Source: Bradyrhizobium sp. (GTDB taxonomy: Bacteria; Pseudomonadota; Alphaproteobacteria; Rhizobiales; Xanthobacteraceae). From it: a stretch of 64,000 nt of DNA. The DNA lies in NCBI RefSeq assembly GCF_035701725.1, contig NZ_DASSRP010000254.1:10909-74908 (forward strand), read 5' to 3'. Every line of letters begins with the position of its first letter. The stretch's first letter is position 1. Position numbers and translations under genes: made by a program. Shown one piece after another: positions 1 to 64,000 of this stretch. The notes below the pieces were generated by a model that was not told the DNA's origin, did not search any database, and saw only the letters and a list, made by a program, of their open reading frames with translations.

Positions 1-1
1 G

Positions 2-613
2 AAAGACTTGCCGGCGGATATTCTGGAGCAGTGGCGCAAGCTCGACCTGACGGCGGAGAAATTTCTAAAGCCGATCGGTCTGTCGATCCCGGCCGGCGAA
101 AAGGGCCGTCTCCTGATCGAGCAAATCTCGTCGCGCCCGACCTGCGACGTCAACGGCATTGTCGGCGGCTATATCGGTGAAGGCTCAAAGACCGTGATCC
201 CGGCCGAAGCCTCTGCCAAAGTCTCGTTCCGCCTGGTGGAGGGACAGGACCCGAACAAGATTCGCAATGCGTTCCGCGAATACGTCAAGGCGCGGTTGCC
301 TGGAGACTGCCGGGCCGAATTTACCGACCACTCCAACGCGCCGGCGGTGGCGCTCGACTGGAACATGAAGCCGCTGGCGGCGGCACGGCGCGCGCTCGCC
401 GAGGAATGGGGCAGGGACGCGGTGCTGATGGGGTCGGGCGCCTCGATCCCGATCGTGGCGGACTTCAAGCGCACGCTTGGTCTGGATTCGCTTCTGGTCG
501 GCTTTGCGCTCGACGATGACAATATTCATTCGCCGAATGAGAAGTACGACCTCAGAAGCTTCCACAAGGGCATTCGCTCCTGGACGAGAATTCTGGCCGC
601 GCTCGCGCACTAG
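2..613 (+). CDS. M20/M25/M40 family metallopeptidase (dipeptidase-like), 5' part outside window
   Basis: Open frame from window edge; dimerisation-domain segment (KTVIPAEASAKVSFRLV) and C-terminal HSPNEKY metal-ligand motif typical of M20 dipeptidases. Confidence 0.85.
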   Translation, partial: KDLPADILEQWRKLDLTAEKFLKPIGLSIPAGEKGRLLIEQISSRPTCDVNGIVGGYIGEGSKTVIPAEASAKVSFRLVEGQDPNKIRNAFREYVKARLPGDCRAEFTDHSNAPAVALDWNMKPLAAARRALAEEWGRDAVLMGSGASIPIVADFKRTLGLDSLLVGFALDDDNIHSPNEKYDLRSFHKGIRSWTRILAALAH

Positions 614-653
614 ATCCTTCCGGGTGCATAAAGTGCGGGGTGGCGCGCCAGAG

Positions 654-1061
654 CTATTGCTTGGCTGCGTCATCCGCGGTCCGCCGCATCACTTCCGCGG
701 CTTCCGGATGTCGGCGATAGTAGTCGCATGCTCCGGGTTTGGACGCGCGCTCAAGGCCCGCTTGTCTTGCGGCCTCCACCAGTTCTTCGTCTTCCTTCAA
801 ATCAAGGACCGCCTGTTCTCTGACACTGGCGAGATAACTGTCCCGGCTCCGGGTGCCGGCATCGCCGGGCAAGACCTTGCAGCCGACGGCAAAATAAATG
901 TCCTTGACGCGGCGTACGAACTTGGCGCGGCGCTCCAGATATTTCTGTTTGATTTTGACGGACAGGCCCTGTTTGGGCTGATCGGCTTGTTGCGCATTTG
1001 CTGCAGGCATGACGGCCGTTAACGCGATGGCGACGGCGACAATCCAGACGACCTTCTTCAT
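654..1061 (-). CDS. Hypothetical exported protein
   Basis: ATG at 1061 gives MKKVVWIVAVAIALTAVMPAANAQQ, a classic signal peptide with A-x-A cleavage; two Cys in mature part; no family recognised. Confidence 0.65.
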   Translation of the reverse strand: MKKVVWIVAVAIALTAVMPAANAQQADQPKQGLSVKIKQKYLERRAKFVRRVKDIYFAVGCKVLPGDAGTRSRDSYLASVREQAVLDLKEDEELVEAARQAGLERASKPGACDYYRRHPEAAEVMRRTADDAAKQ

Positions 1062-1163
1062 GATTTTTCCCCGCAAACCCCGCGACATCTAATCGCAAGC
1101 CATTCGGGGCGGCAATACGCACTGCAATATGTGCGGCGGAGCAATAGGGCGACGACCTGACGT

Positions 1164-1193
1164 AAAAACGCCGCCCGGAATTGAGCGGCGTTT
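1164..1193 (-). terminator. Rho-independent terminator of the class II aldolase gene
   Basis: 9-bp stem AAACGCCGC (1166-1174)/GCGGCGTTT (1185-1193); reads stem-loop + TTTTT on the minus strand, ~55 bp after stop at 1249. Confidence 0.6.
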
Positions 1194-1248
1194 GATCTCA
1201 GGTGTGTAGAGGTATGTGGAAAGACCCTACACCGGATCGTCTCATCTT

Positions 1249-2028
1249 TCAATTCTTGTAGCTAGGGTCCAATCGGTCGAGCTTGCGCAGCAGCGGCGGC
1301 CAGACCAGCGTGGTCGAACGCAATTCGGCGCGTTCTGGATTGTCGAGCAGCCGGGTGTTCTTGTCGATCACATCAGGATCGACCGGGTAGGCAGTCGGTC
1401 CCAGCATCCGCGTGCGCACCTGCATGGTGCAGGCGCGTTCCAGGTGGAACATGCGTTCAAAGGCCGAGGCAACCGAGCGGCCGACGGTCAGCGTTCCGTG
1501 ATTGCGGAGCAGCATGTGGTTCTTGTTGCCGAGATCGCGCTGCAAGCGCGGGCGTTCGTCGTGATCGAGCGCAATGCCCTCATAATCGTGATAGGCAAGA
1601 TCGAAAGTGACGAGCTGCGCGGTCTGATTGAGCGGCAGCAGGCCTTCCGCGCAACTGGCGACCGCCGTGCCGTCCGGCGTGTGCAGATGGATCACGCAGC
1701 CGGCATCCTCGCGAACTTCGTGGATCGCCGAGTGAATGGTGAAACCGGCCGGATTGATATGGTACGGCGTCTTGCTCAGCAGGTTGCCGTCGAGGTCGAC
1801 CTTGACCAGGCTGGAAGCCGTGATCTCGTCGAACATCAATCCGTAGGGATTGATCAGGAAGTGATGCTCGGGCCCGGGTACCCGCGCGGAGATGTGGGTG
1901 TCGACCAGGTCGTCCCAGCCGTAGTAGGCGATCAAGCGGTAACAGGCCGCAAGATTGACGCGCTGGCTCCACTCGGCCTCCGTCATTCCCGACGGCACTT
2001 CCTTCAGACGAGCTTCCGCTGGCGACAT
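1249..2028 (-). CDS. Class II aldolase/adducin family protein
   Basis: Motifs DTHISAR, GFTIHSAIH, VIHLHT (HxH Zn ligands), LLRNHG. Confidence 0.92.
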   Translation of the reverse strand: MSPAEARLKEVPSGMTEAEWSQRVNLAACYRLIAYYGWDDLVDTHISARVPGPEHHFLINPYGLMFDEITASSLVKVDLDGNLLSKTPYHINPAGFTIHSAIHEVREDAGCVIHLHTPDGTAVASCAEGLLPLNQTAQLVTFDLAYHDYEGIALDHDERPRLQRDLGNKNHMLLRNHGTLTVGRSVASAFERMFHLERACTMQVRTRMLGPTAYPVDPDVIDKNTRLLDNPERAELRSTTLVWPPLLRKLDRLDPSYKN

Positions 2029-2131
2029 GAGGCTTTCTCCCAGTAATAAATGATTGAGATGAGCCTATTCCGCGCGCCAAGGAGCGACAAGCTGCGCTGC
2101 GGATGTGGCAGTCATGCTTTGGGACAGGCCA

Positions 2132-3781
2132 TTACGGCGGGGGGATCGCCAACAGGCTCGAGATACTGCGGCCGCGGATGTCGTAGACGCGCGCGAACAC
2201 CACATCGTCGCGCTTGATCTCGACCATGACCGGCGCCGTCAGGCCCTTGCAGTAGAACTCACCGAGCGTCATGGCGAAGTCGGCGGCGTGGCTGTCGCCG
2301 GTAATGGTGAAGTCGGGTCCCAGGGCGACCTGGGCCGGACGGTGCGGACCGCACACCGCGACTTTCCATTTGTGTCCCGGCGCGGGAGTTTCGTGCTTTT
2401 CCTCGAGCTGCTCGCGCAGGCCGTCGGAGGCTTGCTTGAACGCCAGTCCCCAGTAATCCAGCATATAGCGGTCGTCGGCGCCGCGCACGGTGCCGGCGAT
2501 GTGGTTGAAATGCGTGTACTGATACGGATGCAGCCTGATCATTTCGCCCAGCGGCAGCATCAGGCCGAACACGAACACAGCTAAGGCCACCGGCTGCCAG
2601 CTGCGGCGATTGTCCTTGAGCCAGTCCATTCCGCGCGCGAAGGCAAGACCAGCCAGCACGGTCATCGGCGGAATCACAAAGATGAAGTGGCGGATGCCGT
2701 TATAGAGCGCCGGGCGCTTGAGGATTGCGATCGCAATCGGCAGCACCGCGGCCAGCGTCAGCATCAGCAGGATCGCCTTGCGACGCGCCGGCACGTCGCT
2801 TCGCGGCAGCGAAGCAATGCTGGCGATAATCGATGCCGTCATCAATGCCAGCAGAATCTCCGGAAGCTGCAACGCAAATAGCGTCGGCAGGTACGACCAG
2901 GGCATGTCGGGCACCGAGAAGATGGCGCCGTCAAACATCTCCTTCCAGGGCTTTTCGAAGAACTGCGAGAAATAGGTGGCGGCCTGGAGCGGATGATCGA
3001 ATTCGATGATCGACCACGGCCAGATCAAGCCCATCACGAGATAGCTGAGGAGCAAGCCGGGAAGCAGCGCATGGGCCATTCGGACAAATCGGCGGGCCGC
3101 TTCGCGTGCGCCATGATTGTGGACTTCGTCGATCAGCATCGGAAGGAAACCGATCACGGCATAAAACAGCGCCAGCGTGCCGAGGATGCGCGAGCCGATC
3201 GAGAGGCCTGCGCCAAGGCCGACGATCAGCACCGTCCGCGGCGACGGATAAGGATATTCTTCCACGAGCCGAACAAGACCGAGCATCAGGATCACCATCG
3301 CGACGGCGAACGGCGCATCCTTCGGGTTCATGAACATGTGGCCATAGAAGGTCGGACACAGCGCGAGAAGCAGCAGCGCTGCAAGTCCGGCCAGCGGACC
3401 GCCGACTCTGCGGCCAAGCCGCCACGTTACGGCAAGGCCGATGATGCCGACGACGGCACCGACAAGCCGCCGCGTTTCGAACAATTCGAGCGGAATGACC
3501 TTGTGCAGCAGCGCGGCGGCCATATCGAAACCGCCGCCGTACATGTAGAGATTGACAAAGGAAAGCGCTGCGGTGTCCTTGAACCCCGAGCCATACATCC
3601 GCAGCAACAGATCGGCATATTCGGCGTGGGTGTAGTCGTCCCAGCCGAGGCCGTAGTCGCGGAATGTGAAGCCTGCGACCAGCGAGACGACGACCAGAAC
3701 CAGCACCGCAGCGTCGTCGCACGTTCGCTCGATCGAGCGCCGAGAAGGCGTATCGACTGCCGAGGTCGTAATGGAAGTCAT
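2132..3781 (-). CDS. GT-C fold glycosyltransferase (family 39/ArnT-PMT-like), polytopic membrane protein
   Basis: 549 aa, many hydrophobic helices, acidic WDDY motif in first loop, NPKD and YNGIRHF segments typical of PMT_2/ArnT-like proteins. Confidence 0.75.
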   Translation of the reverse strand: MTSITTSAVDTPSRRSIERTCDDAAVLVLVVVSLVAGFTFRDYGLGWDDYTHAEYADLLLRMYGSGFKDTAALSFVNLYMYGGGFDMAAALLHKVIPLELFETRRLVGAVVGIIGLAVTWRLGRRVGGPLAGLAALLLLALCPTFYGHMFMNPKDAPFAVAMVILMLGLVRLVEEYPYPSPRTVLIVGLGAGLSIGSRILGTLALFYAVIGFLPMLIDEVHNHGAREAARRFVRMAHALLPGLLLSYLVMGLIWPWSIIEFDHPLQAATYFSQFFEKPWKEMFDGAIFSVPDMPWSYLPTLFALQLPEILLALMTASIIASIASLPRSDVPARRKAILLMLTLAAVLPIAIAILKRPALYNGIRHFIFVIPPMTVLAGLAFARGMDWLKDNRRSWQPVALAVFVFGLMLPLGEMIRLHPYQYTHFNHIAGTVRGADDRYMLDYWGLAFKQASDGLREQLEEKHETPAPGHKWKVAVCGPHRPAQVALGPDFTITGDSHAADFAMTLGEFYCKGLTAPVMVEIKRDDVVFARVYDIRGRSISSLLAIPPP

Positions 3782-3915
3782 GACGATCGGATACCCGGTG
3801 TCCCTTGGCCCACTTAGCGCATTTGGGCCTCATCCCCTGGCATCCATATAGCGCAGTTCCATTGCCAAGTAATTGGCAATTGTGGCGTAATTCGCTTACT
3901 GCAACGCAGCGGAAG

Positions 3916-3943
3916 GGAACGCTTGGCGCTTAACCATGGTTCC
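3916..3943. promoter_or_regulatory. Overlapping bidirectional sigma-EcfG (RpoE2-type) promoter
   Basis: Minus strand GGAAC-N17-CGTT facing the GT39 gene; plus strand GGAAC-N17-GGTT facing the 4070 gene. Confidence 0.55.
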
Positions 3944-4069
3944 AACGATACACAGGTCCCGGATTTGCCTGGTTAATTGCCGGTTGGCGGGGCCAGCAAT
4001 ATGACGGTATCGTGGCATTGGGGCTGAAGAGGCCGCGCGATGGTGGAGCGCGGCTCAGGGGTAGGTTTG

Positions 4070-4909
4070 ATGTCGATTGGCATGTTGGTAGCCGGGATAG
4101 CCTGCCTGCTGGCGGGCCTCCTCGCGATCGGTTTCGGAGTCCCGATCAACGAGTTCGGCCTCGGCAATACTCTGATCGTGGCGGGTACGGTTGGCGCCTG
4201 TACCGGATTGATCATTCTCAGCCTGTGGGTTGTGGTCAGAGAATTGAAAGGCATGGCCGCGCGCCTTGGTGCCGGTGCGCTTCCCGATCTCGGCCGGCCG
4301 CAGGCACCGGCGGCATTGCCGCGCCCTCTGGCCGCAGATTCCGCCGCCCATGAGCCAGACCTCGGAGAAACGGCCGGTGGGGCTCCGCCGATGCCGTCCG
4401 AGCCTTGGCTCGAAGAGGCAGCTCAGCGGGGGCGGCAGGACACGCCGCCCGCGCTACCACCCGAATCACAACCGGCGAAGCAGCGGCGCAACTTGATGTT
4501 TTCCTCGACGTCGCGTCGCGAACGCGAGCGCGCCCAAGCGCGTTCCGGCGAGCAGGCCGCCAATGAACCTCGCCCGGCACCGCCGGTGGCACCTGCCGAG
4601 ATTGACGAGCCCGCGCCCGCGACCTTCGATGACGCGTGGCCGAAATCGGAACGCTCAAGGCCTTCCGAGGTGCCGGCCCAGCGGCGGCCTGCGCGCATGC
4701 CATCCGCCGCCTCCAGCGAAACGGCAGCTGCGCGTCAGACACCGCCCGCCGCGGATCAGGCGGCCGTGACGGTGCTCAAATCGGGCGTCGTCGATGGAAT
4801 GGCCTATTCATTGTACTCGGATGGATCGATCGAAGCCCAGATGCCAGAGGGCATGATGCGCTTTGCGTCGATCGACGAGCTGCGGGCTCACCTCGATCAG
4901 CGACCGTGA
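4070..4909 (+). CDS. Conserved hypothetical membrane protein (2 N-terminal TM helices, Pro/Ala-rich linker, small C-terminal domain)
   Basis: Hydrophobic N-terminus, low-complexity middle, globular-looking end VLKSGVVDGMAYSLYSDGSIEAQMPEG. Start 4070 preferred over 4040. Confidence 0.75.
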   Translation: MSIGMLVAGIACLLAGLLAIGFGVPINEFGLGNTLIVAGTVGACTGLIILSLWVVVRELKGMAARLGAGALPDLGRPQAPAALPRPLAADSAAHEPDLGETAGGAPPMPSEPWLEEAAQRGRQDTPPALPPESQPAKQRRNLMFSSTSRRERERAQARSGEQAANEPRPAPPVAPAEIDEPAPATFDDAWPKSERSRPSEVPAQRRPARMPSAASSETAAARQTPPAADQAAVTVLKSGVVDGMAYSLYSDGSIEAQMPEGMMRFASIDELRAHLDQRP

Positions 4910-5080
4910 GGAGGCAAGTAGCGGCGTGGAAAATCGCATGCGCCGTTCTTGTTTCCAGCTAGTGTCCCGATTCCGAAGCTCGTATCATCTGGCCGGCGGT
5001 CCGTGGCTGCGACGACGCTGGCTCTTGCAGAGTTGCGTGGAGATGACGTGAGCGATGAAACTCTTGAGAAGGTTTTGGCT

Positions 5081-5494
5081 ATGACCGACGCCACGGGCAA
5101 GAATTTCATCGATCTGACTGCGAACATCGTCTCGGCCTATCTCAGCAACAATCCGACGCCCGCTTCTGAAATTCCGGGCCTGATCAACCAGATTCACGCC
5201 GCGCTGGTTCGCGTTTCAACGGGGCGCGCCGAAACGGCTGCGGAACCCGCAAAGCCCGCGGTTTCCGTCAAGAAATCGATGACGCCTGATTACCTGGTGT
5301 GTCTGGAGGACGGCAAGCGTTTCAAGTCGCTGAAGCGGCACCTGCGCTCGCAGTACAATATGACGCCTGAACAGTACCGGGAAAAATGGGGCCTGCCGCC
5401 GGATTATCCGATGGTCGCGCCGAACTACGCGGTCGCCCGTTCTCAGCTTGCCAAGAAGATGGGGCTTGGTCAGCAGCGCAAGCGGCGGAAGTAG
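5081..5494 (+). CDS. mucR: Ros/MucR family transcriptional regulator
   Basis: LTANIVSAYLSNN, PAVSVKKS, CLEDGKRFKSLKRHL, YREKWGLPPDYPMVAPNY; ATG 5081 preceded by GAGAAGG. Confidence 0.95.
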   Translation: MTDATGKNFIDLTANIVSAYLSNNPTPASEIPGLINQIHAALVRVSTGRAETAAEPAKPAVSVKKSMTPDYLVCLEDGKRFKSLKRHLRSQYNMTPEQYREKWGLPPDYPMVAPNYAVARSQLAKKMGLGQQRKRRK

Positions 5495-5497
5495 GTT

Positions 5498-5932
5498 TCA
5501 AGTTCCAACGGCGGCCAGCGTCTCGCGGGCGTCGCTGCGGATGCGTTCGACCATCGCGCGCAGGCCGTTTGAGCGTTGCTGCGTCAAATGCTCGCGGAAC
5601 CCGAATTCGTCGAACACTGCGGCTGCATCGGTGTCGAGGATTTGCTGCGGTGTGTGGCCGGAATACAGCGTAAGCAGGATCGCGATCAGGCCACGCACGA
5701 TATGGGCGTCGCTGTCACCCAGATATTTCAGCAGCACGTCGCCCTTGCCGTTACGCGCGATGCTCTTGGAAAGCCAAACCTGGCTGGCGCACCCCTGCAC
5801 CTTGTTGGTGGAGGAATGTTCGGCCTCAGGCATCGGCTCCAGCGTCCGGCCGAGTTCGATGACGTACCGGTAGCGGTCGTCCCAGTCTTCCAAAAGCTCG
5901 AAATTTTCCCGGATCTCGTCAATTGTCGTCAT
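5498..5932 (-). CDS. sufE: SufE family Fe-S sulfur-transfer protein
   Basis: DWDDRYRYVIELG, VQGCASQVW (active Cys), GDSDAHIVRGL, HLTQQRSNGL. Confidence 0.92.
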   Translation of the reverse strand: MTTIDEIRENFELLEDWDDRYRYVIELGRTLEPMPEAEHSSTNKVQGCASQVWLSKSIARNGKGDVLLKYLGDSDAHIVRGLIAILLTLYSGHTPQQILDTDAAAVFDEFGFREHLTQQRSNGLRAMVERIRSDARETLAAVGT

Positions 5933-6024
5933 GATCGCGCTCAGTGTTCAATCCCCTATATAGGGGTGAAATCGACCGAAAGCGATATCGCCCGATTGAG
6001 GATGTTCCCGCTTTCGCCGGCGAT

Positions 6025-6471
6025 CTACGGTGACGGCGACGGCGGCGATGGACCCTGCCATTCGATCTGCATGTCGTTGGCCGTCAGCGTGTCGTGCGCG
6101 ACCTCAGGTCCTGCAGCATTGGCATTTTCGAGGCCGCCGATCGAACCAGTGTGATCGGGCGCACGCTTGTCGGACTTGTCCGGTTTGTCGGGCTTCTCGG
6201 CCTTCTCAGGTTTGTCGGTGATAATCTGATAGAGCTTTCGCGCGCCGCCCTGGGCACGCTGACCGATCACGCTCGCAGCCTGGCCGCCGACCTCGCAAGC
6301 CGCCGGCTGACGCTTGCAGAACTGTCCCATGTCGGAAATCGCAGCCGTCGCCGCCGAGACCGCTTCGGACGCGTTGATTTGCGGCGCCTTGTCCGTCTCG
6401 GGGGTCTTGTCCCGCGGCAACAGGACGAGCACCAGTCCAATCCAGAACGTCAAGCGAAGCAGAAAAAACAT
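6025..6471 (-). CDS. DUF5330-like membrane-anchored hypothetical protein
   Basis: ATG 6471 gives MFFLLRLTFWIGLVLVLLP, then FCKRQPAACEVG; the longer ORF start at 6711 is unlikely. Confidence 0.7.
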   Translation of the reverse strand: MFFLLRLTFWIGLVLVLLPRDKTPETDKAPQINASEAVSAATAAISDMGQFCKRQPAACEVGGQAASVIGQRAQGGARKLYQIITDKPEKAEKPDKPDKSDKRAPDHTGSIGGLENANAAGPEVAHDTLTANDMQIEWQGPSPPSPSP

Positions 6472-6787
6472 CTTGCTACTCCGGCCGCCTTCTTTTTTCC
6501 CGTCGCTTTTAGACCTTGAAGATCGACCCCTTATAGTTGTCGATAAATCGCAACTGTTTGCATTGAAGTTAAATCGGCGGGAATTCGCGAAAAAATCGTG
6601 GGAAACGATTCGGCGTAAATTTTCGATTGATGCCGATTCGCTCCTCGGCCGATCCGATGCACCATTTCGAAACCATATCCACGGGTGTGGAGGAAACCTG
6701 CCGTTCACCATTCGCGTTGATAGGCCGGCGCTTCAGAGGCCGAAAGCGCCGTGGAGATACGGTCTTTGGCCGCAATCTCCCGCCGCC

Positions 6788-6802
6788 TTAGCGTTCGTTT
6801 AA
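6788..6802. promoter_or_regulatory. CtrA-like box upstream of divJ (1 mismatch)
   Basis: TTAG-cgttcgt-TTAA vs TTAA-N7-TTAA, 80 bp upstream of GTG 6883. Confidence 0.4.
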
Positions 6803-6882
6803 GGTCGCTCTGACAGGTTGCGACCACGACAAGGGGGACGGGTCCGGGGCGTCTGTTCGACGCGCAGGCGAAAAGCGAAGCT

Positions 6883-8715
6883 GTGAGTGTTCTGAGTACC
6901 ATTCGCGATTGCCTAGATGCGCTGCTGCACCCGTCAGCGCGCTACGATGTGCTCGCACGCGCCCGCCATCGGGCTTTCATCGCCCCGCGGCTGCTGGGAA
7001 GCCTGACCGCCTTTGCGGCATTTCCGGTCTACCTCGCCATGCATGGCGCACCGACCGCGTTTGCGGTCGCTGCCTTTGCCTGGTTGATCGTGCCGATTCT
7101 GCTGTCCTGGTTCCTGTCTCGCACCGGCCGCTATGAGGGCGCTTGTCTGCTGTCCTCACTTGCCTTTGCCGGCTTGATCATGACGCTTGCCTCGGTCACC
7201 GGCGGGATCGGCTCCTTTGCGGCAATCTGGCTGGTCGTCGTGCCGATGGAGGCTGCGAATTCGGCCTCGCGCCGCGTGGTGGCGTTTGCCTGCGCGCTGG
7301 CTTTGGTCTGCGTCGCGCTGTTGATCGTTCTCAGCCATTTCCAAGTACTGCCGGAGGCCGATGTGGGCGCCGACTTGCGCGCCGTGCTGACCGCATTCGC
7401 CGTCGCATCGGCGACGCTCTATGCCGCAGGCCTCGCATTCGGTGCCGAACTGCTGGCGCGCACCAGCGCTTCGTTGCTTTATACCGAGGAAGAGCGCTAT
7501 CGGCTTTTGGCGCACAATATGAGCGATGTGATCTCCCGCCATCACCGCAACGGCGCAGTCCGCTTCATATCGCCGGCGGCAGAGATGCTGTTGGGAACGC
7601 CGGCCTCCGGTTTGATCGGTTATGGCCTGTTTGACCGGGTTCATGTCGCCGATCGTCCGGCCTATCTCACGGCGCTTTCGGAAGCCGCGCGCGGCGGTGT
7701 TGCGCAAAGCGTCGAGTTCCGCCTCAGGCGGGATGCCCCACGCGGCCGCGAGGGCGGACAAGCCGGTCAGGTAAACTTCATCTGGGTCGAAATGCGGTGC
7801 CGTCCGCTGGAACAAGTCACGACCTCAAAACCATCCGAGTCGGAAGTCGTTGCCGTAATGCGCGACGTCACCGATCGGAAAAACCAGGAGCACGCACTGG
7901 ATCTGGCGCGAACGGCAGCGGAGCGGGCCGATGCGTCGAAGACCCGCTTCCTGGCCACTATGAGCCATGAACTGCGCACGCCGCTGAACGCGATCATCGG
8001 CTTCTCCGAAATGATCATGCAGGAAGACACCTTGATGCTGGATGCGGCACGCCGCAGGGAGTACGCCCAGCTCATCAACGATTCCGGCCAGCATCTGCTG
8101 TCGGTTGTCAATGGCATCCTCGATATGTCGAAAATGGAATCCGGCAATTTCGAAATCATGCCGGAGCCTTTCTCGCCGAGGGCCGCCCTCACCAACTGCT
8201 GCAGCCTTCTGGCCTTGAAGGCCCGCGAGAGCGGGATCGACCTGGTCACCCGGGCCGCGGATGATTTGCCGGTCATGATCGGTGACCCCCGCGCATTCAA
8301 GCAGATCGTGCTCAACCTCGTTTCCAATGCCGTCAAATTCACCGAGCGCGGCGGCACCGTGACGGTGTCCGCCAGTATTGACGGTGGTCGCCTCGTGGTT
8401 CGCGTCGCCGATACCGGCGTTGGCATCACGGCCGACGATCTCAAGCGGATCGGCGATCCCTTCTTTCAGGCGGGCACGACCTATCAGCGCCGGCACGAAG
8501 GCACCGGACTTGGGCTGTCGATCGTCAAGACTCTCGTCGCATTGCATGGTGGTGAGATGACCGTGCAGAGCAAGATCGACGAGGGCACCACGGTTACGGT
8601 GACGCTGCCATTGACGCCGCAGGCGGCCCAACCCAACAGCAATGTCGCGACGCTCGCCCCCATGGTGCGACCCGCCACGGCAGAACAAGCGCTTCAGGTG
8701 AAGAAAAGTGCCTAG
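6883..8715 (+). CDS. divJ: PAS-domain sensor histidine kinase, DivJ-type
   Basis: ~6 TM helices, PAS, H-box FLATMSHELRTPLNAIIGFSE, N/G boxes; position next to mucR/sufE matches rhizobial divJ context. Confidence 0.8.
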   Translation: MSVLSTIRDCLDALLHPSARYDVLARARHRAFIAPRLLGSLTAFAAFPVYLAMHGAPTAFAVAAFAWLIVPILLSWFLSRTGRYEGACLLSSLAFAGLIMTLASVTGGIGSFAAIWLVVVPMEAANSASRRVVAFACALALVCVALLIVLSHFQVLPEADVGADLRAVLTAFAVASATLYAAGLAFGAELLARTSASLLYTEEERYRLLAHNMSDVISRHHRNGAVRFISPAAEMLLGTPASGLIGYGLFDRVHVADRPAYLTALSEAARGGVAQSVEFRLRRDAPRGREGGQAGQVNFIWVEMRCRPLEQVTTSKPSESEVVAVMRDVTDRKNQEHALDLARTAAERADASKTRFLATMSHELRTPLNAIIGFSEMIMQEDTLMLDAARRREYAQLINDSGQHLLSVVNGILDMSKMESGNFEIMPEPFSPRAALTNCCSLLALKARESGIDLVTRAADDLPVMIGDPRAFKQIVLNLVSNAVKFTERGGTVTVSASIDGGRLVVRVADTGVGITADDLKRIGDPFFQAGTTYQRRHEGTGLGLSIVKTLVALHGGEMTVQSKIDEGTTVTVTLPLTPQAAQPNSNVATLAPMVRPATAEQALQVKKSA

Positions 8716-9361
8716 GAAACCGAACCTCGACGATGAAATGCCGCGCCGCCGCCGTGCAAAGCAAGCCGCACCCGAGCCGGATTCCGAGCATGGCCTTGCC
8801 ATGCGCATTTTTCTCCACAGTCCGAAGGATGTGATTGCGGGCGCGCTCGCGTTCGTCGCCATCTGCGCAATTCTGATCAATGCGCTGTTCATGCAAGCCG
8901 GACGTCACCCGGCGCCGATGTTCGGCACGGTCGTTACTTTGCCGGCCGTTGCTTCGGTCCCGGCCAATCCGATGCCGCGGCCGCGGCCCGCCGAGGCCGA
9001 TGTGTCGCCGCCCGAACCGCGCCCCGCCGATCCGAAGGCCGCCGACGCCCTGACCAACCTCGTCAAGACGACGAGCACCGTACAGCCTGCGAACGCCAAT
9101 ATTCCGCGGCCGCCGATGACGGTGCCGGTATCTTCCCACGCCGAGAGCGTGCCGCTTTCCGGGCCGCACCGCGTGGCGGCGGTGCAGCGCGCGCTGACCG
9201 AGTATGGCTACGGCCAGCTAAAGCCGACGGGCGTCGCCGGAGCCGACACCCAGGCCGCGATTCAGAAGTTCGAAAGAACACGGAAGCTTCCGGTCACCGG
9301 ACAAGTGTCCGATCGCCTGGTGCGTGAACTGGCTGCGATGATCGGGCATCCGATCGAGTAG
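8708..9361 (+). CDS. Membrane-anchored peptidoglycan-binding (PG_binding_1) protein
   Basis: One TM helix, Pro-rich linker, C-terminal VQRAL..YGY..L..TG..G..TQAAI.KFE......VTG motif; start overlaps divJ stop. Confidence 0.85.
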   Translation: MPRKPNLDDEMPRRRRAKQAAPEPDSEHGLAMRIFLHSPKDVIAGALAFVAICAILINALFMQAGRHPAPMFGTVVTLPAVASVPANPMPRPRPAEADVSPPEPRPADPKAADALTNLVKTTSTVQPANANIPRPPMTVPVSSHAESVPLSGPHRVAAVQRALTEYGYGQLKPTGVAGADTQAAIQKFERTRKLPVTGQVSDRLVRELAAMIGHPIE

Positions 9362-9473
9362 CTCTGAATGGTTTGGTGACGCTCAACATCACCGATTGGT
9401 CTTCTCCTTTCAAGCTGACCGGGCGAGTGTCGTTGCACTAGCTTCGTGGCATCGGCTGGCCTATCGTCGGTTC

Positions 9474-9818
9474 ATGCGATTGAAATCAGCCATATGGGTT
9501 GCGGCCTATTTGCGCCGCTGCCAGACCGCGGGCGTGTTCGGTGCGGTGCGCCGGCGTGGCGCGGAGGAGGCGGGTGCGGTGTTCGTCAAGGTGGCGCTGA
9601 TGGACGGCAACGCCATGCTTTACGTGCCGGCACCGCAGACGGTTTACGACGAGTCGCGGCCGATCGAGCGCTTCTTCATGCCGATCTCGAAAGAGCCATT
9701 GCCGGAGCCCGCCGTGGAGGCGCGTCTGCAAAAGGAAGTCCGGTTTGATCCGGACGCCTGGATCGTGGAGACCGAGGATCGCGCCGGCCGGCACTTTCTC
9801 GATCTGTCACGGGACTGA
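9474..9818 (+). CDS. DUF1491 family protein
   Basis: MRLKSAIWVAAYLRRC, RRGAEEAGAVFVKV, FDPDAWIVETEDRAGRHFL. Confidence 0.85.
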   Translation: MRLKSAIWVAAYLRRCQTAGVFGAVRRRGAEEAGAVFVKVALMDGNAMLYVPAPQTVYDESRPIERFFMPISKEPLPEPAVEARLQKEVRFDPDAWIVETEDRAGRHFLDLSRD

Positions 9819-9823
9819 GCCAG

Positions 9824-10807
9824 CTAGCGTCCGGAATTCTGCGACGAACCGGTTCGAAGAGGCGCGACGCCGGGCGCCGGCTGTGTAACCGGTCTCGTCT
9901 GCGCCGGCCCGCTCCGCGCACGGCTGCGCTCGTCGTCGTAAAGGCCGGAACGATATTTCGCACGCGTCGTGGCGATCGTCGAACCGCGCCATGCGGCCAG
10001 CATGATCAGCGCCGACTGCTCCTTGAGCACGTCATAAAGTCGCGAAAGCCGATAGACTGTGTGAACCGAACTGCCTATGTCCGGCTTGAGGAAAAGCAAA
10101 ACGCGCTGAAAGACCGGCCCCGGCATTCCAAGCGCCTTGGCGGCGCAGGCGAGCGGTTCGCCGGTCGGTTCGTTGACCACCTGGGTCGCGATCTTCCAGG
10201 GCAGAATCAGCGTCTCGCCGAGTTCGAGCGTAAAGCTTTCGAGATCTGAGACCCAGGCGGCCATCTCCAGGGCCTCGATCGCGCGGGCTGCGCGTTTTGC
10301 GGGAATGCGGGCCGAAGGCTTCAATGGTGTTTCAGAGAGGTTGTGCAGGATCATGGCGCGTTCGGTCGAACTTGCGCCGAAAAACAATCCGCTGATTTCC
10401 GCCGCGTCCTTGGGCTGCATCGAGAGCGTCAAGACCGCGCGCAACTGCGCTTCGTCCCTGGGCGGTTGTGATGCAAGGCCACTGTCGGCCCGCTGGATTT
10501 CGCGAGCCAGCGGCACCGGTTGGTCCGGACTGGCGGGCTGAATTCCCAGTTGTTTCAGGACGGGCGCTGGCGTTGCCGGGTAGAGCGCGAGCCGGGCGCG
10601 CACGGCCGCGCGCGTGGCGTCATCCACCTGATCGATCAGGCGGGAGGTAAGCTCGACGAACTGTCGGGCTTCCTCTTCGCTGTGGGTGCTCGTCTGAACA
10701 TAGAGGTCGGCGAGGACCCGAAGCAGGGTGGGTCGGATATCGACGCCCTCTCGGCGGGAGAGGTTCATCAAACCGTCGAAGCCTGAGAATAGTGGAGGCG
10801 TGGTCAT
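9824..10807 (-). CDS. DUF2336 domain protein
   Basis: IRPTLLRVLADLYVQ, FVELTSRLID.VD..TR..V..RLA, GEPLACAAKALGM pattern; start MTTPPLF at 10807. Confidence 0.75.
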   Translation of the reverse strand: MTTPPLFSGFDGLMNLSRREGVDIRPTLLRVLADLYVQTSTHSEEEARQFVELTSRLIDQVDDATRAAVRARLALYPATPAPVLKQLGIQPASPDQPVPLAREIQRADSGLASQPPRDEAQLRAVLTLSMQPKDAAEISGLFFGASSTERAMILHNLSETPLKPSARIPAKRAARAIEALEMAAWVSDLESFTLELGETLILPWKIATQVVNEPTGEPLACAAKALGMPGPVFQRVLLFLKPDIGSSVHTVYRLSRLYDVLKEQSALIMLAAWRGSTIATTRAKYRSGLYDDERSRARSGPAQTRPVTQPAPGVAPLRTGSSQNSGR

Positions 10808-10857
10808 GTCGGAGATACGCGACTGATTCAAACTCGCGAAAGACTAGACCGGTTGCT

Positions 10858-10872
10858 TTAACACCGCGTTAA
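10858..10872. promoter_or_regulatory. Perfect CtrA box
   Basis: TTAA-caccgcg-TTAA, 51 bp upstream of the DUF2336 start (minus strand). Confidence 0.75.
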
Positions 10873-10966
10873 GGAAAACAATCCGTGAAATGGCTACGTG
10901 CTCATTGTGCCATTTTGGCTGCGCTCGGTTGCAGAATGGGCGTGGCCAAATCGATCAGTCCTCGCA

Positions 10967-10982
10967 TTAAGATGCCGTTAAC
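10967..10982. promoter_or_regulatory. Perfect CtrA box
   Basis: TTAA-gatgccg-TTAAC, ~70 bp upstream of the small ORF at 11054. Confidence 0.75.
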
Positions 10983-11053
10983 CACGTTTTGATCTTAATG
11001 ACGCCCGTCGCCACAAGTCGCATGAGAGTGGCAGCCGGAGAGAGTTGAGACAC

Positions 11054-11251
11054 ATGGGGACCGTCATTGAATTTCCAGCGGATGCGGCTTCGCGGCGGCT
11101 GGGGTCAACCATGGATGATGCCGGCAACGGCGTCCGGGGAACGGTGGTCATCCTCCCGGTCATCCGGATCGAGCGGCAGGTTGATGAAACCAGCGGCGAC
11201 CGCGGACCGGAGCAGGGCACAGCGCCCGGTCGTCGCCGCCGGCGCCGTTGA
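11054..11251 (+). CDS. Small hypothetical protein with poly-Arg C-terminus
   Basis: 65 aa, MGTVIEFP...GTVVILPVIRIER...GRRRRRR; GGAGAG upstream; stop 6 bp before next gene. Confidence 0.6.
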   Translation: MGTVIEFPADAASRRLGSTMDDAGNGVRGTVVILPVIRIERQVDETSGDRGPEQGTAPGRRRRRR

Positions 11252-11257
11252 AGCGAC

Positions 11258-12037
11258 ATGTCGGGCATAGCTCGTTTGATCCAGCACCGACGGAGGATAT
11301 CGGCTTGCCTGTCGGCTTCGATGTTGCTGACCACAGCCGTGATGCTGGCTGGCTGCAGTGGTGGTGATTTCGGGCGGACCCGCGAGGATTTTCGCAACGA
11401 CGACATGCATCGTTGGCTCGGGGCTGAAGCAACCGGCAGCGTCGGCCTGAGGGCCTCGCAGTTCCAACTGACCGACTACGAACGGCAGCTTCGCGATCAG
11501 GCCTATCCCGTGATCGAACCGCCGCATTCACGGCCGGCCTGGAAGGCGGTATTTGGCGATTATCAGGCGATCGCCTCTCCGTGGCGGCACAAGGTGGTTT
11601 TTGATCGTACCGCCTATGGCCGCGCGCTCATCGATGAGCCGCACCGTTCGGACGCCTCGCGTTATTCGCAATTGATCGATGACGTGCGCGATGACATTAC
11701 CCGCTTCGAGCCATTCTACGCGACCGCAGCGCGGGTGCTCGAACTCGACCGCAAGCGCAACGCCAGCATGGCGCATGTCTCGCAATTATCGCCGCGCGAG
11801 CGTGCGGACGCTGTTGCCCGCATGGACGAAAATACCTTGATCGTGCAGTGGGTGCAGCAGTGCCAGGAACGGCGGATTTCGTCATATCGCTGGGCGCTGG
11901 AGCGGCTGGTGGTGCAAGGACCTGACAACATCGCCGCCGAGGCCGATCGGCTGATCAACGAGCTTGCCGCACTTGCTGCCAATCCTCCGGTCACCACGCA
12001 GCCCGTCAACGGAGTCGCGATTTCCACGCGCGGCTGA
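11258..12037 (+). CDS. Hypothetical lipoprotein
   Basis: Basic N-terminus, hydrophobic stretch and lipobox LAG-C. Confidence 0.75.
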   Translation: MSGIARLIQHRRRISACLSASMLLTTAVMLAGCSGGDFGRTREDFRNDDMHRWLGAEATGSVGLRASQFQLTDYERQLRDQAYPVIEPPHSRPAWKAVFGDYQAIASPWRHKVVFDRTAYGRALIDEPHRSDASRYSQLIDDVRDDITRFEPFYATAARVLELDRKRNASMAHVSQLSPRERADAVARMDENTLIVQWVQQCQERRISSYRWALERLVVQGPDNIAAEADRLINELAALAANPPVTTQPVNGVAISTRG

Positions 12038-12070
12038 ACGGGGTAGGCCGAAGGTCGATACGCTGCGGAA

Positions 12071-12637
12071 TCAGCGTTTGGCCGGCATCGGCTCGGTCTG
12101 CACCTTGCAACTCGAGGCGGAGAGCGAGGCAAGCGCTTGCGGCATCAGGCTCGGCTCCGGCGCCAGCGCCTTCATCACGATCAATCCGGACGTGCTCGGC
12201 GAATCGATGATCAGCCGGTCCGCCGCCGTCACGTCTTCATCCTCCGGCAGCGCGGCGTGCTGGGCTTCGGTCATCAGATCGAGCTCGATCACCTTGCGTC
12301 CGGCGGAACGGTCGTTGATGGCATAATAGGCGAGTTCGTTACGCGTGTAGAACGAGACCGACGTGTAGGCCTGGCTCACCGGAACCGTGAGCTTGATCGG
12401 TCCTCCCGACAGATCGTAACGGCAGACCGCAACGGCAAAGGCAGGGTCCATGAAGGGCAAAGGGGCCGTTGCCGGGTCGGGCTGCGGCAGCGGTGTCACC
12501 GCGTTGAGCTTGGTGATCGGTGCGAGGCGGGAATAGGCATCCTGGGTTGCGATGCGCGGCAGCGCCAGCACGCTGACCAGATGCACGATGCCGCCCAGCA
12601 CCACGCCGGCGATGATGGTGAAGAGCAGCCGGATCAT
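12071..12637 (-). CDS. DUF1254 domain membrane-anchored protein
   Basis: N-terminal TM; DPAFAVAVCRYDLSGGPIKLTVPV..AYTSVSFY motif; overlaps upstream gene by 4 nt. Confidence 0.75.
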   Translation of the reverse strand: MIRLLFTIIAGVVLGGIVHLVSVLALPRIATQDAYSRLAPITKLNAVTPLPQPDPATAPLPFMDPAFAVAVCRYDLSGGPIKLTVPVSQAYTSVSFYTRNELAYYAINDRSAGRKVIELDLMTEAQHAALPEDEDVTAADRLIIDSPSTSGLIVMKALAPEPSLMPQALASLSASSCKVQTEPMPAKR

Positions 12638-13212
12638 GAGCAGCGCTCGGTCGAAATGGCGGGCATCGGCGCGTCGCGCTGCGTGCGCGTCGCGACCCCG
12701 ACCGGCGTGTCGTAGAGCCGCAGCACCAGCGTGTAGCGTTCAATGCCGCCGGTCGGAAGCCAGTTTCCGGCGCGCGAGCGCGACGCCACCCGCACCTCGA
12801 ACGAGCCGTCCGCACCGCGGATGATTTCCTGGCTGGTGAAGCCATAACGTTGCAACGAGTTGGCCACCAGCCGCCCCTTGCTGTCGTAAAGCGTCAGGGT
12901 CCAGAACCGTGCCGGCGGCGTAATACCACTCACCACCACGTCGCAGCGGCCATCCAGCGGCCGCTTGCGATCGTCCCGCGTGGCGAGGAATGCGACGCCG
13001 TCGCCGGTGCCAACCGGCAGTTCGCCGCTGCGGGCGATCGAGGCGCGCGAATAGGGGTCGACATCGGCGGTTCCGGTCTTGGGCCGGGCAGTCCAGGCAC
13101 CGATGGTCAGTGTACCGAGATCGGTGCCGCGCGTTGCGGTCATCCATGTCGCGCCGAGGCCGACGGAGGCGGCGAGGATCAGGGCCAGCAAAGTGACGAA
13201 TATCAGGCGCAC
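12634..13212 (-). CDS. DUF1214 domain membrane-anchored protein
   Basis: N-terminal TM; D..RPLDGRC.....G.TPPARFWTLTLYD and LVLRLY motifs. Confidence 0.78.
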   Translation of the reverse strand: MRLIFVTLLALILAASVGLGATWMTATRGTDLGTLTIGAWTARPKTGTADVDPYSRASIARSGELPVGTGDGVAFLATRDDRKRPLDGRCDVVVSGITPPARFWTLTLYDSKGRLVANSLQRYGFTSQEIIRGADGSFEVRVASRSRAGNWLPTGGIERYTLVLRLYDTPVGVATRTQRDAPMPAISTERCS

Positions 13213-13221
13213 GCGATTACG

Positions 13222-15492
13222 TCAGTTCTTGCGCGATGCGGCCGGAACCGCAGCGCTGCCGGGCGACGCCGAAGCAAAGCTCTCGTTAACACTGGCCGGA
13301 GTCGCGGAAGTCGATCGCGCCGGCTTGGCCGGTTCGTCAGCGGTCTTGGCCGCATCATCCAGCAATTTTTCAACGCGCACCAGAATGTCCGCCCCGCGCT
13401 TGGTGAGGACCGGCGGCGGTTTGATCTCCTGCGGCTTCGGACCGCCATTGGCGGCCATGACGGCCGACCCAGGCGCGGGCTGCAGTTTCGTGCCCATGCC
13501 GACGCCCGCTAGCTCCTTGATCTCGACGCCCTGATGCGCGGCGACCATGATGTCGTGCCAGGTCTGCGCCGGCAGCGAGCCTCCGGTCATGCGATTGGTG
13601 GGCGAGTAGTCGTCGTTGCCGTACCAGACCGCGCAGGTGAAGTTGCCGGTGTAGCCGACAAACCAGGCGTCTCGATACGCGTTGGTGGTGCCGGTTTTGC
13701 CGGCGGTCGGAATGCCGTCGAGCGCGGCGCGGCGCGCGGTGCCTTCGCTGACCACGTGGCTCATCATCTGGGCCATGTCGGCCGCAGTCGCGGCCGGGAT
13801 CGCCTGTACCGGCTTCTTGCCGTCGCGGTCGAAGCGCCAGACCAGATCGCCGGCACCGGTGCGTACTTCCAGCACCGCATGCGGCGTGACGGATTTGCCT
13901 TTATTCGGGAAGGTCGCGTAGGCGACCGCATGTTCGACCACCGTGACTTCGTCAGAGCCGATCGGCAATGACGGCGTGTCCGGCAGCGGCGCCTTGATGC
14001 CGAAGCGGCGGGCCACTTCCACGATCTTGGCCCGCCCGACCTTGGCGGGGTTCGGCGCCTTGCCGCCGAGCGCGATCGACAGCTTCACCGGAACCACGTT
14101 GATCGAGCGGGTGATCGCCTGCGTCAGCGTGACCGCACCGGAATAGGAATGGCCATAGTTCTGCGGGCACCAGTTGCCGATGCAAACCGGGCCGTCGACC
14201 ACGATCGAGGTCGGCTTGAAGCCATTGAGCAGTGCGGTCGTATAGACATAGGGCTTGAACGAAGAGCCGGGCTGGCGGTAGGCGTCGGTCGCGCGGTTGA
14301 ACTGGCTGGCGCCGTAGTCCCGGCCGCCGACCATCGCACGGATGCCGCCGTCAAGATCTGCGACGACGGTGGCCGCCTGTGTTGCGTGGTAATCGCGGCC
14401 GAACTGGCGGAGCTGGTTTTCGATGGCTTCTTCGGCCGCGCGCTGCACGTTCATATCGATCGCGGTACGCACCACGAAAACGCGCTCATTGTAGGATTTC
14501 GGGAAAGTGTCGACGAGCTTGCGCATTTCGTCGAAGGCCCAGTCGAGATAGTAGTTCGGCGAATTCTCATCGCGCCGGTCGACCGCTGTCGCAGGATTAC
14601 GCCGTGCGCCGAATACCTGGCCTTCGGTCATGAAGCCGGCGTCGACCAGATTGTCGAGCACGACGTTGGCGCGGGCGCGCGCGGCCGGCAAGTTGATGTG
14701 GGGCGCGTATTTGGTGGGAGCCTTGAACAGGCCCGCCAGCATCGCCGCTTCCGCAAGATTCACATCGCGCGCCGACTTGTTGAAATAGAAATGCGCCGCG
14801 CCGTCGACGCCGAAGGTGCCGCCGCCCATATAGGCGCGATCGAGATAGAGCTTCAGGATTTCATTCTTGGTGAGCCGCGTTTCCAGCCAGACCGCCAGGA
14901 ACGCTTCGTTGACCTTGCGCTCGATGGTCCGCTCGTTGGAGAGGAACAGGTTTTTCGCCAGCTGCTGGGTGATCGACGAACCGCCCTGGCGCACGCCGCC
15001 GGCCTGCGCGTTGGTCACGATCGCGCGCAAGGTGCCGGCAACGTCAATGCCGAAATGGTCGTAGAAGCGGCGGTCTTCGGTCGCCAGCGTCGCCTTGATC
15101 AGAACGTCGGGAAAATCCTCCAGCGGGATCGAGTCGTTGTGCTTGATGCCGCGGCTGCCGATCGGATTGCCATAACGATCGAGGAAGGAGACCGCGAGAT
15201 CGGATTTCTTCAGCCAGTCTTCATCGGCGGTCTCGCGGAAGGCCGGCACCGCGAGCGCCAGCATCAGGACCAGGCCGCCGAGCCCAAGCGTTGCGGCTTC
15301 CGACAGCGGCTCGATGAAGACCCAGCGCTTCCAGCGGCCGACATAGAAGCGGTCCATGAAGGCGGAGTAGCGCTCATAGAGTTCGCGGGCGCCCTTGCCG
15401 GTCGAGAACAGCGTCGAGTCGATGCGCGCGTCCAGATCCAGCATCCGGTGCCGGATCTTCTTTCTCCACTCGGCGAGGTCGATCTTGCGCAC
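13222..15492 (-). CDS. Class A penicillin-binding protein (PBP1A family, transglycosylase/transpeptidase)
   Basis: GT51 motifs EDRRFYDH, GGSSITQQLAKN; transpeptidase SSFK, SIN, KTG. Confidence 0.95.
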   Translation of the reverse strand: MRKIDLAEWRKKIRHRMLDLDARIDSTLFSTGKGARELYERYSAFMDRFYVGRWKRWVFIEPLSEAATLGLGGLVLMLALAVPAFRETADEDWLKKSDLAVSFLDRYGNPIGSRGIKHNDSIPLEDFPDVLIKATLATEDRRFYDHFGIDVAGTLRAIVTNAQAGGVRQGGSSITQQLAKNLFLSNERTIERKVNEAFLAVWLETRLTKNEILKLYLDRAYMGGGTFGVDGAAHFYFNKSARDVNLAEAAMLAGLFKAPTKYAPHINLPAARARANVVLDNLVDAGFMTEGQVFGARRNPATAVDRRDENSPNYYLDWAFDEMRKLVDTFPKSYNERVFVVRTAIDMNVQRAAEEAIENQLRQFGRDYHATQAATVVADLDGGIRAMVGGRDYGASQFNRATDAYRQPGSSFKPYVYTTALLNGFKPTSIVVDGPVCIGNWCPQNYGHSYSGAVTLTQAITRSINVVPVKLSIALGGKAPNPAKVGRAKIVEVARRFGIKAPLPDTPSLPIGSDEVTVVEHAVAYATFPNKGKSVTPHAVLEVRTGAGDLVWRFDRDGKKPVQAIPAATAADMAQMMSHVVSEGTARRAALDGIPTAGKTGTTNAYRDAWFVGYTGNFTCAVWYGNDDYSPTNRMTGGSLPAQTWHDIMVAAHQGVEIKELAGVGMGTKLQPAPGSAVMAANGGPKPQEIKPPPVLTKRGADILVRVEKLLDDAAKTADEPAKPARSTSATPASVNESFASASPGSAAVPAASRKN

Positions 15493-15787
15493 GGGCAGGG
15501 GTTACCTGAATCCGGAATTCGGTTGTCTTTTTCGGTTTGAAGTCGTCTCACCGCCGGCGGTGCACGAATTTCAAATCTTAAGGGTTGTTGCGGCAAACCC
15601 AAGGCATTCGGTGCCGTACCCCTTATCTAACCGAGCGGGGACGATAAACCAATGGCTGGCCTTACATATTCACCGGGAGGGATAACGTGATCCGGCTCTG
15701 GCGGAACCACCAATTCCGCGCTTGCGTGGATGTAGGCGCAGCCCCTAGAACGAAAAGCAGCCGAATCCGTCCAAGACAGCGCAAATC

Positions 15788-16309
15788 ATGACCGCAAAGC
15801 CAAAGCCTCCTTCCGCACAGGAAGGATTCTTCTGGAAAACCAAGACGTTGGAAGAAATGTCGGATGCGGAGTGGGAGAGCCTCTGCGACGGCTGTGCCCG
15901 CTGTTGCCTGGAAAAGCTCGAGGACGAAGATACCGGGAAAATCTACTTCACTCACGTTTCCTGCAAGCTTCTCGATGCAGGTCTTTGTGCGTGCAAGGAT
16001 TATGAGCATCGTTCCGAGCAGGTTCCGGACTGCGTCAGACTGACGCCGGCCAATGTGCGTACGCTGAATTGGCTGCCGCCAAGCTGCGCCTATCGTCTGG
16101 TGGCCGAAGGCCGCGACCTCTATTGGTGGCATCCCCTGATTTCAGGCGATCGCAACACGGTTCACGAGGCCGGCGTTTCCGTGCGCGGACGGGTGCAGGG
16201 GACGGAGAACGAGATCGCGGACGAGGATCTCGAGGACCATATCGTGAGCTGGCCGGCCGTTCTGCCCAAGCGCGCCCGCCTGAAAAAGCGCCCATCATCG
16301 TCGCGGTAA
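15788..16309 (+). CDS. YcgN (UPF0260) cysteine-cluster protein
   Basis: [23 protein letters not shown]...[13 protein letters not shown]. Confidence 0.92.
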
Positions 16310-16431
16310 TATCCTCGCGCTGATGTGTTCGCTTCAATCGGGACGCACCCATGCGCCCGACCCGCTGCCCCGACCTCGATTCGCGGCCTAAATAGCGGCC
16401 AAACCCGGTTCCCCTCCCAGCTCTATTCGGT

Positions 16432-18009
16432 ATGAACAAGTTCGAACGGCAGGGCCGTCCATCGGCCGATCAGCAGACGTTGTCCGACAGCCTCGCCGTC
16501 GAACCCACGGTTGCGCCTTCCGACATTCCAGACGTCAGCGACGCGCCGCCGATCGCGCCTCCGGCACCGCTCACGCCAAGCGAAGTCCGCACCATTTTGA
16601 CGAGCCTGATGTTGACGATGTTTCTGGCCGCCCTCGACCAGACCATCGTCGCGACGGCGTTGCCGACGATCGGCCGGCAATTCGGCGACGTTTCCAGCCT
16701 GTCATGGGTGATTACGGCCTATCTATTGGCCTCGACCGCGGTTGCGCCGGTGTTCGGCACGCTGAGCGATATTTATGGCCGCCGCGCCACGATCATCACG
16801 TCGATGAGCCTGTTTGTCGTCGGCTCGATCCTGTGCGCGGTCGCGCCCAACATGCCGATCCTGATCATCGCACGCGGGCTTCAGGGCCTTGGCGGCGGCG
16901 GTATTCTGCCGATCGTGCAGACCGTGATTGCCGACGTGGTGACGCCGCGCGAGCGCGGCCAGTATCAGGCCTATTTCAGCGGCGTCTGGATGGCGGCGGG
17001 AATCGGCGGACCGATTCTCGGCGGCGTGTTCGCCGAACATCTGCACTGGTCGATGATCTTCTGGATCAATGTGCCGCTCGGGCTCAGCTCGATGGCGATG
17101 CTGCTGCCGAAGATGGGCCGGATTCCGGTTTTCCACCGGCGCCGCGAAGTCGACTGGCTCGGCGGCGTCTTGCTGATGGCGGCCGCCGTCATGGTGATGC
17201 TGGTGCTGACCTGGGGCGGCACGCGCTATCTCTGGCTGTCGCCTACGATCATGGCGATGATTGGCGCCTCGGCCGCGCTCACCTTTGCCTTCGTGTGGCA
17301 TGCCTCGCGCGCCAGGGAGCCGTTCCTGCCGCTGTCGCTGATGGGAGGCACGGTGGTGCCTTACGCGATGGTATGCGGCGGCTGCGCCATGGGCGCGATG
17401 CTTGGCCTGACCGTCTATTTGCCGCTCTATTACGAGGGCGTGTATCACCTCAGCGCCAGCGAAGCGGGCATGGGCTTGATTCCGCTCGCCGCGATTTCAA
17501 CCCTTGGTGCCGCAATTGCCGGACGCACCATGGCGCGTGCGAAGCATTACAAATGGGTGGCGATCACCGGAACCCTGGTCGCCGCCGCGACGGCAGCGGC
17601 GATGATGTTCGCGCCGATGCCGCTATGGCTGCTGTTGGCACTGCTGTCGATCTTCTCGCTCGGGCTGGGCACGGCGTTTCCGGTTTCCACCGTCTCCTCG
17701 CAGAATGCGGTCGCACGATCACAGGTCGGCACCATCACCGGTGCAACGAACTTCTTCCGCGCGCTGATGGCCTCGTTCACGGTCGCGGTGTTTTCGGCGG
17801 TTCTGCTGACAGCGCTTGGCGCGGACATCTCGTTTTCGGGCGAACATCGCGGCACCGTCACCTCGATCTCCGCGGCCGATATGATCGCCGCGTTCCGCTA
17901 TGTGTTCGGGGCCGCGGCCGCCCTGATGATTATCGCGTCGATAGCCATGGCCCTGATGGAAGAACGGCCACTGGCTGGACCTTCGCAAGCGTCCGACCTG
18001 ATCGAGTAA
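16432..18009 (+). CDS. MFS drug-efflux transporter (DHA2, EmrB/QacA-like)
   Basis: FLAALDQTIVATALP, WVITAYLL, LSDIYGRR, ARGLQGLGGGG; ~14 TM. Confidence 0.93.
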   Translation: MNKFERQGRPSADQQTLSDSLAVEPTVAPSDIPDVSDAPPIAPPAPLTPSEVRTILTSLMLTMFLAALDQTIVATALPTIGRQFGDVSSLSWVITAYLLASTAVAPVFGTLSDIYGRRATIITSMSLFVVGSILCAVAPNMPILIIARGLQGLGGGGILPIVQTVIADVVTPRERGQYQAYFSGVWMAAGIGGPILGGVFAEHLHWSMIFWINVPLGLSSMAMLLPKMGRIPVFHRRREVDWLGGVLLMAAAVMVMLVLTWGGTRYLWLSPTIMAMIGASAALTFAFVWHASRAREPFLPLSLMGGTVVPYAMVCGGCAMGAMLGLTVYLPLYYEGVYHLSASEAGMGLIPLAAISTLGAAIAGRTMARAKHYKWVAITGTLVAAATAAAMMFAPMPLWLLLALLSIFSLGLGTAFPVSTVSSQNAVARSQVGTITGATNFFRALMASFTVAVFSAVLLTALGADISFSGEHRGTVTSISAADMIAAFRYVFGAAAALMIIASIAMALMEERPLAGPSQASDLIE

Positions 18010-18032
18010 AATCCGGGAGCGCCTATTCCGCG

Positions 18033-19640
18033 CTAGGAAGGTTTGTCCTCGCCGACCAACGCGCGTCGAAGCCTTCGGATAATGACGCCGCGGGCGCGGT
18101 CGTCGGCGGCCGCTTGGACCTGATCGTTGATATCGAGCAGTAACTTCGACATCTCGTTGTGCCAGTCGAGGTGGGTGACCGCTTCCGGCGCAAGCCGCCG
18201 GCGACGACCGATATCCAGCAAAGATGGCGTGGTACCCGACAGGTCATATATGTCGTCCAGCACCGGCTGATACAGCTTTGCTGCCGGAACAATTCGTTCG
18301 GAAAGGCGCTCGGCGAGTCCCGCGATCGCCTGCTCCTCGCCGTGAACGAGAAAGAGACCTTTCTGAATCGGACGGCGCGCGGCGATCCACCGTGCGATCT
18401 CCAGCCCGTCCGCATGGCCTGAATAGTCGTCCATCATGCGGATGCGGGCCGCGACCTTGATCTCCTCACCCTGGATTCGGACTGCTTTTGCACCGTCCTG
18501 AAGAAAGCGGCCGAGCGTGCCGTGAGCCTGATAGCCGACCAGAAGCACGGTAGCCCGGTTATTCCAAAGCCAGCGCTTGAGATGGTGGCGGATCCGGCCG
18601 GCATCGCACATGCCGCTGGCGGCCATGATGATATGAAACCCAGTCAGTCTGGCGATCGATTTGCTTTCGTCGACGCTTTCGGTAAATCGCAGATGCGACG
18701 AATTGAAAAGCCGGTTGACGTCGGCAGCGGCATCGAGGCTTGCCGCGTGCTTCCGGAACACCTCGGTTGCGTGAATGGCCAGCGGCGAATCCAGGAAAAT
18801 GGGAGCCGGTGCAATCTCGCCACGTTCCATCAGATCGACCAGATCGACGATCAGTTCCTGGGTTCTTTCGACCGCGAAGGCTGGAATCAGGAGCGCGCCC
18901 CTGGCCGCAGCCGCCTCGCGCACCTCGGCCGCAAGTCGAGCTCGGCGTTGTTGCGGCGTTGTGACTTCGCGAATTCTGTCCCCGTAGGTCGCCTCCGAAA
19001 TGACGTAGTCGAACCCCGACGGTGCCTTCGGATCCGGCTCGAGCAGCTTGGCGTCCGGTCCGATATCGCCTGAGACGAGAAGGCGCAACGGCGGCCGGCT
19101 GGAATTCTCGTCTTCGATTTCGATCTCAATCGAGGCGGATCCGAGCAGGTGGCCGGCATTCCAGTAGCGAGCGCGGACACCGCGTATGGCGCTGACCCAT
19201 GTTTCGTACTCGACAGGCCGAAAGGATTCCAGCGACCTCACGGCGTCGGCCTGGGTATAGATCGGGTTGACCTCCGCCCTGCCGCGCGCCGAATTGCGCC
19301 GATTGAGCGCAACGACTTCCGATTCCTGAATGCTCCCGGCGTCTGGCAGCATATAGGAGCAGAGATCGATCGTTCCTTGCGTGGCCAGGATCTTGCCGGC
19401 AAAGCCGTCACGCACGAGTTTCGGCAGCAATCCGCAGTGATCGATATGGGCATGGGTCAAAAGCACGGCGTCGATATCCGCAGGCCGAAATGGAAACGCC
19501 CCGTAATTCAGCTCCTTGAGTGTCTTCTGCCCCTGAAACAGCCCACAATCGATCAGCAAGCGTCCCGAACCGGTTTCGAGCAGGAAGCATGCGCCGGTTA
19601 CGGTGCGCGCTGCACCACAAAATCGGATCGTTGCGGTCAT
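18033..19640 (-). CDS. Metallo-beta-lactamase/beta-CASP fold nuclease (COG1236, RNA-processing type)
   Basis: THAHIDHCG (HxHxDH), NAGHLLGS, SGDIG, EATYG, PAFAVERTQ, ASGMCDAGRIRHHL, YSGHAD. Confidence 0.92.
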   Translation of the reverse strand: MTATIRFCGAARTVTGACFLLETGSGRLLIDCGLFQGQKTLKELNYGAFPFRPADIDAVLLTHAHIDHCGLLPKLVRDGFAGKILATQGTIDLCSYMLPDAGSIQESEVVALNRRNSARGRAEVNPIYTQADAVRSLESFRPVEYETWVSAIRGVRARYWNAGHLLGSASIEIEIEDENSSRPPLRLLVSGDIGPDAKLLEPDPKAPSGFDYVISEATYGDRIREVTTPQQRRARLAAEVREAAAARGALLIPAFAVERTQELIVDLVDLMERGEIAPAPIFLDSPLAIHATEVFRKHAASLDAAADVNRLFNSSHLRFTESVDESKSIARLTGFHIIMAASGMCDAGRIRHHLKRWLWNNRATVLLVGYQAHGTLGRFLQDGAKAVRIQGEEIKVAARIRMMDDYSGHADGLEIARWIAARRPIQKGLFLVHGEEQAIAGLAERLSERIVPAAKLYQPVLDDIYDLSGTTPSLLDIGRRRRLAPEAVTHLDWHNEMSKLLLDINDQVQAAADDRARGVIIRRLRRALVGEDKPS

Positions 19641-20557
19641 GCTTTGACTCCCGGACAGCCATCGCCGTCCAACTCGCGGCGCAGCGCAGCCGCAAAAATG
19701 TCGTCGAGGGGAATTGCGTTCGTGGGGTGGGATACACTCGTGGTCGATCGGACGGAGCGAATTCCGGCCGCTGTGAAGCTGCTTGTCAGCGCTGCCGGGA
19801 AAAGCGCGTGCGTGATGACGGCATCGACTGTCGTTGCGCCTGCCGCGGCGAGCGCCCTTGCGCAGGCGATCAAGGTGGCGCCGGATGAAACGATGTCATC
19901 GACGAGCAATGCCGGCCGGGCCGCCATCGATGCTGGATCGGAGAAGGATATCTCCACCTCTTTGTCCCCGTGCCGAACTTTTTGTGCAACCGTCCAGGAC
20001 AGCCCGAGGCGCCCAGCGAGGTCGCTGACCCATGGTTCGGACTCCTTGTCGGGGCCGATTACGATGGTGGCGGGGTCCAGGCCCGATCGGCGCAACGTGT
20101 TTGCAATTGCCGGCATCGCGGACAGATTTTCCGCCTCGATGCCTGGGAAGATGGTGCGGATATCGTGGGTCCGATGCAGGTGAGCATCGGTCGTGATGAT
20201 GCGATCGGCGAGGCCGGTGAGAAGTCGGCCGATGGCTTTCTGACTGATCGCCTCACCCTCGCTGAAGGCGACGTCCTGGCGCATGTAGCAGAGATAAGGC
20301 GCCAGCAGCACGAGCCGTCTCGTTCCCGCCCGCCGCAGCGCTTCGCACGCGAATAACAGTGCGATCAATTTGTCGTTTGGCTGATCGAGTGACGCATAAA
20401 GAATGGTGGTAGGTGCGGAAGGTCCCACCGTCACCCGCGTTTCCCTGTCCGGAAACCAATGCAAGGCGATTTCATGGAACGGGATGCCGAGCTGCGAGGC
20501 GAGGCGCGAGGCATTGCCGGCACTGTCTGGCAAACTCTGCATGACGGCATGATTCAC
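19637..20557 (-). CDS. prs: Ribose-phosphate pyrophosphokinase-like protein (divergent subfamily)
   Basis: [17 protein letters not shown] flexible loop, PRPP-binding [13 protein letters not shown]; PDKESEPW replaces canonical PDxGG; 4-nt overlaps with both neighbours. Confidence 0.85.
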
Positions 20558-22098
20558 GGCCTGGTCTCGCCTGGCAGCAGGGGCAAGTTCCCGATCGCAT
20601 AGCCGGTGGCGGCTCTCGAGTTCGTCACCGCAAGATCGCGCTCGGACGAGCCAAACGTGTAGATCCGATAAAGCGGCTCGCCGGCCTCGACACGGTCGCC
20701 GATCTTTTTGAACAAGCGGATGCCGGCGCCTTTTTCGAGCGGCGCGCCGGCGGTTCGCGCCAGACGGTTCATTTGCAGACAGTCGATGCCAGAGACCACG
20801 CCGTCGCGGTCGGCCAGCACGTCATGGGTCAGTTCTCCGAGTTGCGTTCGACAATTTGACGGACCTTGCGCGTCGATGATCTTGTGCATCTGTCTGAGCG
20901 CTGCGCCGCTTTCGAGCAGATCGCGGGCGCGGGCGTAACCGGCACCGCCGCGAAGCCGGGGGTCGTATTCCAGGAGATGGGCTGCCAGCCGCAGGGATTT
21001 TTCCCGCAGATCAGTCGGAGCGGCCGGCTCGTTCGCGAGCACGGCCATGACATCCTGGGCTTCGAGAATCGGCCCGATTCCGTTTCCGATCGGCTGGCGG
21101 CCATCGGTGGTAATCACCTCCACCGCGATGCCAAAGCGGTCGCCCACGAATTCGAACAGTTTGCGGAGCCGCATCGCTTCCGCGCTATTGACGATCTTGG
21201 TGCTCGGGCCGACGGGAATGTCGATCAGGAGGTGGGTGGAACCGGCAGCGATCTTTTTTGACATGATGGACGCGACCATCTGCTCGCGCGTGTCGACGCC
21301 GAGCGGTCGCTCCACGGAGATCAGGATGTCGTCGGCCGGCGACAAATTGACGTGCCCGCCCCAGACTAGACAGCCGTTGCACGCCGCGACGATCGCTTTC
21401 ATTTCTTCGGCGCCGACATTGACCCGCGCCAGCACCTCCATGGTATCGGCGGTGCCGGCAGGAGAGGTGATGGCGCGTGAGGAGGATTTTGGGATCGGCA
21501 GTCCGTGCGCCGCCACGATCGGCACGACGACCATCGACGTGCGATTGCCGGGAATGCCTCCGATGCAATGTTTGTCGACGACGATCGGATCGGCCCATTT
21601 CAGCTTCGTCCCGGCACCGGCCATGGCGCCGGTCAGCGCGATCAGTTCGTCACTGGTCATGAAGCTGGCCGACCCGATCAGGAACGCCACGATCTCCATG
21701 TCGGAATAGCGGTAGTGTGTGAGGTCCTGGACAATGGCAGCGATCTGCCGCGCATCCAGCGCCTGCCCACGGATCTTGGACCTCACGGCTTCGAGGCTTT
21801 CGGGCGGTGTGGCCGGCGTAACTGTCACCGAGCTGCCGACTGGCTCGGCGAAGCGTCGCAACGCAGGCTCGGCGAGGCCGATTTCGTCGGGCCCGACGAG
21901 TGTATCGTCGTCGGTGATGAGAAGGGTAGCAAGCATGGCTTTCGAGTCGCAGCGCAATTCGACCCGGCTAAATCCACGGAAGATCTCCGCCCGCAATGCC
22001 TTTGATTGCCGGGAAAGCACCACGACGTTCTCCCGGCCGGTATCGAGATTGACGCTGCGAATTCGCAGTCGAGGGCGGTTGGTTTCAGCGGATCTCAT
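20554..22098 (-). CDS. Archaeal-type AMP/NMP phosphorylase (thymidine phosphorylase family, long N-terminal domain)
   Basis: [13 protein letters not shown] and [18 protein letters not shown] signatures (AMP-phosphorylase type, not the DKHSTGG of DeoA); extra N-terminal domain. Confidence 0.85.
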
Positions 22099-22152
22099 GA
22101 GACAAACCGGTTTTGAACGTCCAAGAATCTAAGCGGTTGCGGGTCCGGCCGC

Positions 22153-22166
22153 TTGACCCAAATCAT
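22153..22166 (-). promoter_or_regulatory. FNR/FixK2-type box of the AMP phosphorylase operon
   Basis: TTGA-cccaaa-TCAT (1 mismatch to TTGA-N6-TCAA); minus-strand -10-like TAGATT at 22131-22126 puts the box centre at about -40.5. Confidence 0.6.
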
Positions 22167-22359
22167 GCTTTTCCCGGCCTTGTGCCGTCGAGGGCATCGA
22201 GGTTATGGAGCTCTCACGGCGTCCGGCGCCGACCTATGCAAGACGGCCTGCTCGCGACAAAAAATCGCCGCCGGCCGTGTCCGCCAGCGGTGCACGGGTC
22301 TGATTTATCCATCACGGACAATGGGTTATCTGGAAATCGAGCGCCCGAGGCCGCTACAA

Positions 22360-22374
22360 TTAATGGCCCATTCA
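22360..22374. promoter_or_regulatory. CtrA-like box upstream of Flp pilin (1 mismatch)
   Basis: TTAA-tggccca-TTCA, 100 bp upstream of ATG 22475. Confidence 0.45.
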
Positions 22375-22474
22375 GGCTCTTCTTCAAGGCAGCCGTAACC
22401 AATCGGATTTACATTCCGCCGTCAGTGGAAGGCGATGCATGCAAGTGCTCGGATCGAGCGGGCAGGAGTTTGGG

Positions 22475-22639
22475 ATGTCAGTGTTGGTTTCACGGTTTTT
22501 CCGGGACGAAAGCGGTGCGACGGCAATCGAATATTGCCTCATTGCCGCCGGCCTCAGCATCGTGATTCTCACGGCGGTCAACGGCATCGGCTCGACGCTC
22601 AGCGGCAAGTTCACGTCGGTCAACGCGTCGTTGAAATAG
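22475..22639 (+). CDS. pilA: Flp/PilA type IVb (Tad) pilin
   Basis: 54 aa; RFFRDESGATAIEYCLIAA Flp motif followed by a hydrophobic helix; AGGAG RBS upstream. Confidence 0.9.
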   Translation: MSVLVSRFFRDESGATAIEYCLIAAGLSIVILTAVNGIGSTLSGKFTSVNASLK

Positions 22640-22651
22640 CAGCTTCCGCTT

Positions 22652-23617
22652 CTATCCTGCTTTTCTTGCCCGCGCGGAACCACGTGCGGGCTTTTTTGCG
22701 GGCGCCGCTCTGGTGTCGGCTTTGGCTTCTTCTTTCGCCGCTCGTTTGCCGCTGATCGGCAGCAGCATCTCGCGCTGGCCTTCGATGCGTTTCTTCGGCT
22801 TCTTGCCCTTTGCCTTGGTGGCCGGGGCGGGCGCCTGCCGCTCGGTGGCGAGGCTGCGCTTGAGCGCATCCATCAGGTTGATCACATTGCCGGCGGTCTT
22901 GGGGGTGGCCTTGGCGGTGGGACGAATACCTGCGCGCTTTTTGTTGATGAGATCGATCAGCGCGGTCTCATAGTGATCCTCGAACTTCTCGGGTTCGAAC
23001 GAGGCGGATTTCTTTTCCACGATGTGCTTGGCAAGATCCAGCATGTCTTTGGTGACTTTGACGCTCTGGATGTCGTCAAAATACTCGTTTTCGTTGCGCA
23101 CCTCGTAAGGGTAGCGCAACAGAGTTCCCATCAGGCCCTGACCCAGCGGTTCCAGCGCCACGATGTGCTCGCGATTGGTGAGCACCACGCGGCCGATCGC
23201 AACCTTGTTCATGCTGCGAATGGTTTCGCGGATCACGGCAAACGCGTCGTGACCTACCTTGCCGTCGGGCACGAGGTAATAGGGGCGGATCAGGTAGCGG
23301 CTGTCGATATCGGCCTTGGGAACGAATTCGTCGATTTCGATCGTATGGGTGGATTCCAGCGCGACGTCTTCGAGTTCTTCCTTCGAAACCTCGATGTAGG
23401 TATCGGTATCGACCTTGTAGCCCTTGACGATATCCTCGGAGGCGACTTCCTCGCCCGTATCGGCATCTACCTTGGCATATTTGATGCGGTGGCCGGTCTT
23501 TCGGTTGATCTGGTTGAAGGAGACCTTCTCGGTGTCCGACGTCGCGGGATAAAGCGCGACAGGGCAGGTGACCAGCGAAAGCCGCAGGAAACCCTTCCAA
23601 TTGGCACGGGGGGCCAT
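22652..23617 (-). CDS. ku: Ku protein (prokaryotic NHEJ)
   Basis: MAPRANWKGFLRLSLVTCPVALYPA, RIKYAKVD, IVKGY, IEIDEFVP, RPYYLVPD, VINLMDALKRS, basic tail; GAGGAG RBS before ATG 23617. Confidence 0.96.
   Translation of the reverse strand: MAPRANWKGFLRLSLVTCPVALYPATSDTEKVSFNQINRKTGHRIKYAKVDADTGEEVASEDIVKGYKVDTDTYIEVSKEELEDVALESTHTIEIDEFVPKADIDSRYLIRPYYLVPDGKVGHDAFAVIRETIRSMNKVAIGRVVLTNREHIVALEPLGQGLMGTLLRYPYEVRNENEYFDDIQSVKVTKDMLDLAKHIVEKKSASFEPEKFEDHYETALIDLINKKRAGIRPTAKATPKTAGNVINLMDALKRSLATERQAPAPATKAKGKKPKKRIEGQREMLLPISGKRAAKEEAKADTRAAPAKKPARGSARARKAG
22668..22697 (+). terminator. Probable terminator of pilA, embedded antisense in the Ku 3' end
   Basis: GCCCGCGCG...CGTGCGGGC stem followed by TTTTTT. 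Confidence 0.5.
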
Positions 23618-23807
23618 GGGATACTCCTCAGACGCAACACGAAAAATCCGACGATACCACCGCACGGTTCCTTTTTGAACAAGCCCGGGCGGGATTCTGA
23701 TAACGGCGTTAACCGCACCAGAGTTGCGGCCGAAAGAGGGGGCCGGCCAAACGCGTGAGGCGCCCTGATCCAACGCTCGACACGGCCGATCACGGTTGGA
23801 ACGGACC

Positions 23808-23832
23808 GGAACATGATCGAAAATCGGGCGTT
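23808..23832 (+). promoter_or_regulatory. sigma-EcfG promoter
   Basis: GGAAC-N16-CGTT exact match, 60 bp upstream of small ORF 23892. Confidence 0.7.
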
Positions 23833-23891
23833 GCTCCCGCGTGCCGCAAAGCTAGAGAACGGGGCAGCCCTCAAAGTGGATTGAGGCTATC

Positions 23892-24044
23892 ATGGCAGTG
23901 CAACAAGAACACCGCGTCGTGGAAACTCCGACGGAGGCACGGCAGGGCGAACCCGGACCGTCGGTGTTGGCGCTGCTGGCCGTCTCGACCGGACTTGCCG
24001 TTTTGATCCTGGGTGTTGTCTGGTTCGTGTTCTTCCGCACCTGA
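23892..24044 (+). CDS. Small single-pass membrane protein (50 aa; absent from ORF track)
   Basis: GAGG RBS, MAVQQEHRVVETPTEARQGEPGPSVLALLAVSTGLAVLILGVVWFVFFRT; C-terminal TM helix. Confidence 0.7.
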   Translation: MAVQQEHRVVETPTEARQGEPGPSVLALLAVSTGLAVLILGVVWFVFFRT

Positions 24045-24273
24045 ACGGGTTCCGCGGAACAGCCTGAAGCTGGCCGTCGTGACTGGTCCCCGTGTTATTC
24101 CGGTATCCGTGCTAATCCGGTTTTTCAGCGATCGCGAATCGCGCCATGATCACGCGGTGAGAATTTGCCCGGATCGTTGCGATCTCATGGCAAGACGATG
24201 CAGGGTGAGTTTTCCGCTTAAATCATCATGTCGCCCTGATCCGGGCGATTGATAAGCGCGGGGGGATAACCGG

Positions 24274-24435
24274 ATGCACGCGATGCTCACTCTCTTCCTT
24301 CAGTCCTCGATCTTCGTGACGGGATTTCTGGCCGGTTACGTCATTTGCGCGTGGCGGTCGCATCGGCGACGGGCGCAGTTCGCGACCATTGGGCCGCGCA
24401 TCTCGATGTTCGGCCATACCCGCCGCGCGTTCTAG
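24274..24435 (+). CDS. Small membrane protein (53 aa; absent from ORF track)
   Basis: MHAMLTLFLQSSIFVTGFLAGYVICAWRSHRRRAQFATIGPRISMFGHTRRAF; N-terminal TM then Arg-rich segment; GGGGGA upstream. Confidence 0.55.
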   Translation: MHAMLTLFLQSSIFVTGFLAGYVICAWRSHRRRAQFATIGPRISMFGHTRRAF

Positions 24436-24498
24436 CTTTCGCATCGTCTCGCGACGGCGCATGCCGAGCAGCCGGACGATGCCGCCCGGCTTGCCATC

Positions 24499-24861
24499 TC
24501 AGATCGAGTTGTCGCTCTGGATCGGCTTCAGGCGAAGCAGGAACGAGACCATCTGCCCGATACAGATTCCGCTGATTGCTCCGAGCGCCTTCACCAAGGC
24601 GTCAGCGGCACGGCCGTGACGGTCGGGCGTTAACAGCTGAAGCATCTCGAGGCCGACCGCGGCACCGACTACAATCGCAAAAACCAGCAAGACGCGGTTG
24701 GGATAAGCCAGCGCGAAGGCAAGGCCGATCAGCGCAAAGGCGGCGAAGTGTTCCAGATGCGGGGTTGCGAGTGAGGGGCGGGCGTCAATTGGCGACAGCG
24801 TCGCAAAGACGACGAAGCCGAGCGCTAGCCAGCCGGCGATGGCCGATAGTCTGTGAATCAT
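24499..24861 (-). CDS. VanZ-like family membrane protein
   Basis: ATLSP, EHFAAFALIG, LEMLQLLTPDRHGRAADALVK motifs; start MIHRL at 24861. Confidence 0.8.
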   Translation of the reverse strand: MIHRLSAIAGWLALGFVVFATLSPIDARPSLATPHLEHFAAFALIGLAFALAYPNRVLLVFAIVVGAAVGLEMLQLLTPDRHGRAADALVKALGAISGICIGQMVSFLLRLKPIQSDNSI

Positions 24862-25088
24862 GTCTGCTTGGTAAGCTACAACGGATGTGATCTCAACCTG
24901 TTTGAAGCGCTCCTTTCGGCGCAGAGTTACTTTGTCCGCAGGCCTTGAGTTTCTTGCGGCTGGCGGCAGTTTGGTAAACGCCAGGGGGGCGGGACCTCGT
25001 ATCTGCCGGCGGTTCACCGCTTTGTGTCCTTTTGACCGGCATGCGCATTACGTTCATGTGAAGAGCGAGAGCGGACGCGGTATCAGCC

Positions 25089-25757
25089 ATGAGCAGCACC
25101 TTCGTCATCCCGGATATCCATGGCCGGCTGGATCTGCTGGACAGCGGTCTTGCTGAAATTGCCGCCCGGTCCGCCAATCGCAGGGACACCGTCGTCACGA
25201 TCGGCGATTACGTCGACAAGGGGCCGGCAAGCAAGGGCGTGATCGAGCGGCTGCGATCGGGCCTGGACGGACTCGAACTGATCGCGCTGAAGGGCAACCA
25301 CGATGCGATGATGGTCGGCGCGTTACGGAACGGCTCGAATATGGATGACTGGTTGGCGAAAGGTGGCGATGCCGTGCTCGCATCCTACGGCGGCGATCCG
25401 GCCAACGTGCCGCCGGCAGACACTGATTGGCTCGATCGGCTGCGGCTGTTTCATGTCGACCGCCATCGTCTGTACGTGCACGCAGGCGTTGATCCCGCGA
25501 CACCGCTGGAGCGCCAGAGCGAAGAGACGCTGCTGTGGAAGCGATATCCGAAAGGATATTCCGAAGGCTTCGGCAAGCTGCACGTCGTTCACGGCCACGA
25601 CAATCATCCCGACGGCCCGCTGCTTTATCAAGGCCGAACCAATCTCGATACGCTTGCCTGGCGGACGGGGCGATTGACGATCGGTGTGTTCGACGATGAC
25701 CGGCCGGGCGGCCCGGTCGATTTGATCATCGTCAAGGGCGTCCCCGCAGCGGGTTAA
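25089..25757 (+). CDS. Calcineurin-like metallophosphoesterase (Ser/Thr phosphatase family)
   Basis: DIHG, GDYVDKG, GNHD, HAG, HGHD motifs. Confidence 0.92.
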   Translation: MSSTFVIPDIHGRLDLLDSGLAEIAARSANRRDTVVTIGDYVDKGPASKGVIERLRSGLDGLELIALKGNHDAMMVGALRNGSNMDDWLAKGGDAVLASYGGDPANVPPADTDWLDRLRLFHVDRHRLYVHAGVDPATPLERQSEETLLWKRYPKGYSEGFGKLHVVHGHDNHPDGPLLYQGRTNLDTLAWRTGRLTIGVFDDDRPGGPVDLIIVKGVPAAG

Positions 25758-25907
25758 CGATTGAGGGGCCCTCACGGATTCCCCGGCAAACCCGTTGAAA
25801 GCCGTTGTGAAGAAAAAGTAATCTTGCGGATGTCCGCCGTTCATAACCCGTTCACGACGGCCGCGCTCATCTTGCGTCTTAGATTACAACGATATTTGGA
25901 GACCCAC

Positions 25908-26579
25908 GTGCGCTTACTTGTCGTCGAGGATGATCCGGATCTCAACCGCCAACTCACCACGGCGCTGACGGACGCCGGCTACGTGGTCGATCGCGCCTTC
26001 GATGGCGAGGAGGGGCATTTCCTCGGCGACAGCGAACCTTATGACGCGGTCGTGCTGGACATCGGCCTGCCCAAGATGGATGGCATCTCGGTGCTGGAGG
26101 CCTGGCGCCGCAACGGACGTTCGATGCCGGTCCTCATCCTGACGGCGCGCGACCGATGGAGCGACAAGGTCCAGGGATTTGATGCCGGCGCCGACGACTA
26201 TGTCGCCAAGCCTTTTCACCTCGAGGAAGTCCTGGCGCGCATTCGTGCGTTGCTGCGCCGTTCGACCGGTCACGCGCAATCGGAGCTGACCTGCGGTCCG
26301 GTGTCGCTCGATACCCGCACCGGCCGCGTCAGCGTGTCCGGCAACCCGATCAAAATGACCTCGCACGAATATCGATTGCTTGCCTACCTGATGCATCACA
26401 CCGGACGTGTGGTGTCGCGCACCGAACTGGTCGAGCATCTCTACGATCAGGATTTCGACCGCGACTCGAACACGATCGAGGTGTTCGTGGGCCGTATCCG
26501 CAAGAAGCTCGATGTCGACATCATCCAGACGGTTCGCGGGCTCGGCTATCTGCTGACGCCGCCCGCGGCAGGCCGTTGA
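25908..26579 (+). CDS. feuP: OmpR-family response regulator (FeuP-like)
   Basis: GTG start after GGAGA; LLVVEDD, VVLDIGLP, winged helix SNTIEVFVGRIRKKL; symbol from position upstream of cycHJKL. Confidence 0.8.
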   Translation: MRLLVVEDDPDLNRQLTTALTDAGYVVDRAFDGEEGHFLGDSEPYDAVVLDIGLPKMDGISVLEAWRRNGRSMPVLILTARDRWSDKVQGFDAGADDYVAKPFHLEEVLARIRALLRRSTGHAQSELTCGPVSLDTRTGRVSVSGNPIKMTSHEYRLLAYLMHHTGRVVSRTELVEHLYDQDFDRDSNTIEVFVGRIRKKLDVDIIQTVRGLGYLLTPPAAGR

Positions 26580-26681
26580 TCGGACATCTCCTGATGTGCT
26601 CTGTTGCGGCATTGGCCGCCTGTCATTCGGCTCTTTGAGCGGGTATAGACACGGCCGCAAATCGTTCGGGATGATGCCCTG

Positions 26682-28058
26682 ATGCGCCGCAGCTCGCTTG
26701 CGACCCGGTTGTTTCTGTCCGCGACCGCATGGGTGGTGGTGATTCTGCTGATCACCGGCGTCATCCTGTCGTCGGTCTACCGTGACGCTACCGAACGTGC
26801 GTTTGATCGCCGCCTCAATCTTTATCTGCGAACCCTGGTCGCCGAAGTGGCGACGCCGGACGAGCCGCCGGACCGTCAATTCCAGTCACTGGGCGAGCCG
26901 CTGTTCGAACTGCCGCTGTCGGGCTGGTACTGGCAGATCACGCGCACCGACACCGAAAAGGACGATGCGCGGGCGTCCCGCTCGCTGTGGGACAAGAAGC
27001 TGCCGAAACTGGAGGACCATGGCAGCGAGCTGAGCGCCGCAGGCATTCGCATCGGCTATGTCGAGGGGCCGGAGGGGCAGACCTTGCGGATGGTGGAGCG
27101 TCCGGTCGATCTTGGCGCCGACGGCAAGTTCCTTGTCGATGTTGCCGGCGATGCTTCGGAGATTTTCGACGAGACGCGCAACTTCGACTACTATCTCGGC
27201 GGCACGTTTCTCGCGCTTTCGATCGTGCTGGTTCTGACCACGATTTTCCAGGTGCGTTTCGGACTGGCGCCGCTCAAACGGATTTCCGACGCCATCGCAG
27301 ATATCAGGTCCGGACGTGCCGAAAGGCTGGAGGGCGAGTTTCCCGTCGAGATCGCGCCGCTGGCGCGCGAAACCAATGCCTTGATCGACGCCAACCGGGA
27401 AATCGTCGAACGCGCCCGCACCCATGTCGGCAACCTCGCTCATGCGATCAAGACGCCGCTGTCAGTGATCGTCAACGAGGCCACATCGCATTCGTCCGAT
27501 CCGTTTGCTTCCAAGGTTCTCGAACAAGCGGACGTGATGCGCGACCAGGTCGCTCACCATCTGGAGCGGGCGCGGATCGCCGCACGTGTCACCATCGTCG
27601 GCACCGTCACGGAAGTCGAACCGGTCGTGGACGCTTTGCGCCGGACCATGGAAAAAATTCATCGCGACCGCGGCGTCGTCATCGAAGTCTCCGCTGGCGC
27701 GAAAGCGAAATTTCGTGGCGAGCGCCAGGATCTTGAGGAGATGGTCGGCAACCTGGTCGATAATGCCTGCAAGTGGGCGGCCTCTCGCGTCTTCATCGAG
27801 GTTCTGCTTGAGGAGCCCAAGCAGGCCGGTGCCGCGCCCATGCTGCGTATCATGGTCGATGACGATGGGCGCGGTCTTTCGGAGAAAGAGCGGGCCCAGG
27901 TGTCCCGCCGCGGCCAGCGGCTCGACGAATCCAAGCCGGGCTCCGGGCTTGGCTTGTCGATCGTAACCGATCTTGCGGGCCTCTATGGCGGCAGCCTGAC
28001 CCTCGGCCACGCGCCAATCGGAGGCTTGCGGGCGGAGCTTCGGTTGCCGGCAGCCTAG
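26682..28058 (+). CDS. feuQ: Sensor histidine kinase (FeuQ-like)
   Basis: 2 TM, HAMP, NLAHAIKTPL H-box, NLVDNACKW, DDDGRG, GSGLGL. Confidence 0.8.
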   Translation: MRRSSLATRLFLSATAWVVVILLITGVILSSVYRDATERAFDRRLNLYLRTLVAEVATPDEPPDRQFQSLGEPLFELPLSGWYWQITRTDTEKDDARASRSLWDKKLPKLEDHGSELSAAGIRIGYVEGPEGQTLRMVERPVDLGADGKFLVDVAGDASEIFDETRNFDYYLGGTFLALSIVLVLTTIFQVRFGLAPLKRISDAIADIRSGRAERLEGEFPVEIAPLARETNALIDANREIVERARTHVGNLAHAIKTPLSVIVNEATSHSSDPFASKVLEQADVMRDQVAHHLERARIAARVTIVGTVTEVEPVVDALRRTMEKIHRDRGVVIEVSAGAKAKFRGERQDLEEMVGNLVDNACKWAASRVFIEVLLEEPKQAGAAPMLRIMVDDDGRGLSEKERAQVSRRGQRLDESKPGSGLGLSIVTDLAGLYGGSLTLGHAPIGGLRAELRLPAA

Positions 28059-28197
28059 CACTATGCAACCTTCAGTAGATTTTATGCCGCGAACCACCCT
28101 CTACGTTTGACATCCTAAACGACTTCTTAACACGCGGGCTCGTACTATGCCCCGGCGGGCGTATTGATGCCGCGCCGTAAAGCTGCATTCCGGGCGC

Positions 28198-29592
28198 ATG
28201 AGCCAGACATCCACCGAACGGCTGAGGGACTATCTCGCCAAGCTGTCGCCGCAGTCGCAGGCGCTGCTGATGCGGGAGTTCGAGCGTGCGGTCGAGCGGG
28301 GCGAGGAAATTGCCGTCGCCAATTTCGTGCTGGAGCAGTTGCGCAGGATTGTACGCGGCGCCGACGATGAGGCGAGGCCGCGCACCGACAATCCGACGCG
28401 GGTGTTGTTCCATCCGCTGGAACCATTCCTGGTCGAGGGCAATGGGTCGGTGCGCCAGGGCCAGCTTCGGCGTACCTCGCTGGTACCGGTGTGGCAGTGG
28501 CTCGCGCGCGAAGGGTCGCCGGACCTTGCACGCGAACTCGAAGCGGCTCTTGCCGCGGGTCCGGAGAACGGCACCTCGCCGCAGATCGAAGCCGCCGCGC
28601 GAAAGCTTCAGCTCGCTGCCGCCGAAGCGCTGCTCGCCGTCACAGCGCCGGGCAACGACGACCGCCGTGCGCTGTCGCGCATTGGGCCGCCGGCCGTGAT
28701 TGAGGACCTGCCCTCGATTGCCAGCCTTTTGCGGGCGCGGGAGGCGGTCGATACGCTCAACAGTCGGCTTCCCAGCTATATGCGGGCTTTCAACGACTCG
28801 CAGATCGAGGCGGCGGTCGCAGCGCTCAATGTGCCCTCGTTGCAGACGCCGCAATTGCTGCCGTTCGCCCTGTCGCTGATTGCGCAGCGGCTTGCGGCGC
28901 CATGGCAGATCATTCGTCTGGCAATCCGCATGGCGGCCTCCGATGATGAAATGCGGGTGGCTTCGACGCCCTACGGCATGGCGGTCTCCATTGCCTTGTA
29001 TGACCTGTCGCGCCTCGCGGCAACATTGCGCGTCGACATCAAGCGCGGTCGTTTCGCCGAAGTCTCCGAACACCTGAAAACCCTGCACGACGGCGTTCGC
29101 GGGTTGCGGACCGAACTCGATCTGCGCCAGGATTCAGCCTGGGGCAGGCAGCTGGCTTCGATCCGCGCCGACATATCCAGCGCTCTGCAGTCGGAAATCG
29201 ACAGCGTACCCGGCCGCGTCAGGCGGCTGCTGCGCCAACGCGCCGAAAAGGACATCGCTGCCGCGCCGGCGATCAACTCCGGCGATGTCGAAGAGACCGC
29301 CGCCCTGATCGAGTTCGTCGCGGTGTGCCGCACCTATGCCGGCGAACTCGCGATCAACGAAGTGACGATGCGGACATATTCGGACCTGCAGCACTATGTC
29401 GAGCAGTCGACCGAGGCGCTGGTGCAGTCGCTCCGTGGCAGCGAGGGCAAGGCGCGCACCTACCGTCAGGCTCAGGTGACCGCCGCCATTCGGTTCTGCG
29501 ATGTGCTGTTTGGCGCCGACTACGCCTCGCTGATGAGCAGGGCGGCCGAAAACGCCATGACCGGCGAGCGCAAATCCTCGCGCACAGCTTGA
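28198..29592 (+). CDS. Conserved hypothetical helical protein
   Basis: 464-aa ORF with host-like codon use filling the feuQ-cycH gap; no motif recognised. Confidence 0.75.
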   Translation: MSQTSTERLRDYLAKLSPQSQALLMREFERAVERGEEIAVANFVLEQLRRIVRGADDEARPRTDNPTRVLFHPLEPFLVEGNGSVRQGQLRRTSLVPVWQWLAREGSPDLARELEAALAAGPENGTSPQIEAAARKLQLAAAEALLAVTAPGNDDRRALSRIGPPAVIEDLPSIASLLRAREAVDTLNSRLPSYMRAFNDSQIEAAVAALNVPSLQTPQLLPFALSLIAQRLAAPWQIIRLAIRMAASDDEMRVASTPYGMAVSIALYDLSRLAATLRVDIKRGRFAEVSEHLKTLHDGVRGLRTELDLRQDSAWGRQLASIRADISSALQSEIDSVPGRVRRLLRQRAEKDIAAAPAINSGDVEETAALIEFVAVCRTYAGELAINEVTMRTYSDLQHYVEQSTEALVQSLRGSEGKARTYRQAQVTAAIRFCDVLFGADYASLMSRAAENAMTGERKSSRTA

Positions 29593-29691
29593 TCCGGCGG
29601 GGTTCGGACCGGTCATTTTGCCGGTCTCGAGGCCAAGTTTAGGTCGATTATTTCAACAGAAATTTCAGCATCTTACCTTCATCCCGTCAAA

Positions 29692-29705
29692 TTGATATTT
29701 GTCAA
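29692..29705. promoter_or_regulatory. FNR/FixK2-type box upstream of cycH
   Basis: TTGAT-ATTT-GTCAA (9/10 to TTGAT-N4-ATCAA; exact TTGA-N6-TCAA). Confidence 0.55.
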
Positions 29706-29788
29706 TTGCCCGCACCCATCGGCTGTGGTGTAAAGCGGCCGAACGGGTGCCCACACTGGTTTTGCGCCGCTTCACCGGAACTTGCTTG

Positions 29789-30892
29789 ATGACATTGTGG
29801 TTCGTGTTCGCGCTGATGACGGCCGCGGCGGTTTTTGCCGTGCTCTGGCCGCTTGGCCGGGCTGGCCAGCCGCAACGGGACGGCAGCGAAACAACCGTCT
29901 ACCGCGACCAGCTCAGCGAACTCGACCGCGATGCGGCTGCGGGCCTCATCAATCCGCCCGAAGCGGCTGCCGCGCGCGTCGAGATCGGCCGCAGGCTGCT
30001 CGCCGCCGCCGATAGCGAGCGCGAGGTCACCGCGGGTTCGAATGTCCGACTGCGCCGTTTCGCGGCCGTTGTTGCCCTTGCCGGATTGCCGCTTGTTGCA
30101 GTCGGGCTCTACTACCCGCTGGGTTCGCCTGATTTGCCCGATTTTCCGTTGGCGCAGCGAAGCCGTTCGCCTGAAGGCACGCAATCGCTTGAGAACATGA
30201 TCGCACAGGTCGAGCAGCACCTTGCCGCAAATCCGACCGATGGCCGCGGCTGGGGCATCCTTGCGCCGGTGCTCGCAAGAGTGGGACGTATCGATGATGC
30301 GATCCGCGCGTTCCGGAACTCGATCACCTACAACGGCGAAAACGCCGCGCGCCGCGCCGATCTCGGCGAGGCGTTGGTGGGTGCGGCCGGCGGGGTTGTC
30401 ACCGCCGAAGCCAAGACCGAATTCGAGCGGGCGCTGGCGCTGGACGCCAGCGAAGTGAAAGCGAGTTATTTCCTGGGGCTGGCCGCCGAACAGGACGGCC
30501 GCGCCGCAGAGGCGGCCTCGATCTGGCGCGGCATGCTGGAAAAGGCGCCGCCGAACGCACCCTGGCGTTCCCTGGTGCAGGCTGCATTGGTTCGGGTCGG
30601 CGGCGCGCCGGCTCCGGCGTTGTCGAACGAGGCGATGGCTGCCGCGAAAGACATGAGCGAGACCGATCGCAGCGCCATGATCCGCAGCATGGTCGAGCGG
30701 CTGGCCACGCGCCTGCGCCAGAATGGCGACGACGTCGAGGGATGGTTGCGCCTGGTCAAGGCCTATATGGTTCTGGGCGATGCCGACAAGGCCAAGGCAG
30801 CCTCATCGGACGCCCGGCAGGCGGTCGCAAAAGATCCCGAGCGGCTGCGCGAACTGAATGATGGTCTGAAGAATCTGGGCCTCGATGGATGA
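29789..30892 (+). CDS. ccmI: Cytochrome c biogenesis protein CcmI/CycH (TPR)
   Basis: N-terminal TM, VYRDQLSELDRD, GSPDLPDFPL, TPR repeats; ATG 29789. Confidence 0.92.
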   Translation: MTLWFVFALMTAAAVFAVLWPLGRAGQPQRDGSETTVYRDQLSELDRDAAAGLINPPEAAAARVEIGRRLLAAADSEREVTAGSNVRLRRFAAVVALAGLPLVAVGLYYPLGSPDLPDFPLAQRSRSPEGTQSLENMIAQVEQHLAANPTDGRGWGILAPVLARVGRIDDAIRAFRNSITYNGENAARRADLGEALVGAAGGVVTAEAKTEFERALALDASEVKASYFLGLAAEQDGRAAEAASIWRGMLEKAPPNAPWRSLVQAALVRVGGAPAPALSNEAMAAAKDMSETDRSAMIRSMVERLATRLRQNGDDVEGWLRLVKAYMVLGDADKAKAASSDARQAVAKDPERLRELNDGLKNLGLDG

Positions 30893-30949
30893 GGGGCGCT
30901 GGATGACGGCGATGGGCGAAATGGCGCGGTGGCGCAAAAGAGGCAGTCA

Positions 30950-31468
30950 ATGACACGCAAGCAACGGCGTCTGACCATTATCGGCGGCTCGCTTGCCGTG
31001 CTCGCGGTCGCCGCCGCGCTGGTGCTCAACGCGATGCGCGATTCGATCGTATTCTTTTCGACGCCGCAGATGGTGGCTGAAAAGCATATTCAGCCGGGCA
31101 AGCGCTTCAGGCTCGGCGGCCTCGTGCAGCCCGGATCGCTCGTGCGCGGCGACAATCTGAAGGTCAGTTTCGAAGTGGCCGATGGCAGTTCCAAATTGCC
31201 GGTATCGTATCAGGGAATTCTGCCCGACCTTTTCCGCGAGGGGCAGGGTGTGGTCGCCGAAGGTGCGCTCGATGCCTCGGGCGTCTTCAAGGCTGATACC
31301 GTTCTCGCCAAGCACGACGAGAACTACATGCCCAAGGATGTCGCCGACGCCCTGAAGAAACAGGGACATTGGAAAGACGAATACGAAGCAAAAGCGAAAA
31401 CCGGCAAGCGGGCGGATGACAGTGCTGCGGCCAATACCACACAACGCGAGCAGGGAGCGGTGCGGTGA
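30950..31468 (+). CDS. ccmE: Heme chaperone CcmE/CycJ
   Basis: [30 protein letters not shown] (HxxxY). Confidence 0.96.
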
Positions 31469-33447
31469 TTGCCGAAAGCGGACATTACGCGCTGGTGCTT
31501 GCTTTTGGCCTTGCGCTGATTCAGTCGACGGTGCCGATCCTGGGCGCCCGCTGGCGTGAATATTCGCTGATGAACGTCGCGCGCTCGACGGCGGTGGCGC
31601 AGTTGATGTTCGTCGCGGCGTCCTTTGCGGCGCTGGTCACGCTCCACGTCGCCTCGGATTTTTCCGTCCTCAACGTGTTTGAAAATTCGCATTCGATGAA
31701 GCCGCTGATCTACAAGATTACCGGCGTGTGGGGAAACCACGAAGGCTCGATGCTGCTCTGGGTGTCGATCCTGGCGTTGTTCGGCGGCCTGGTTTCGATC
31801 TTCGGCAACAACCTGCCGATAACGCTGCGGGCGCACGTGCTGGCGGTGCAGGCCTGGATCGCCAGCGCCTTCTATCTCTTCATTCTGACGACCTCCAATC
31901 CTTTCCTGCGGATCGCTGATCCGCCGATCGAAGGCCAGGATCTCAATCCGATCCTGCAGGACATCGGTCTCGCCGTACATCCGCCGATGCTTTATCTCGG
32001 CTATGTCGGCTTCTCGATTTCGTTTTCCTTTGCGATTGCGGCGCTGATCGAGGGCCGGATCGACGCCGCCTGGGCGCGCTGGGTGCGGCCGTGGACGCTG
32101 ATTGCCTGGATATTCCTCACCACCGGCATCGCAATGGGGTCTTACTGGGCCTACTACGAACTGGGCTGGGGCGGTTGGTGGTTCTGGGACCCGGTCGAGA
32201 ATGCCTCGCTGATGCCGTGGCTCGCCGGCACCGCACTGTTGCATTCTCTGGTCGTGATGGAGAAGCGGAACGCGCTCAAGGTCTGGACCATCCTGCTGTC
32301 GATCCTGACCTTCTCGCTGTCCCTGCTCGGTACCTTCCTGGTGCGCTCGGGGGTGCTGACTTCGGTGCATGCCTTCGCCAACGATCCCCGGCGCGGCGTC
32401 TTTATTCTGTTGATCCTGTGCGTCTTCATCGGCGGCAGTTTGTCGCTTTACGCCTTGCGCGCTTCCTCGCTCAAGCAGGGCGGCCTGTTTGCGCCGATCT
32501 CGCGGGAAGGAGCACTCGTGCTCAATAACCTGCTGCTCACGACATCCTGCGCGACGGTTTTTGTCGGAACGCTTTATCCGTTGGCGCTGGAGGTCATGAC
32601 GGGTGAGAAGATTTCGGTCGGCGCGCCGTTCTTTAATCTTACCTTTGGGCCGCTATTTGTTCCGTTGCTGGTCGCGCTTCCCTTTGGACCGTTGCTGGCC
32701 TGGAAGCGCGGCGATCTGCTCGGCGCCGCCCAGCGCCTGATGGCCGCCGGCATCGCCGCATTCTTCGTGCTCGCACTGGTTTGGGCCTGGACTCAAGGCG
32801 GCAGCACATTCGCGCCGCTGGCGATCGGCCTGGGGGCTTTTGTCATCGTCGGCGCCGTGATCGATATCGTCGAACGCATCGGACTGTTCCGGCTGCCGCC
32901 TGGCGTCGCGTTTCAGCGCGCCCGCGGACTGCCGCGCTCGGCCTGGGGCACGATGTTCGCCCATGCCGGCATCGGCGTCGCGCTGATCGGCATCGTGTGC
33001 GAGACGACGTGGAACAGCGAGAATATCAGAACAATGAGAGCCGGCGATGTCACCAACATCGCAGGCTACGAGCTGAGGCTCGACAGCTTGACGCCGCTTC
33101 AGGGCCCGAACTACCGCGAGACGGCCGCTAAATTCAACGTGCTGCTCGGCGGGCAGCCGATCGCCACCATGACGCCCTCGAAGCGCAACTTCACCACGCG
33201 CGGTGCTACGACGACGGAAGCGGCGCTGCTCTCGCGCGGCGCGAGCCAGCTCTACATTTCCCTTGGCGATGTCAGCCCCGACGGCGCCGTTGCCGTGCGG
33301 ATCTACCACAAGCCCCTCGTGCTCCTGATCTGGTTCGGACCGGTGCTGATGGCCTTTGGCGGCGTGCTGTCGCTGTCGGATCGTCGCCTGCGGGTGGGAG
33401 CGCCGAAGCCGGCAAAGTCCATGCGCGGGTTGCAGGCGGCGGAGTGA
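31465..33447 (+). CDS. ccmF: Heme lyase CcmF/CycK
   Basis: [35 protein letters not shown] (WWD domain). Confidence 0.97.
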
Positions 33448-33451
33448 CCCT

Positions 33452-33934
33452 TTGAAGCGCGCTTTGTTCGCATTGATGATGCTGATGACGATGGCGACGG
33501 CAGCTCAAGCCGTGCTGCCGGACGAGATCATGTCAGATGCGGCAAAGGAGGCGCGGGCGCGGGACTTGTCGCGCGAATTGCGCTGCATGGTCTGTCAGAA
33601 CCAGTCGATCGACGATTCGGAGGCGCCGCTGGCCCGCGACCTGCGGCTCCTCGTTCGCGAACGGATCGCTGCCGGCGATAGCGACGCGCAGGTGATGGAC
33701 TTCCTGGTGGCGCGTTATGGTGAGTTCGTCCTTTTGAAGCCACGACTCAACTCGCACACTTGGCTGCTCTGGTTTCTGACGCCGCTTGCGCTCGCGGCAG
33801 GTGCTACGGCGTTATGGGCCAACAGCCGCCGGAGAGCGAAAAGCGTACCCGAGGCGCCTGCGGCGCTCTCGGCCGAAGAAGAAGAAAAGCTTGCAGCCCT
33901 CATGTCTGCTGACGCGCCGCCGGAAAAATCCTGA
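33452..33934 (+). CDS. ccmH: Cytochrome c biogenesis protein CcmH/CycL
   Basis: [24 protein letters not shown]; probable TTG start at 33452 after GGAG. Confidence 0.93.
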
Positions 33935-34103
33935 CGTCTCCTGCTGCCACCAGTTGAGAGTTATTCGCAGCCGAAGCACTGCCTACGTATTTGTACGGAG
34001 GCAATGGCAGGCCGTATGCGGACATTGCGCGTCGCTAGCTTCATGCAATTTTGACCTTTGTCTGAAAATTTGCCGGCATGTTTCACGTCAACCAAGTGCG
34101 CTC

Positions 34104-35447
34104 ATGTTCTCCGACAGCAAATTGACGATTCGTTTTCTGGTTGGCGCTGTCGTTGCCTCCCTTCTGTTCCTGCTTGCGATCGGCGGTGGCACCGGCTTTG
34201 TCGCCGTGCTCTATCTCAACAATGAGATCACCTCGCTGGCCCCAGAGTTCGCTGCGCTGAGCGGGCCGGGCCGCGACCACGCGCAGCACATCTACCAGGA
34301 CGCGCAGGCGGCATTCTCCTATTTTCTCACCGCTTGTCTTGTGATCGCGATTTTCGCCGCGGTCGTTTGTCTGACGGCCTATTTCGCAGTTCGTAACGGT
34401 ATTATGCGGCCGCTTGCGGCGATCGTGCATGCGATGCGCGAGGTCGCCGATCAGAAATTCGACACGCCGATTCCGGGATTGGGCGGCTCCAACGAGATCG
34501 GGCTGCTCGCCGGTGCGCTTCAAGTCTTCAAGACCAACGGGATCGAGCGCTTGCGTTTGACCGAGCAGAAGCTCGAGGAAGCGCGCCGCCAGAGCGACCG
34601 GTCCCGGTATCTTGACGGTCGCATCCACGAGTTCAACGACCTCGTCGCGAGCGTCGTCGCCAGCGTCGCGTCATCAGCGGTGCATCTCAAAAGCAACGCC
34701 GAGACGCTGTCGCAGGTGGCGAACGAAACCACCGGCAAAGCCAATTCTGTAGCAATGGCCGCGGAGCAAGCCAGCACGAGCGTGCAGGTGGTGGCCCGAT
34801 CGACCGAGGAGATGACCACCTCCATCGGTACGATCAGCCGCCGCGTCTCTGATGCAAGCCAGCGCGCCGAGGGCGCGGCCGCCGAGGCTGAGAAGAGCCG
34901 CGATACCATCCACACGCTGTCGGAAGCGGCGGAGAAGATCGGCACTGTCGTGCAACTCGTGCAGGCGATTGCCTCGCAGACCAATCTGCTTGCGCTGAAC
35001 GCCACCATCGAGGCGGCGCGGGCAGGGGAAGCCGGCAAGGGGTTTGCGGTTGTGGCTTCCGAGGTGAAGAATCTCGCGCACCAGACCAGCAAGGCTACCG
35101 AAGAGATCTCTGCCCAGGTTGGCAACATCCAGGGCATCACCGCGGAGACGTGCAGCGCCATCGACGCCATCTCCGCCACGCTCGCCGAGATCAATGAGAT
35201 CATGTCCGGTATCGAGGTCGATACCGATCGGCAGCGGAACTCGACGCAGGATATTTCCCGAAGCGTCCTGGACGCCGCCCGGGGCACGTTGGAGGTCTCC
35301 AACCATATCGGCCAGATCACGGCGAGCTCGGCGCAAACCGGGAAAATGGCGGGCGAGGCGCTCGCGGCCGCCGCTGACCTGTCGCAGCAGGCGACAACCT
35401 TGAAGCGGGAAGTCGACGACTTCATCCGCAACGTGAAAGCAAGCTGA
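34104..35447 (+). CDS. Methyl-accepting chemotaxis protein
   Basis: 2 [43 protein letters not shown]; start MFSDSK at 34104. Confidence 0.93.
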
Positions 35448-35608
35448 GAACATACCGGTCAGCCTGCGATAATCCGCCGCATTCGATCGGCTGTTCATTA
35501 CCAAAGTTTAATTCCCTCGCCAGCGCGTCGTAAGGCGTAAATCCCCATGTTTGGGGCCTGCAGGTATACGCCCCGCACCATTCCGATTCAGGCTCTGGAG
35601 AAGTTTTT

Positions 35609-37198
35609 ATGACCGATCGTCCCACCGATCTTTCCACGCTTCCGTCTTACCGGGCACCGCGCCGTTCCCTGTTGTCTGCGCGCAAATTGGCGCTGATGGC
35701 CTCGGTGGTCGCCGGTCTTGGCGTGGCGGTCTACGGCTTCGGCCCCTCGGGCGGCCCCGTCGACCTCTTCAGCACCAGTGCGCACGCGCAGGTCAACAAC
35801 GAGGTCCGCAAGGTCGCCCAGCCGATCGGCTTTGCCGATATCGTCGAGCGGGTGAAACCGTCTGTGATCTCGGTCAAGGTCAATATCAACGAGAAGGTTG
35901 CGAAAAACGATAATGGCGACAACGACGATTCGTCGCCGTTCCAGCCGGGCTCTCCGATGGAGCGCTTCTTCCGTCGGTTCGGCGGGGGCGATCTGCCGCC
36001 GGGGCTGCGCGCCATCCCGCGCGGCCGCGGCATGGTGACCGGACAAGGCTCGGGCTTCTTCATCTCGGCTGACGGTTTCGCCGTCACCAACAACCACGTG
36101 GTCGACGGCGCCGACAAGGTCGAGGTCACGACCGACGACGGCAAGACCTTCACCGCGAAGGTCATCGGAACCGATGCGCGCACCGACCTCGCCCTAATCA
36201 AGGTCGAGGGCGGTTCGAATTTCCCGTTCGCCAAATTGTCCGATGGCAAGCCCCGCATCGGCGATTGGGTGCTCGCGGTCGGCAATCCCTTTGGGCTCGG
36301 CGGCACCGTGACCGCAGGTATCGTGTCGGCCAGCGGCCGCGACATCGGCAACGGTCCTTATGACGATTTCATCCAGATCGACGCGCCCGTGAACAAGGGC
36401 AACTCGGGCGGCCCGGCCTTCAACACTGAAGGCGAAGTCATGGGCGTCAACACCGCGATCTATTCGCCATCGGGCGGCAGCGTCGGCATTGCGTTCTCGA
36501 TCCCGTCCTCCACGGTGAAGAGCGTGGTCGCCCAACTCAAGGACAAGGGCTCGGTGAGCCGCGGCTGGATCGGCGTGCAGATTCAGCCGGTCACGCCCGA
36601 CATCGCCGACAGTCTCGGTATGAAGAAAGCGGAAGGTGCGCTGGTTGCGGAACCGCAGGCCAACGGTCCAGCGGCCAAGGCCGGCATTGAATCCGGCGAC
36701 GTGATCACGGCAGTCAACGGCGAATCCGTCAAGGACGCCCGTGAACTCGCCCGCACCATCGGTGGTCTTTCGCCGGGAACCGCGGTCAAGCTCAATGTGC
36801 TGCACAAGGGCCAGGACAAGGTGGTCAACCTCAGCCTCGGCCAGTTGCCGAATACGATCGAGGCCAAGGCGGATACCGACAACAGCGACAAGGGCGGTGC
36901 GAACCGTGGAACCGATGTGCCCCGGCTCGGCTTGACTCTTGCGCCGGCCAACAGCGTTGCCGGAGCCGGCAAGGAAGGCGTCGTGGTTACCGACGTCGAT
37001 CCGAAGAGCGCGGCGGCCGAGCGCGGGTTCAAGGAAGGCGACGTTATTCTGGAGGTCGCCGGAAAGAGTGTGACGAATGTCGCAGATGTGCGCGAGGCGA
37101 TTGCAGCCGCGCGCAGCGATAACAAGAATAGCGTCCTGATGCGGGTCAAGAGCGGCGGCTCTTCGCGCTTTGTCGCGATCCCGCTGGCGAAAGGCTAG
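35609..37198 (+). CDS. degP: Do/DegP (HtrA) serine protease with two PDZ domains
   Basis: GSGFFIS, TNNHVV, DLALIK, GNSGGP catalytic triad motifs; two PDZ domains. Confidence 0.96.
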   Translation: MTDRPTDLSTLPSYRAPRRSLLSARKLALMASVVAGLGVAVYGFGPSGGPVDLFSTSAHAQVNNEVRKVAQPIGFADIVERVKPSVISVKVNINEKVAKNDNGDNDDSSPFQPGSPMERFFRRFGGGDLPPGLRAIPRGRGMVTGQGSGFFISADGFAVTNNHVVDGADKVEVTTDDGKTFTAKVIGTDARTDLALIKVEGGSNFPFAKLSDGKPRIGDWVLAVGNPFGLGGTVTAGIVSASGRDIGNGPYDDFIQIDAPVNKGNSGGPAFNTEGEVMGVNTAIYSPSGGSVGIAFSIPSSTVKSVVAQLKDKGSVSRGWIGVQIQPVTPDIADSLGMKKAEGALVAEPQANGPAAKAGIESGDVITAVNGESVKDARELARTIGGLSPGTAVKLNVLHKGQDKVVNLSLGQLPNTIEAKADTDNSDKGGANRGTDVPRLGLTLAPANSVAGAGKEGVVVTDVDPKSAAAERGFKEGDVILEVAGKSVTNVADVREAIAAARSDNKNSVLMRVKSGGSSRFVAIPLAKG

Positions 37199-37218
37199 AC
37201 GCCCGGTGCGCGACGAAA

Positions 37219-37377
37219 TGGAGGGTGCCGTCGGCATAATCGCCCCCGCCGACGCTGCTTTCCTCGGGGGTGGGTCGTGAGCCCGCTCCCTTGACTACCT
37301 TCCGGTGGAAAACGCCCCCCTCCGTCGGGAGGTCAAAGGGCGGTGAGGTCCCCCCAGCTTCACCGCCCGCTTTTTTT
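37219..37377 (+). ncRNA. Candidate structured sRNA / 3'UTR-derived RNA after degP
   Basis: Several consecutive hairpins, most with C-rich loops (incl. CCCCCUCC), ending in the terminator; not matched to a known family. Confidence 0.35.
37338..37377 (+). terminator. Strong Rho-independent terminator downstream of degP
   Basis: GGGCGGTGA (37338-46)/TCACCGCCC (37360-68) stem then GC + T7. Confidence 0.8.
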
Positions 37378-37457
37378 GATTTTAATTGGCTCAAAAGGGC
37401 GGGTCCGATCGCCTTGCATGAGGGCCCGGGTCACGCCATGGTGATGGAAGTTTCCAC

Positions 37458-38165
37458 GTGACCGCGACCGCGACCGATACACAGATGCGCCTTTTGATCA
37501 TCGAAGACGACCGTGAATCCGCCGACTATCTGGTCAAGGCGTTTCGAGAAGTCGGGTATGTCGCTGATCTCGCAGGCGACGGCGAAGAAGGGCTGGCGCT
37601 GGCGGAAGGCGGCGATTACGACGTATTGGTGGTCGACCGCATGCTGCCCAAGCGCGATGGCCTGTCGCTGATCGGCGCGCTGCGCGAGAAGGGCAACCGC
37701 ACCCCCGTTCTGATCCTGTCGGCGCTCGGGCAGGTCGACGACCGCATCAAAGGCCTGCGCGCCGGCGGTGACGATTATCTGCCAAAACCCTATTCATTTG
37801 CGGAACTGCTCGCCAGGATCGAGGTGCTGTCGCGGCGCCGCGGCGGACCTGCCGAAGAGACGACCTACCGCGTCGGCGATCTCGAACTCGACCGCCTGTC
37901 GCACCGGGTGATGCGCGGCAAGGAAGAACTGACGCTGCAACCGCGCGAGTTCCGCCTGCTGGAATATCTGATGAAGCATGCCGGACAGGTGGTGACGCGG
38001 ACCATGCTGCTGGAGAATGTCTGGGACTATCACTTCGATCCGCAGACCAACGTCATCGACGTGCACATTTCGCGGCTGCGCTCCAAGATCGACAAGGGTT
38101 TTGAGCGGCCGCTGCTTCATACCATTCGCGGCGCGGGATACATGATCCGTGACGGCATTCGGTAA
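37458..38165 (+). CDS. OmpR-family response regulator (RagA/CpxR-like)
   Basis: LLIIEDD, LVVDRMLP, GGDDYLPKP, DPQTNVIDVHISRLR; alternative ATG at 37485. Confidence 0.93.
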   Translation: MTATATDTQMRLLIIEDDRESADYLVKAFREVGYVADLAGDGEEGLALAEGGDYDVLVVDRMLPKRDGLSLIGALREKGNRTPVLILSALGQVDDRIKGLRAGGDDYLPKPYSFAELLARIEVLSRRRGGPAEETTYRVGDLELDRLSHRVMRGKEELTLQPREFRLLEYLMKHAGQVVTRTMLLENVWDYHFDPQTNVIDVHISRLRSKIDKGFERPLLHTIRGAGYMIRDGIR

Positions 38166-39621
38166 GCTGATCCGAACCACGGCGTTCCGCCTGACGCTGT
38201 TTTATCTGTTCTTGTTCGCGTTGTTCGCGGCATCGTTGCTGGCGTTCTTCGCCTGGAACACACGCCACCTGATCACCGAGCAGATTACCGCCACGGTAAA
38301 CGCGGAAACCGGTGAGGTCAGCGATATCTTCAGCCGTCGTGGCCTGCGTGGGCTGGTTCTCACCATTGAAAATCGCGCTCTGCGCCCCGGGGCCAATCTC
38401 TATCTCGTGACGACGCCTGCGGGGCAGGCGGTCGCCGGCAATGTCGGATCGCTTTCCCCGGGGGTCATGGGTACGATCGGATGGTCTGAAACCGCCTATC
38501 GCCGGCTCGACGATCAGGACAACGCCAATCATTTTGCGCTGGTGAAGGTCACCGAACTTTCCAGCGGCTTTCGCCTTCTGATCGGACGCGATCTCGAAGA
38601 GCGGCGCCGGATGATCGGCATCGTCGCCAAAGCCGCGCAGTTCTCGTTGCTGGTCGTGGTCGTGCTTGGACTTGGCGGCGGCATTTTCGTCGCCCGGCGG
38701 GTGCTGGCGCGGATCGATGCCATGACCGGCACAACCGAACGCATCATGGCGGGCGATCTGAGCGGCCGTCTTCCGGTTGGACGCAGCGGCGATGAACTCG
38801 ATCGTCTTGCGAAGAATCTCAATGCCATGCTGGAGCGCATCGAGGCATTGATGATGGGGTTGAAGGAAGTTTCCGACAACATCGCCCACGATCTGAAAAC
38901 GCCGCTGACGCGTCTTCGCAACCGTGCCGAGGACGCGCTGGCGAAATCGAGAACCGAGCCCGAATATCGCGCCGCGCTCGAGCGCACCATCGAGGAGTCG
39001 GACGGGCTGATCCGCACCTTCAATGCGCTCTTGATGATTGCCCGCGCCGAGTCCGGACAAGCTCGCGGCAATATGGATGACTTCGACGCCGCCGAGGTCG
39101 CGCGAGGCATTCACGAACTTTACGAGCCGCTCGCCGAAGACGATGGCATGACGCTGCACGTGAAAGCCGAACCGGCACCGATTCATGGCAATCGTGAGTT
39201 GATCAGTCAGGCGCTCGCCAATCTGGTCGAGAATGCCATCAAATATGGCAAGCCGATCGTTGCCACATTGCCGACGGGGGCGGGTGCGGGGCTGGAAGCC
39301 GATCCCAAGCAGATCCTGATCGAGGCCCGGCGTGTCGGCGATCAGGTTCTGTTGAGCGTCACCGACCACGGTCCGGGCATTCCGGTCGGCGACCGCAAGC
39401 ACGCGGTCGAGCGATTTGTGCGGTTGGAGGCCAGCCGGACCCAGCCGGGTTCCGGCCTCGGCTTGAGCCTGGCATCGGCCGTGGCGACGCTACATGGCGG
39501 CGATCTCAGGCTCGACGACGCCCATCCAGGGTTGATCGCAACGCTGGCCATTCCGGCCCGGTCAGGGTCGAGCGATAGGCTTGCGGCTCAAACGGCGGAT
39601 GTGCCACAGAAAGCGGCATGA
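38149..39621 (+). CDS. HAMP sensor histidine kinase, cognate of the preceding regulator
   Basis: 2 TM, HAMP, DNIAHDLKTPL, NLVENAIKY, DHGPG, GSGLGL. Confidence 0.93.
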   Translation: MTAFGKLIRTTAFRLTLFYLFLFALFAASLLAFFAWNTRHLITEQITATVNAETGEVSDIFSRRGLRGLVLTIENRALRPGANLYLVTTPAGQAVAGNVGSLSPGVMGTIGWSETAYRRLDDQDNANHFALVKVTELSSGFRLLIGRDLEERRRMIGIVAKAAQFSLLVVVVLGLGGGIFVARRVLARIDAMTGTTERIMAGDLSGRLPVGRSGDELDRLAKNLNAMLERIEALMMGLKEVSDNIAHDLKTPLTRLRNRAEDALAKSRTEPEYRAALERTIEESDGLIRTFNALLMIARAESGQARGNMDDFDAAEVARGIHELYEPLAEDDGMTLHVKAEPAPIHGNRELISQALANLVENAIKYGKPIVATLPTGAGAGLEADPKQILIEARRVGDQVLLSVTDHGPGIPVGDRKHAVERFVRLEASRTQPGSGLGLSLASAVATLHGGDLRLDDAHPGLIATLAIPARSGSSDRLAAQTADVPQKAA

Positions 39622-39690
39622 ATCGGGTTAGAAAAGCCGGCCCGTGCGCATCGATTTGACACCGGTAGTCCGTCTGGATCGACATTCCCC

Positions 39691-42663
39691 ATGACCGTTC
39701 CCGGAATCCGTGATGCGGATGTCGAGTCCATGTCGCTGGCCGCGCGTTTCGCCGCCGGGCCGCTGTTGTCTGTGCCCGAAACGGCCGAGCAGCGTCTCGA
39801 GGCGTGGCGATCCGACCTCACCAGCGCCATCAGCGCCGAATTTGCGGGTCTGTTCGCACGATTTCCGCTGGCCAGGAGCATTTTCGCCGGCCTCGCCGAA
39901 GCCTCGCCCTATCTGTTCGACCTGCTTCGCGCCGACGCCTCGCGCGCGCTTCGCGTCTTGCAACGCGAGCCCGAACGGCATCTGACGCAACTGACCGAGG
40001 AATGCCGCCGAAAGGTGTGGGGTGCCTCGAGCGAAGCGGAAGCGATGCAGATTTTGCGGACGACCAAGGCCGAGGCCGCTCTGTTGATTGCGCTTTGCGA
40101 CATCGGCGGCGTCTGGCCGGTCATGCAGGTCACGCGCGCATTGACCGATCTCGCCGTTACTTGTGTGCAATCGGCCTTGCACTTCCTGCTGCAGCAGGAA
40201 ACCACGCGGGGAAGGATGCTGCCGTCCGATCCGGAGCATCCGGAGCAGGGCAGCGGCCTCGTGGTGCTGGCGATGGGCAAGATGGGCGCGGGGGAGCTGA
40301 ATTTCTCCAGCGACATCGACCTGATCGTTTTTTACGACGCTGAATCCAATTCGCTCGCCCCGGATATCGAGCCGCAGCAGTTCTTCGTCCGTGTGGCGCA
40401 GGGGCTGTCGCGCATGTTGCAGCAGCGTAGCGGTGAAGGCTATGTCTTCCGGGTCGATCTGCGACTGCGTCCCGATCCGGCCTCGACACCGCTGGCGATC
40501 TCGATCCGCTCCGCGCTGCATTATTATGAGCGCGAGGGCCGCACCTGGGAGCGCGCGGCCATGATCAAGGCGCGGCCTTGCGCCGGCGATTCGCAGGCCG
40601 GCGAAGCGCTGATGGCGGAACTCTCGCCCTTCGTCTGGCGCAAGCATCTGGACTTTGCCGCGCTCTCCGACGTCCACGACATGAAGCGCCAGATGCAGAC
40701 CTTTCGCGGTCAAAGCGACATTGCGGTCGAAGGGCACAACGTCAAGGTCGGGCGCGGCGGGATTCGCGAGATCGAGTTTTTTGCGCAGACGCAGCAGTTG
40801 ATCACCGGCGGCCGCCATCCCGAACTGCGGGTGCGTCCGACGCTGGAGGCGCTCGATCGCCTCGCCACCAGCAACTGGATCACCTATGAGGCGCGCAACC
40901 AACTCACCGCTGCGTACGAATTCCTGCGGCGGGTCGAACACCGCCTGCAAATGGTTGCCGACGAACAGACCCATACGCTGCCGGACGATCCTCAAGCTGT
41001 CGAGCAATTTGCGCGGTTTTTCGGCTATCAGAGCCGCGCCTCGTTCGCACACGACCTGCTCGGGCACCTCACGATCGTCCAGGGGCATTACGCCAAGCTG
41101 TTCGAGGGCGATCCGGCCGGGACGGCCAAGTTGCCCGAGATCGATTACGGGGGAGGGCCGGACGACCCGCGCCTGACCGAACATCTGGCCTCGCTCGGCT
41201 TCAAGAAGCCGGTCGCCGTCGCCGGAACGGTACGGCAGTGGCTCGATGGCGACTATCGCGTATTCCGCAGCGAAGCCACCCGCAATTCCTTTGTCGAGTT
41301 CTTGCCGTCGCTGATCAGCGGCCTTGCCAATGCCGAAGATCCTGACAACGCCATCGTCGTCTTCGACCGCTTTCTCCAGGCCCTGCAGCGCGGCGGCAGG
41401 CTGTTCGTCCTGCTCAGTCAGAATCGCGATCTGGTGGCGCTGGTGGCCCTGATCCTGGGCGCGGCGCCACGGCTCGGCGATATGCTGGCGCGGCAGCCGC
41501 AGATCATGGATGGCCTGATCGACCCGCGCTTCTTCGGCGCGATGCCCGACAAGACCGAGTTGTCTGCGCGTCTTGCGGCGACATTGGAAGATGCCGGTTC
41601 TTACGAGGAGTTTCTCGACCGCCTTCGCCTGTTCGGCCGCGAGAGCCTGTTCTTGATCGGTACACGGATCCTGTCGGGTACCGTCTCGGCGCAGCACGCC
41701 GGCGTCGCCTTCGCCGACGTCGCGGAGGGCATCGTGCACACCGTGCATGGTCTCGTGACCGAGCAGTTCGCGGCACAGTACGGCCGGATCAAGGGGCAGG
41801 AAACCGCAATCCTGGCAATGGGCCGGCTCGGCAGCCGCGAGATGACGGCGGCCTCCGATCTCGATCTGATCCTGCTCTATGACTTCGATTCCGAGCATCC
41901 GGATTCCGATGGCGCCAAATCCCTGCATGGTGCGCAATACTTTGCGCGCTTCACGCAGCGACTGATCAGCGCCTTCACGACCCGCACCAATTACGGCGTG
42001 CTTTACGAAATCGATATGCGGTTGCGGCCCTCGGGACGTGCTGGTCCCGTGGCGTCCCATGTCGATGCGTTCGCCGAGTATCAGGAAAAGGAAGCCTGGA
42101 CCTGGGAGCACATGGCGCTGACCCGGGCGCGGGTGATTTCAGCCTCTCCGCAATTCCGCGACAGGATCGAACGCGTCATTCGCGAGGTCCTGACCCGCCC
42201 GCGCGACGGCGCCGGCGTTGCGATCGACGTGGCCGACATGCGCCGCGCCATCGCGCTCGAGAAGGGCGAAAGCGACGTCTGGGACCTCAAGCACGTCGCC
42301 GGCGGGCTCGTCGATATCGATTTCATCGCCCAGTATCTGCAGCTCGCCTGCGCGGCCGAAAAATCGGAGATTCTTAACGTCAATACGCTGGAGGTGCTCG
42401 ATAGAGCCGGGCGTCTTGGCGTATTGCCGGCTGCGTCAGTGGAAATTCTGCGGTCGGCCGCTTTGCTTTATCACGATCTGACGCAAATCCTGCGGCTATG
42501 CGTGAGCGATAAATTCGATCCGGAAACCGCCGGCCAGGACCTGCTCCGCATCATGGCCCGGGCGGGCGACGCGCCGGACTTCTCCTCGCTTCAGGCGCGC
42601 GTCAAGGAGACCGAGGCCGAAGTGCGGCGGGTGTTTCGCGCAATTCTGGAAGAACGCAGCTAG
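39691..42663 (+). CDS. glnE: Bifunctional glutamine synthetase adenylyltransferase/adenylyl-removing enzyme
   Basis: Two NT domains: MGKMGAGELNFSSDIDL and MGRLGSREMTAASDLDL; VDLRLRP/IDMRLRP; WERAAM/WEHMAL. Confidence 0.96.
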   Translation: MTVPGIRDADVESMSLAARFAAGPLLSVPETAEQRLEAWRSDLTSAISAEFAGLFARFPLARSIFAGLAEASPYLFDLLRADASRALRVLQREPERHLTQLTEECRRKVWGASSEAEAMQILRTTKAEAALLIALCDIGGVWPVMQVTRALTDLAVTCVQSALHFLLQQETTRGRMLPSDPEHPEQGSGLVVLAMGKMGAGELNFSSDIDLIVFYDAESNSLAPDIEPQQFFVRVAQGLSRMLQQRSGEGYVFRVDLRLRPDPASTPLAISIRSALHYYEREGRTWERAAMIKARPCAGDSQAGEALMAELSPFVWRKHLDFAALSDVHDMKRQMQTFRGQSDIAVEGHNVKVGRGGIREIEFFAQTQQLITGGRHPELRVRPTLEALDRLATSNWITYEARNQLTAAYEFLRRVEHRLQMVADEQTHTLPDDPQAVEQFARFFGYQSRASFAHDLLGHLTIVQGHYAKLFEGDPAGTAKLPEIDYGGGPDDPRLTEHLASLGFKKPVAVAGTVRQWLDGDYRVFRSEATRNSFVEFLPSLISGLANAEDPDNAIVVFDRFLQALQRGGRLFVLLSQNRDLVALVALILGAAPRLGDMLARQPQIMDGLIDPRFFGAMPDKTELSARLAATLEDAGSYEEFLDRLRLFGRESLFLIGTRILSGTVSAQHAGVAFADVAEGIVHTVHGLVTEQFAAQYGRIKGQETAILAMGRLGSREMTAASDLDLILLYDFDSEHPDSDGAKSLHGAQYFARFTQRLISAFTTRTNYGVLYEIDMRLRPSGRAGPVASHVDAFAEYQEKEAWTWEHMALTRARVISASPQFRDRIERVIREVLTRPRDGAGVAIDVADMRRAIALEKGESDVWDLKHVAGGLVDIDFIAQYLQLACAAEKSEILNVNTLEVLDRAGRLGVLPAASVEILRSAALLYHDLTQILRLCVSDKFDPETAGQDLLRIMARAGDAPDFSSLQARVKETEAEVRRVFRAILEERS

Positions 42664-42689
42664 CCCGCCGTGCGTCGGCGGCGCCGCGG

Positions 42690-42926
42690 TCAATACGCCT
42701 TGACGCCAGCGGCTTTCAGCGAGGCGATGGCGTCACGGACGTTCGGATCAAGGCCCGCGCCGCCTGCGTCGAGATGCGCAAAGATCACCTTGCGCATCCG
42801 CGGGTCCCAGAACTTCTTGATGTGTTCGGCAACGCCGGCGACTTCCTTGTCGTGCCCCTGGCTCTGGAAAAACTTGCCGATTTGGTTGGCCATATAGACG
42901 AGCCGTTCGGCGGGATCATGCGACAT
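42690..42926 (-). CDS. fdsD: NAD-dependent formate dehydrogenase delta subunit
   Basis: LVYMANQIGKFF, VAEHIKKFWDPRMR; ATG 42926. Confidence 0.92.
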   Translation of the reverse strand: MSHDPAERLVYMANQIGKFFQSQGHDKEVAGVAEHIKKFWDPRMRKVIFAHLDAGGAGLDPNVRDAIASLKAAGVKAY

Positions 42927-43746
42927 GAGCGGTTCCTTGGGTGATCGCCGCTGAGGCGATGCGATCGGGATGGGTGAAAATTTCAAAACCGTCGGATCTC
43001 GCGACGGCGACAAGGGTAATTCCGGCGGCATCGGCCATCTTGACGGCGAGCGCGGTGGGGGCGGAAACGGCGACCATGACGGCCGCGCCGATCGCCGCCG
43101 TCTTCTGCACCATCTCGACCGATACGCGGCTGGTGAGAAGCACCAGTCCGTCGCCTGTCGAAGCCTTGGCATGCGCAAGCGCGCCGGCGAGCTTGTCGAG
43201 GGCGTTGTGACGACCGACATCCTCGCGGAGCGCAACGATGCCGGCGGCCGGTGTCCAGAAGGCCGCGGCATGGACCGCACGGGTCTCGACGTTGATCGGC
43301 TGCAGCGGCGGCATGCTCGCCATCGCGACCATGAGTTCTCGCGGGCTGAACGAGGTCCCCTTGCCGACGACGGCCGTCGGCCGCACGGCTTCGGCGATGG
43401 AATCGATGCCACAGAGTCCGCAGCCGGTCGGGCCGGCGATATGCCGCCGTCGTTCGCCGAGGCGGGCGGCTTTTTCTTCCGCCAGCCACATCCGCAGTTC
43501 CACGCCGTCATCAAGGTCGACGATATCGAGCGAGGAGATTTCGTCCGCCGACTGCACGATCCCTTCGTTGAGGCTGAAGCCGACCGCGAAGTCTTCGAGA
43601 TCTTGCGGCGTTCCCATCATCACGGCGTAGGTGCCGCCGTTGTACGTCAACGCCAGCGCCGTTTCTTCCGGAATCGCACGCAGGCCCTCGCTGAGGCGGT
43701 TGTCCCGCCACGCCAGACGACCCACGGTGCGAACCGGATCGCGCAA
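42916..43746 (-). CDS. fdhD: Formate dehydrogenase sulfurtransferase FdhD/FdsC
   Basis: EETALAL, GFSLNEG, GCGLCG, REDVGRHNALDKLAG, SRVSVEMVQK. Confidence 0.94.
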   Translation of the reverse strand: MRDPVRTVGRLAWRDNRLSEGLRAIPEETALALTYNGGTYAVMMGTPQDLEDFAVGFSLNEGIVQSADEISSLDIVDLDDGVELRMWLAEEKAARLGERRRHIAGPTGCGLCGIDSIAEAVRPTAVVGKGTSFSPRELMVAMASMPPLQPINVETRAVHAAAFWTPAAGIVALREDVGRHNALDKLAGALAHAKASTGDGLVLLTSRVSVEMVQKTAAIGAAVMVAVSAPTALAVKMADAAGITLVAVARSDGFEIFTHPDRIASAAITQGTAHVA

Positions 43747-43749
43747 CGG

Positions 43750-46626
43750 CTACTCCGCAGCTTCCACAACCGGCGCAATACGCCGCGAGTGACGCGCCTG
43801 CTCCTCGTAGGCCTTCTGCCATTCCGACGGACCGTTGGAAGGCGAGATTTGCACCGCCGTGACCTTGTATTCGGGGCAGTTGGTTGCCCAGTCGGAGAAC
43901 TCGGTCGTGATGACGTTGGCCTGAGTGTCCGGATGGTGGAACGTGGTGTACACGACGCCGGGTGCGACGCGATCGGTGATCAGCGCGCGCAGGGTGGTTT
44001 CGCCGGCGCGGCTCGCGAGCCGAACCCAGTCACCGTCACGCACGCCGCGCTGTTCCGCATCGTGCGGGTGGATCTCGAGCCGGTCTTCCGCGTGCCATAC
44101 CACGTTTTCGGTCCGCCGCGTCTGGGCGCCGACATTGTACTGGCTGAGGATGCGTCCGGTGGTCAGCAGCAGCGGGAAGCGCGGTCCGGTCCGCTCGTCG
44201 GTCGGGATGTACTCGGTGAGGACGAACTTGCCCTTGCCACGAACGAAGCCGTTCATGTGCATCACCGGCGTGCCTTCCGGCGCCTTCTCGTTGCAGGGCC
44301 ACTGCACCGAGCCGAGTTCATCGAGCTTGGCGAAGGAAACGCCCGCGAAGGTCGGGGTCAGTGCCGCAATCTCGTCCATGATCTCGGACGGATGATTGTA
44401 GTGCATCTCAAAGCCCATCGCCTTGCCGAGCTGGATCGTCACCTCCCAGTCAGCCAAGCCATTGAGCGGGGTCATCACCTTGCGCACGCGCTGGATGCGG
44501 CGTTCCGCGTTGGTGAAGGTGCCGTCCTTCTCCAGGAAGGTCGAACCCGGCAGGAAGACGTGCGCGTAGTTTGCCGTCTCGTTGAGGAAGAGGTCATGAA
44601 CGATGACGCATTCCATCGACGACAGCGCCGCCACAACATGCTTGGTGTTCGGATCCGATTGCAGGATATCTTCGCCCTGCACGTAGAGACCCTTGAAGGT
44701 GCCTTCGATCGCGGCGTCGAACATGTTGGGAATGCGCAGGCCGGGCTCGGGGTTGAGCTTGACGTTCCAGGCCGCCTCGAACTGTTCGCGCACCGAGTCG
44801 ATCCCGATGTGCCGGTAGCCGGTCAGCTCATGCGGGAATGAACCCATGTCGCAGGAGCCTTGCACGTTGTTCTGGCCGCGCAGCGGGTTCACGCCGACAC
44901 CGGGGCGTCCGATGTTGCCAGTTGCCATCGCGAGGTTGGCGATCGCAATCACCGTCGTCGAGCCCTGGCTGTGTTCGGTGACGCCAAGGCCGTAATAGAT
45001 GGCGCCATTGCCGCCGGTGGCGTAGGTGCGGGCCGCTTCGCGCAACGCCTTCGGATCGACGCCGGTCATGATGGCGGTCGCCTCGGGGCTGTTCTTCGGC
45101 AGCGAAACGAAATCGGCCCACTCCTGGAATTCGTCCCAGTCGCAGCGTTCGCGAACGAACTTCTCGTTGACGAGGCCTTCGGTGACGATGACATGCGCCA
45201 TCGCGGTGAGCACGGCGACATTGGTGCCGGGCAACAGCGGCAGATGCAATGCATCAATGTGCGCCGAGTGCACCATTTCGGTGCGGCGCGGATCGATCAC
45301 GATCAGCTTGGCACCCTGACGAATCCGCTTCTTCAGGCGGGAGGCGAACACCGGGTGGGCAGCCGCCGGGTTGGCGCCGATGATCACGGCGACGTCGGTG
45401 TCCTCGACCGAGTCGAAATCCTGGGTGTCGGCCGAGGTGCCGAAGGTGGTGGCAAGGCCATAGCCGGTCGGCGAGTGGCAGACGCGGGCGCAAGTGTCCA
45501 CGTTGTTATTGCCGAAGCCGGCGCGGACAAGCTTCTGCACCAGGTAGGTTTCCTCGTTGGTGCAGCGCGACGACGTAATGCCGCCGACGGCGTCGCGGCC
45601 GTACTTCTGCTGGATGCCCTTGAACTTGTCGGCGGCGAACTTGAAAGCCTCATCCCACGACACTTCGCGCCAGGGATTGTCGATGCTCTCGCGGATCATC
45701 GGCTTGAGAATACGTTCCTTGTGGGTGGCGTACCCATAGGCGAAGCGGCCCTTGACGCAGGAGTGGCCGCGGTTGGCCTTGCCATCCTTGTACGGCATCA
45801 TCCGGACCACTTCCTCGCCGCGCATTTCCGCCTTGAAGGAGCAGCCGACGCCGCAATAGGCGCAGGTGGTCACGACGGAGTGCTCCGGCTGGCCGATCTC
45901 GATCACGGACTTTTCGGTCAGCGTCGCAGTCGGGCAGGCCTGGACACAGGCGCCGCAGGACACGCATTCGGAGCCGATGAAGGCTTCGTTCATGCCGGGC
46001 GAGACGCGGCTGTCAAAGCCGCGACCGGAGATCGTCAACGCGAAGGTGCCCTGGACTTCCTCGCAGGCGCGCACGCAGCGCGAGCAGACGATGCACTTGG
46101 ACGGATCGTAGGTGAAATAGGGGTTGGATTCGTCCTTCGGCATCCAGGCCGCGTTGGTCTCGCCGTTATTCTTGGCGAAAACGTGATTCTCGCCGTCGTA
46201 ACCGTAGCGTACGTCGCGCAAGCCGACCGCGCCCGCCATGTCCTGCAATTCGCAGTCGCCGTTGGCGGCGCAGGTGAGGCAGTCCAGCGGATGGTCGGAG
46301 ATGTAGAGTTCCATCACGCCCTTGCGCAGCTTCTTCAGCCGCTCGGTCTGGGTATGGACCACAAGGCCGTTCATCGCCGGCGTGGTGCAGGAGGCCGGCG
46401 TTCCGGCGCGGCCTTCGATCTCAACGAGGCACAGCCGGCAAGAGCCGAAGGCGTCGACCATGTCAGTCGCGCACAGTTTCGGGATTTGCGTGCCGGCCTC
46501 CATGGCCGCCCGCATGATCGAGGTGCCCTCCGGCACGGTGATGCTCTGACCATCGATGGTCAGCGTGACCATGGTCTGCGATTTGGAGCGCGGGGTTCCG
46601 AAGTCGGTTTCGTGGATCAGCGACAT
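43750..46626 (-). CDS. fdsA: NAD-dependent Mo-formate dehydrogenase alpha subunit
   Basis: 2Fe-2S and 4Fe-4S Cys clusters, CAYCGVGC, Mo-ligand CARVCH (Cys, not Sec), RGQNNVQG; ATG 46626. Confidence 0.96.
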   Translation of the reverse strand: MSLIHETDFGTPRSKSQTMVTLTIDGQSITVPEGTSIMRAAMEAGTQIPKLCATDMVDAFGSCRLCLVEIEGRAGTPASCTTPAMNGLVVHTQTERLKKLRKGVMELYISDHPLDCLTCAANGDCELQDMAGAVGLRDVRYGYDGENHVFAKNNGETNAAWMPKDESNPYFTYDPSKCIVCSRCVRACEEVQGTFALTISGRGFDSRVSPGMNEAFIGSECVSCGACVQACPTATLTEKSVIEIGQPEHSVVTTCAYCGVGCSFKAEMRGEEVVRMMPYKDGKANRGHSCVKGRFAYGYATHKERILKPMIRESIDNPWREVSWDEAFKFAADKFKGIQQKYGRDAVGGITSSRCTNEETYLVQKLVRAGFGNNNVDTCARVCHSPTGYGLATTFGTSADTQDFDSVEDTDVAVIIGANPAAAHPVFASRLKKRIRQGAKLIVIDPRRTEMVHSAHIDALHLPLLPGTNVAVLTAMAHVIVTEGLVNEKFVRERCDWDEFQEWADFVSLPKNSPEATAIMTGVDPKALREAARTYATGGNGAIYYGLGVTEHSQGSTTVIAIANLAMATGNIGRPGVGVNPLRGQNNVQGSCDMGSFPHELTGYRHIGIDSVREQFEAAWNVKLNPEPGLRIPNMFDAAIEGTFKGLYVQGEDILQSDPNTKHVVAALSSMECVIVHDLFLNETANYAHVFLPGSTFLEKDGTFTNAERRIQRVRKVMTPLNGLADWEVTIQLGKAMGFEMHYNHPSEIMDEIAALTPTFAGVSFAKLDELGSVQWPCNEKAPEGTPVMHMNGFVRGKGKFVLTEYIPTDERTGPRFPLLLTTGRILSQYNVGAQTRRTENVVWHAEDRLEIHPHDAEQRGVRDGDWVRLASRAGETTLRALITDRVAPGVVYTTFHHPDTQANVITTEFSDWATNCPEYKVTAVQISPSNGPSEWQKAYEEQARHSRRIAPVVEAAE

Positions 46627-46643
46627 GGCGATCTCCTTAAAAT

Positions 46644-48200
46644 CTATTCCGCAGCCTGCAGGCTCTTGGGAGCCGGGCCGAAATCTTCCCTGAAGTGTTT
46701 TAGCGCGCTCATGACCGGGTAGGGCGTGAAGCCGCCCAGCGCGCAGAGCGAGCCGAATTTCATGGTGTTGCAGAGGTCTTCGACCACCGCGAGGTTTTGT
46801 TCGACCCGTTCGCCGGAACGGATCTTGTCGATGGTCTCGACGCCGCGGGTCGATCCGATCCGGCAGGGCGTGCACTTGCCGCAGGATTCGATCGCGCAGA
46901 ACTCCATGGCGAAGCGGGCCTGTTTCGCCATGTCGACGGTGTCGTCGAATACCACGACGCCGGCATGGCCGATCAGGCCGTCGCGCGCCGCAAAGGCTTC
47001 GTAGTCGAACGGCGTATCGAACAGCGCGCGCGGGAAGTAGGCGCCCAGGGGACCGCCGACCTGGACCGCGCGCACCGGGCGTCCGGTAAAGGTGCCTCCG
47101 GCGATATCGTCAACGAGTTCGCCAAGGGTAATACCGAAGGCGGTTTCGAACAGGCCGCCAAACTTGACGTTGCCCGCCAACTGGATCGGCATCGTGCCGC
47201 GGGAGCGGCCCATGCCGAAGTCGGCATAGGCTTTTGCGCCGCCGGCGAGAATGAAGGGGATCGCCGCGAACGACAGCACGTTGTTGATCACGGTCGGTTT
47301 GCCGAACAGGCCCTTGTGCGCCGGCAGCGGCGGCTTGGCGCGGACGATGCCGCGGCGGCCTTCGAGACTTTCGAGCAGAGAGGTTTCCTCGCCGCAGACA
47401 TAGGCGCCCGCGCCGACGCGCACTTCAAGGTCGAAGGCGTGCTTTGAGCCGCAGACGTTCGAACCCAGATAGCCTGCGCGCCGCCCGACCGCGATCGCGG
47501 CGCTCATCGCCTCGATCGCGTGCGGATATTCCGAGCGAATGTAGATGTAGCCTTTGGTGGCGCCGACGGCGACGCCGGCAATGGTCATGCCTTCGATCAC
47601 CAGGAAGGGATCGCCCTCCATGATCATGCGGTCGGCGAAGGTGCCGCTGTCGCCTTCGTCGGCGTTGCAGACGATGTACTTCTGATTGGCGCTGGTTTGC
47701 GCCACGGTTTTCCATTTGATGCCAGTCGGAAAACCCGCGCCGCCGCGGCCGCGCAGTCCCGAGGCGGTGACGTCGGCGAGAATGGCGTCGGACGTCAGCG
47801 TCAGCGCGCGCTCGAGCCCCTTGTAACCGTCATGGGCGCGATAGTCGTCGACCGAACGCGGATCGATGATGCCGCAGCGCGCGAAGGTGAGGCGGGTCTG
47901 CCGCTTCAACCACGGAATTTCCTCGGTGAGGCCTTGGCAGAGCGTGTGCTGGCCATCAGCCAGGATCGCGTCCAGCACGGAGGCGGCGTCGGCTTCCTTC
48001 ACCGGTCCAAAGGCAACCCGCCCCTTTGGCGTGGCAACCTCGACCATCGGTTCCAGCCAATAGAGGCCGCGCGAGCCGGTGCGGACGATTTCGATTTGTG
48101 CATTGCGCTTGGTGGCGGCCTGTTCCAGCGCCGCCACGGTTTCCTCGGCGCCAACGGCAACGGCGCCGGCATCGCGTGGAACGAAGATACGTAGTGTCAT
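46644..48200 (-). CDS. fdsB: Formate dehydrogenase beta subunit (NuoF-like)
   Basis: GLRGRGGAGFPTG, NADEGDSG, YVCGEET, ESCGKCTPCRIG. Confidence 0.95.
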   Translation of the reverse strand: MTLRIFVPRDAGAVAVGAEETVAALEQAATKRNAQIEIVRTGSRGLYWLEPMVEVATPKGRVAFGPVKEADAASVLDAILADGQHTLCQGLTEEIPWLKRQTRLTFARCGIIDPRSVDDYRAHDGYKGLERALTLTSDAILADVTASGLRGRGGAGFPTGIKWKTVAQTSANQKYIVCNADEGDSGTFADRMIMEGDPFLVIEGMTIAGVAVGATKGYIYIRSEYPHAIEAMSAAIAVGRRAGYLGSNVCGSKHAFDLEVRVGAGAYVCGEETSLLESLEGRRGIVRAKPPLPAHKGLFGKPTVINNVLSFAAIPFILAGGAKAYADFGMGRSRGTMPIQLAGNVKFGGLFETAFGITLGELVDDIAGGTFTGRPVRAVQVGGPLGAYFPRALFDTPFDYEAFAARDGLIGHAGVVVFDDTVDMAKQARFAMEFCAIESCGKCTPCRIGSTRGVETIDKIRSGERVEQNLAVVEDLCNTMKFGSLCALGGFTPYPVMSALKHFREDFGPAPKSLQAAE

Positions 48201-48670
48201 CGCTGGGCCTCCGCGATCAGCGCGTCGATGCGTGCTTCATCCAGCATGCCGACAACGCGGCCATCAAGCATCGCCGAGGGGGCTGTGGCACAAAGCCCGA
48301 GACAGTAGATCGGTTCCAGCGTCACGCGCTCGTCCGGCGTGGTGTTGCCGATCTTCACCCCGAGCTTGGCTTCGGCCCGCGCCGCGACCGCATCGCCGCC
48401 GGCCGCCTGGCAGGCCTCGGCGCGGCACAATTTCAGCACATGCTTGCCAGCCGGCTTGCGGCGAAAATCATGGTAGAATGTGAAGACGCCATGCACCTCG
48501 GCGCGTGACAAATTCAGTGCCTCCGCGATCATGGGAACGGCTGGTTCCGGCACGTAGCCGAACGCCTCTTGCAGTGCGTGGAGGATCACCAGCGTCGCAC
48601 CTTCCAAGTGGGTGTGCTCCGCTATGATTTCAGCCCCGCGCTTTTCGTCCCATGGTTCGTAGATGGACAT
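48197..48670 (-). CDS. fdsG: Formate dehydrogenase gamma subunit (NuoE-like)
   Basis: LHALQEAFGYVP, CRAEAC, CLGLC 2Fe-2S ligands. Confidence 0.95.
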   Translation of the reverse strand: MSIYEPWDEKRGAEIIAEHTHLEGATLVILHALQEAFGYVPEPAVPMIAEALNLSRAEVHGVFTFYHDFRRKPAGKHVLKLCRAEACQAAGGDAVAARAEAKLGVKIGNTTPDERVTLEPIYCLGLCATAPSAMLDGRVVGMLDEARIDALIAEAQR

Positions 48671-48734
48671 GATCTGCCTTCTCTGTCAGTAGTTTATCAC
48701 CGACTACTCAAAGACGGAATCATTCTAAGAATCA

Positions 48735-48787
48735 ATAAAGCTGTCCCATGCTGCAATAGCGAAAGGCAATCGATAGGGAAGTGATAT
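48735..48787. promoter_or_regulatory. Three tandem LysR-type T-N11-A boxes between fdsG and its regulator
   Basis: ATAAAGCTGTCCCAT (48735-49), ATAGCGAAAGGCAAT (48756-70), ATAGGGAAGTGATAT (48773-87). Confidence 0.45.
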
Positions 48788-48941
48788 CAGTCGATATCGG
48801 ATCGCGATGAGCCGTCGGTTCGGTACCCTCGCAAGGCCCGGTTCTAGCCACTCGGGACTTGCCTCGATATGGGACTTTTGGCCCAATTTTGCGAGGGTTC
48901 GGCCATGATATTCGTTGGCCCGCAAACTGTTGAGGAACGCC

Positions 48942-49832
48942 TTGATCGATAAGCTTGAACTTCTGCTGGCACTGGCAAAAGAGCGCCATTTCGGGCGGGC
49001 GGCGGAAGCCTGCGGCGTTACCCAGCCGACGATGTCGACCAGCCTCAAGCAGCTCGAGGAAATTCTCGGCGTCATGCTGGTGCAGCGCGGCTCGCGCTTC
49101 CAGGGCTTTACGCCCGAGGGCGAGCGGACGCTGGATTGGGCGCGGCGGATCGTCGGCGATGCGCGCGCCATGCGCCAGGAAATCAACTCGCTGAAGGAGA
49201 AGCTCTCCGGCGAAATCAGGATCGCCGCGATTCCGACCGTGCTCGGCATGGTGGCCTCGCTGACGACGCCATTCCGCGCCCGCCACCCGGATGTGCGGTT
49301 TCGCGTCGTCTCCTGCACCTCGGCCGACGTGCTCGGTCTGCTCGAAAACCTCGAGGTCGATGCGGGGCTGACCTATATCGAGAACGAGCCGATCGGCAAT
49401 GTTCGCACCATCCCGCTCTATAATGAGAGCTATCGTCTCCTGACCTCGCCTGATGGCGAATTCGGCGACCGCGAGCAGGTAACATGGTCGGAAGTCGGCA
49501 AGGTGCCGCTGTGCCTGCTGACGCCGGATATGCAGAACCGCCGCATCATCGACCGCGCGCTCAAATCGGCAGGCGTCGAGGTGACGCCAACGCTGACATC
49601 GAACTCGCTGCTCGTACTCTATACACACGTCAAGACCGGCCGTTGGGCGAGCGTGATGCCGGCCAAGCTTGCGGAAACGCTGGGGCTTGCCGACCGCGTC
49701 CGCAGCATCCCGATCGTCGACCCCGTGGTCGACTACAGCATCGGCATGGTGGTGCCGCAGCGCGACCCCATGACGCCCCTGATCGCGGCGCTGGTTCAGA
49801 TCGCGCGCGAGGTGGCGCCCTCGCTGGCGTAG
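48942..49832 (+). CDS. fdsR: LysR-family regulator of the fds operon (FdsR-like)
   Basis: HFGRAAEACGVTQPTMS HTH; divergent from fdsG; TTG start after GAGGA. Confidence 0.8.
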   Translation: MIDKLELLLALAKERHFGRAAEACGVTQPTMSTSLKQLEEILGVMLVQRGSRFQGFTPEGERTLDWARRIVGDARAMRQEINSLKEKLSGEIRIAAIPTVLGMVASLTTPFRARHPDVRFRVVSCTSADVLGLLENLEVDAGLTYIENEPIGNVRTIPLYNESYRLLTSPDGEFGDREQVTWSEVGKVPLCLLTPDMQNRRIIDRALKSAGVEVTPTLTSNSLLVLYTHVKTGRWASVMPAKLAETLGLADRVRSIPIVDPVVDYSIGMVVPQRDPMTPLIAALVQIAREVAPSLA

Positions 49833-49834
49833 TT

Positions 49835-52159
49835 TCACGCCGCGGCCGCGACCTTGCCGACGGCGCGGTGCGCATCGCGCGGCAGGCAGACCCGAACCAC
49901 CGTGCCGCTGCCAAGCCTGGAGCGCAGCCGCATCGAGCCGCCATGCAGATTGGTCAGCGACCGCGCGATCGCAAGCCCCAGCCCCGAGCCGTGATAGGTC
50001 TTGGTCAACTGGCTCTCGACCTGCTCGAACGGGCGGCCGAGACGCTTGAGCGACTGCGGCGCGATGCCGATACCGGTGTCGGCGATCAATAGCACCACCG
50101 AATCCCCGACCTGCCGGCTGCGGACCGTGACGCGACCGCCGTCCGGGGTGAATTTGACGGCATTCGAGAGCAGGTTGACGACGATCTGCTTGGTGGCGCG
50201 GCGATCGGCCACCACCGAGATCGAACTGTCGATGTCGGCATCGAGGTCGAGGTTCTTGTCGTTGGCCCGGCCCGAGACCACGCGCAGGGATTCGGCGAGC
50301 GTCTTCGACAAATCGAGCTCTTCCATATCCAGCTTCATGCGGCCGGCCTCGATCTTGGACATGTCGAGAATGTCGTTGATCACCTCGAGCAGGTAATGCC
50401 CGCTGGTGAGGATGTCGTGGCAGTATTCCTGATACTTCTCCGAGCCGAGCGTGCCGAACATGCCGCTGCCCATGATTTCCGAGAAGCCGATGATGGCGTT
50501 GAGCGGCGTGCGCAGTTCGTGGCTCATATTGGCGAGGAATTTGGACTTGGTCTGGTTGGCTTCCTCGGCGCGGGTTTTCTCCCGGGAATACTTTTCCGCC
50601 AGATCCGCAAGTTCGAGCGCCTGCCGTTCAAGTTCGCTCTGCGAGCGCTTCAAGTCGATGACGGTGGCGCGCAGGCGCAGGTCGTTGTCGACCAGTTTCT
50701 GCTCGTGCTCCTTGATGCGGGTGATGTCGGTGCCGACCGACACGTAGCCGCCGTCCTTGGTCCGCCGCTCCGAAATGTGCAGCCAGTTGCCGTCGTCGAG
50801 TTGCGCTTCGAAGGTGCGCGCGCCCGGCGCCTGATTGGCGACTTCGTGCAGGCGGGTGCGCACCTCCGGCATCCGTCCGACCTCGATCACGGTCTCGTAG
50901 GAAGTGCCGGGGATAACCGCTGAGTCCGGCAGCTTGTGCAGGCGCTGAAAGTGCGAGTTGCAGAGCACGAGCCGGTCGCTCGCATCCCACAGCACGAAGG
51001 CTTCGGGAATGGTCTCGATCGCATCGCGCAGGCGCAGGTCGGCCTCGACGGTCTTTTCGGCAAGGCTCTTCTGCTCGGTGATGTCGACGGCAATGCCGAT
51101 CAGATGCAGCCCGGCATCGGCCGCGCCCTGGCTCAGTTCGCACCGCACGCGCAGCCAGATCCAGTGGCCGTCGGTGTGGCGCATGCGGAAGGTATGGTCG
51201 ATATAGTTGATCTTGGCGGAGATCAGCTGGTCGGCGATCTCGAACAGATCGATATCGTCCGAATTCACCAGCGCGTTGACCTCGCCGAAGGTGAGGAGGT
51301 CGCTGCGGTTCTCGAGCCCCAGCATCGTGAACATCGATTGCGACCAGAAAATCTTGCCGCGCGACAGGTCCCAGTCCCACAGCCCGCAGCGGCCGCGATT
51401 GAGAGCGGTATCGATGCGCCCGCGCACGGCGTCGTTGATCAGGTCGCCCTCGCGGGCGCGGGTCGATTGCCAGTGGAAGGCAAAGCCGAGGATCAGCACC
51501 ACGAAGCCGGTGGTCGCCGACAGCGTCACCGACAGCGCCGCATCGGAGCGCCAGATCGAATCGGTCTTTTCCTGGATCACGATCACCTGGCCGGGCAAGG
51601 ATTTCACCGTGCGGCGGACCGCCAGTGCGCCGTCGCCGTTCGGCAGCGTGATGTCGGTAACGGCTGCCGGTTGCGCCTGAGAGGATGAGGGAACGACGGC
51701 ACTGATGATTTCGACAAGGCCGCTGGCGTCGCCGATGGCGGCCTCGACCGGCACGCGGGCGAGAATCCGCTGATCGACGCCGGTGACGATGACGTGGCGT
51801 CCGGCCGCGATCGCCCAGGACGGAATGAGGCCGGGCAACAGCAGCTGCAGCCGCTCGAACGAAGCGGCACGATCCTGGTGGACCGACGCGATCCGGTCGA
51901 GCCGTTCGGCGAGCAGGTCAGCCAACGCCGCGAGCTCGCGTTTGGCGGCCGCGCGCTTCTGGCGGTTCTGGTCGATAACCTGGACGAAGGCGCCGAGAAA
52001 AATGGTGATCAGGAACGCGATGATCAGAGTCGGTACTGCACGACGGAGCGCTGGCTCCGCTAACAACAGCCTGTGATAGGCTGGCTTCGCGATCGATTGC
52101 GCCAATCCCTTGATCGAATCGGATTGGACGCACGCGTTCGCCGCGTGAGCGCGCGCCAT
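49835..52159 (-). CDS. pleC: PAS-domain sensor histidine kinase/phosphatase, PleC-type
   Basis: 2 TM, two PAS, FLANMSHELRTPLNAIIGFSE, NLLSNAVKF; position downstream of glnE matches rhizobial pleC context. Confidence 0.85.
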   Translation of the reverse strand: MARAHAANACVQSDSIKGLAQSIAKPAYHRLLLAEPALRRAVPTLIIAFLITIFLGAFVQVIDQNRQKRAAAKRELAALADLLAERLDRIASVHQDRAASFERLQLLLPGLIPSWAIAAGRHVIVTGVDQRILARVPVEAAIGDASGLVEIISAVVPSSSQAQPAAVTDITLPNGDGALAVRRTVKSLPGQVIVIQEKTDSIWRSDAALSVTLSATTGFVVLILGFAFHWQSTRAREGDLINDAVRGRIDTALNRGRCGLWDWDLSRGKIFWSQSMFTMLGLENRSDLLTFGEVNALVNSDDIDLFEIADQLISAKINYIDHTFRMRHTDGHWIWLRVRCELSQGAADAGLHLIGIAVDITEQKSLAEKTVEADLRLRDAIETIPEAFVLWDASDRLVLCNSHFQRLHKLPDSAVIPGTSYETVIEVGRMPEVRTRLHEVANQAPGARTFEAQLDDGNWLHISERRTKDGGYVSVGTDITRIKEHEQKLVDNDLRLRATVIDLKRSQSELERQALELADLAEKYSREKTRAEEANQTKSKFLANMSHELRTPLNAIIGFSEIMGSGMFGTLGSEKYQEYCHDILTSGHYLLEVINDILDMSKIEAGRMKLDMEELDLSKTLAESLRVVSGRANDKNLDLDADIDSSISVVADRRATKQIVVNLLSNAVKFTPDGGRVTVRSRQVGDSVVLLIADTGIGIAPQSLKRLGRPFEQVESQLTKTYHGSGLGLAIARSLTNLHGGSMRLRSRLGSGTVVRVCLPRDAHRAVGKVAAAA

Positions 52160-52206
52160 CCCGTCTGCCCCCTTGGAAAAACTTTGAGAACCACCCCGTT
52201 CGAGGA

Positions 52207-52351
52207 GAATCGCCGCTCCCCGAATCAGGTTTCATTTGAATCCACTTTTCCCAGACTGTCGAGAGTCAACGATTCCTTAAGGCAAATAAATCTTGTCCAC
52301 GGCGAATCGCGGTCACCAAAAAACCCGGAAAAAGCCGGGCGAAGTTGAGTC
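52207..52351. promoter_or_regulatory. Cluster of seven GANTC (CcrM) sites plus CtrA-like box in the pleC promoter
   Basis: GANTC at 52207, 52222, 52238, 52263, 52271, 52304, 52347; TCAA-N7-TTAA at 52266-52280. Confidence 0.6.
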
Positions 52352-52386
52352 CGAAACGGGAACGTGCGCCCGCCAAGCATATTGCG

Positions 52387-53766
52387 TCATGCGTTGGGTG
52401 GCTCGGCATGACTGATGACGCGTTTGACGCTCGGGAAGGCGCGTCGCAGCGCGCGCTCGATCTCGTCGACGCTCTCGTGCACCTTGATGACGCTCATCGA
52501 GGGCGCCGCGCGGCAGTGAAAGTTCACGATCTCGCCGGCGTCGGTGTCGCGCACCCGCACGTTATGGATATCGTGGATCGCGCTTGCGGCGGCGAACGTC
52601 GCGAGCGCGTCGCGGATGGCCTCGACCCGGTCCGGCGCGGCATCGGAGCCTTGCGGCAGTTCCGGTTCCAGCGGCTCGATATGGGTGTCGACTTCGACAT
52701 CTTCGCCGAATTCGTCGCGAATGTTCCGCTCGAGGCCCTGAGCGATGTCGTGGGCGGCGATCAGCGTCATCTCGCCGTCGACTTCGAGGTCGATCGAAAC
52801 GATGAGCTTGTCGCCGAGATCGTGGACCGTGACATGATGAACCGCGAGACCGGCATTGCGGGCAATGACCATCACGCGTTCGCGGACGCTCTCATTGTCG
52901 CGCGCGACCGGAATCGCGGTGAAGGTGAGGTCGGCATCCTCGAACAGCGCGGAGACGGCCGCTTGTGCCTTTTGTTTGATCTCATCGACCCGGTCGATCG
53001 GGAAGGTGCGCGGCACCAGCACGGCGGCGTCGATGAAATGCGTCGATCCCACCATGCGCACCCGCATGCGATCGATGCCGACCACGCCCGCGACAGCGCG
53101 GATCGCGGCGGCGGCTTTGTCGGCGGCGCCTTCCGGGGCGCGATCGAGCAGGGTTTCGACGGTCGAGCGGGCAAGCCGCATGCCGAGCATCGCGATCACG
53201 ATCGCAATGGTCGCGGCGGCGGCGGCGTCACCCCACCAAAAGCCGAGGCCGGAGAGCGTGAGGCCCGCGATGACCGCGATCGATCCGAGCACATCGGATG
53301 CAAAATGCAGCGCGTCGGCGGCCAGCGCCTGGCTTTTGGTCTCGTGCGCCGCGCGATGCAGCGCCCGTGCGCGCCAAAGATTGACCGCGATATCGAGAAT
53401 GAGCACGACGAACGGGATCGCCGACAAGGTCGGAGGCGGGGTTCCTTCGCGCAAGCGGCTATAGGATTCCACCAGAATGCCGCCGGCCAGCACATAGAGC
53501 ATGGCGATGATGCCGAGCGCCGACACACTTTCGAGCTTGCCGTGTCCGTAGTGATGCTCATCGTCCGCCGGGCGGTCGGAGACGCGCACCACCATCCAGG
53601 TGACGATGGTCGCTCCGACGTCGACGGCGGAATGCAGGGCTTCCGAGATCAGCGCCAGGCTCCCGATCGCGATGCCGACCACGAATTTGGCCGCGGCCAT
53701 GCCGGCGCTGGCGAAAATCGAAATCGCCGCGACGCGCGACTTGGCGGGATGAACATCGTGATTCAT
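52387..53766 (-). CDS. Cation diffusion facilitator (CDF) transporter with extended C-terminus
   Basis: SLALISEALHSAVD, HHYGHGKLES, ADALHFASD; ~250-aa C-terminus with repeated dimerisation domains. Confidence 0.92.
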   Translation of the reverse strand: MNHDVHPAKSRVAAISIFASAGMAAAKFVVGIAIGSLALISEALHSAVDVGATIVTWMVVRVSDRPADDEHHYGHGKLESVSALGIIAMLYVLAGGILVESYSRLREGTPPPTLSAIPFVVLILDIAVNLWRARALHRAAHETKSQALAADALHFASDVLGSIAVIAGLTLSGLGFWWGDAAAAATIAIVIAMLGMRLARSTVETLLDRAPEGAADKAAAAIRAVAGVVGIDRMRVRMVGSTHFIDAAVLVPRTFPIDRVDEIKQKAQAAVSALFEDADLTFTAIPVARDNESVRERVMVIARNAGLAVHHVTVHDLGDKLIVSIDLEVDGEMTLIAAHDIAQGLERNIRDEFGEDVEVDTHIEPLEPELPQGSDAAPDRVEAIRDALATFAAASAIHDIHNVRVRDTDAGEIVNFHCRAAPSMSVIKVHESVDEIERALRRAFPSVKRVISHAEPPNA

Positions 53767-53904
53767 GGTGGCGGTTTAGCAGGCCATCTTTAACGATTGA
53801 AGTACGTCGAAATACTGCTGTTGCTAGTTAGTCGCATTAACGTGAGAGGAGCGCATACGTGCTCTTTCTCGCGGCGCGCGACGCCCGAGCTTTGGTCTTA
53901 GTTT

Positions 53905-54350
53905 CGTCGCCCTGAAGAAGAGGGCGCAGGGAATGCCGGATGCCAGGCGCACCCGCAGCCTCGCGTGCAAGGTAAAAAAGCACACGAGTTAGTCACCACA
54001 GGTTCGCCGGAGCAGCCCGGCATTCCCTGCGCGATGGTGTTAACAGCTTCCTTCGTGCTCGCCCCGGAGACCGGGCTTTGTTGTCTCCGTGGGTGACAAC
54101 GCTCGCGCGTTGCACCGGATATCAGCGTCGGGATATCAGGCCCACACGACTTCGCCGTCCGCTTCCGATGCGCTCGTCAGTCGCACCAAACGCGTCCATC
54201 GCATCCCGCAACCCAACGTTCGTGACGATCGCGAAGCGCCCCTCGAGTGAGGCGGGACGAGCGGAATCACTAAGGCTGCTTCTAGCAAATCGCGAAGCGG
54301 AATATTTTTCGCGAAAGGACTGGACAGGCGACGCAAATCAGTTGCCTTGG
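53905..54350. repeat. Highly structured intergenic element resembling the multicopy interspersed repeats of Bradyrhizobium genomes
   Basis: Perfect 16-bp inverted repeat GCGCAGGGAATGCCGG (53924-39)/(54017-32) plus many other hairpins. Only one copy in the window, so multicopy status is from recollection and unverified. Boundaries approximate. Confidence 0.6.
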
Positions 54351-54381
54351 GGCCGCGAGGCGGTCCTGGCGTAGCTGATCT

Positions 54382-56640
54382 TCATTCCGTCGATGTCGTC
54401 CCGTGACCCGAAGCGAAAACTGTCGCCAATGCATTTGCGAGATTCTGCGGCGTAAACGGCGCAAAATGGATCGATACGCGGTGGGTGCCGGACGGAACTT
54501 CTACCGCAAGAAATAGCTGTGCCGCGCGCAGAATAGGCCTTTCTTGTCCGTCGACTTCCGCTACCCAGCCCGGATAGTAGAGATCGTGCACCAACAAGAA
54601 TTTCGCGGTTTGCGATGTGGTGACGACATCGAGCCGGCCCGGAGCTGACGATGCAATTTTCGCGAAGCTTGTGTTGGAATCTTCGGATCGCGACGGCAAC
54701 CGCTGATCGAGCTCGCTGACCAGGCTCACCCGAGGCAATGCCCCGGGAATCCGGTAGATCCAGATAGGTGGGCCAGAGAGCAGGAGTTCGGACGCTGGTA
54801 CCGCCGAAAGGCCCGGCAGACTTCGCAACGGTGAGCCGAGAACGAGATAGGTCAAGCCGAGCGCCTTCGCCAGCGAACAGTCGTAGTTGTCAAATGAAGG
54901 CGGAAATTGGCGCAATGACACGTTCCAATTCTGCTCGCCGGGCGAGACGAGGCGATCGTATGCGCCGATCCGCAGCGGATTGTATCCGTTGATCGCTTCC
55001 CAACCGCGAACCATTGCGAGGTTCTGCCAGGGTCCGCCAAGGCCCAGAACTTCGATCCGTGGGTATTCGCCGCGGCGGCGGTCGGCTGCGAGAGACCTTT
55101 CCAGTAACCGGATCGCCTCGGCGTCCGGACCAGACGGTGCCTCGAGGACCGCGTAGACACTCCATGGTTCGGCGTTCAATCGCGATGCGGTATTCCACCA
55201 CATCAACTCGCTGACGCCGGCAAGAACGAGAAGCCACGCCGCGAAAGGGCGGGTCGCTTCGCGTCGCATGGAAAGAAGAGCCGCGCCGGCGGCTAGCATC
55301 AATGTCAATGAAATGAGTGCCTCGCGCCCGGCTTCCGCCCCATGTCCGGTCCTGGCCGAGAACACAATCGCCGAAGCAATTGCTGCAAAAAATGCCGCGA
55401 CCGCCAGCAAAGCGCTCCATGGTCGCAATTTCGGCAAGCCGATGCGGACGTAGTCGGCGAGGCAATGACCGACAATAAAGGCGGTCGCAATCACGAAAAT
55501 AAAACTGGCGTCGGTCGGCCGGCGGAAAAGATCGATGCCGGGAACAAAGCTGAATGCCGTGCCATAAAACGGCGTGTAGCGCCCCAGCATGAAAAGGCAG
55601 GCGATTGCGAGCGCGCCGGCCATCAGGCGGCGCCCGATCTCCCAAGCGCGGTGTCCGGCAACGCCGAACCAGAGCAGAAGCAGCGTCGGCACCGAGCCAA
55701 GAAAAAGGTAGTTTTCGGAATCGTCGGTGAGATCGACATCCGCCAAAGTCGCGGCGCCAGGCCCCCAATAGGCTGAGTGGGTGCCGAAGATATTGGGAAC
55801 TGCAACGTTCGCAAAGTTCGCCGGATAGAGCGAGCCTCTCAGAGCGTCACTGAGCCCTTCATTGGGCCGGTTGGACAAAATTGCAAATTGCATGGTCAGA
55901 AGCAGCGGTATCACCAGCAGCGCAGCTCCCACGACCGTCATGACGGTGAGCACACCAACTCGTTCCCGCAAATATCGCGCGAGGGAATGAGCGCTGATTG
56001 TTTCTGCGACAGCAGCCGCAACCAGCAGCGCGCAAAGCAGCAAGGCCACCTGGTTGCGGCCCAGCGCCATGGCTGCCGCGACAACGGCAAAGGCAACGGC
56101 CAGGCCGTATGAGCGCCGCTCAAGCGCGAGATGCAGAAGCAGCAGCGCCAACGGAAAGGCGCTGTAGCTCAGGATAATCCCGGTATGCTGGAGACGCCCG
56201 GAGGCGGGACCGCCAAGCATGAAGATTGTCGCGGCCAATACGATGCTTGCCGAAGGCCAGCGCGCGCGCCAGCCGATGAAGACCACTGCCAGGCCGCCAA
56301 TGAGCAGGTGAGCTTGGACCACCATGTCGAAAGCCCGCATCGTGGGAAAGCGGGCGATTGCTGCCCAGACGATGAAGACCGGCGCGAAAATCAACGACTG
56401 CGGGTCGGCAGCGCTGGGATGCCCGCCATAGTGGTACGGATTCCAGAACGGCCACGCGCCGGAATGCAATGTCTCCGATAAAAAGCGAAAGAACGCATAA
56501 AACTGATTCTTGGAGTCCCACGGCACCACCGCGTCCTTGATGGTCCGGTGTAAGGCCGAAATGACCGGGATTGCCGAGACGAGCACAACCGATGTTGCTA
56601 GCCTGCCAAGGGAAATTCGATTTTCGGGCGGTGCGGTCAC
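54382..56640 (-). CDS. YfhO-like polytopic membrane protein (putative GT-C glycosyltransferase)
   Basis: 752 aa, ~13 TM; WDS acidic first loop, PFWNPYHYGGHP..ADPQ, C-terminal LYYPGWVAEVDG motif typical of the YfhO family. Confidence 0.7.
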   Translation of the reverse strand: MTAPPENRISLGRLATSVVLVSAIPVISALHRTIKDAVVPWDSKNQFYAFFRFLSETLHSGAWPFWNPYHYGGHPSAADPQSLIFAPVFIVWAAIARFPTMRAFDMVVQAHLLIGGLAVVFIGWRARWPSASIVLAATIFMLGGPASGRLQHTGIILSYSAFPLALLLLHLALERRSYGLAVAFAVVAAAMALGRNQVALLLCALLVAAAVAETISAHSLARYLRERVGVLTVMTVVGAALLVIPLLLTMQFAILSNRPNEGLSDALRGSLYPANFANVAVPNIFGTHSAYWGPGAATLADVDLTDDSENYLFLGSVPTLLLLWFGVAGHRAWEIGRRLMAGALAIACLFMLGRYTPFYGTAFSFVPGIDLFRRPTDASFIFVIATAFIVGHCLADYVRIGLPKLRPWSALLAVAAFFAAIASAIVFSARTGHGAEAGREALISLTLMLAAGAALLSMRREATRPFAAWLLVLAGVSELMWWNTASRLNAEPWSVYAVLEAPSGPDAEAIRLLERSLAADRRRGEYPRIEVLGLGGPWQNLAMVRGWEAINGYNPLRIGAYDRLVSPGEQNWNVSLRQFPPSFDNYDCSLAKALGLTYLVLGSPLRSLPGLSAVPASELLLSGPPIWIYRIPGALPRVSLVSELDQRLPSRSEDSNTSFAKIASSAPGRLDVVTTSQTAKFLLVHDLYYPGWVAEVDGQERPILRAAQLFLAVEVPSGTHRVSIHFAPFTPQNLANALATVFASGHGTTSTE

Positions 56641-56681
56641 GATTTTACGCCTTGGTGTGCCTGCTCACGGGTCGCAGCAAA

Positions 56682-56706
56682 GGAACTCCTTCCAATCCCA
56701 CTCGTT
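56682..56706 (+). promoter_or_regulatory. sigma-EcfG promoter of opgGH (with mirrored 1-mismatch promoter toward the YfhO-like gene)
   Basis: GGAAC-N16-CGTT exact on plus; GAAAC-N16-AGTT on minus (56708-56684). Confidence 0.7.
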
Positions 56707-56730
56707 TCCTCTCTCGGTTTCTGGACCGGG

Positions 56731-58251
56731 ATGGGAAATTCGTTGAACCGACGGCAACTTCTTCGCGCTTCAGTCGTGATGTCCGCAGCCGCTGCGTTGC
56801 CGCGCGTGGGCGCCGCCGACTCAGCACCATCGGCGTTCGGGTCGTCATCCGTGCGAGAACTGGCCCGCACGCTTGCCACCAAGTCGTTCGAGCCGCCCGA
56901 TGAGAAGCTGCCTGAGGCCTTGCAGAATCTCAATTATGACCAGTATCGATCGATCCGCTTCCTGCCGGACCATGCGCTGTGGCGTAACGAGAAGCTGCCG
57001 TTCCAGGCGCAATTCTTTCATCGGGGATTCTTTTACAAGAACAAGGTCGATCTCTTCGAAGTCAGCAATGGACGCGCCGTTCCTATCCAATATCGACGCG
57101 ACGACTTCTCGTTCGGCGAGGGCTTGGGGCAGTGGCCCAATGTCGACCTCGGCTTCGCCGGCTTTCGCATTCACGCGCCCATCAACAGGCCGGACTATTT
57201 CGACGAGGTCTGTGTGTTCCTCGGCGCGAGCTATTTCAGGGCGGTTGCGAAGGGCGAGACCTATGGGTTGTCCGCCCGTGGCCTGTCGATCGACACCGGG
57301 GAGACCAAAGGCGAAGAATTTCCCGTGTTCAAGGCGTTTTGGCTGGAGAAGCCGGCACCGAACGCGACCTCCATCGTGATTCACGCATTGCTGGACAGCA
57401 AGAGCGCCACCGCCAGCTATCGCTTCACTATTCGGCCCGGCGAGAGCACGATCTTCGACGTCGAGATGTTTCTCTATCCCAGAGTGGATGTTGCGCATGG
57501 CGGTCTTGCGCCGATGACCAGCATGTTCTTCTTCGGGCCAAACGACCGCAAGGACTTCGACGACTTCCGCCCTGCGGTTCACGATTCTGATGGGCTCGCG
57601 ATCTCGAACGGCAATGGCGAACAACTCTGGCGCCCGCTCAACAATCCGCGCGACTTGCAAGTGAGCACCTTCACCGATCTCAATCCCCGCGGATTTGGGC
57701 TGATGCAGCGGGAGAAGAAATATTTCGCCTATCAGGACCTTGAATCACGGTTTGAACGGCGTCCCAGCCTTTGGGTGGAGCCGATCGGCGATTGGGGCGA
57801 AGGCGCCGTCGTCCTGTTCGAGATTCCGACCAAGGAGGAGATTCACGACAACATAGCGGCCTTCTGGCGTCCAAAGCAGCCGCTCACGGCCAAGAACGAA
57901 CACAACTTCACCTATCGCCTTCATTGGGGTCCGGACGCCCCGAAATCCGACACGCTGGCGCGGTTCACCCGGACCGGGGTCGGCAATCGAGGCGATGAGA
58001 GCAAGCTATTCGTGCTGGAATTGATGGGCGACAAGCTCAAGGGCATCGACCCGAAGACCATCAAGGGAACGGTGACCGCGGAGAAATCCGAGATCAGCAA
58101 CATCGTCACCGAACCCAATCCGGAGACGGGCGGCTGGCGCCTCAGTTTCCAATGCGCGATCCAGAGCAAAGCGCCGATCGAATTGCGCGCTGTCCTGGTC
58201 CAGAATGATACGCCGATTTCCGAAGTGTGGACCTATCGATGGACGCCCTGA
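56731..58251 (+). CDS. opgG: Periplasmic glucan biosynthesis protein OpgG/OpgD (GH186), Tat-exported
   Basis: NRRQLL twin-Arg signal; LNYDQYRSIRF, FLGASYFRA, YGLSARGL, EEFPVF, RPAVHDSDGL, HDNIAAFW. Tat signal is more OpgD-like. Confidence 0.9.
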   Translation: MGNSLNRRQLLRASVVMSAAAALPRVGAADSAPSAFGSSSVRELARTLATKSFEPPDEKLPEALQNLNYDQYRSIRFLPDHALWRNEKLPFQAQFFHRGFFYKNKVDLFEVSNGRAVPIQYRRDDFSFGEGLGQWPNVDLGFAGFRIHAPINRPDYFDEVCVFLGASYFRAVAKGETYGLSARGLSIDTGETKGEEFPVFKAFWLEKPAPNATSIVIHALLDSKSATASYRFTIRPGESTIFDVEMFLYPRVDVAHGGLAPMTSMFFFGPNDRKDFDDFRPAVHDSDGLAISNGNGEQLWRPLNNPRDLQVSTFTDLNPRGFGLMQREKKYFAYQDLESRFERRPSLWVEPIGDWGEGAVVLFEIPTKEEIHDNIAAFWRPKQPLTAKNEHNFTYRLHWGPDAPKSDTLARFTRTGVGNRGDESKLFVLELMGDKLKGIDPKTIKGTVTAEKSEISNIVTEPNPETGGWRLSFQCAIQSKAPIELRAVLVQNDTPISEVWTYRWTP

Positions 58252-60380
58252 AGGAATCATCCTTACGGCCTGAGATCGCCCTCCAGCCATTTCTACCTCC
58301 GGAAAGCAGACTTTCCATGGAGCCTTGCCGGCTCGATAGGCTGGTGGAGCGCAAGCGGGCGATCGCGCCGGTCGGAACCAATCTGTTGTTTCGGCGGCTG
58401 TTCATCCTCGTCGGCACGGCAGCGCTTACATCCGCCGGCGGCTACGAAATGTACGGGGTCGTAAATGTCGGCGGCGTGACCGTGCTCGAAGGAATGCTGC
58501 TCGCCTTCTTCCTCGCGCTGCTGGCCTGGGTTGCTTTTTCCTTCATGTCGGCGCTGGTCGGATTTTTCCTGCTGTTGATCCGGCGCAAGGGCGGACTGGC
58601 CATCGAAGCCGATGGCCCGCTGCCGAATCTTTCATCGCGCACGGCCATGCTGTTGCCGACGTACAATGAAGATCCCCACCATCTGATGGCACGGCTTCGC
58701 GCGATGTACGAGTCGGTGGCCGTCACCGGTCACGGCGCCCGGTTCGACTGGTTCTTGCTCAGCGACACCACCGATCCCGATACCTGGGTCCACGAAGAGG
58801 TGGCCTTCATTGCGTTGCGTCGGGTCTGCGGTGCAGATCACCTTTACTATCGACACCGATATGACAACACCGCTCGCAAGTCCGGCAATATCGCAGAGTG
58901 GGTGAGACGTTTCGGCGCCGCCTACGACCACATGATCGTGCTCGATGCCGACAGCCTGATGGAAGGCGACACGATCGTGCGCCTGGTTCACGCGATGGAA
59001 ATGCATCCCGGCGCCGCGCTGATCCAGACGCAGCCCGTCATTGTCAACGCAAGCAGCCTGTTCAGCCGTCTCCAGCAGTTCGCCGGTCGGATCTACGGTC
59101 CGCTTATCGCCACCGGCAACGCGTGGTGGCATGGCCCGGAAAGCAACTATTGGGGACACAACGCCATCATTCGCGTCCGCGCGTTCGCAGAGGATGCAGC
59201 GTTGCCGGAACTGCGTGGCCGTCGGCCCTTCGGCGGGCATATCCTGAGCCACGATTTCGTCGAGGCCGCCTTGATGCGGCGGGCGGGCTGGGCCATCTAC
59301 ATGGCACCTGAACTCGGAGGCAGCTTCGAAGAGGTCCCGCCGTCGATGCTGGACTTCGCCTCCCGGGACCGGCGATGGTGCCAAGGCAACCTTCAACACA
59401 TTGCAGTGCTGCCCGTGCGCGGTCTGCGCTGGGTGTCGCGCCTTCATCTCCTAACCGGCATCGGCGCCTATGTCACCGCGCCGATGTGGCTTGTCTTCCT
59501 GATCCTCGGATTGTTGATTTCATTGCAGGCCAACTTCATCCGGCCGGAATACTTTCCGAAAGGTTTCTCGTTGTTTCCGACCTGGCCGCAACAGGATCCC
59601 GTGCTGGCGGCGTGGGTGTTCGCCGCCACGATGGGATTGCTGATCGTCCCCAAGATGCTGGCATATTTGGTGCTGATCAGCAGGGGCGATCAGCGTGGCT
59701 CCTTTGGTGGCCCGGTGCGCGTGTTTTGCGGCATTCTTTTCGAAACGCTGCTTGCGGCGCTGGTCGCTCCGTCGATGATGATCCTGCAGTCCGCGGCGGT
59801 TGCTGAAATTCTCCTCGGCCGCGACGCCGGATGGCAGGTCCAGCGCCGAAGCGGCGGCGAGATCGCGCGACAGGAAATCTATCGGAAACTTGCCACGCCG
59901 ACACTGTGGGGCCTCGTGATGGGGCTGAGCGCAGGCGCCGTATCCCTCCCACTTCTACTGTGGATGTCCCCGGTCATTGCCGGTCTGCTGCTGGCGATTC
60001 CATTGGGATTGCTGACGTCCCGGCGATCGAGTGCGGCCGGGCTATTCGCGACCCCTGAAGACCGTCGTTCGCCTCCGGTCGTGCTTCGCGCGAACGAGCT
60101 GATGGCATCCGGGCCTGTCGGCGTGACGGGCGCTCTGCGCCAACTGCGAGACGATGCCGAGTTGCGGAAATGGCATTTGGCTTCGCTCCCTTACGAGCCG
60201 CACAGCAAGCTGGGCCGGATCGATGTAGCGCTTGCGACCGCCCGTGCAAAGATCGAGCAGTGCGAGATGTTCGACGATGCGATGACCTGGTTGGATAAAT
60301 CGGAAATCCGCGCTGTACTTAACGATGCCACGACACTGCAAACCGTCCTGAAATTGCGTCAACCGGATTCCATCGGGTAG
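58239..60380 (+). CDS. opgH: Glucans biosynthesis glucosyltransferase OpgH/MdoH (GT2)
   Basis: PTYNED, LSDTTDPD, RKSGNI, LDADSLM, YWGHNAII, LSHDFVEA, RDRRWCQGNLQH; start overlaps opgG stop. Confidence 0.96.
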   Translation: MDALKESSLRPEIALQPFLPPESRLSMEPCRLDRLVERKRAIAPVGTNLLFRRLFILVGTAALTSAGGYEMYGVVNVGGVTVLEGMLLAFFLALLAWVAFSFMSALVGFFLLLIRRKGGLAIEADGPLPNLSSRTAMLLPTYNEDPHHLMARLRAMYESVAVTGHGARFDWFLLSDTTDPDTWVHEEVAFIALRRVCGADHLYYRHRYDNTARKSGNIAEWVRRFGAAYDHMIVLDADSLMEGDTIVRLVHAMEMHPGAALIQTQPVIVNASSLFSRLQQFAGRIYGPLIATGNAWWHGPESNYWGHNAIIRVRAFAEDAALPELRGRRPFGGHILSHDFVEAALMRRAGWAIYMAPELGGSFEEVPPSMLDFASRDRRWCQGNLQHIAVLPVRGLRWVSRLHLLTGIGAYVTAPMWLVFLILGLLISLQANFIRPEYFPKGFSLFPTWPQQDPVLAAWVFAATMGLLIVPKMLAYLVLISRGDQRGSFGGPVRVFCGILFETLLAALVAPSMMILQSAAVAEILLGRDAGWQVQRRSGGEIARQEIYRKLATPTLWGLVMGLSAGAVSLPLLLWMSPVIAGLLLAIPLGLLTSRRSSAAGLFATPEDRRSPPVVLRANELMASGPVGVTGALRQLRDDAELRKWHLASLPYEPHSKLGRIDVALATARAKIEQCEMFDDAMTWLDKSEIRAVLNDATTLQTVLKLRQPDSIG

Positions 60381-60544
60381 TATCGGGGCTGCAGGTTCTC
60401 CTTGGCGAAGAAGTTGAGCTGGTCGCAGCGCTACTTCCCGGTTTTTGCCAGGCATAGGGGCCCGGACCGGCTGCCCAAATCGTTGGTGCGCGTCGGCACC
60501 GTCATTGACCGGCTGCAGTATTTTTCGCGCGCGACGAAGCGACG

Positions 60545-61270
60545 CTAGCGGGACCGCTCCCCGCCGAGATAGGCGCGCTCGAGCCGATGCGGCAGGTCGG
60601 GCTCGCTGGTTTTGGCTTCCAGCACGATTTGACCCTGCACCAGCGCATAGACGCGGTCGGCTGTCGCCAAGGCTTTTTCGAGCAGTTGCTCGACCAGCAG
60701 CACCGCCGTGCCATTGCCGCGCAGCCGGGCGATCACGTCCAGCACCCGGTCGACCAGCACCGGCGAAAGACCGGCGGACGGTTCGTCCAGCATCAACAGG
60801 CGAGGGCGGCGGATCAGGCCCTGCGCCACGGTCAACATCTGTTGTTGCCCGCCGGACAGCGCGCCGCCGCGCTCGTGGCGCTTCTCGGCGATTTCCGGAA
60901 AGAACGACAGCGCCTGGTCGACCCGCGCGGCGCGTTCGCCGCGCGGCAGGTCGTAAGCGGCGAGCAAGAGATTGTCGGTGACGGAGAGCTGCGTGAACAC
61001 CCGATGGCCCTCGATCACATGCACTAGGCCTTCGCGCGCGGTCTGGCGCGGCGTGGCGTTGGCGATGTCGCGCGCGCCAAAGCGCACGTCGCCGGAATTG
61101 ACGGGCAGCAATCCGGACAGCGCGCGCAACAGCGTCGTCTTGCCGGCGCCGTTGGGGCCAAGCAATGCCACGACTTCACCCGCTGAAATGTGAAGATCGA
61201 TGCCGTGCAGCACACGGATCTTGCCGTAACCGGATTCCAGCCGGGCGACCGACAGCAGCGGCTCAACCAC
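60545..61270 (-). CDS. ABC transporter ATP-binding protein (LivF-like)
   Basis: GPNGAGKTT, LSGGQQQML, LMLDEPSAGL; GTG start overlaps upstream stop. Confidence 0.92.
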   Translation of the reverse strand: MVEPLLSVARLESGYGKIRVLHGIDLHISAGEVVALLGPNGAGKTTLLRALSGLLPVNSGDVRFGARDIANATPRQTAREGLVHVIEGHRVFTQLSVTDNLLLAAYDLPRGERAARVDQALSFFPEIAEKRHERGGALSGGQQQMLTVAQGLIRRPRLLMLDEPSAGLSPVLVDRVLDVIARLRGNGTAVLLVEQLLEKALATADRVYALVQGQIVLEAKTSEPDLPHRLERAYLGGERSR

Positions 61271-63062
61271 CGAGGTAGGCACTGACCACCTCCTTGTGCG
61301 TACGAATCTCCGCGGGCGTTCCGGCGGCGAGGATGCGGCCGAGGTTGAGCACCGTGACCTGATCGCAGATGTCGAAAATGAGATCGGCATGGTGCTCGAC
61401 CAGGAGCAGACCGGTGCCACGGCGGCTGATCGCCTTGATGAGCGCCGCCAGGCGTTCGATCTCGTCGCCGGAGAGGCCGGCGGCGGGCTCGTCGAGCAGC
61501 AGGAAATCCGGCTCCAGCATCAGCGCGCGCGCGATCTCGATGAAGCGCAATTCGCTGTGCTGCAAGCGATCGGCGCGGACATCGGCAAGCGCTTCGAGGC
61601 CGACGACGCCGAGCAGCGCGCGCGCCCGCATCGCCAGCATCTGCTCGTCGCGCCGGTTGCGCGGAAGCGCCAGCAGGGCTTCGACAAAGGAGGCCCGTCC
61701 GTCGATGTTGCCGCCGATCATGACGTTCTGGAGCACCGAGGCTTCGCCGATAACGCGCGGCGTCTGGAAAGTACGGGCGATGCCGTGACGCGCGCGCAGC
61801 GTCGGCGCGCCCGGCTCAAGCAAGCGATCTCCAAGACCGATCGTGCCGCCCTTGGCGACATAATAGCCGGAGATCACGTTCAAGGTCGTGGTCTTGCCGC
61901 TGCCGTTGGGACCGATCAGGCCGTGGATCTCGCCGGGCTTCACGTCGAGATCGAGATTATCGATCGCGCGCACGTTTCCGAAACTCAGGGTGATGCCGCG
62001 CAGCGTCAGGGTCTGGTCGCCGGCAGTCTTGCGGAAACATTCCGCGAGCGCGGCGGGGCGCGGCACGATCGCGCGGTTGGAAAGGAGCGGACGCCGGTTG
62101 CGCCAGTCGAGAAGGGCGGCGATCCCGCCGGGCATCACCAGCACGATCAAGAGCAGCAAGACCGCGTAAAGGAACGTCGACCATGCCGCCAGTGGAGCCG
62201 CGATCTCGGGCAGGATGGTCAGGATGATGGTGCCGAGCATCGGACCGAGGATCGAGCCGCGCCCGCCGATCAGGATCGCAATGAAGAACAGCACCGAGAG
62301 GTCGAAGGTAAAGGCATCCGGCGTGATGTAGGTCTGCAGGCTCGCGAACAGGCCGCCGGCGATGGCGGCAAGCGCACCAGCCAGCAGGAAGATCGCGATC
62401 AGCAGGCGCTGCTTGGAAATGCCGGTGGCTTCGGCCGCGACCTCGGCGTCGCGAATGGCGATCAATGCGCGGCCGAAGCGGCTATGGGCGATGTTGGCGG
62501 TCAGCCAGGTACACACAGCCGCAAAGCCGATGCAGAGATAGTAAAAGCCCCAGGCGGTATTGAGGGGGGCGGGGAATTCCGGTCCCGCGATGCCGATGCC
62601 GCCGCCGGTGACGCTCTGCCAGGCGAGCGCGATCTGGGCGACGATGGTGGCAAAGCCGAGCGTCGACATCGCGAAATAAAAGGTGCGCAGCCGCAGGGCC
62701 GGCAGGCCGACGACGACCCCGAACACGGCGCCGACGATGCCCGCGACTGCCAGTGCCGCGAACACATCGAGCGGCGGCATCACATTGCCGGCGACCAGCA
62801 CGCTCGTGGTGTAGGCGCCGAGCGTCAGCAGCGCGACGTAACCGATGGCGAGGTGTCCGGCAAAACCGACGATCAGGTTGAGGCCGGAGACCAGCACCCA
62901 GTAGATCGCCGCGCGGGTGCCGATCAGCGCCCAGTAGTCGTTGCTGACGAAGGGCAGGATCATGGCGGCGGCGAGGATCGCGAGGAATGGCGCGATCTGA
63001 AGCCCAATTCCCTGCCAGGCGCGCTTCTCATTGCGGACGGGCGCTGCGGTGAGTGCGGTCAT
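61263..63062 (-). CDS. Fused ABC permease-ATPase (LivM-LivG-like)
   Basis: N-terminal BPD_transp_2 helices (GLPALRLRTFYFAMSTLGF), C-terminal GPNGSGKTT, LLLDEPAAGL. Confidence 0.9.
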   Translation of the reverse strand: MTALTAAPVRNEKRAWQGIGLQIAPFLAILAAAMILPFVSNDYWALIGTRAAIYWVLVSGLNLIVGFAGHLAIGYVALLTLGAYTTSVLVAGNVMPPLDVFAALAVAGIVGAVFGVVVGLPALRLRTFYFAMSTLGFATIVAQIALAWQSVTGGGIGIAGPEFPAPLNTAWGFYYLCIGFAAVCTWLTANIAHSRFGRALIAIRDAEVAAEATGISKQRLLIAIFLLAGALAAIAGGLFASLQTYITPDAFTFDLSVLFFIAILIGGRGSILGPMLGTIILTILPEIAAPLAAWSTFLYAVLLLLIVLVMPGGIAALLDWRNRRPLLSNRAIVPRPAALAECFRKTAGDQTLTLRGITLSFGNVRAIDNLDLDVKPGEIHGLIGPNGSGKTTTLNVISGYYVAKGGTIGLGDRLLEPGAPTLRARHGIARTFQTPRVIGEASVLQNVMIGGNIDGRASFVEALLALPRNRRDEQMLAMRARALLGVVGLEALADVRADRLQHSELRFIEIARALMLEPDFLLLDEPAAGLSGDEIERLAALIKAISRRGTGLLLVEHHADLIFDICDQVTVLNLGRILAAGTPAEIRTHKEVVSAYLGG

Positions 63063-63919
63063 TACACCCTCCGCGCCGCCTGGAAGCCGAACAGCCCTTG
63101 CGGTCTTGCCAGCAGAACCACGATGAACAGGGCGAACACCGCAACCGAGGAGAAGATGCCGCCGACCAGGAAATTCGCCGCCTGCTGAAACAGGCCGAGC
63201 ACGAGCCCGCCGATGACGGCGCCGCGGTTGTTGCCGAGGCCGCCAAGCGCGACCGGAACGAAACCGTAGAAATTCAACAGCGCACCGTTGGCGAAAAACG
63301 CCAGCAGCAACTCGCCGCCGGAGAATCCGGCGATGCCGCCGACGATGCCGGCCAGCGCATAGCTTGCCACGCGCAGGTTACGTTCGGGCAGGCCGAGCGC
63401 CCGCGCCGCGAAGTTATCCTCGGCGATGGCCAGAAAGGCGCGGCCGACCAGCGTGCGGCGATAGAGATATTCGAGGCCGGCGATCGTGATCGCGCAAGCC
63501 GCAACCGGCAGCCAGAACTTCTCGTCCCACACCCCGCTGCCCCAGCCGATCAGGCGCGGAAACGGCTGCGGCTCGGTGCCCCATTTGATGGCCGCGACCT
63601 GCTGGATCATCAACGCCAGCGCCAGCGTCGAGAGCACGTACAGATGCTGGTCGAGGCTCTTGAGCACCGGCCGCACCGCGACGAATTCGGTGATGATGCC
63701 GATGATGGCGCAGGCGGCCAGCGTCAGCACGAAGCCGGCAAGCAGCGGCAATCCCATCTTGAGCGTGAACATCGAGCCGAACACCCCGCCGAGCATGGCG
63801 AGCTGTCCGGCCGTGAAGCTCATCACGCGCGAGGTCGAGAACATCGTGTTGTAGGTGACGCCGACCAGCGCATAGATCGCGCCTGCCGCCAGACCGGATG
63901 CGATGATCGAGGCGAGCAT
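63062..63919 (-). CDS. ABC transporter permease (LivH-like)
   Basis: GAIYALVGV, AIAEDNFAARALGL, VALGGLG. Confidence 0.9.
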   Translation of the reverse strand: MLASIIASGLAAGAIYALVGVTYNTMFSTSRVMSFTAGQLAMLGGVFGSMFTLKMGLPLLAGFVLTLAACAIIGIITEFVAVRPVLKSLDQHLYVLSTLALALMIQQVAAIKWGTEPQPFPRLIGWGSGVWDEKFWLPVAACAITIAGLEYLYRRTLVGRAFLAIAEDNFAARALGLPERNLRVASYALAGIVGGIAGFSGGELLLAFFANGALLNFYGFVPVALGGLGNNRGAVIGGLVLGLFQQAANFLVGGIFSSVAVFALFIVVLLARPQGLFGFQAARRV

Positions 63920-63940
63920 CTTGCGCCGCTCCCGCCGCCT

Positions 63941-64000
63941 TTATGTGTATCCGGGCGCCAGCGAAAACGCGCCGTTCTTGGCGGTGGACGCCTCCGACAT
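63941..64000 (-). CDS. 3' end of a gene running off the window, probably the ABC substrate-binding protein
   Basis: Open frame ...MSEASTAKNGAFSLAPGYT-stop ending 21 bp before the permease start; identity inferred from operon layout. Confidence 0.5.
   Translation of the reverse strand: MSEASTAKNGAFSLAPGYT

Follow-up and report, generated by a model that had tools for sequence, protein, structure and literature searches.

A candidate route from nucleoside monophosphates through ribose-1,5-bisphosphate to PRPP in a probable low-oxygen operon of Bradyrhizobium

Why would a bacterium co-translate an archaeal-type nucleotide phosphorylase with a PRPP-synthase (PRS) paralogue and a ribonuclease, when the archaeal enzymes that process the phosphorylase product are missing from its genome? 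This question is raised by an operon in a 64,000-nucleotide stretch of Bradyrhizobium sp. DNA (the window), whose features are collected in Table 1. The three open reading frames are intact. The initial annotation had described three translationally coupled genes with 4-nt overlaps, and this holds at both junctions. The PRS/RNase junction is an unambiguous ATGA overlap (19637–19640), while the phosphorylase/PRS junction is GTGA (20554–20557). An alternative PRS start, used in the database gene call, lies at an ATG 15 nt downstream and yields a protein of 301 aa; because 12 of 14 relatives within the Nitrobacteraceae keep the GTGA, whereas the downstream ATG is not conserved, the 4-nt overlap is the better reading of the PRS start.

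Table 1 Features of the operon in window coordinates
Feature	Position	Strand	Description
Archaeal-type NP-II phosphorylase	20554–22098	-	514 aa; predicted nucleoside-5'-monophosphate (NMP) phosphorylase, ribose-1,5-bisphosphate (R15P)-forming
PRK07199-type PRPP-synthase paralogue	19637–20557	-	306 aa; GTG start overlaps the stop of the upstream gene
beta-CASP metallo-beta-lactamase ribonuclease	18033–19640	-	535 aa; C-terminal extension of ~85 aa
FNR/FixK2-type box ATGATTTGGGTCAA	22153–22166	-	One mismatch to TTGA-N6-TCAA; centre ~61 nt upstream of the ATG
Candidate -10 hexamer TAGATT	22126–22131	-	Read from sequence; class II FNR-type promoter spacing

Gene structure, family assignments and conserved pairing are matters of observation. 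Of the 79 species-level loci that were informative, drawn from Alpha-, Beta-, Gamma- and Zetaproteobacteria, 71 have the PRS gene directly downstream of the phosphorylase gene. Both genes are found in 41 of 401 Pseudomonadota genomes, the PRS alone in one and the phosphorylase alone in six (Fisher p = 2e-48), such that the phosphorylase is present in 41 of the 42 PRS-bearing genomes. An RNase gene within 6 kb, on the other hand, is seen at only 35 of 80 loci. The conserved core is thus the phosphorylase–PRS pair and not an obligate trio, and the three-gene unit proposed at the outset, although intact here, does not extend to the family as a whole. The upstream Ku gene, the Flp pilin and the convergent MFS transporter were dismissed as functional partners, since none of them recurs beside the pair in the 80 loci (opposite-strand shadow-ORF clusters 3, 4 and 7 were left out of the neighbour clustering). 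A defence-system reading was also set aside: PADLOC returned no matches for the phosphorylase or the RNase, and for the PRS paralogue only weak matches to the PRTase loop.

The phosphorylase, the sole NP-II member in the assembly, scores 706.7 bits against TIGR02645 (cut-off 434.6) and 685.2 bits against NF003338, the archaeal-type putative thymidine phosphorylase family (cut-off 434). It stays far under the cut-offs of the DeoA and PyNP models TIGR02643, NF004490 and TIGR02644 (129.6 versus 570.7, 188 versus 269 and 186.4 versus 409, respectively). Its closest characterised counterpart is the archaeal AMP/NMP phosphorylase of Thermococcus kodakarensis (TkAMPpase, TK0352; PDB 4GA4, 4GA5 and 4GA6; TIGR03327), with which it shares the NP-II fold and an extra N-domain. 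The latter, noted in the initial annotation, is real, as residues 11–98 align with the N-domain of 4GA5. Every active-site departure of the Thermococcus enzyme from thymidine phosphorylase is also found in the operon enzyme. The SGRGLGHTGGTLD loop and Phe210 of thymidine phosphorylase are both replaced, with Lys (K301) standing where the E. coli enzyme has Phe210, as it does in TkAMPpase, and the two proteins have in common a Pro insertion with N/R (GGIPGNRT) and the motif SSRAITSxAGTAD. The common NP-II residues K84, H85, R171, S186 and K190 are retained. Identity to TkAMPpase is 41% overall and 74% across seven active-site segments. Together with the profile scores, this likeness bears out the earlier assignment of the protein as AMP-phosphorylase-like rather than DeoA-like, and the motifs then quoted are present (DKHCIGG at 175–181 and the second at 206–218).

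The same reaction as in the archaeal enzyme is therefore to be expected of the operon phosphorylase from its sequence, that is, the conversion of NMP and Pi to free base and R15P described for the archaeal pentose bisphosphate pathway (PMC8376864, PMC9700705). The operon enzyme differs from its archaeal counterpart in being bacterial and in belonging to a separate clade; its score of 481.5 bits against the TIGR03327 AMP_phos equivalog is under the curated cut-off of 535, which counts against the pathway proposed below, and ten relatives and fusions score 327–506. A full-text literature search found no enzymology or published characterisation for any member of the bacterial phosphorylase module.

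If R15P is formed, what becomes of it? The archaeal pentose-bisphosphate pathway was rejected for this genome. Neither the e2b2 isomerase nor the RuBisCO large subunit was found in the operon, as had been noted at the outset, or in the whole assembly, and the archaeal R15P isomerase exceeds its cut-off in none of the 47 phosphorylase-bearing genomes. In place of these enzymes, the bacterial phosphorylase has a PRS paralogue and an RNase as partners, under a putative oxygen-responsive promoter. The known bacterial fate of R15P is PRPP, via E. coli PhnN (ribose-1,5-bisphosphate phosphokinase; TIGR02322) (PMC9700705). PhnN is absent from the present genome, where the best match is guanylate-kinase-like and scores 40 bits. 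Elsewhere, however, PhnN is either fused to the same phosphorylase family or genomically replaces its PRS partner. In the natural fusions, the PhnN part scores 172–199 bits on TIGR02322 (cut-off 156), and in one further phosphorylase homologue the fusion partner is a PRS of the PRK07199 type (378.8 bits). In the tree, a single clade (support 0.957) unites the PhnN-fused clade (0.998) with the PRS-linked one (0.857). PhnN exceeds its cut-off in all six phosphorylase-only genomes, compared with 4 of 41 genomes with the PRS and a background of 61 of 401, in a sample of six genomes from five genera of which two are fusions by definition and another belongs to a genus in which PhnN occurs commonly in any case. 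To our knowledge, the only substrate of PhnN is R15P. The operon partner has a PRS fold and not the guanylate-kinase fold of PhnN, and the fusions and replacements suggest that the two may be functionally equivalent. The proposal that R15P is routed to PRPP thus gains independent support from the fusions and from the complementary presence of PRS and PhnN, while an ordinary reaction of R5P (ribose-5-phosphate) with ATP still fits the PRS paralogue.

The PRS paralogue scores 375.7 bits against NF005537 (PRK07199 subfamily, cut-off 322), a cut-off reached in none of 14 control genomes, and falls below those of the class I Prs model NF002320 (111.8 versus 297) and the class III model NF002095 (160.3 versus 296). 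Among solved structures, it best matches the class III PRPP synthase from Methanocaldococcus jannaschii (1U9Y/1U9Z; 100 bits against 1U9Y), with which it shares FPDxE, RQD, a His-containing loop, PDK, KxR and DDIxSxGxT. It differs from that enzyme in its family signatures, D-P-HLHR and GPDxESxxWV, and in always being a second copy. The canonical class I Prs is encoded on another contig of the same genome (C396, 493 bits), and such a canonical enzyme accompanies the paralogue in 42 of 42 genomes, making the latter always supernumerary. The initial annotation saw a divergent PRS homologue on account of FPDRE (35–39) and PDKESEPW (169–176). Both stretches are present, but the divergence was overstated. 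GPDxESxxWV marks the PRK07199 family as a whole (at least 90% conservation), FPDRE is a lineage quirk where the family majority keeps FPDGE, and other enzymes deviate as well: the canonical Prs of the same genome reads FADME, and the M. jannaschii enzyme reads FPDNE and PDKGA, so that these stretches alone do not show a loss of function. FPDxE, RQD, DxH, PD, KxR and DDxxSxGxT are all retained (F35/D37/E39, R93-Q-D, D124-A-H126, P169-D170, K193-V-R195 and D220-D221...T228), and the PRPP-synthase catalytic positions are at least 90% conserved in 42 family members. This set would fit an ordinary ribose-5-phosphate diphosphokinase, a point against the proposed pathway.

The third gene encodes a protein with Lactamase_B (PF00753), Beta-Casp (PF10996) and RMMBL (PF07521) domains. 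The metallo-beta-lactamase motifs 1–4 and beta-CASP motifs A–C were all located (HAHIDH, AGH, SGD, SEATYGD, SGHAD and VHGE), while the equivalog cut-offs for aCPSF1, Cas14 and RNase Z lie well above its scores (235.7 versus 580.2, 325.5 versus 800 and 18.9 versus 252). The protein's nearest relative of solved structure is the Thermus thermophilus ribonuclease TTHA0252 (PDB 2DKF, 3IEK and related entries; 234 bits), a bacterial beta-CASP RNase of the stand-alone kind; the alignment spans residues 8–447 and includes all metal and beta-CASP motifs. Unlike TTHA0252, the operon RNase carries its extra C-terminal tail and is encoded among nucleotide-metabolism genes. With intact catalytic motifs and an RNA-specificity domain, it would be expected from family membership to degrade RNA to 5'-NMPs.

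The upstream region contains a candidate low-oxygen promoter, in which the centre of the FNR/FixK2-type box would lie at about -40.5 to -41.5 relative to the transcription start implied by the candidate -10 hexamer. A box with one mismatch is not significant by itself (background ~0.13 per 310 nt). The orthologous operon of B. diazoefficiens, bll3117-bll3116-bll3115, belongs to the FixK2 regulon and has the same gene order and the same upstream box, with ~80% identity in Bradyrhizobium loci. There, a near-identical box, ATGATCTGGGTCAA, lies at -74 of bll3117, whose expression depends on FixK2, and expression of bll3115-3117 drops 6.6- to 30.6-fold when fixK2 is mutated (PMC9104804); the same genes are induced by microoxia at the transcript and protein level (PMC6515984). 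So far, these genes have featured in expression studies and under generic annotation only. The low-oxygen link is therefore documented for the Bradyrhizobium orthologues, and FixK2 control is shown in the literature for those of B. diazoefficiens only. A box is found at -55 to -77 in 12 of 14 Nitrobacteraceae loci; outside this family, FNR boxes are patchy (28 of 78 loci versus ~10 expected), and oxygen control should not be generalised. The Burkholderia lxa low-oxygen locus was considered as a home of the trio but is not supported, as the publications on lxa that were consulted name no phosphorylase or PRS there.

On this evidence we lean, with some reserve, towards an operon that is induced in microoxia from a FixK2/FNR-type promoter and recycles phosphoribosyl groups from RNA via NMP and R15P to PRPP. 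The beta-CASP RNase would release 5'-NMPs, as its family membership suggests. The phosphorylase would then split NMP with Pi into free base and R15P at no cost in ATP, in keeping with its TkAMPpase-like active site, and the fusions and complementary gene presence point to the co-translated PRS paralogue as the probable means by which R15P reaches PRPP. PRPP could in turn serve base salvage and the synthesis of NAD, His and Trp at times of restricted growth and respiration. Since fewer than half of the loci include the RNase, the nucleotides do not have to come from RNA. The conversion of R15P might proceed in either of two ways. The PRS paralogue may take R15P directly, performing the task of PhnN on a PRS scaffold, or some 1-phosphatase may give R5P, to be followed by the ordinary PRS reaction. 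A further point against the pathway is that PRS chemistry is a diphosphoryl transfer to the C1 hydroxyl, and not, as in PhnN, a monophosphoryl transfer to the 1-phosphate. We regard it as a tentative and rather doubtful proposition that the PRK07199-type PRS is a new R15P-to-PRPP enzyme, a non-orthologous replacement of PhnN which, with the bacterial NMP phosphorylase, would make up a route from nucleotides to PRPP that is phosphate-driven and pentose-phosphate-independent, and that about one in ten Proteobacteria would switch on under oxygen limitation or dormancy.

A more conventional account, unlikely in our view, makes the PRS paralogue an ordinary PRPP synthase (R5P + ATP to PRPP + AMP), class III-like and unregulated, for use at low oxygen, with the phosphorylase removing AMP or adjusting the adenylate pool, as AMP nucleosidase does in E. 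coli, and R15P being either lost or stripped of a phosphate by an unlinked phosphatase. The PRS paralogue would then bring no new chemistry. The family-wide catalytic residues, the true PRPP synthase as nearest solved relative and the family name of NF005537, ribose-phosphate diphosphokinase, all agree with this. It nonetheless needs an additional phosphatase, and it leaves unexplained both the second PRS beside the canonical one in every such genome and the fact that this phosphorylase family has PhnN as its alternative partner, in fusions as well as in genomes.

Those PhnN fusions, which make sense only with a 1,5-bisphosphate product, also weigh against salvage at the nucleoside level, where a broad pyrimidine/purine nucleoside phosphorylase would give ribose-1-phosphate, phosphopentomutase would convert this to R5P, and the PRS paralogue would complete the path to PRPP with no R15P. 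This route is open, since the genome encodes a phosphopentomutase (DeoB) homologue, and it is in line with the NP-II membership of the phosphorylase, its lack of an NP-II paralogue in the assembly and its NCBI name, thymidine phosphorylase family protein. Given the DeoA and PyNP scores, the N-domain and the active-site changes specific to AMP phosphorylases, however, we consider it improbable. NP-II phosphorolysis is reversible, and the enzyme might instead run in the synthetic direction (base + R15P to NMP + Pi) or act on a pyridine mononucleotide (NaMN or NMN), with PRS-made PRPP trimmed to R15P for the PRTase-independent building or remodelling of nucleotides at low oxygen. In Xanthobacter and Bosea, the PhnN–phosphorylase fusion of the sister clade directly follows a gene for a NadC-type quinolinate phosphoribosyltransferase, and this adjacency points to pyridine nucleotides for the PhnN-fused clade. 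The PRS-linked clade, by contrast, is nearer to TkAMPpase in the active-site segments (73% versus 66% identity) and is tied to the RNase and not to nadC, and no PRPP-to-R15P enzyme is encoded nearby, which renders this last reading very improbable for the operon studied herein.

R15P is regarded as an archaeal metabolite except in the C-P lyase pathway. Should recycling via R15P be confirmed, an R15P-forming NMP phosphorylase would be present in ~10% of sampled Proteobacteria (rhizobia, methanotrophs, Stutzerimonas and many Burkholderiales among them), in genomes that all lack the enzymes acting downstream in archaea. The second PRS paralogue in these genomes would have a reason to exist, and annotations as ‘thymidine phosphorylase’ or ‘ribose-phosphate pyrophosphokinase’ would be corrected in their thousands. 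If the PRS paralogue itself uses R15P, this would be new chemistry in a textbook enzyme family. For Bradyrhizobium, a conserved FixK2/microoxia operon that has so far appeared only in omics tables would acquire a function, one that may link RNA and ribosome turnover to the supply of PRPP and NAD in cells that are starved of oxygen and do not grow, bacteroids for example.

The phosphorylase, PRPP-synthase-like (PRS) paralogue and β-CASP RNase genes overlap by 4 nt at both junctions, as the initial annotation had claimed. At the PRS/RNase junction (...GCATGACC...) the overlap reads ATGA, and at the phosphorylase/PRS junction (...GCCGTGAAT...) the GTG start of the PRS gene overlaps the TGA stop. 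The public gene call shortens the PRS paralogue to 301 aa, from an ATG start five codons further downstream; since GTGA is kept at this junction in 12 of 14 Nitrobacteraceae relatives and the later ATG is not, both 4-nt overlaps stand. The motifs cited in that annotation were also all located in the proteins. G+C content across the operon region (0.61-0.63) is unremarkable, and the operon end is 23 nt from the stop of an MFS transporter gene that runs towards it. Directly upstream of the operon sits a stand-alone Ku gene with a long basic tail, an adjacency not conserved among 80 related loci; a Flp-family small pilin gene, with no tad/cpa genes near it, separates the operon promoter region from Ku.

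Coordinates of the operon, its neighbours and related features (L-numbers, fetched loci with phosphorylase homologues)
Feature	Location	Strand	Details
Phosphorylase ORF	window 20554-22098	minus	514 aa, ORF reading
PRS paralogue ORF	window 19637-20557	minus	306 aa, ORF reading
RNase ORF	window 18033-19640	minus	535 aa, ORF reading
Flp-family small pilin gene	window 22475-22639	plus	MSVLVSRFFRDESGATAIEYCLIAAGLSIV...
Ku gene	window 22652-23617	minus	PF02735, 169 bits
Phosphopentomutase (DeoB) homologue	genome contig C424:506-1396		53% identical to E. coli enzyme
RNase gene directly 3' of phosphorylase, no PRS paralogue	L015:6001-9181; L037:6001-9118; L039:6001-9096; L059:1350-4396
PhnN-phosphorylase fusion downstream of NadC-type gene	L086:7058-10046; L087:7161-10043; L088:3985-6867		Xanthobacter, Bosea; gap 6-107 nt
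Membrane-protein gene directly after PRS paralogue	L032:8413-9069; also L038, L051, L054, L055, L058, L076		~219 aa, multi-pass; Gammaproteobacteria

The phosphorylase matches the NCBIfam models TIGR02645 (‘putative thymidine phosphorylase, archaeal type’; 706.7 bits, cut-off 434.6) and NF003338. It falls under the cut-off of the AMP-phosphorylase equivalog TIGR03327 (481.5 versus 535) and far below that of every DeoA and PyNP model. Its closest solved relative is the T. kodakarensis AMP phosphorylase (4GA5, 331 bits), and as this alignment starts at residue 11, the extra N-terminal domain is included. Aligned with that enzyme and E. coli DeoA, the window phosphorylase retains the common NP-II residues (E. 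coli K84, H85, R171, S186 and K190) and carries all of the AMP-phosphorylase-specific changes: GGIPGNRT, with a Pro insertion, Asp to Asn and Val to Arg; a 13-residue segment that replaces SGRGLGHTGGTLD; and Lys in place of Phe210. Overall it is 41% identical to the archaeal AMP phosphorylase, rising to 74% in seven active-site segments; E. coli TP scores 41% in these segments. Four homologous phosphorylases of 930-1017 aa (P0165, P0171, P0200 and P0240) contain a LAGLIDADG intein, which follows the helical-bundle domain and lies close to where the catalytic α/β domain begins.

When 1.8 billion representative proteins were searched exhaustively, fused homologues of ~680 and ~600 residues emerged, in which an N-terminal domain matching PhnN (TIGR02322, 172-199 bits, cut-off 156) is joined to a phosphorylase of the same family. 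Such fusions are common in Alphaproteobacteria, for example Xanthobacter, Azorhizobium, Bosea and Pseudolabrys. In one further protein, of 724 residues, the fusion partner of the phosphorylase core is a PRK07199 PRS (378.8 bits); here and in the shorter PhnN fusions the partner takes the place of the phosphorylase N-terminal domain. These natural fusions suggest that the phosphorylase and the PRS paralogue may associate physically. PhnN converts ribose-1,5-bisphosphate (R15P) and ATP to PRPP and ADP (as cited in PMC9700705), and we therefore consider its fusion to the phosphorylase strong circumstantial evidence that enzymes of this family form R15P and that in bacteria R15P ends up as PRPP. 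In a FastTree phylogeny, the PhnN-fused phosphorylases form a single clade (support 0.998) and the PRS-linked enzymes a separate one (0.857), both within a 64-tip clade (0.957) that leaves the Thermococcus enzyme outside; direct sisterhood of the two is not supported in this tree. In three loci the PhnN fusion gene lies just downstream of the gene for a NadC-type quinolinate phosphoribosyltransferase, an enzyme that uses PRPP. This neighbour suggests a pyridine-nucleotide role for the PhnN-fused sister clade.

Genome content also agrees with PRPP as the probable fate of R15P. The e2b2 R15P isomerase, RuBisCO and PhnN are all absent from the genome assembly, and none of the 47 phosphorylase-bearing genomes in an even selection of 401 Pseudomonadota has an R15P isomerase over cut-off. 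PhnN occurs in all six phosphorylase-bearing genomes that lack the PRS paralogue (two as a fusion) and in 4 of the 41 that have it (p = 2e-5; background 61/401), a small comparison of genomes that are not phylogenetically independent, one of them from a PhnN-rich genus.

The unit is conserved beyond Bradyrhizobium. A pattern scan with one genome per species gave 80 loci from Alpha-, Beta-, Gamma- and Zetaproteobacteria, with phosphorylases 51-81% identical, and the PRS paralogue lies directly downstream of the phosphorylase at 71 of 79 informative loci. In 42 of the 401 genomes a PRS paralogue exceeds the cut-off; 41 encode both proteins, one the PRS alone and six the phosphorylase alone (Fisher p = 2e-48). 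Because the two occur together in 41 genomes, and all 42 with the paralogue also keep a class I Prs, the conserved core consists of the phosphorylase and a supernumerary PRS. The RNase often accompanies this core as an accessory, mostly in Alphaproteobacteria: it falls inside the 6-kb flanks at 35 of 80 loci, directly after the PRS at 22 of these, and 32 loci have the pair with no RNase nearby. Five of the 35 have the RNase near and no PRS, directly after the phosphorylase in four and upstream in L033; hosts of the phosphorylase-RNase arrangement include B. aeschynomenes, Ferrovibrio and a Reyranellaceae MAG. The RNase itself has Lactamase_B, Beta-Casp and RMMBL domains with complete catalytic motifs and ~85 extra C-terminal residues, and its nearest solved relative is the Thermus ribonuclease TTHA0252 (234 bits over residues 8-447).

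No further neighbour of the phosphorylase-PRS pair is consistent across the 80 loci. A cation-transporting P-type ATPase of ~850 aa lies within 6 kb at ten (L019, L020, L028, L030, L034, L037, L064, L067, L077 and L083), a CRP/FNR-family regulator nearby at four (L009, L044, L048 and L056), and a membrane-protein gene follows the PRS at seven, often succeeded by genes for an HD-GYP-like protein and a short-chain dehydrogenase.

The PRS paralogue is the weak point of the proposed mechanism. It matches NF005537 (PRK07199) at 375.7 bits (cut-off 322) and scores far below the class I PRS models; among solved structures, the M. jannaschii class III enzyme is closest. The canonical Prs of this genome is encoded on a different contig (493 bits with the class I model). 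The hallmarks of PRPP synthases are at least 90% conserved among 42 members of the family: FPDGE (FPDRE in the window protein being a local variant), RQD, D-x-H within a D-P-HLHR signature, PD within GPDxESxxWV, the K-x-R loop and DDxxSxGxT. This intact catalytic set favours the usual diphosphoryl transfer to ribose-5-phosphate. Against this, the strict partnership with the phosphorylase, the interchangeability with PhnN and the extra-copy status argue that the paralogue may substitute for PhnN. That it uses R15P directly is possible but less likely than not, and an ordinary PRS acting via an unlinked phosphatase or AMP coupling is only slightly less probable. A route at the nucleoside level, by way of the DeoB homologue encoded in the genome, is also possible, though it fits poorly with the active-site features of the phosphorylase and the PhnN fusions; a DeoA-type thymidine phosphorylase is absent from the genome.

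The operon also carries a candidate regulatory signature. The sequence ATGATTTGGGTCAA lies 61 nt upstream of the phosphorylase ATG, followed by a TAGATT hexamer that we read as having class II spacing. The B. diazoefficiens orthologues bll3117-bll3116-bll3115 form one predicted operon with a box, ATGATCTGGGTCAA, at -74, and expression in a fixK2 mutant is lowered from 6.6-fold (bll3117) up to 30.6-fold (bll3115) (PMC9104804). In microoxia, the levels of all three proteins and of their transcripts increase (PMC6515984); the genes carry generic names only in both studies (PMC9104804, PMC6515984). Three fetched loci have an identical copy of the published box ahead of the phosphorylase gene. In 12 of 14 Nitrobacteraceae loci a box occurs at -55 to -77, and outside this family boxes are only modestly enriched (28 of 78 loci, ~10 expected).

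In the mechanism that we consider best supported, low oxygen would switch the operon on, the RNase would provide 5'-NMPs, and the phosphorylase, with Pi, would convert these to free base and R15P. The ribose bisphosphate would then become PRPP, supplying salvage and cofactor synthesis. Among known systems, the archaeal NMP phosphorylase and its pentose bisphosphate pathway come closest: the first enzyme is alike, and all later steps differ. A full-text literature search found no characterisation of any bacterial member. The operon is real and widespread, and its predicted function is well constrained.
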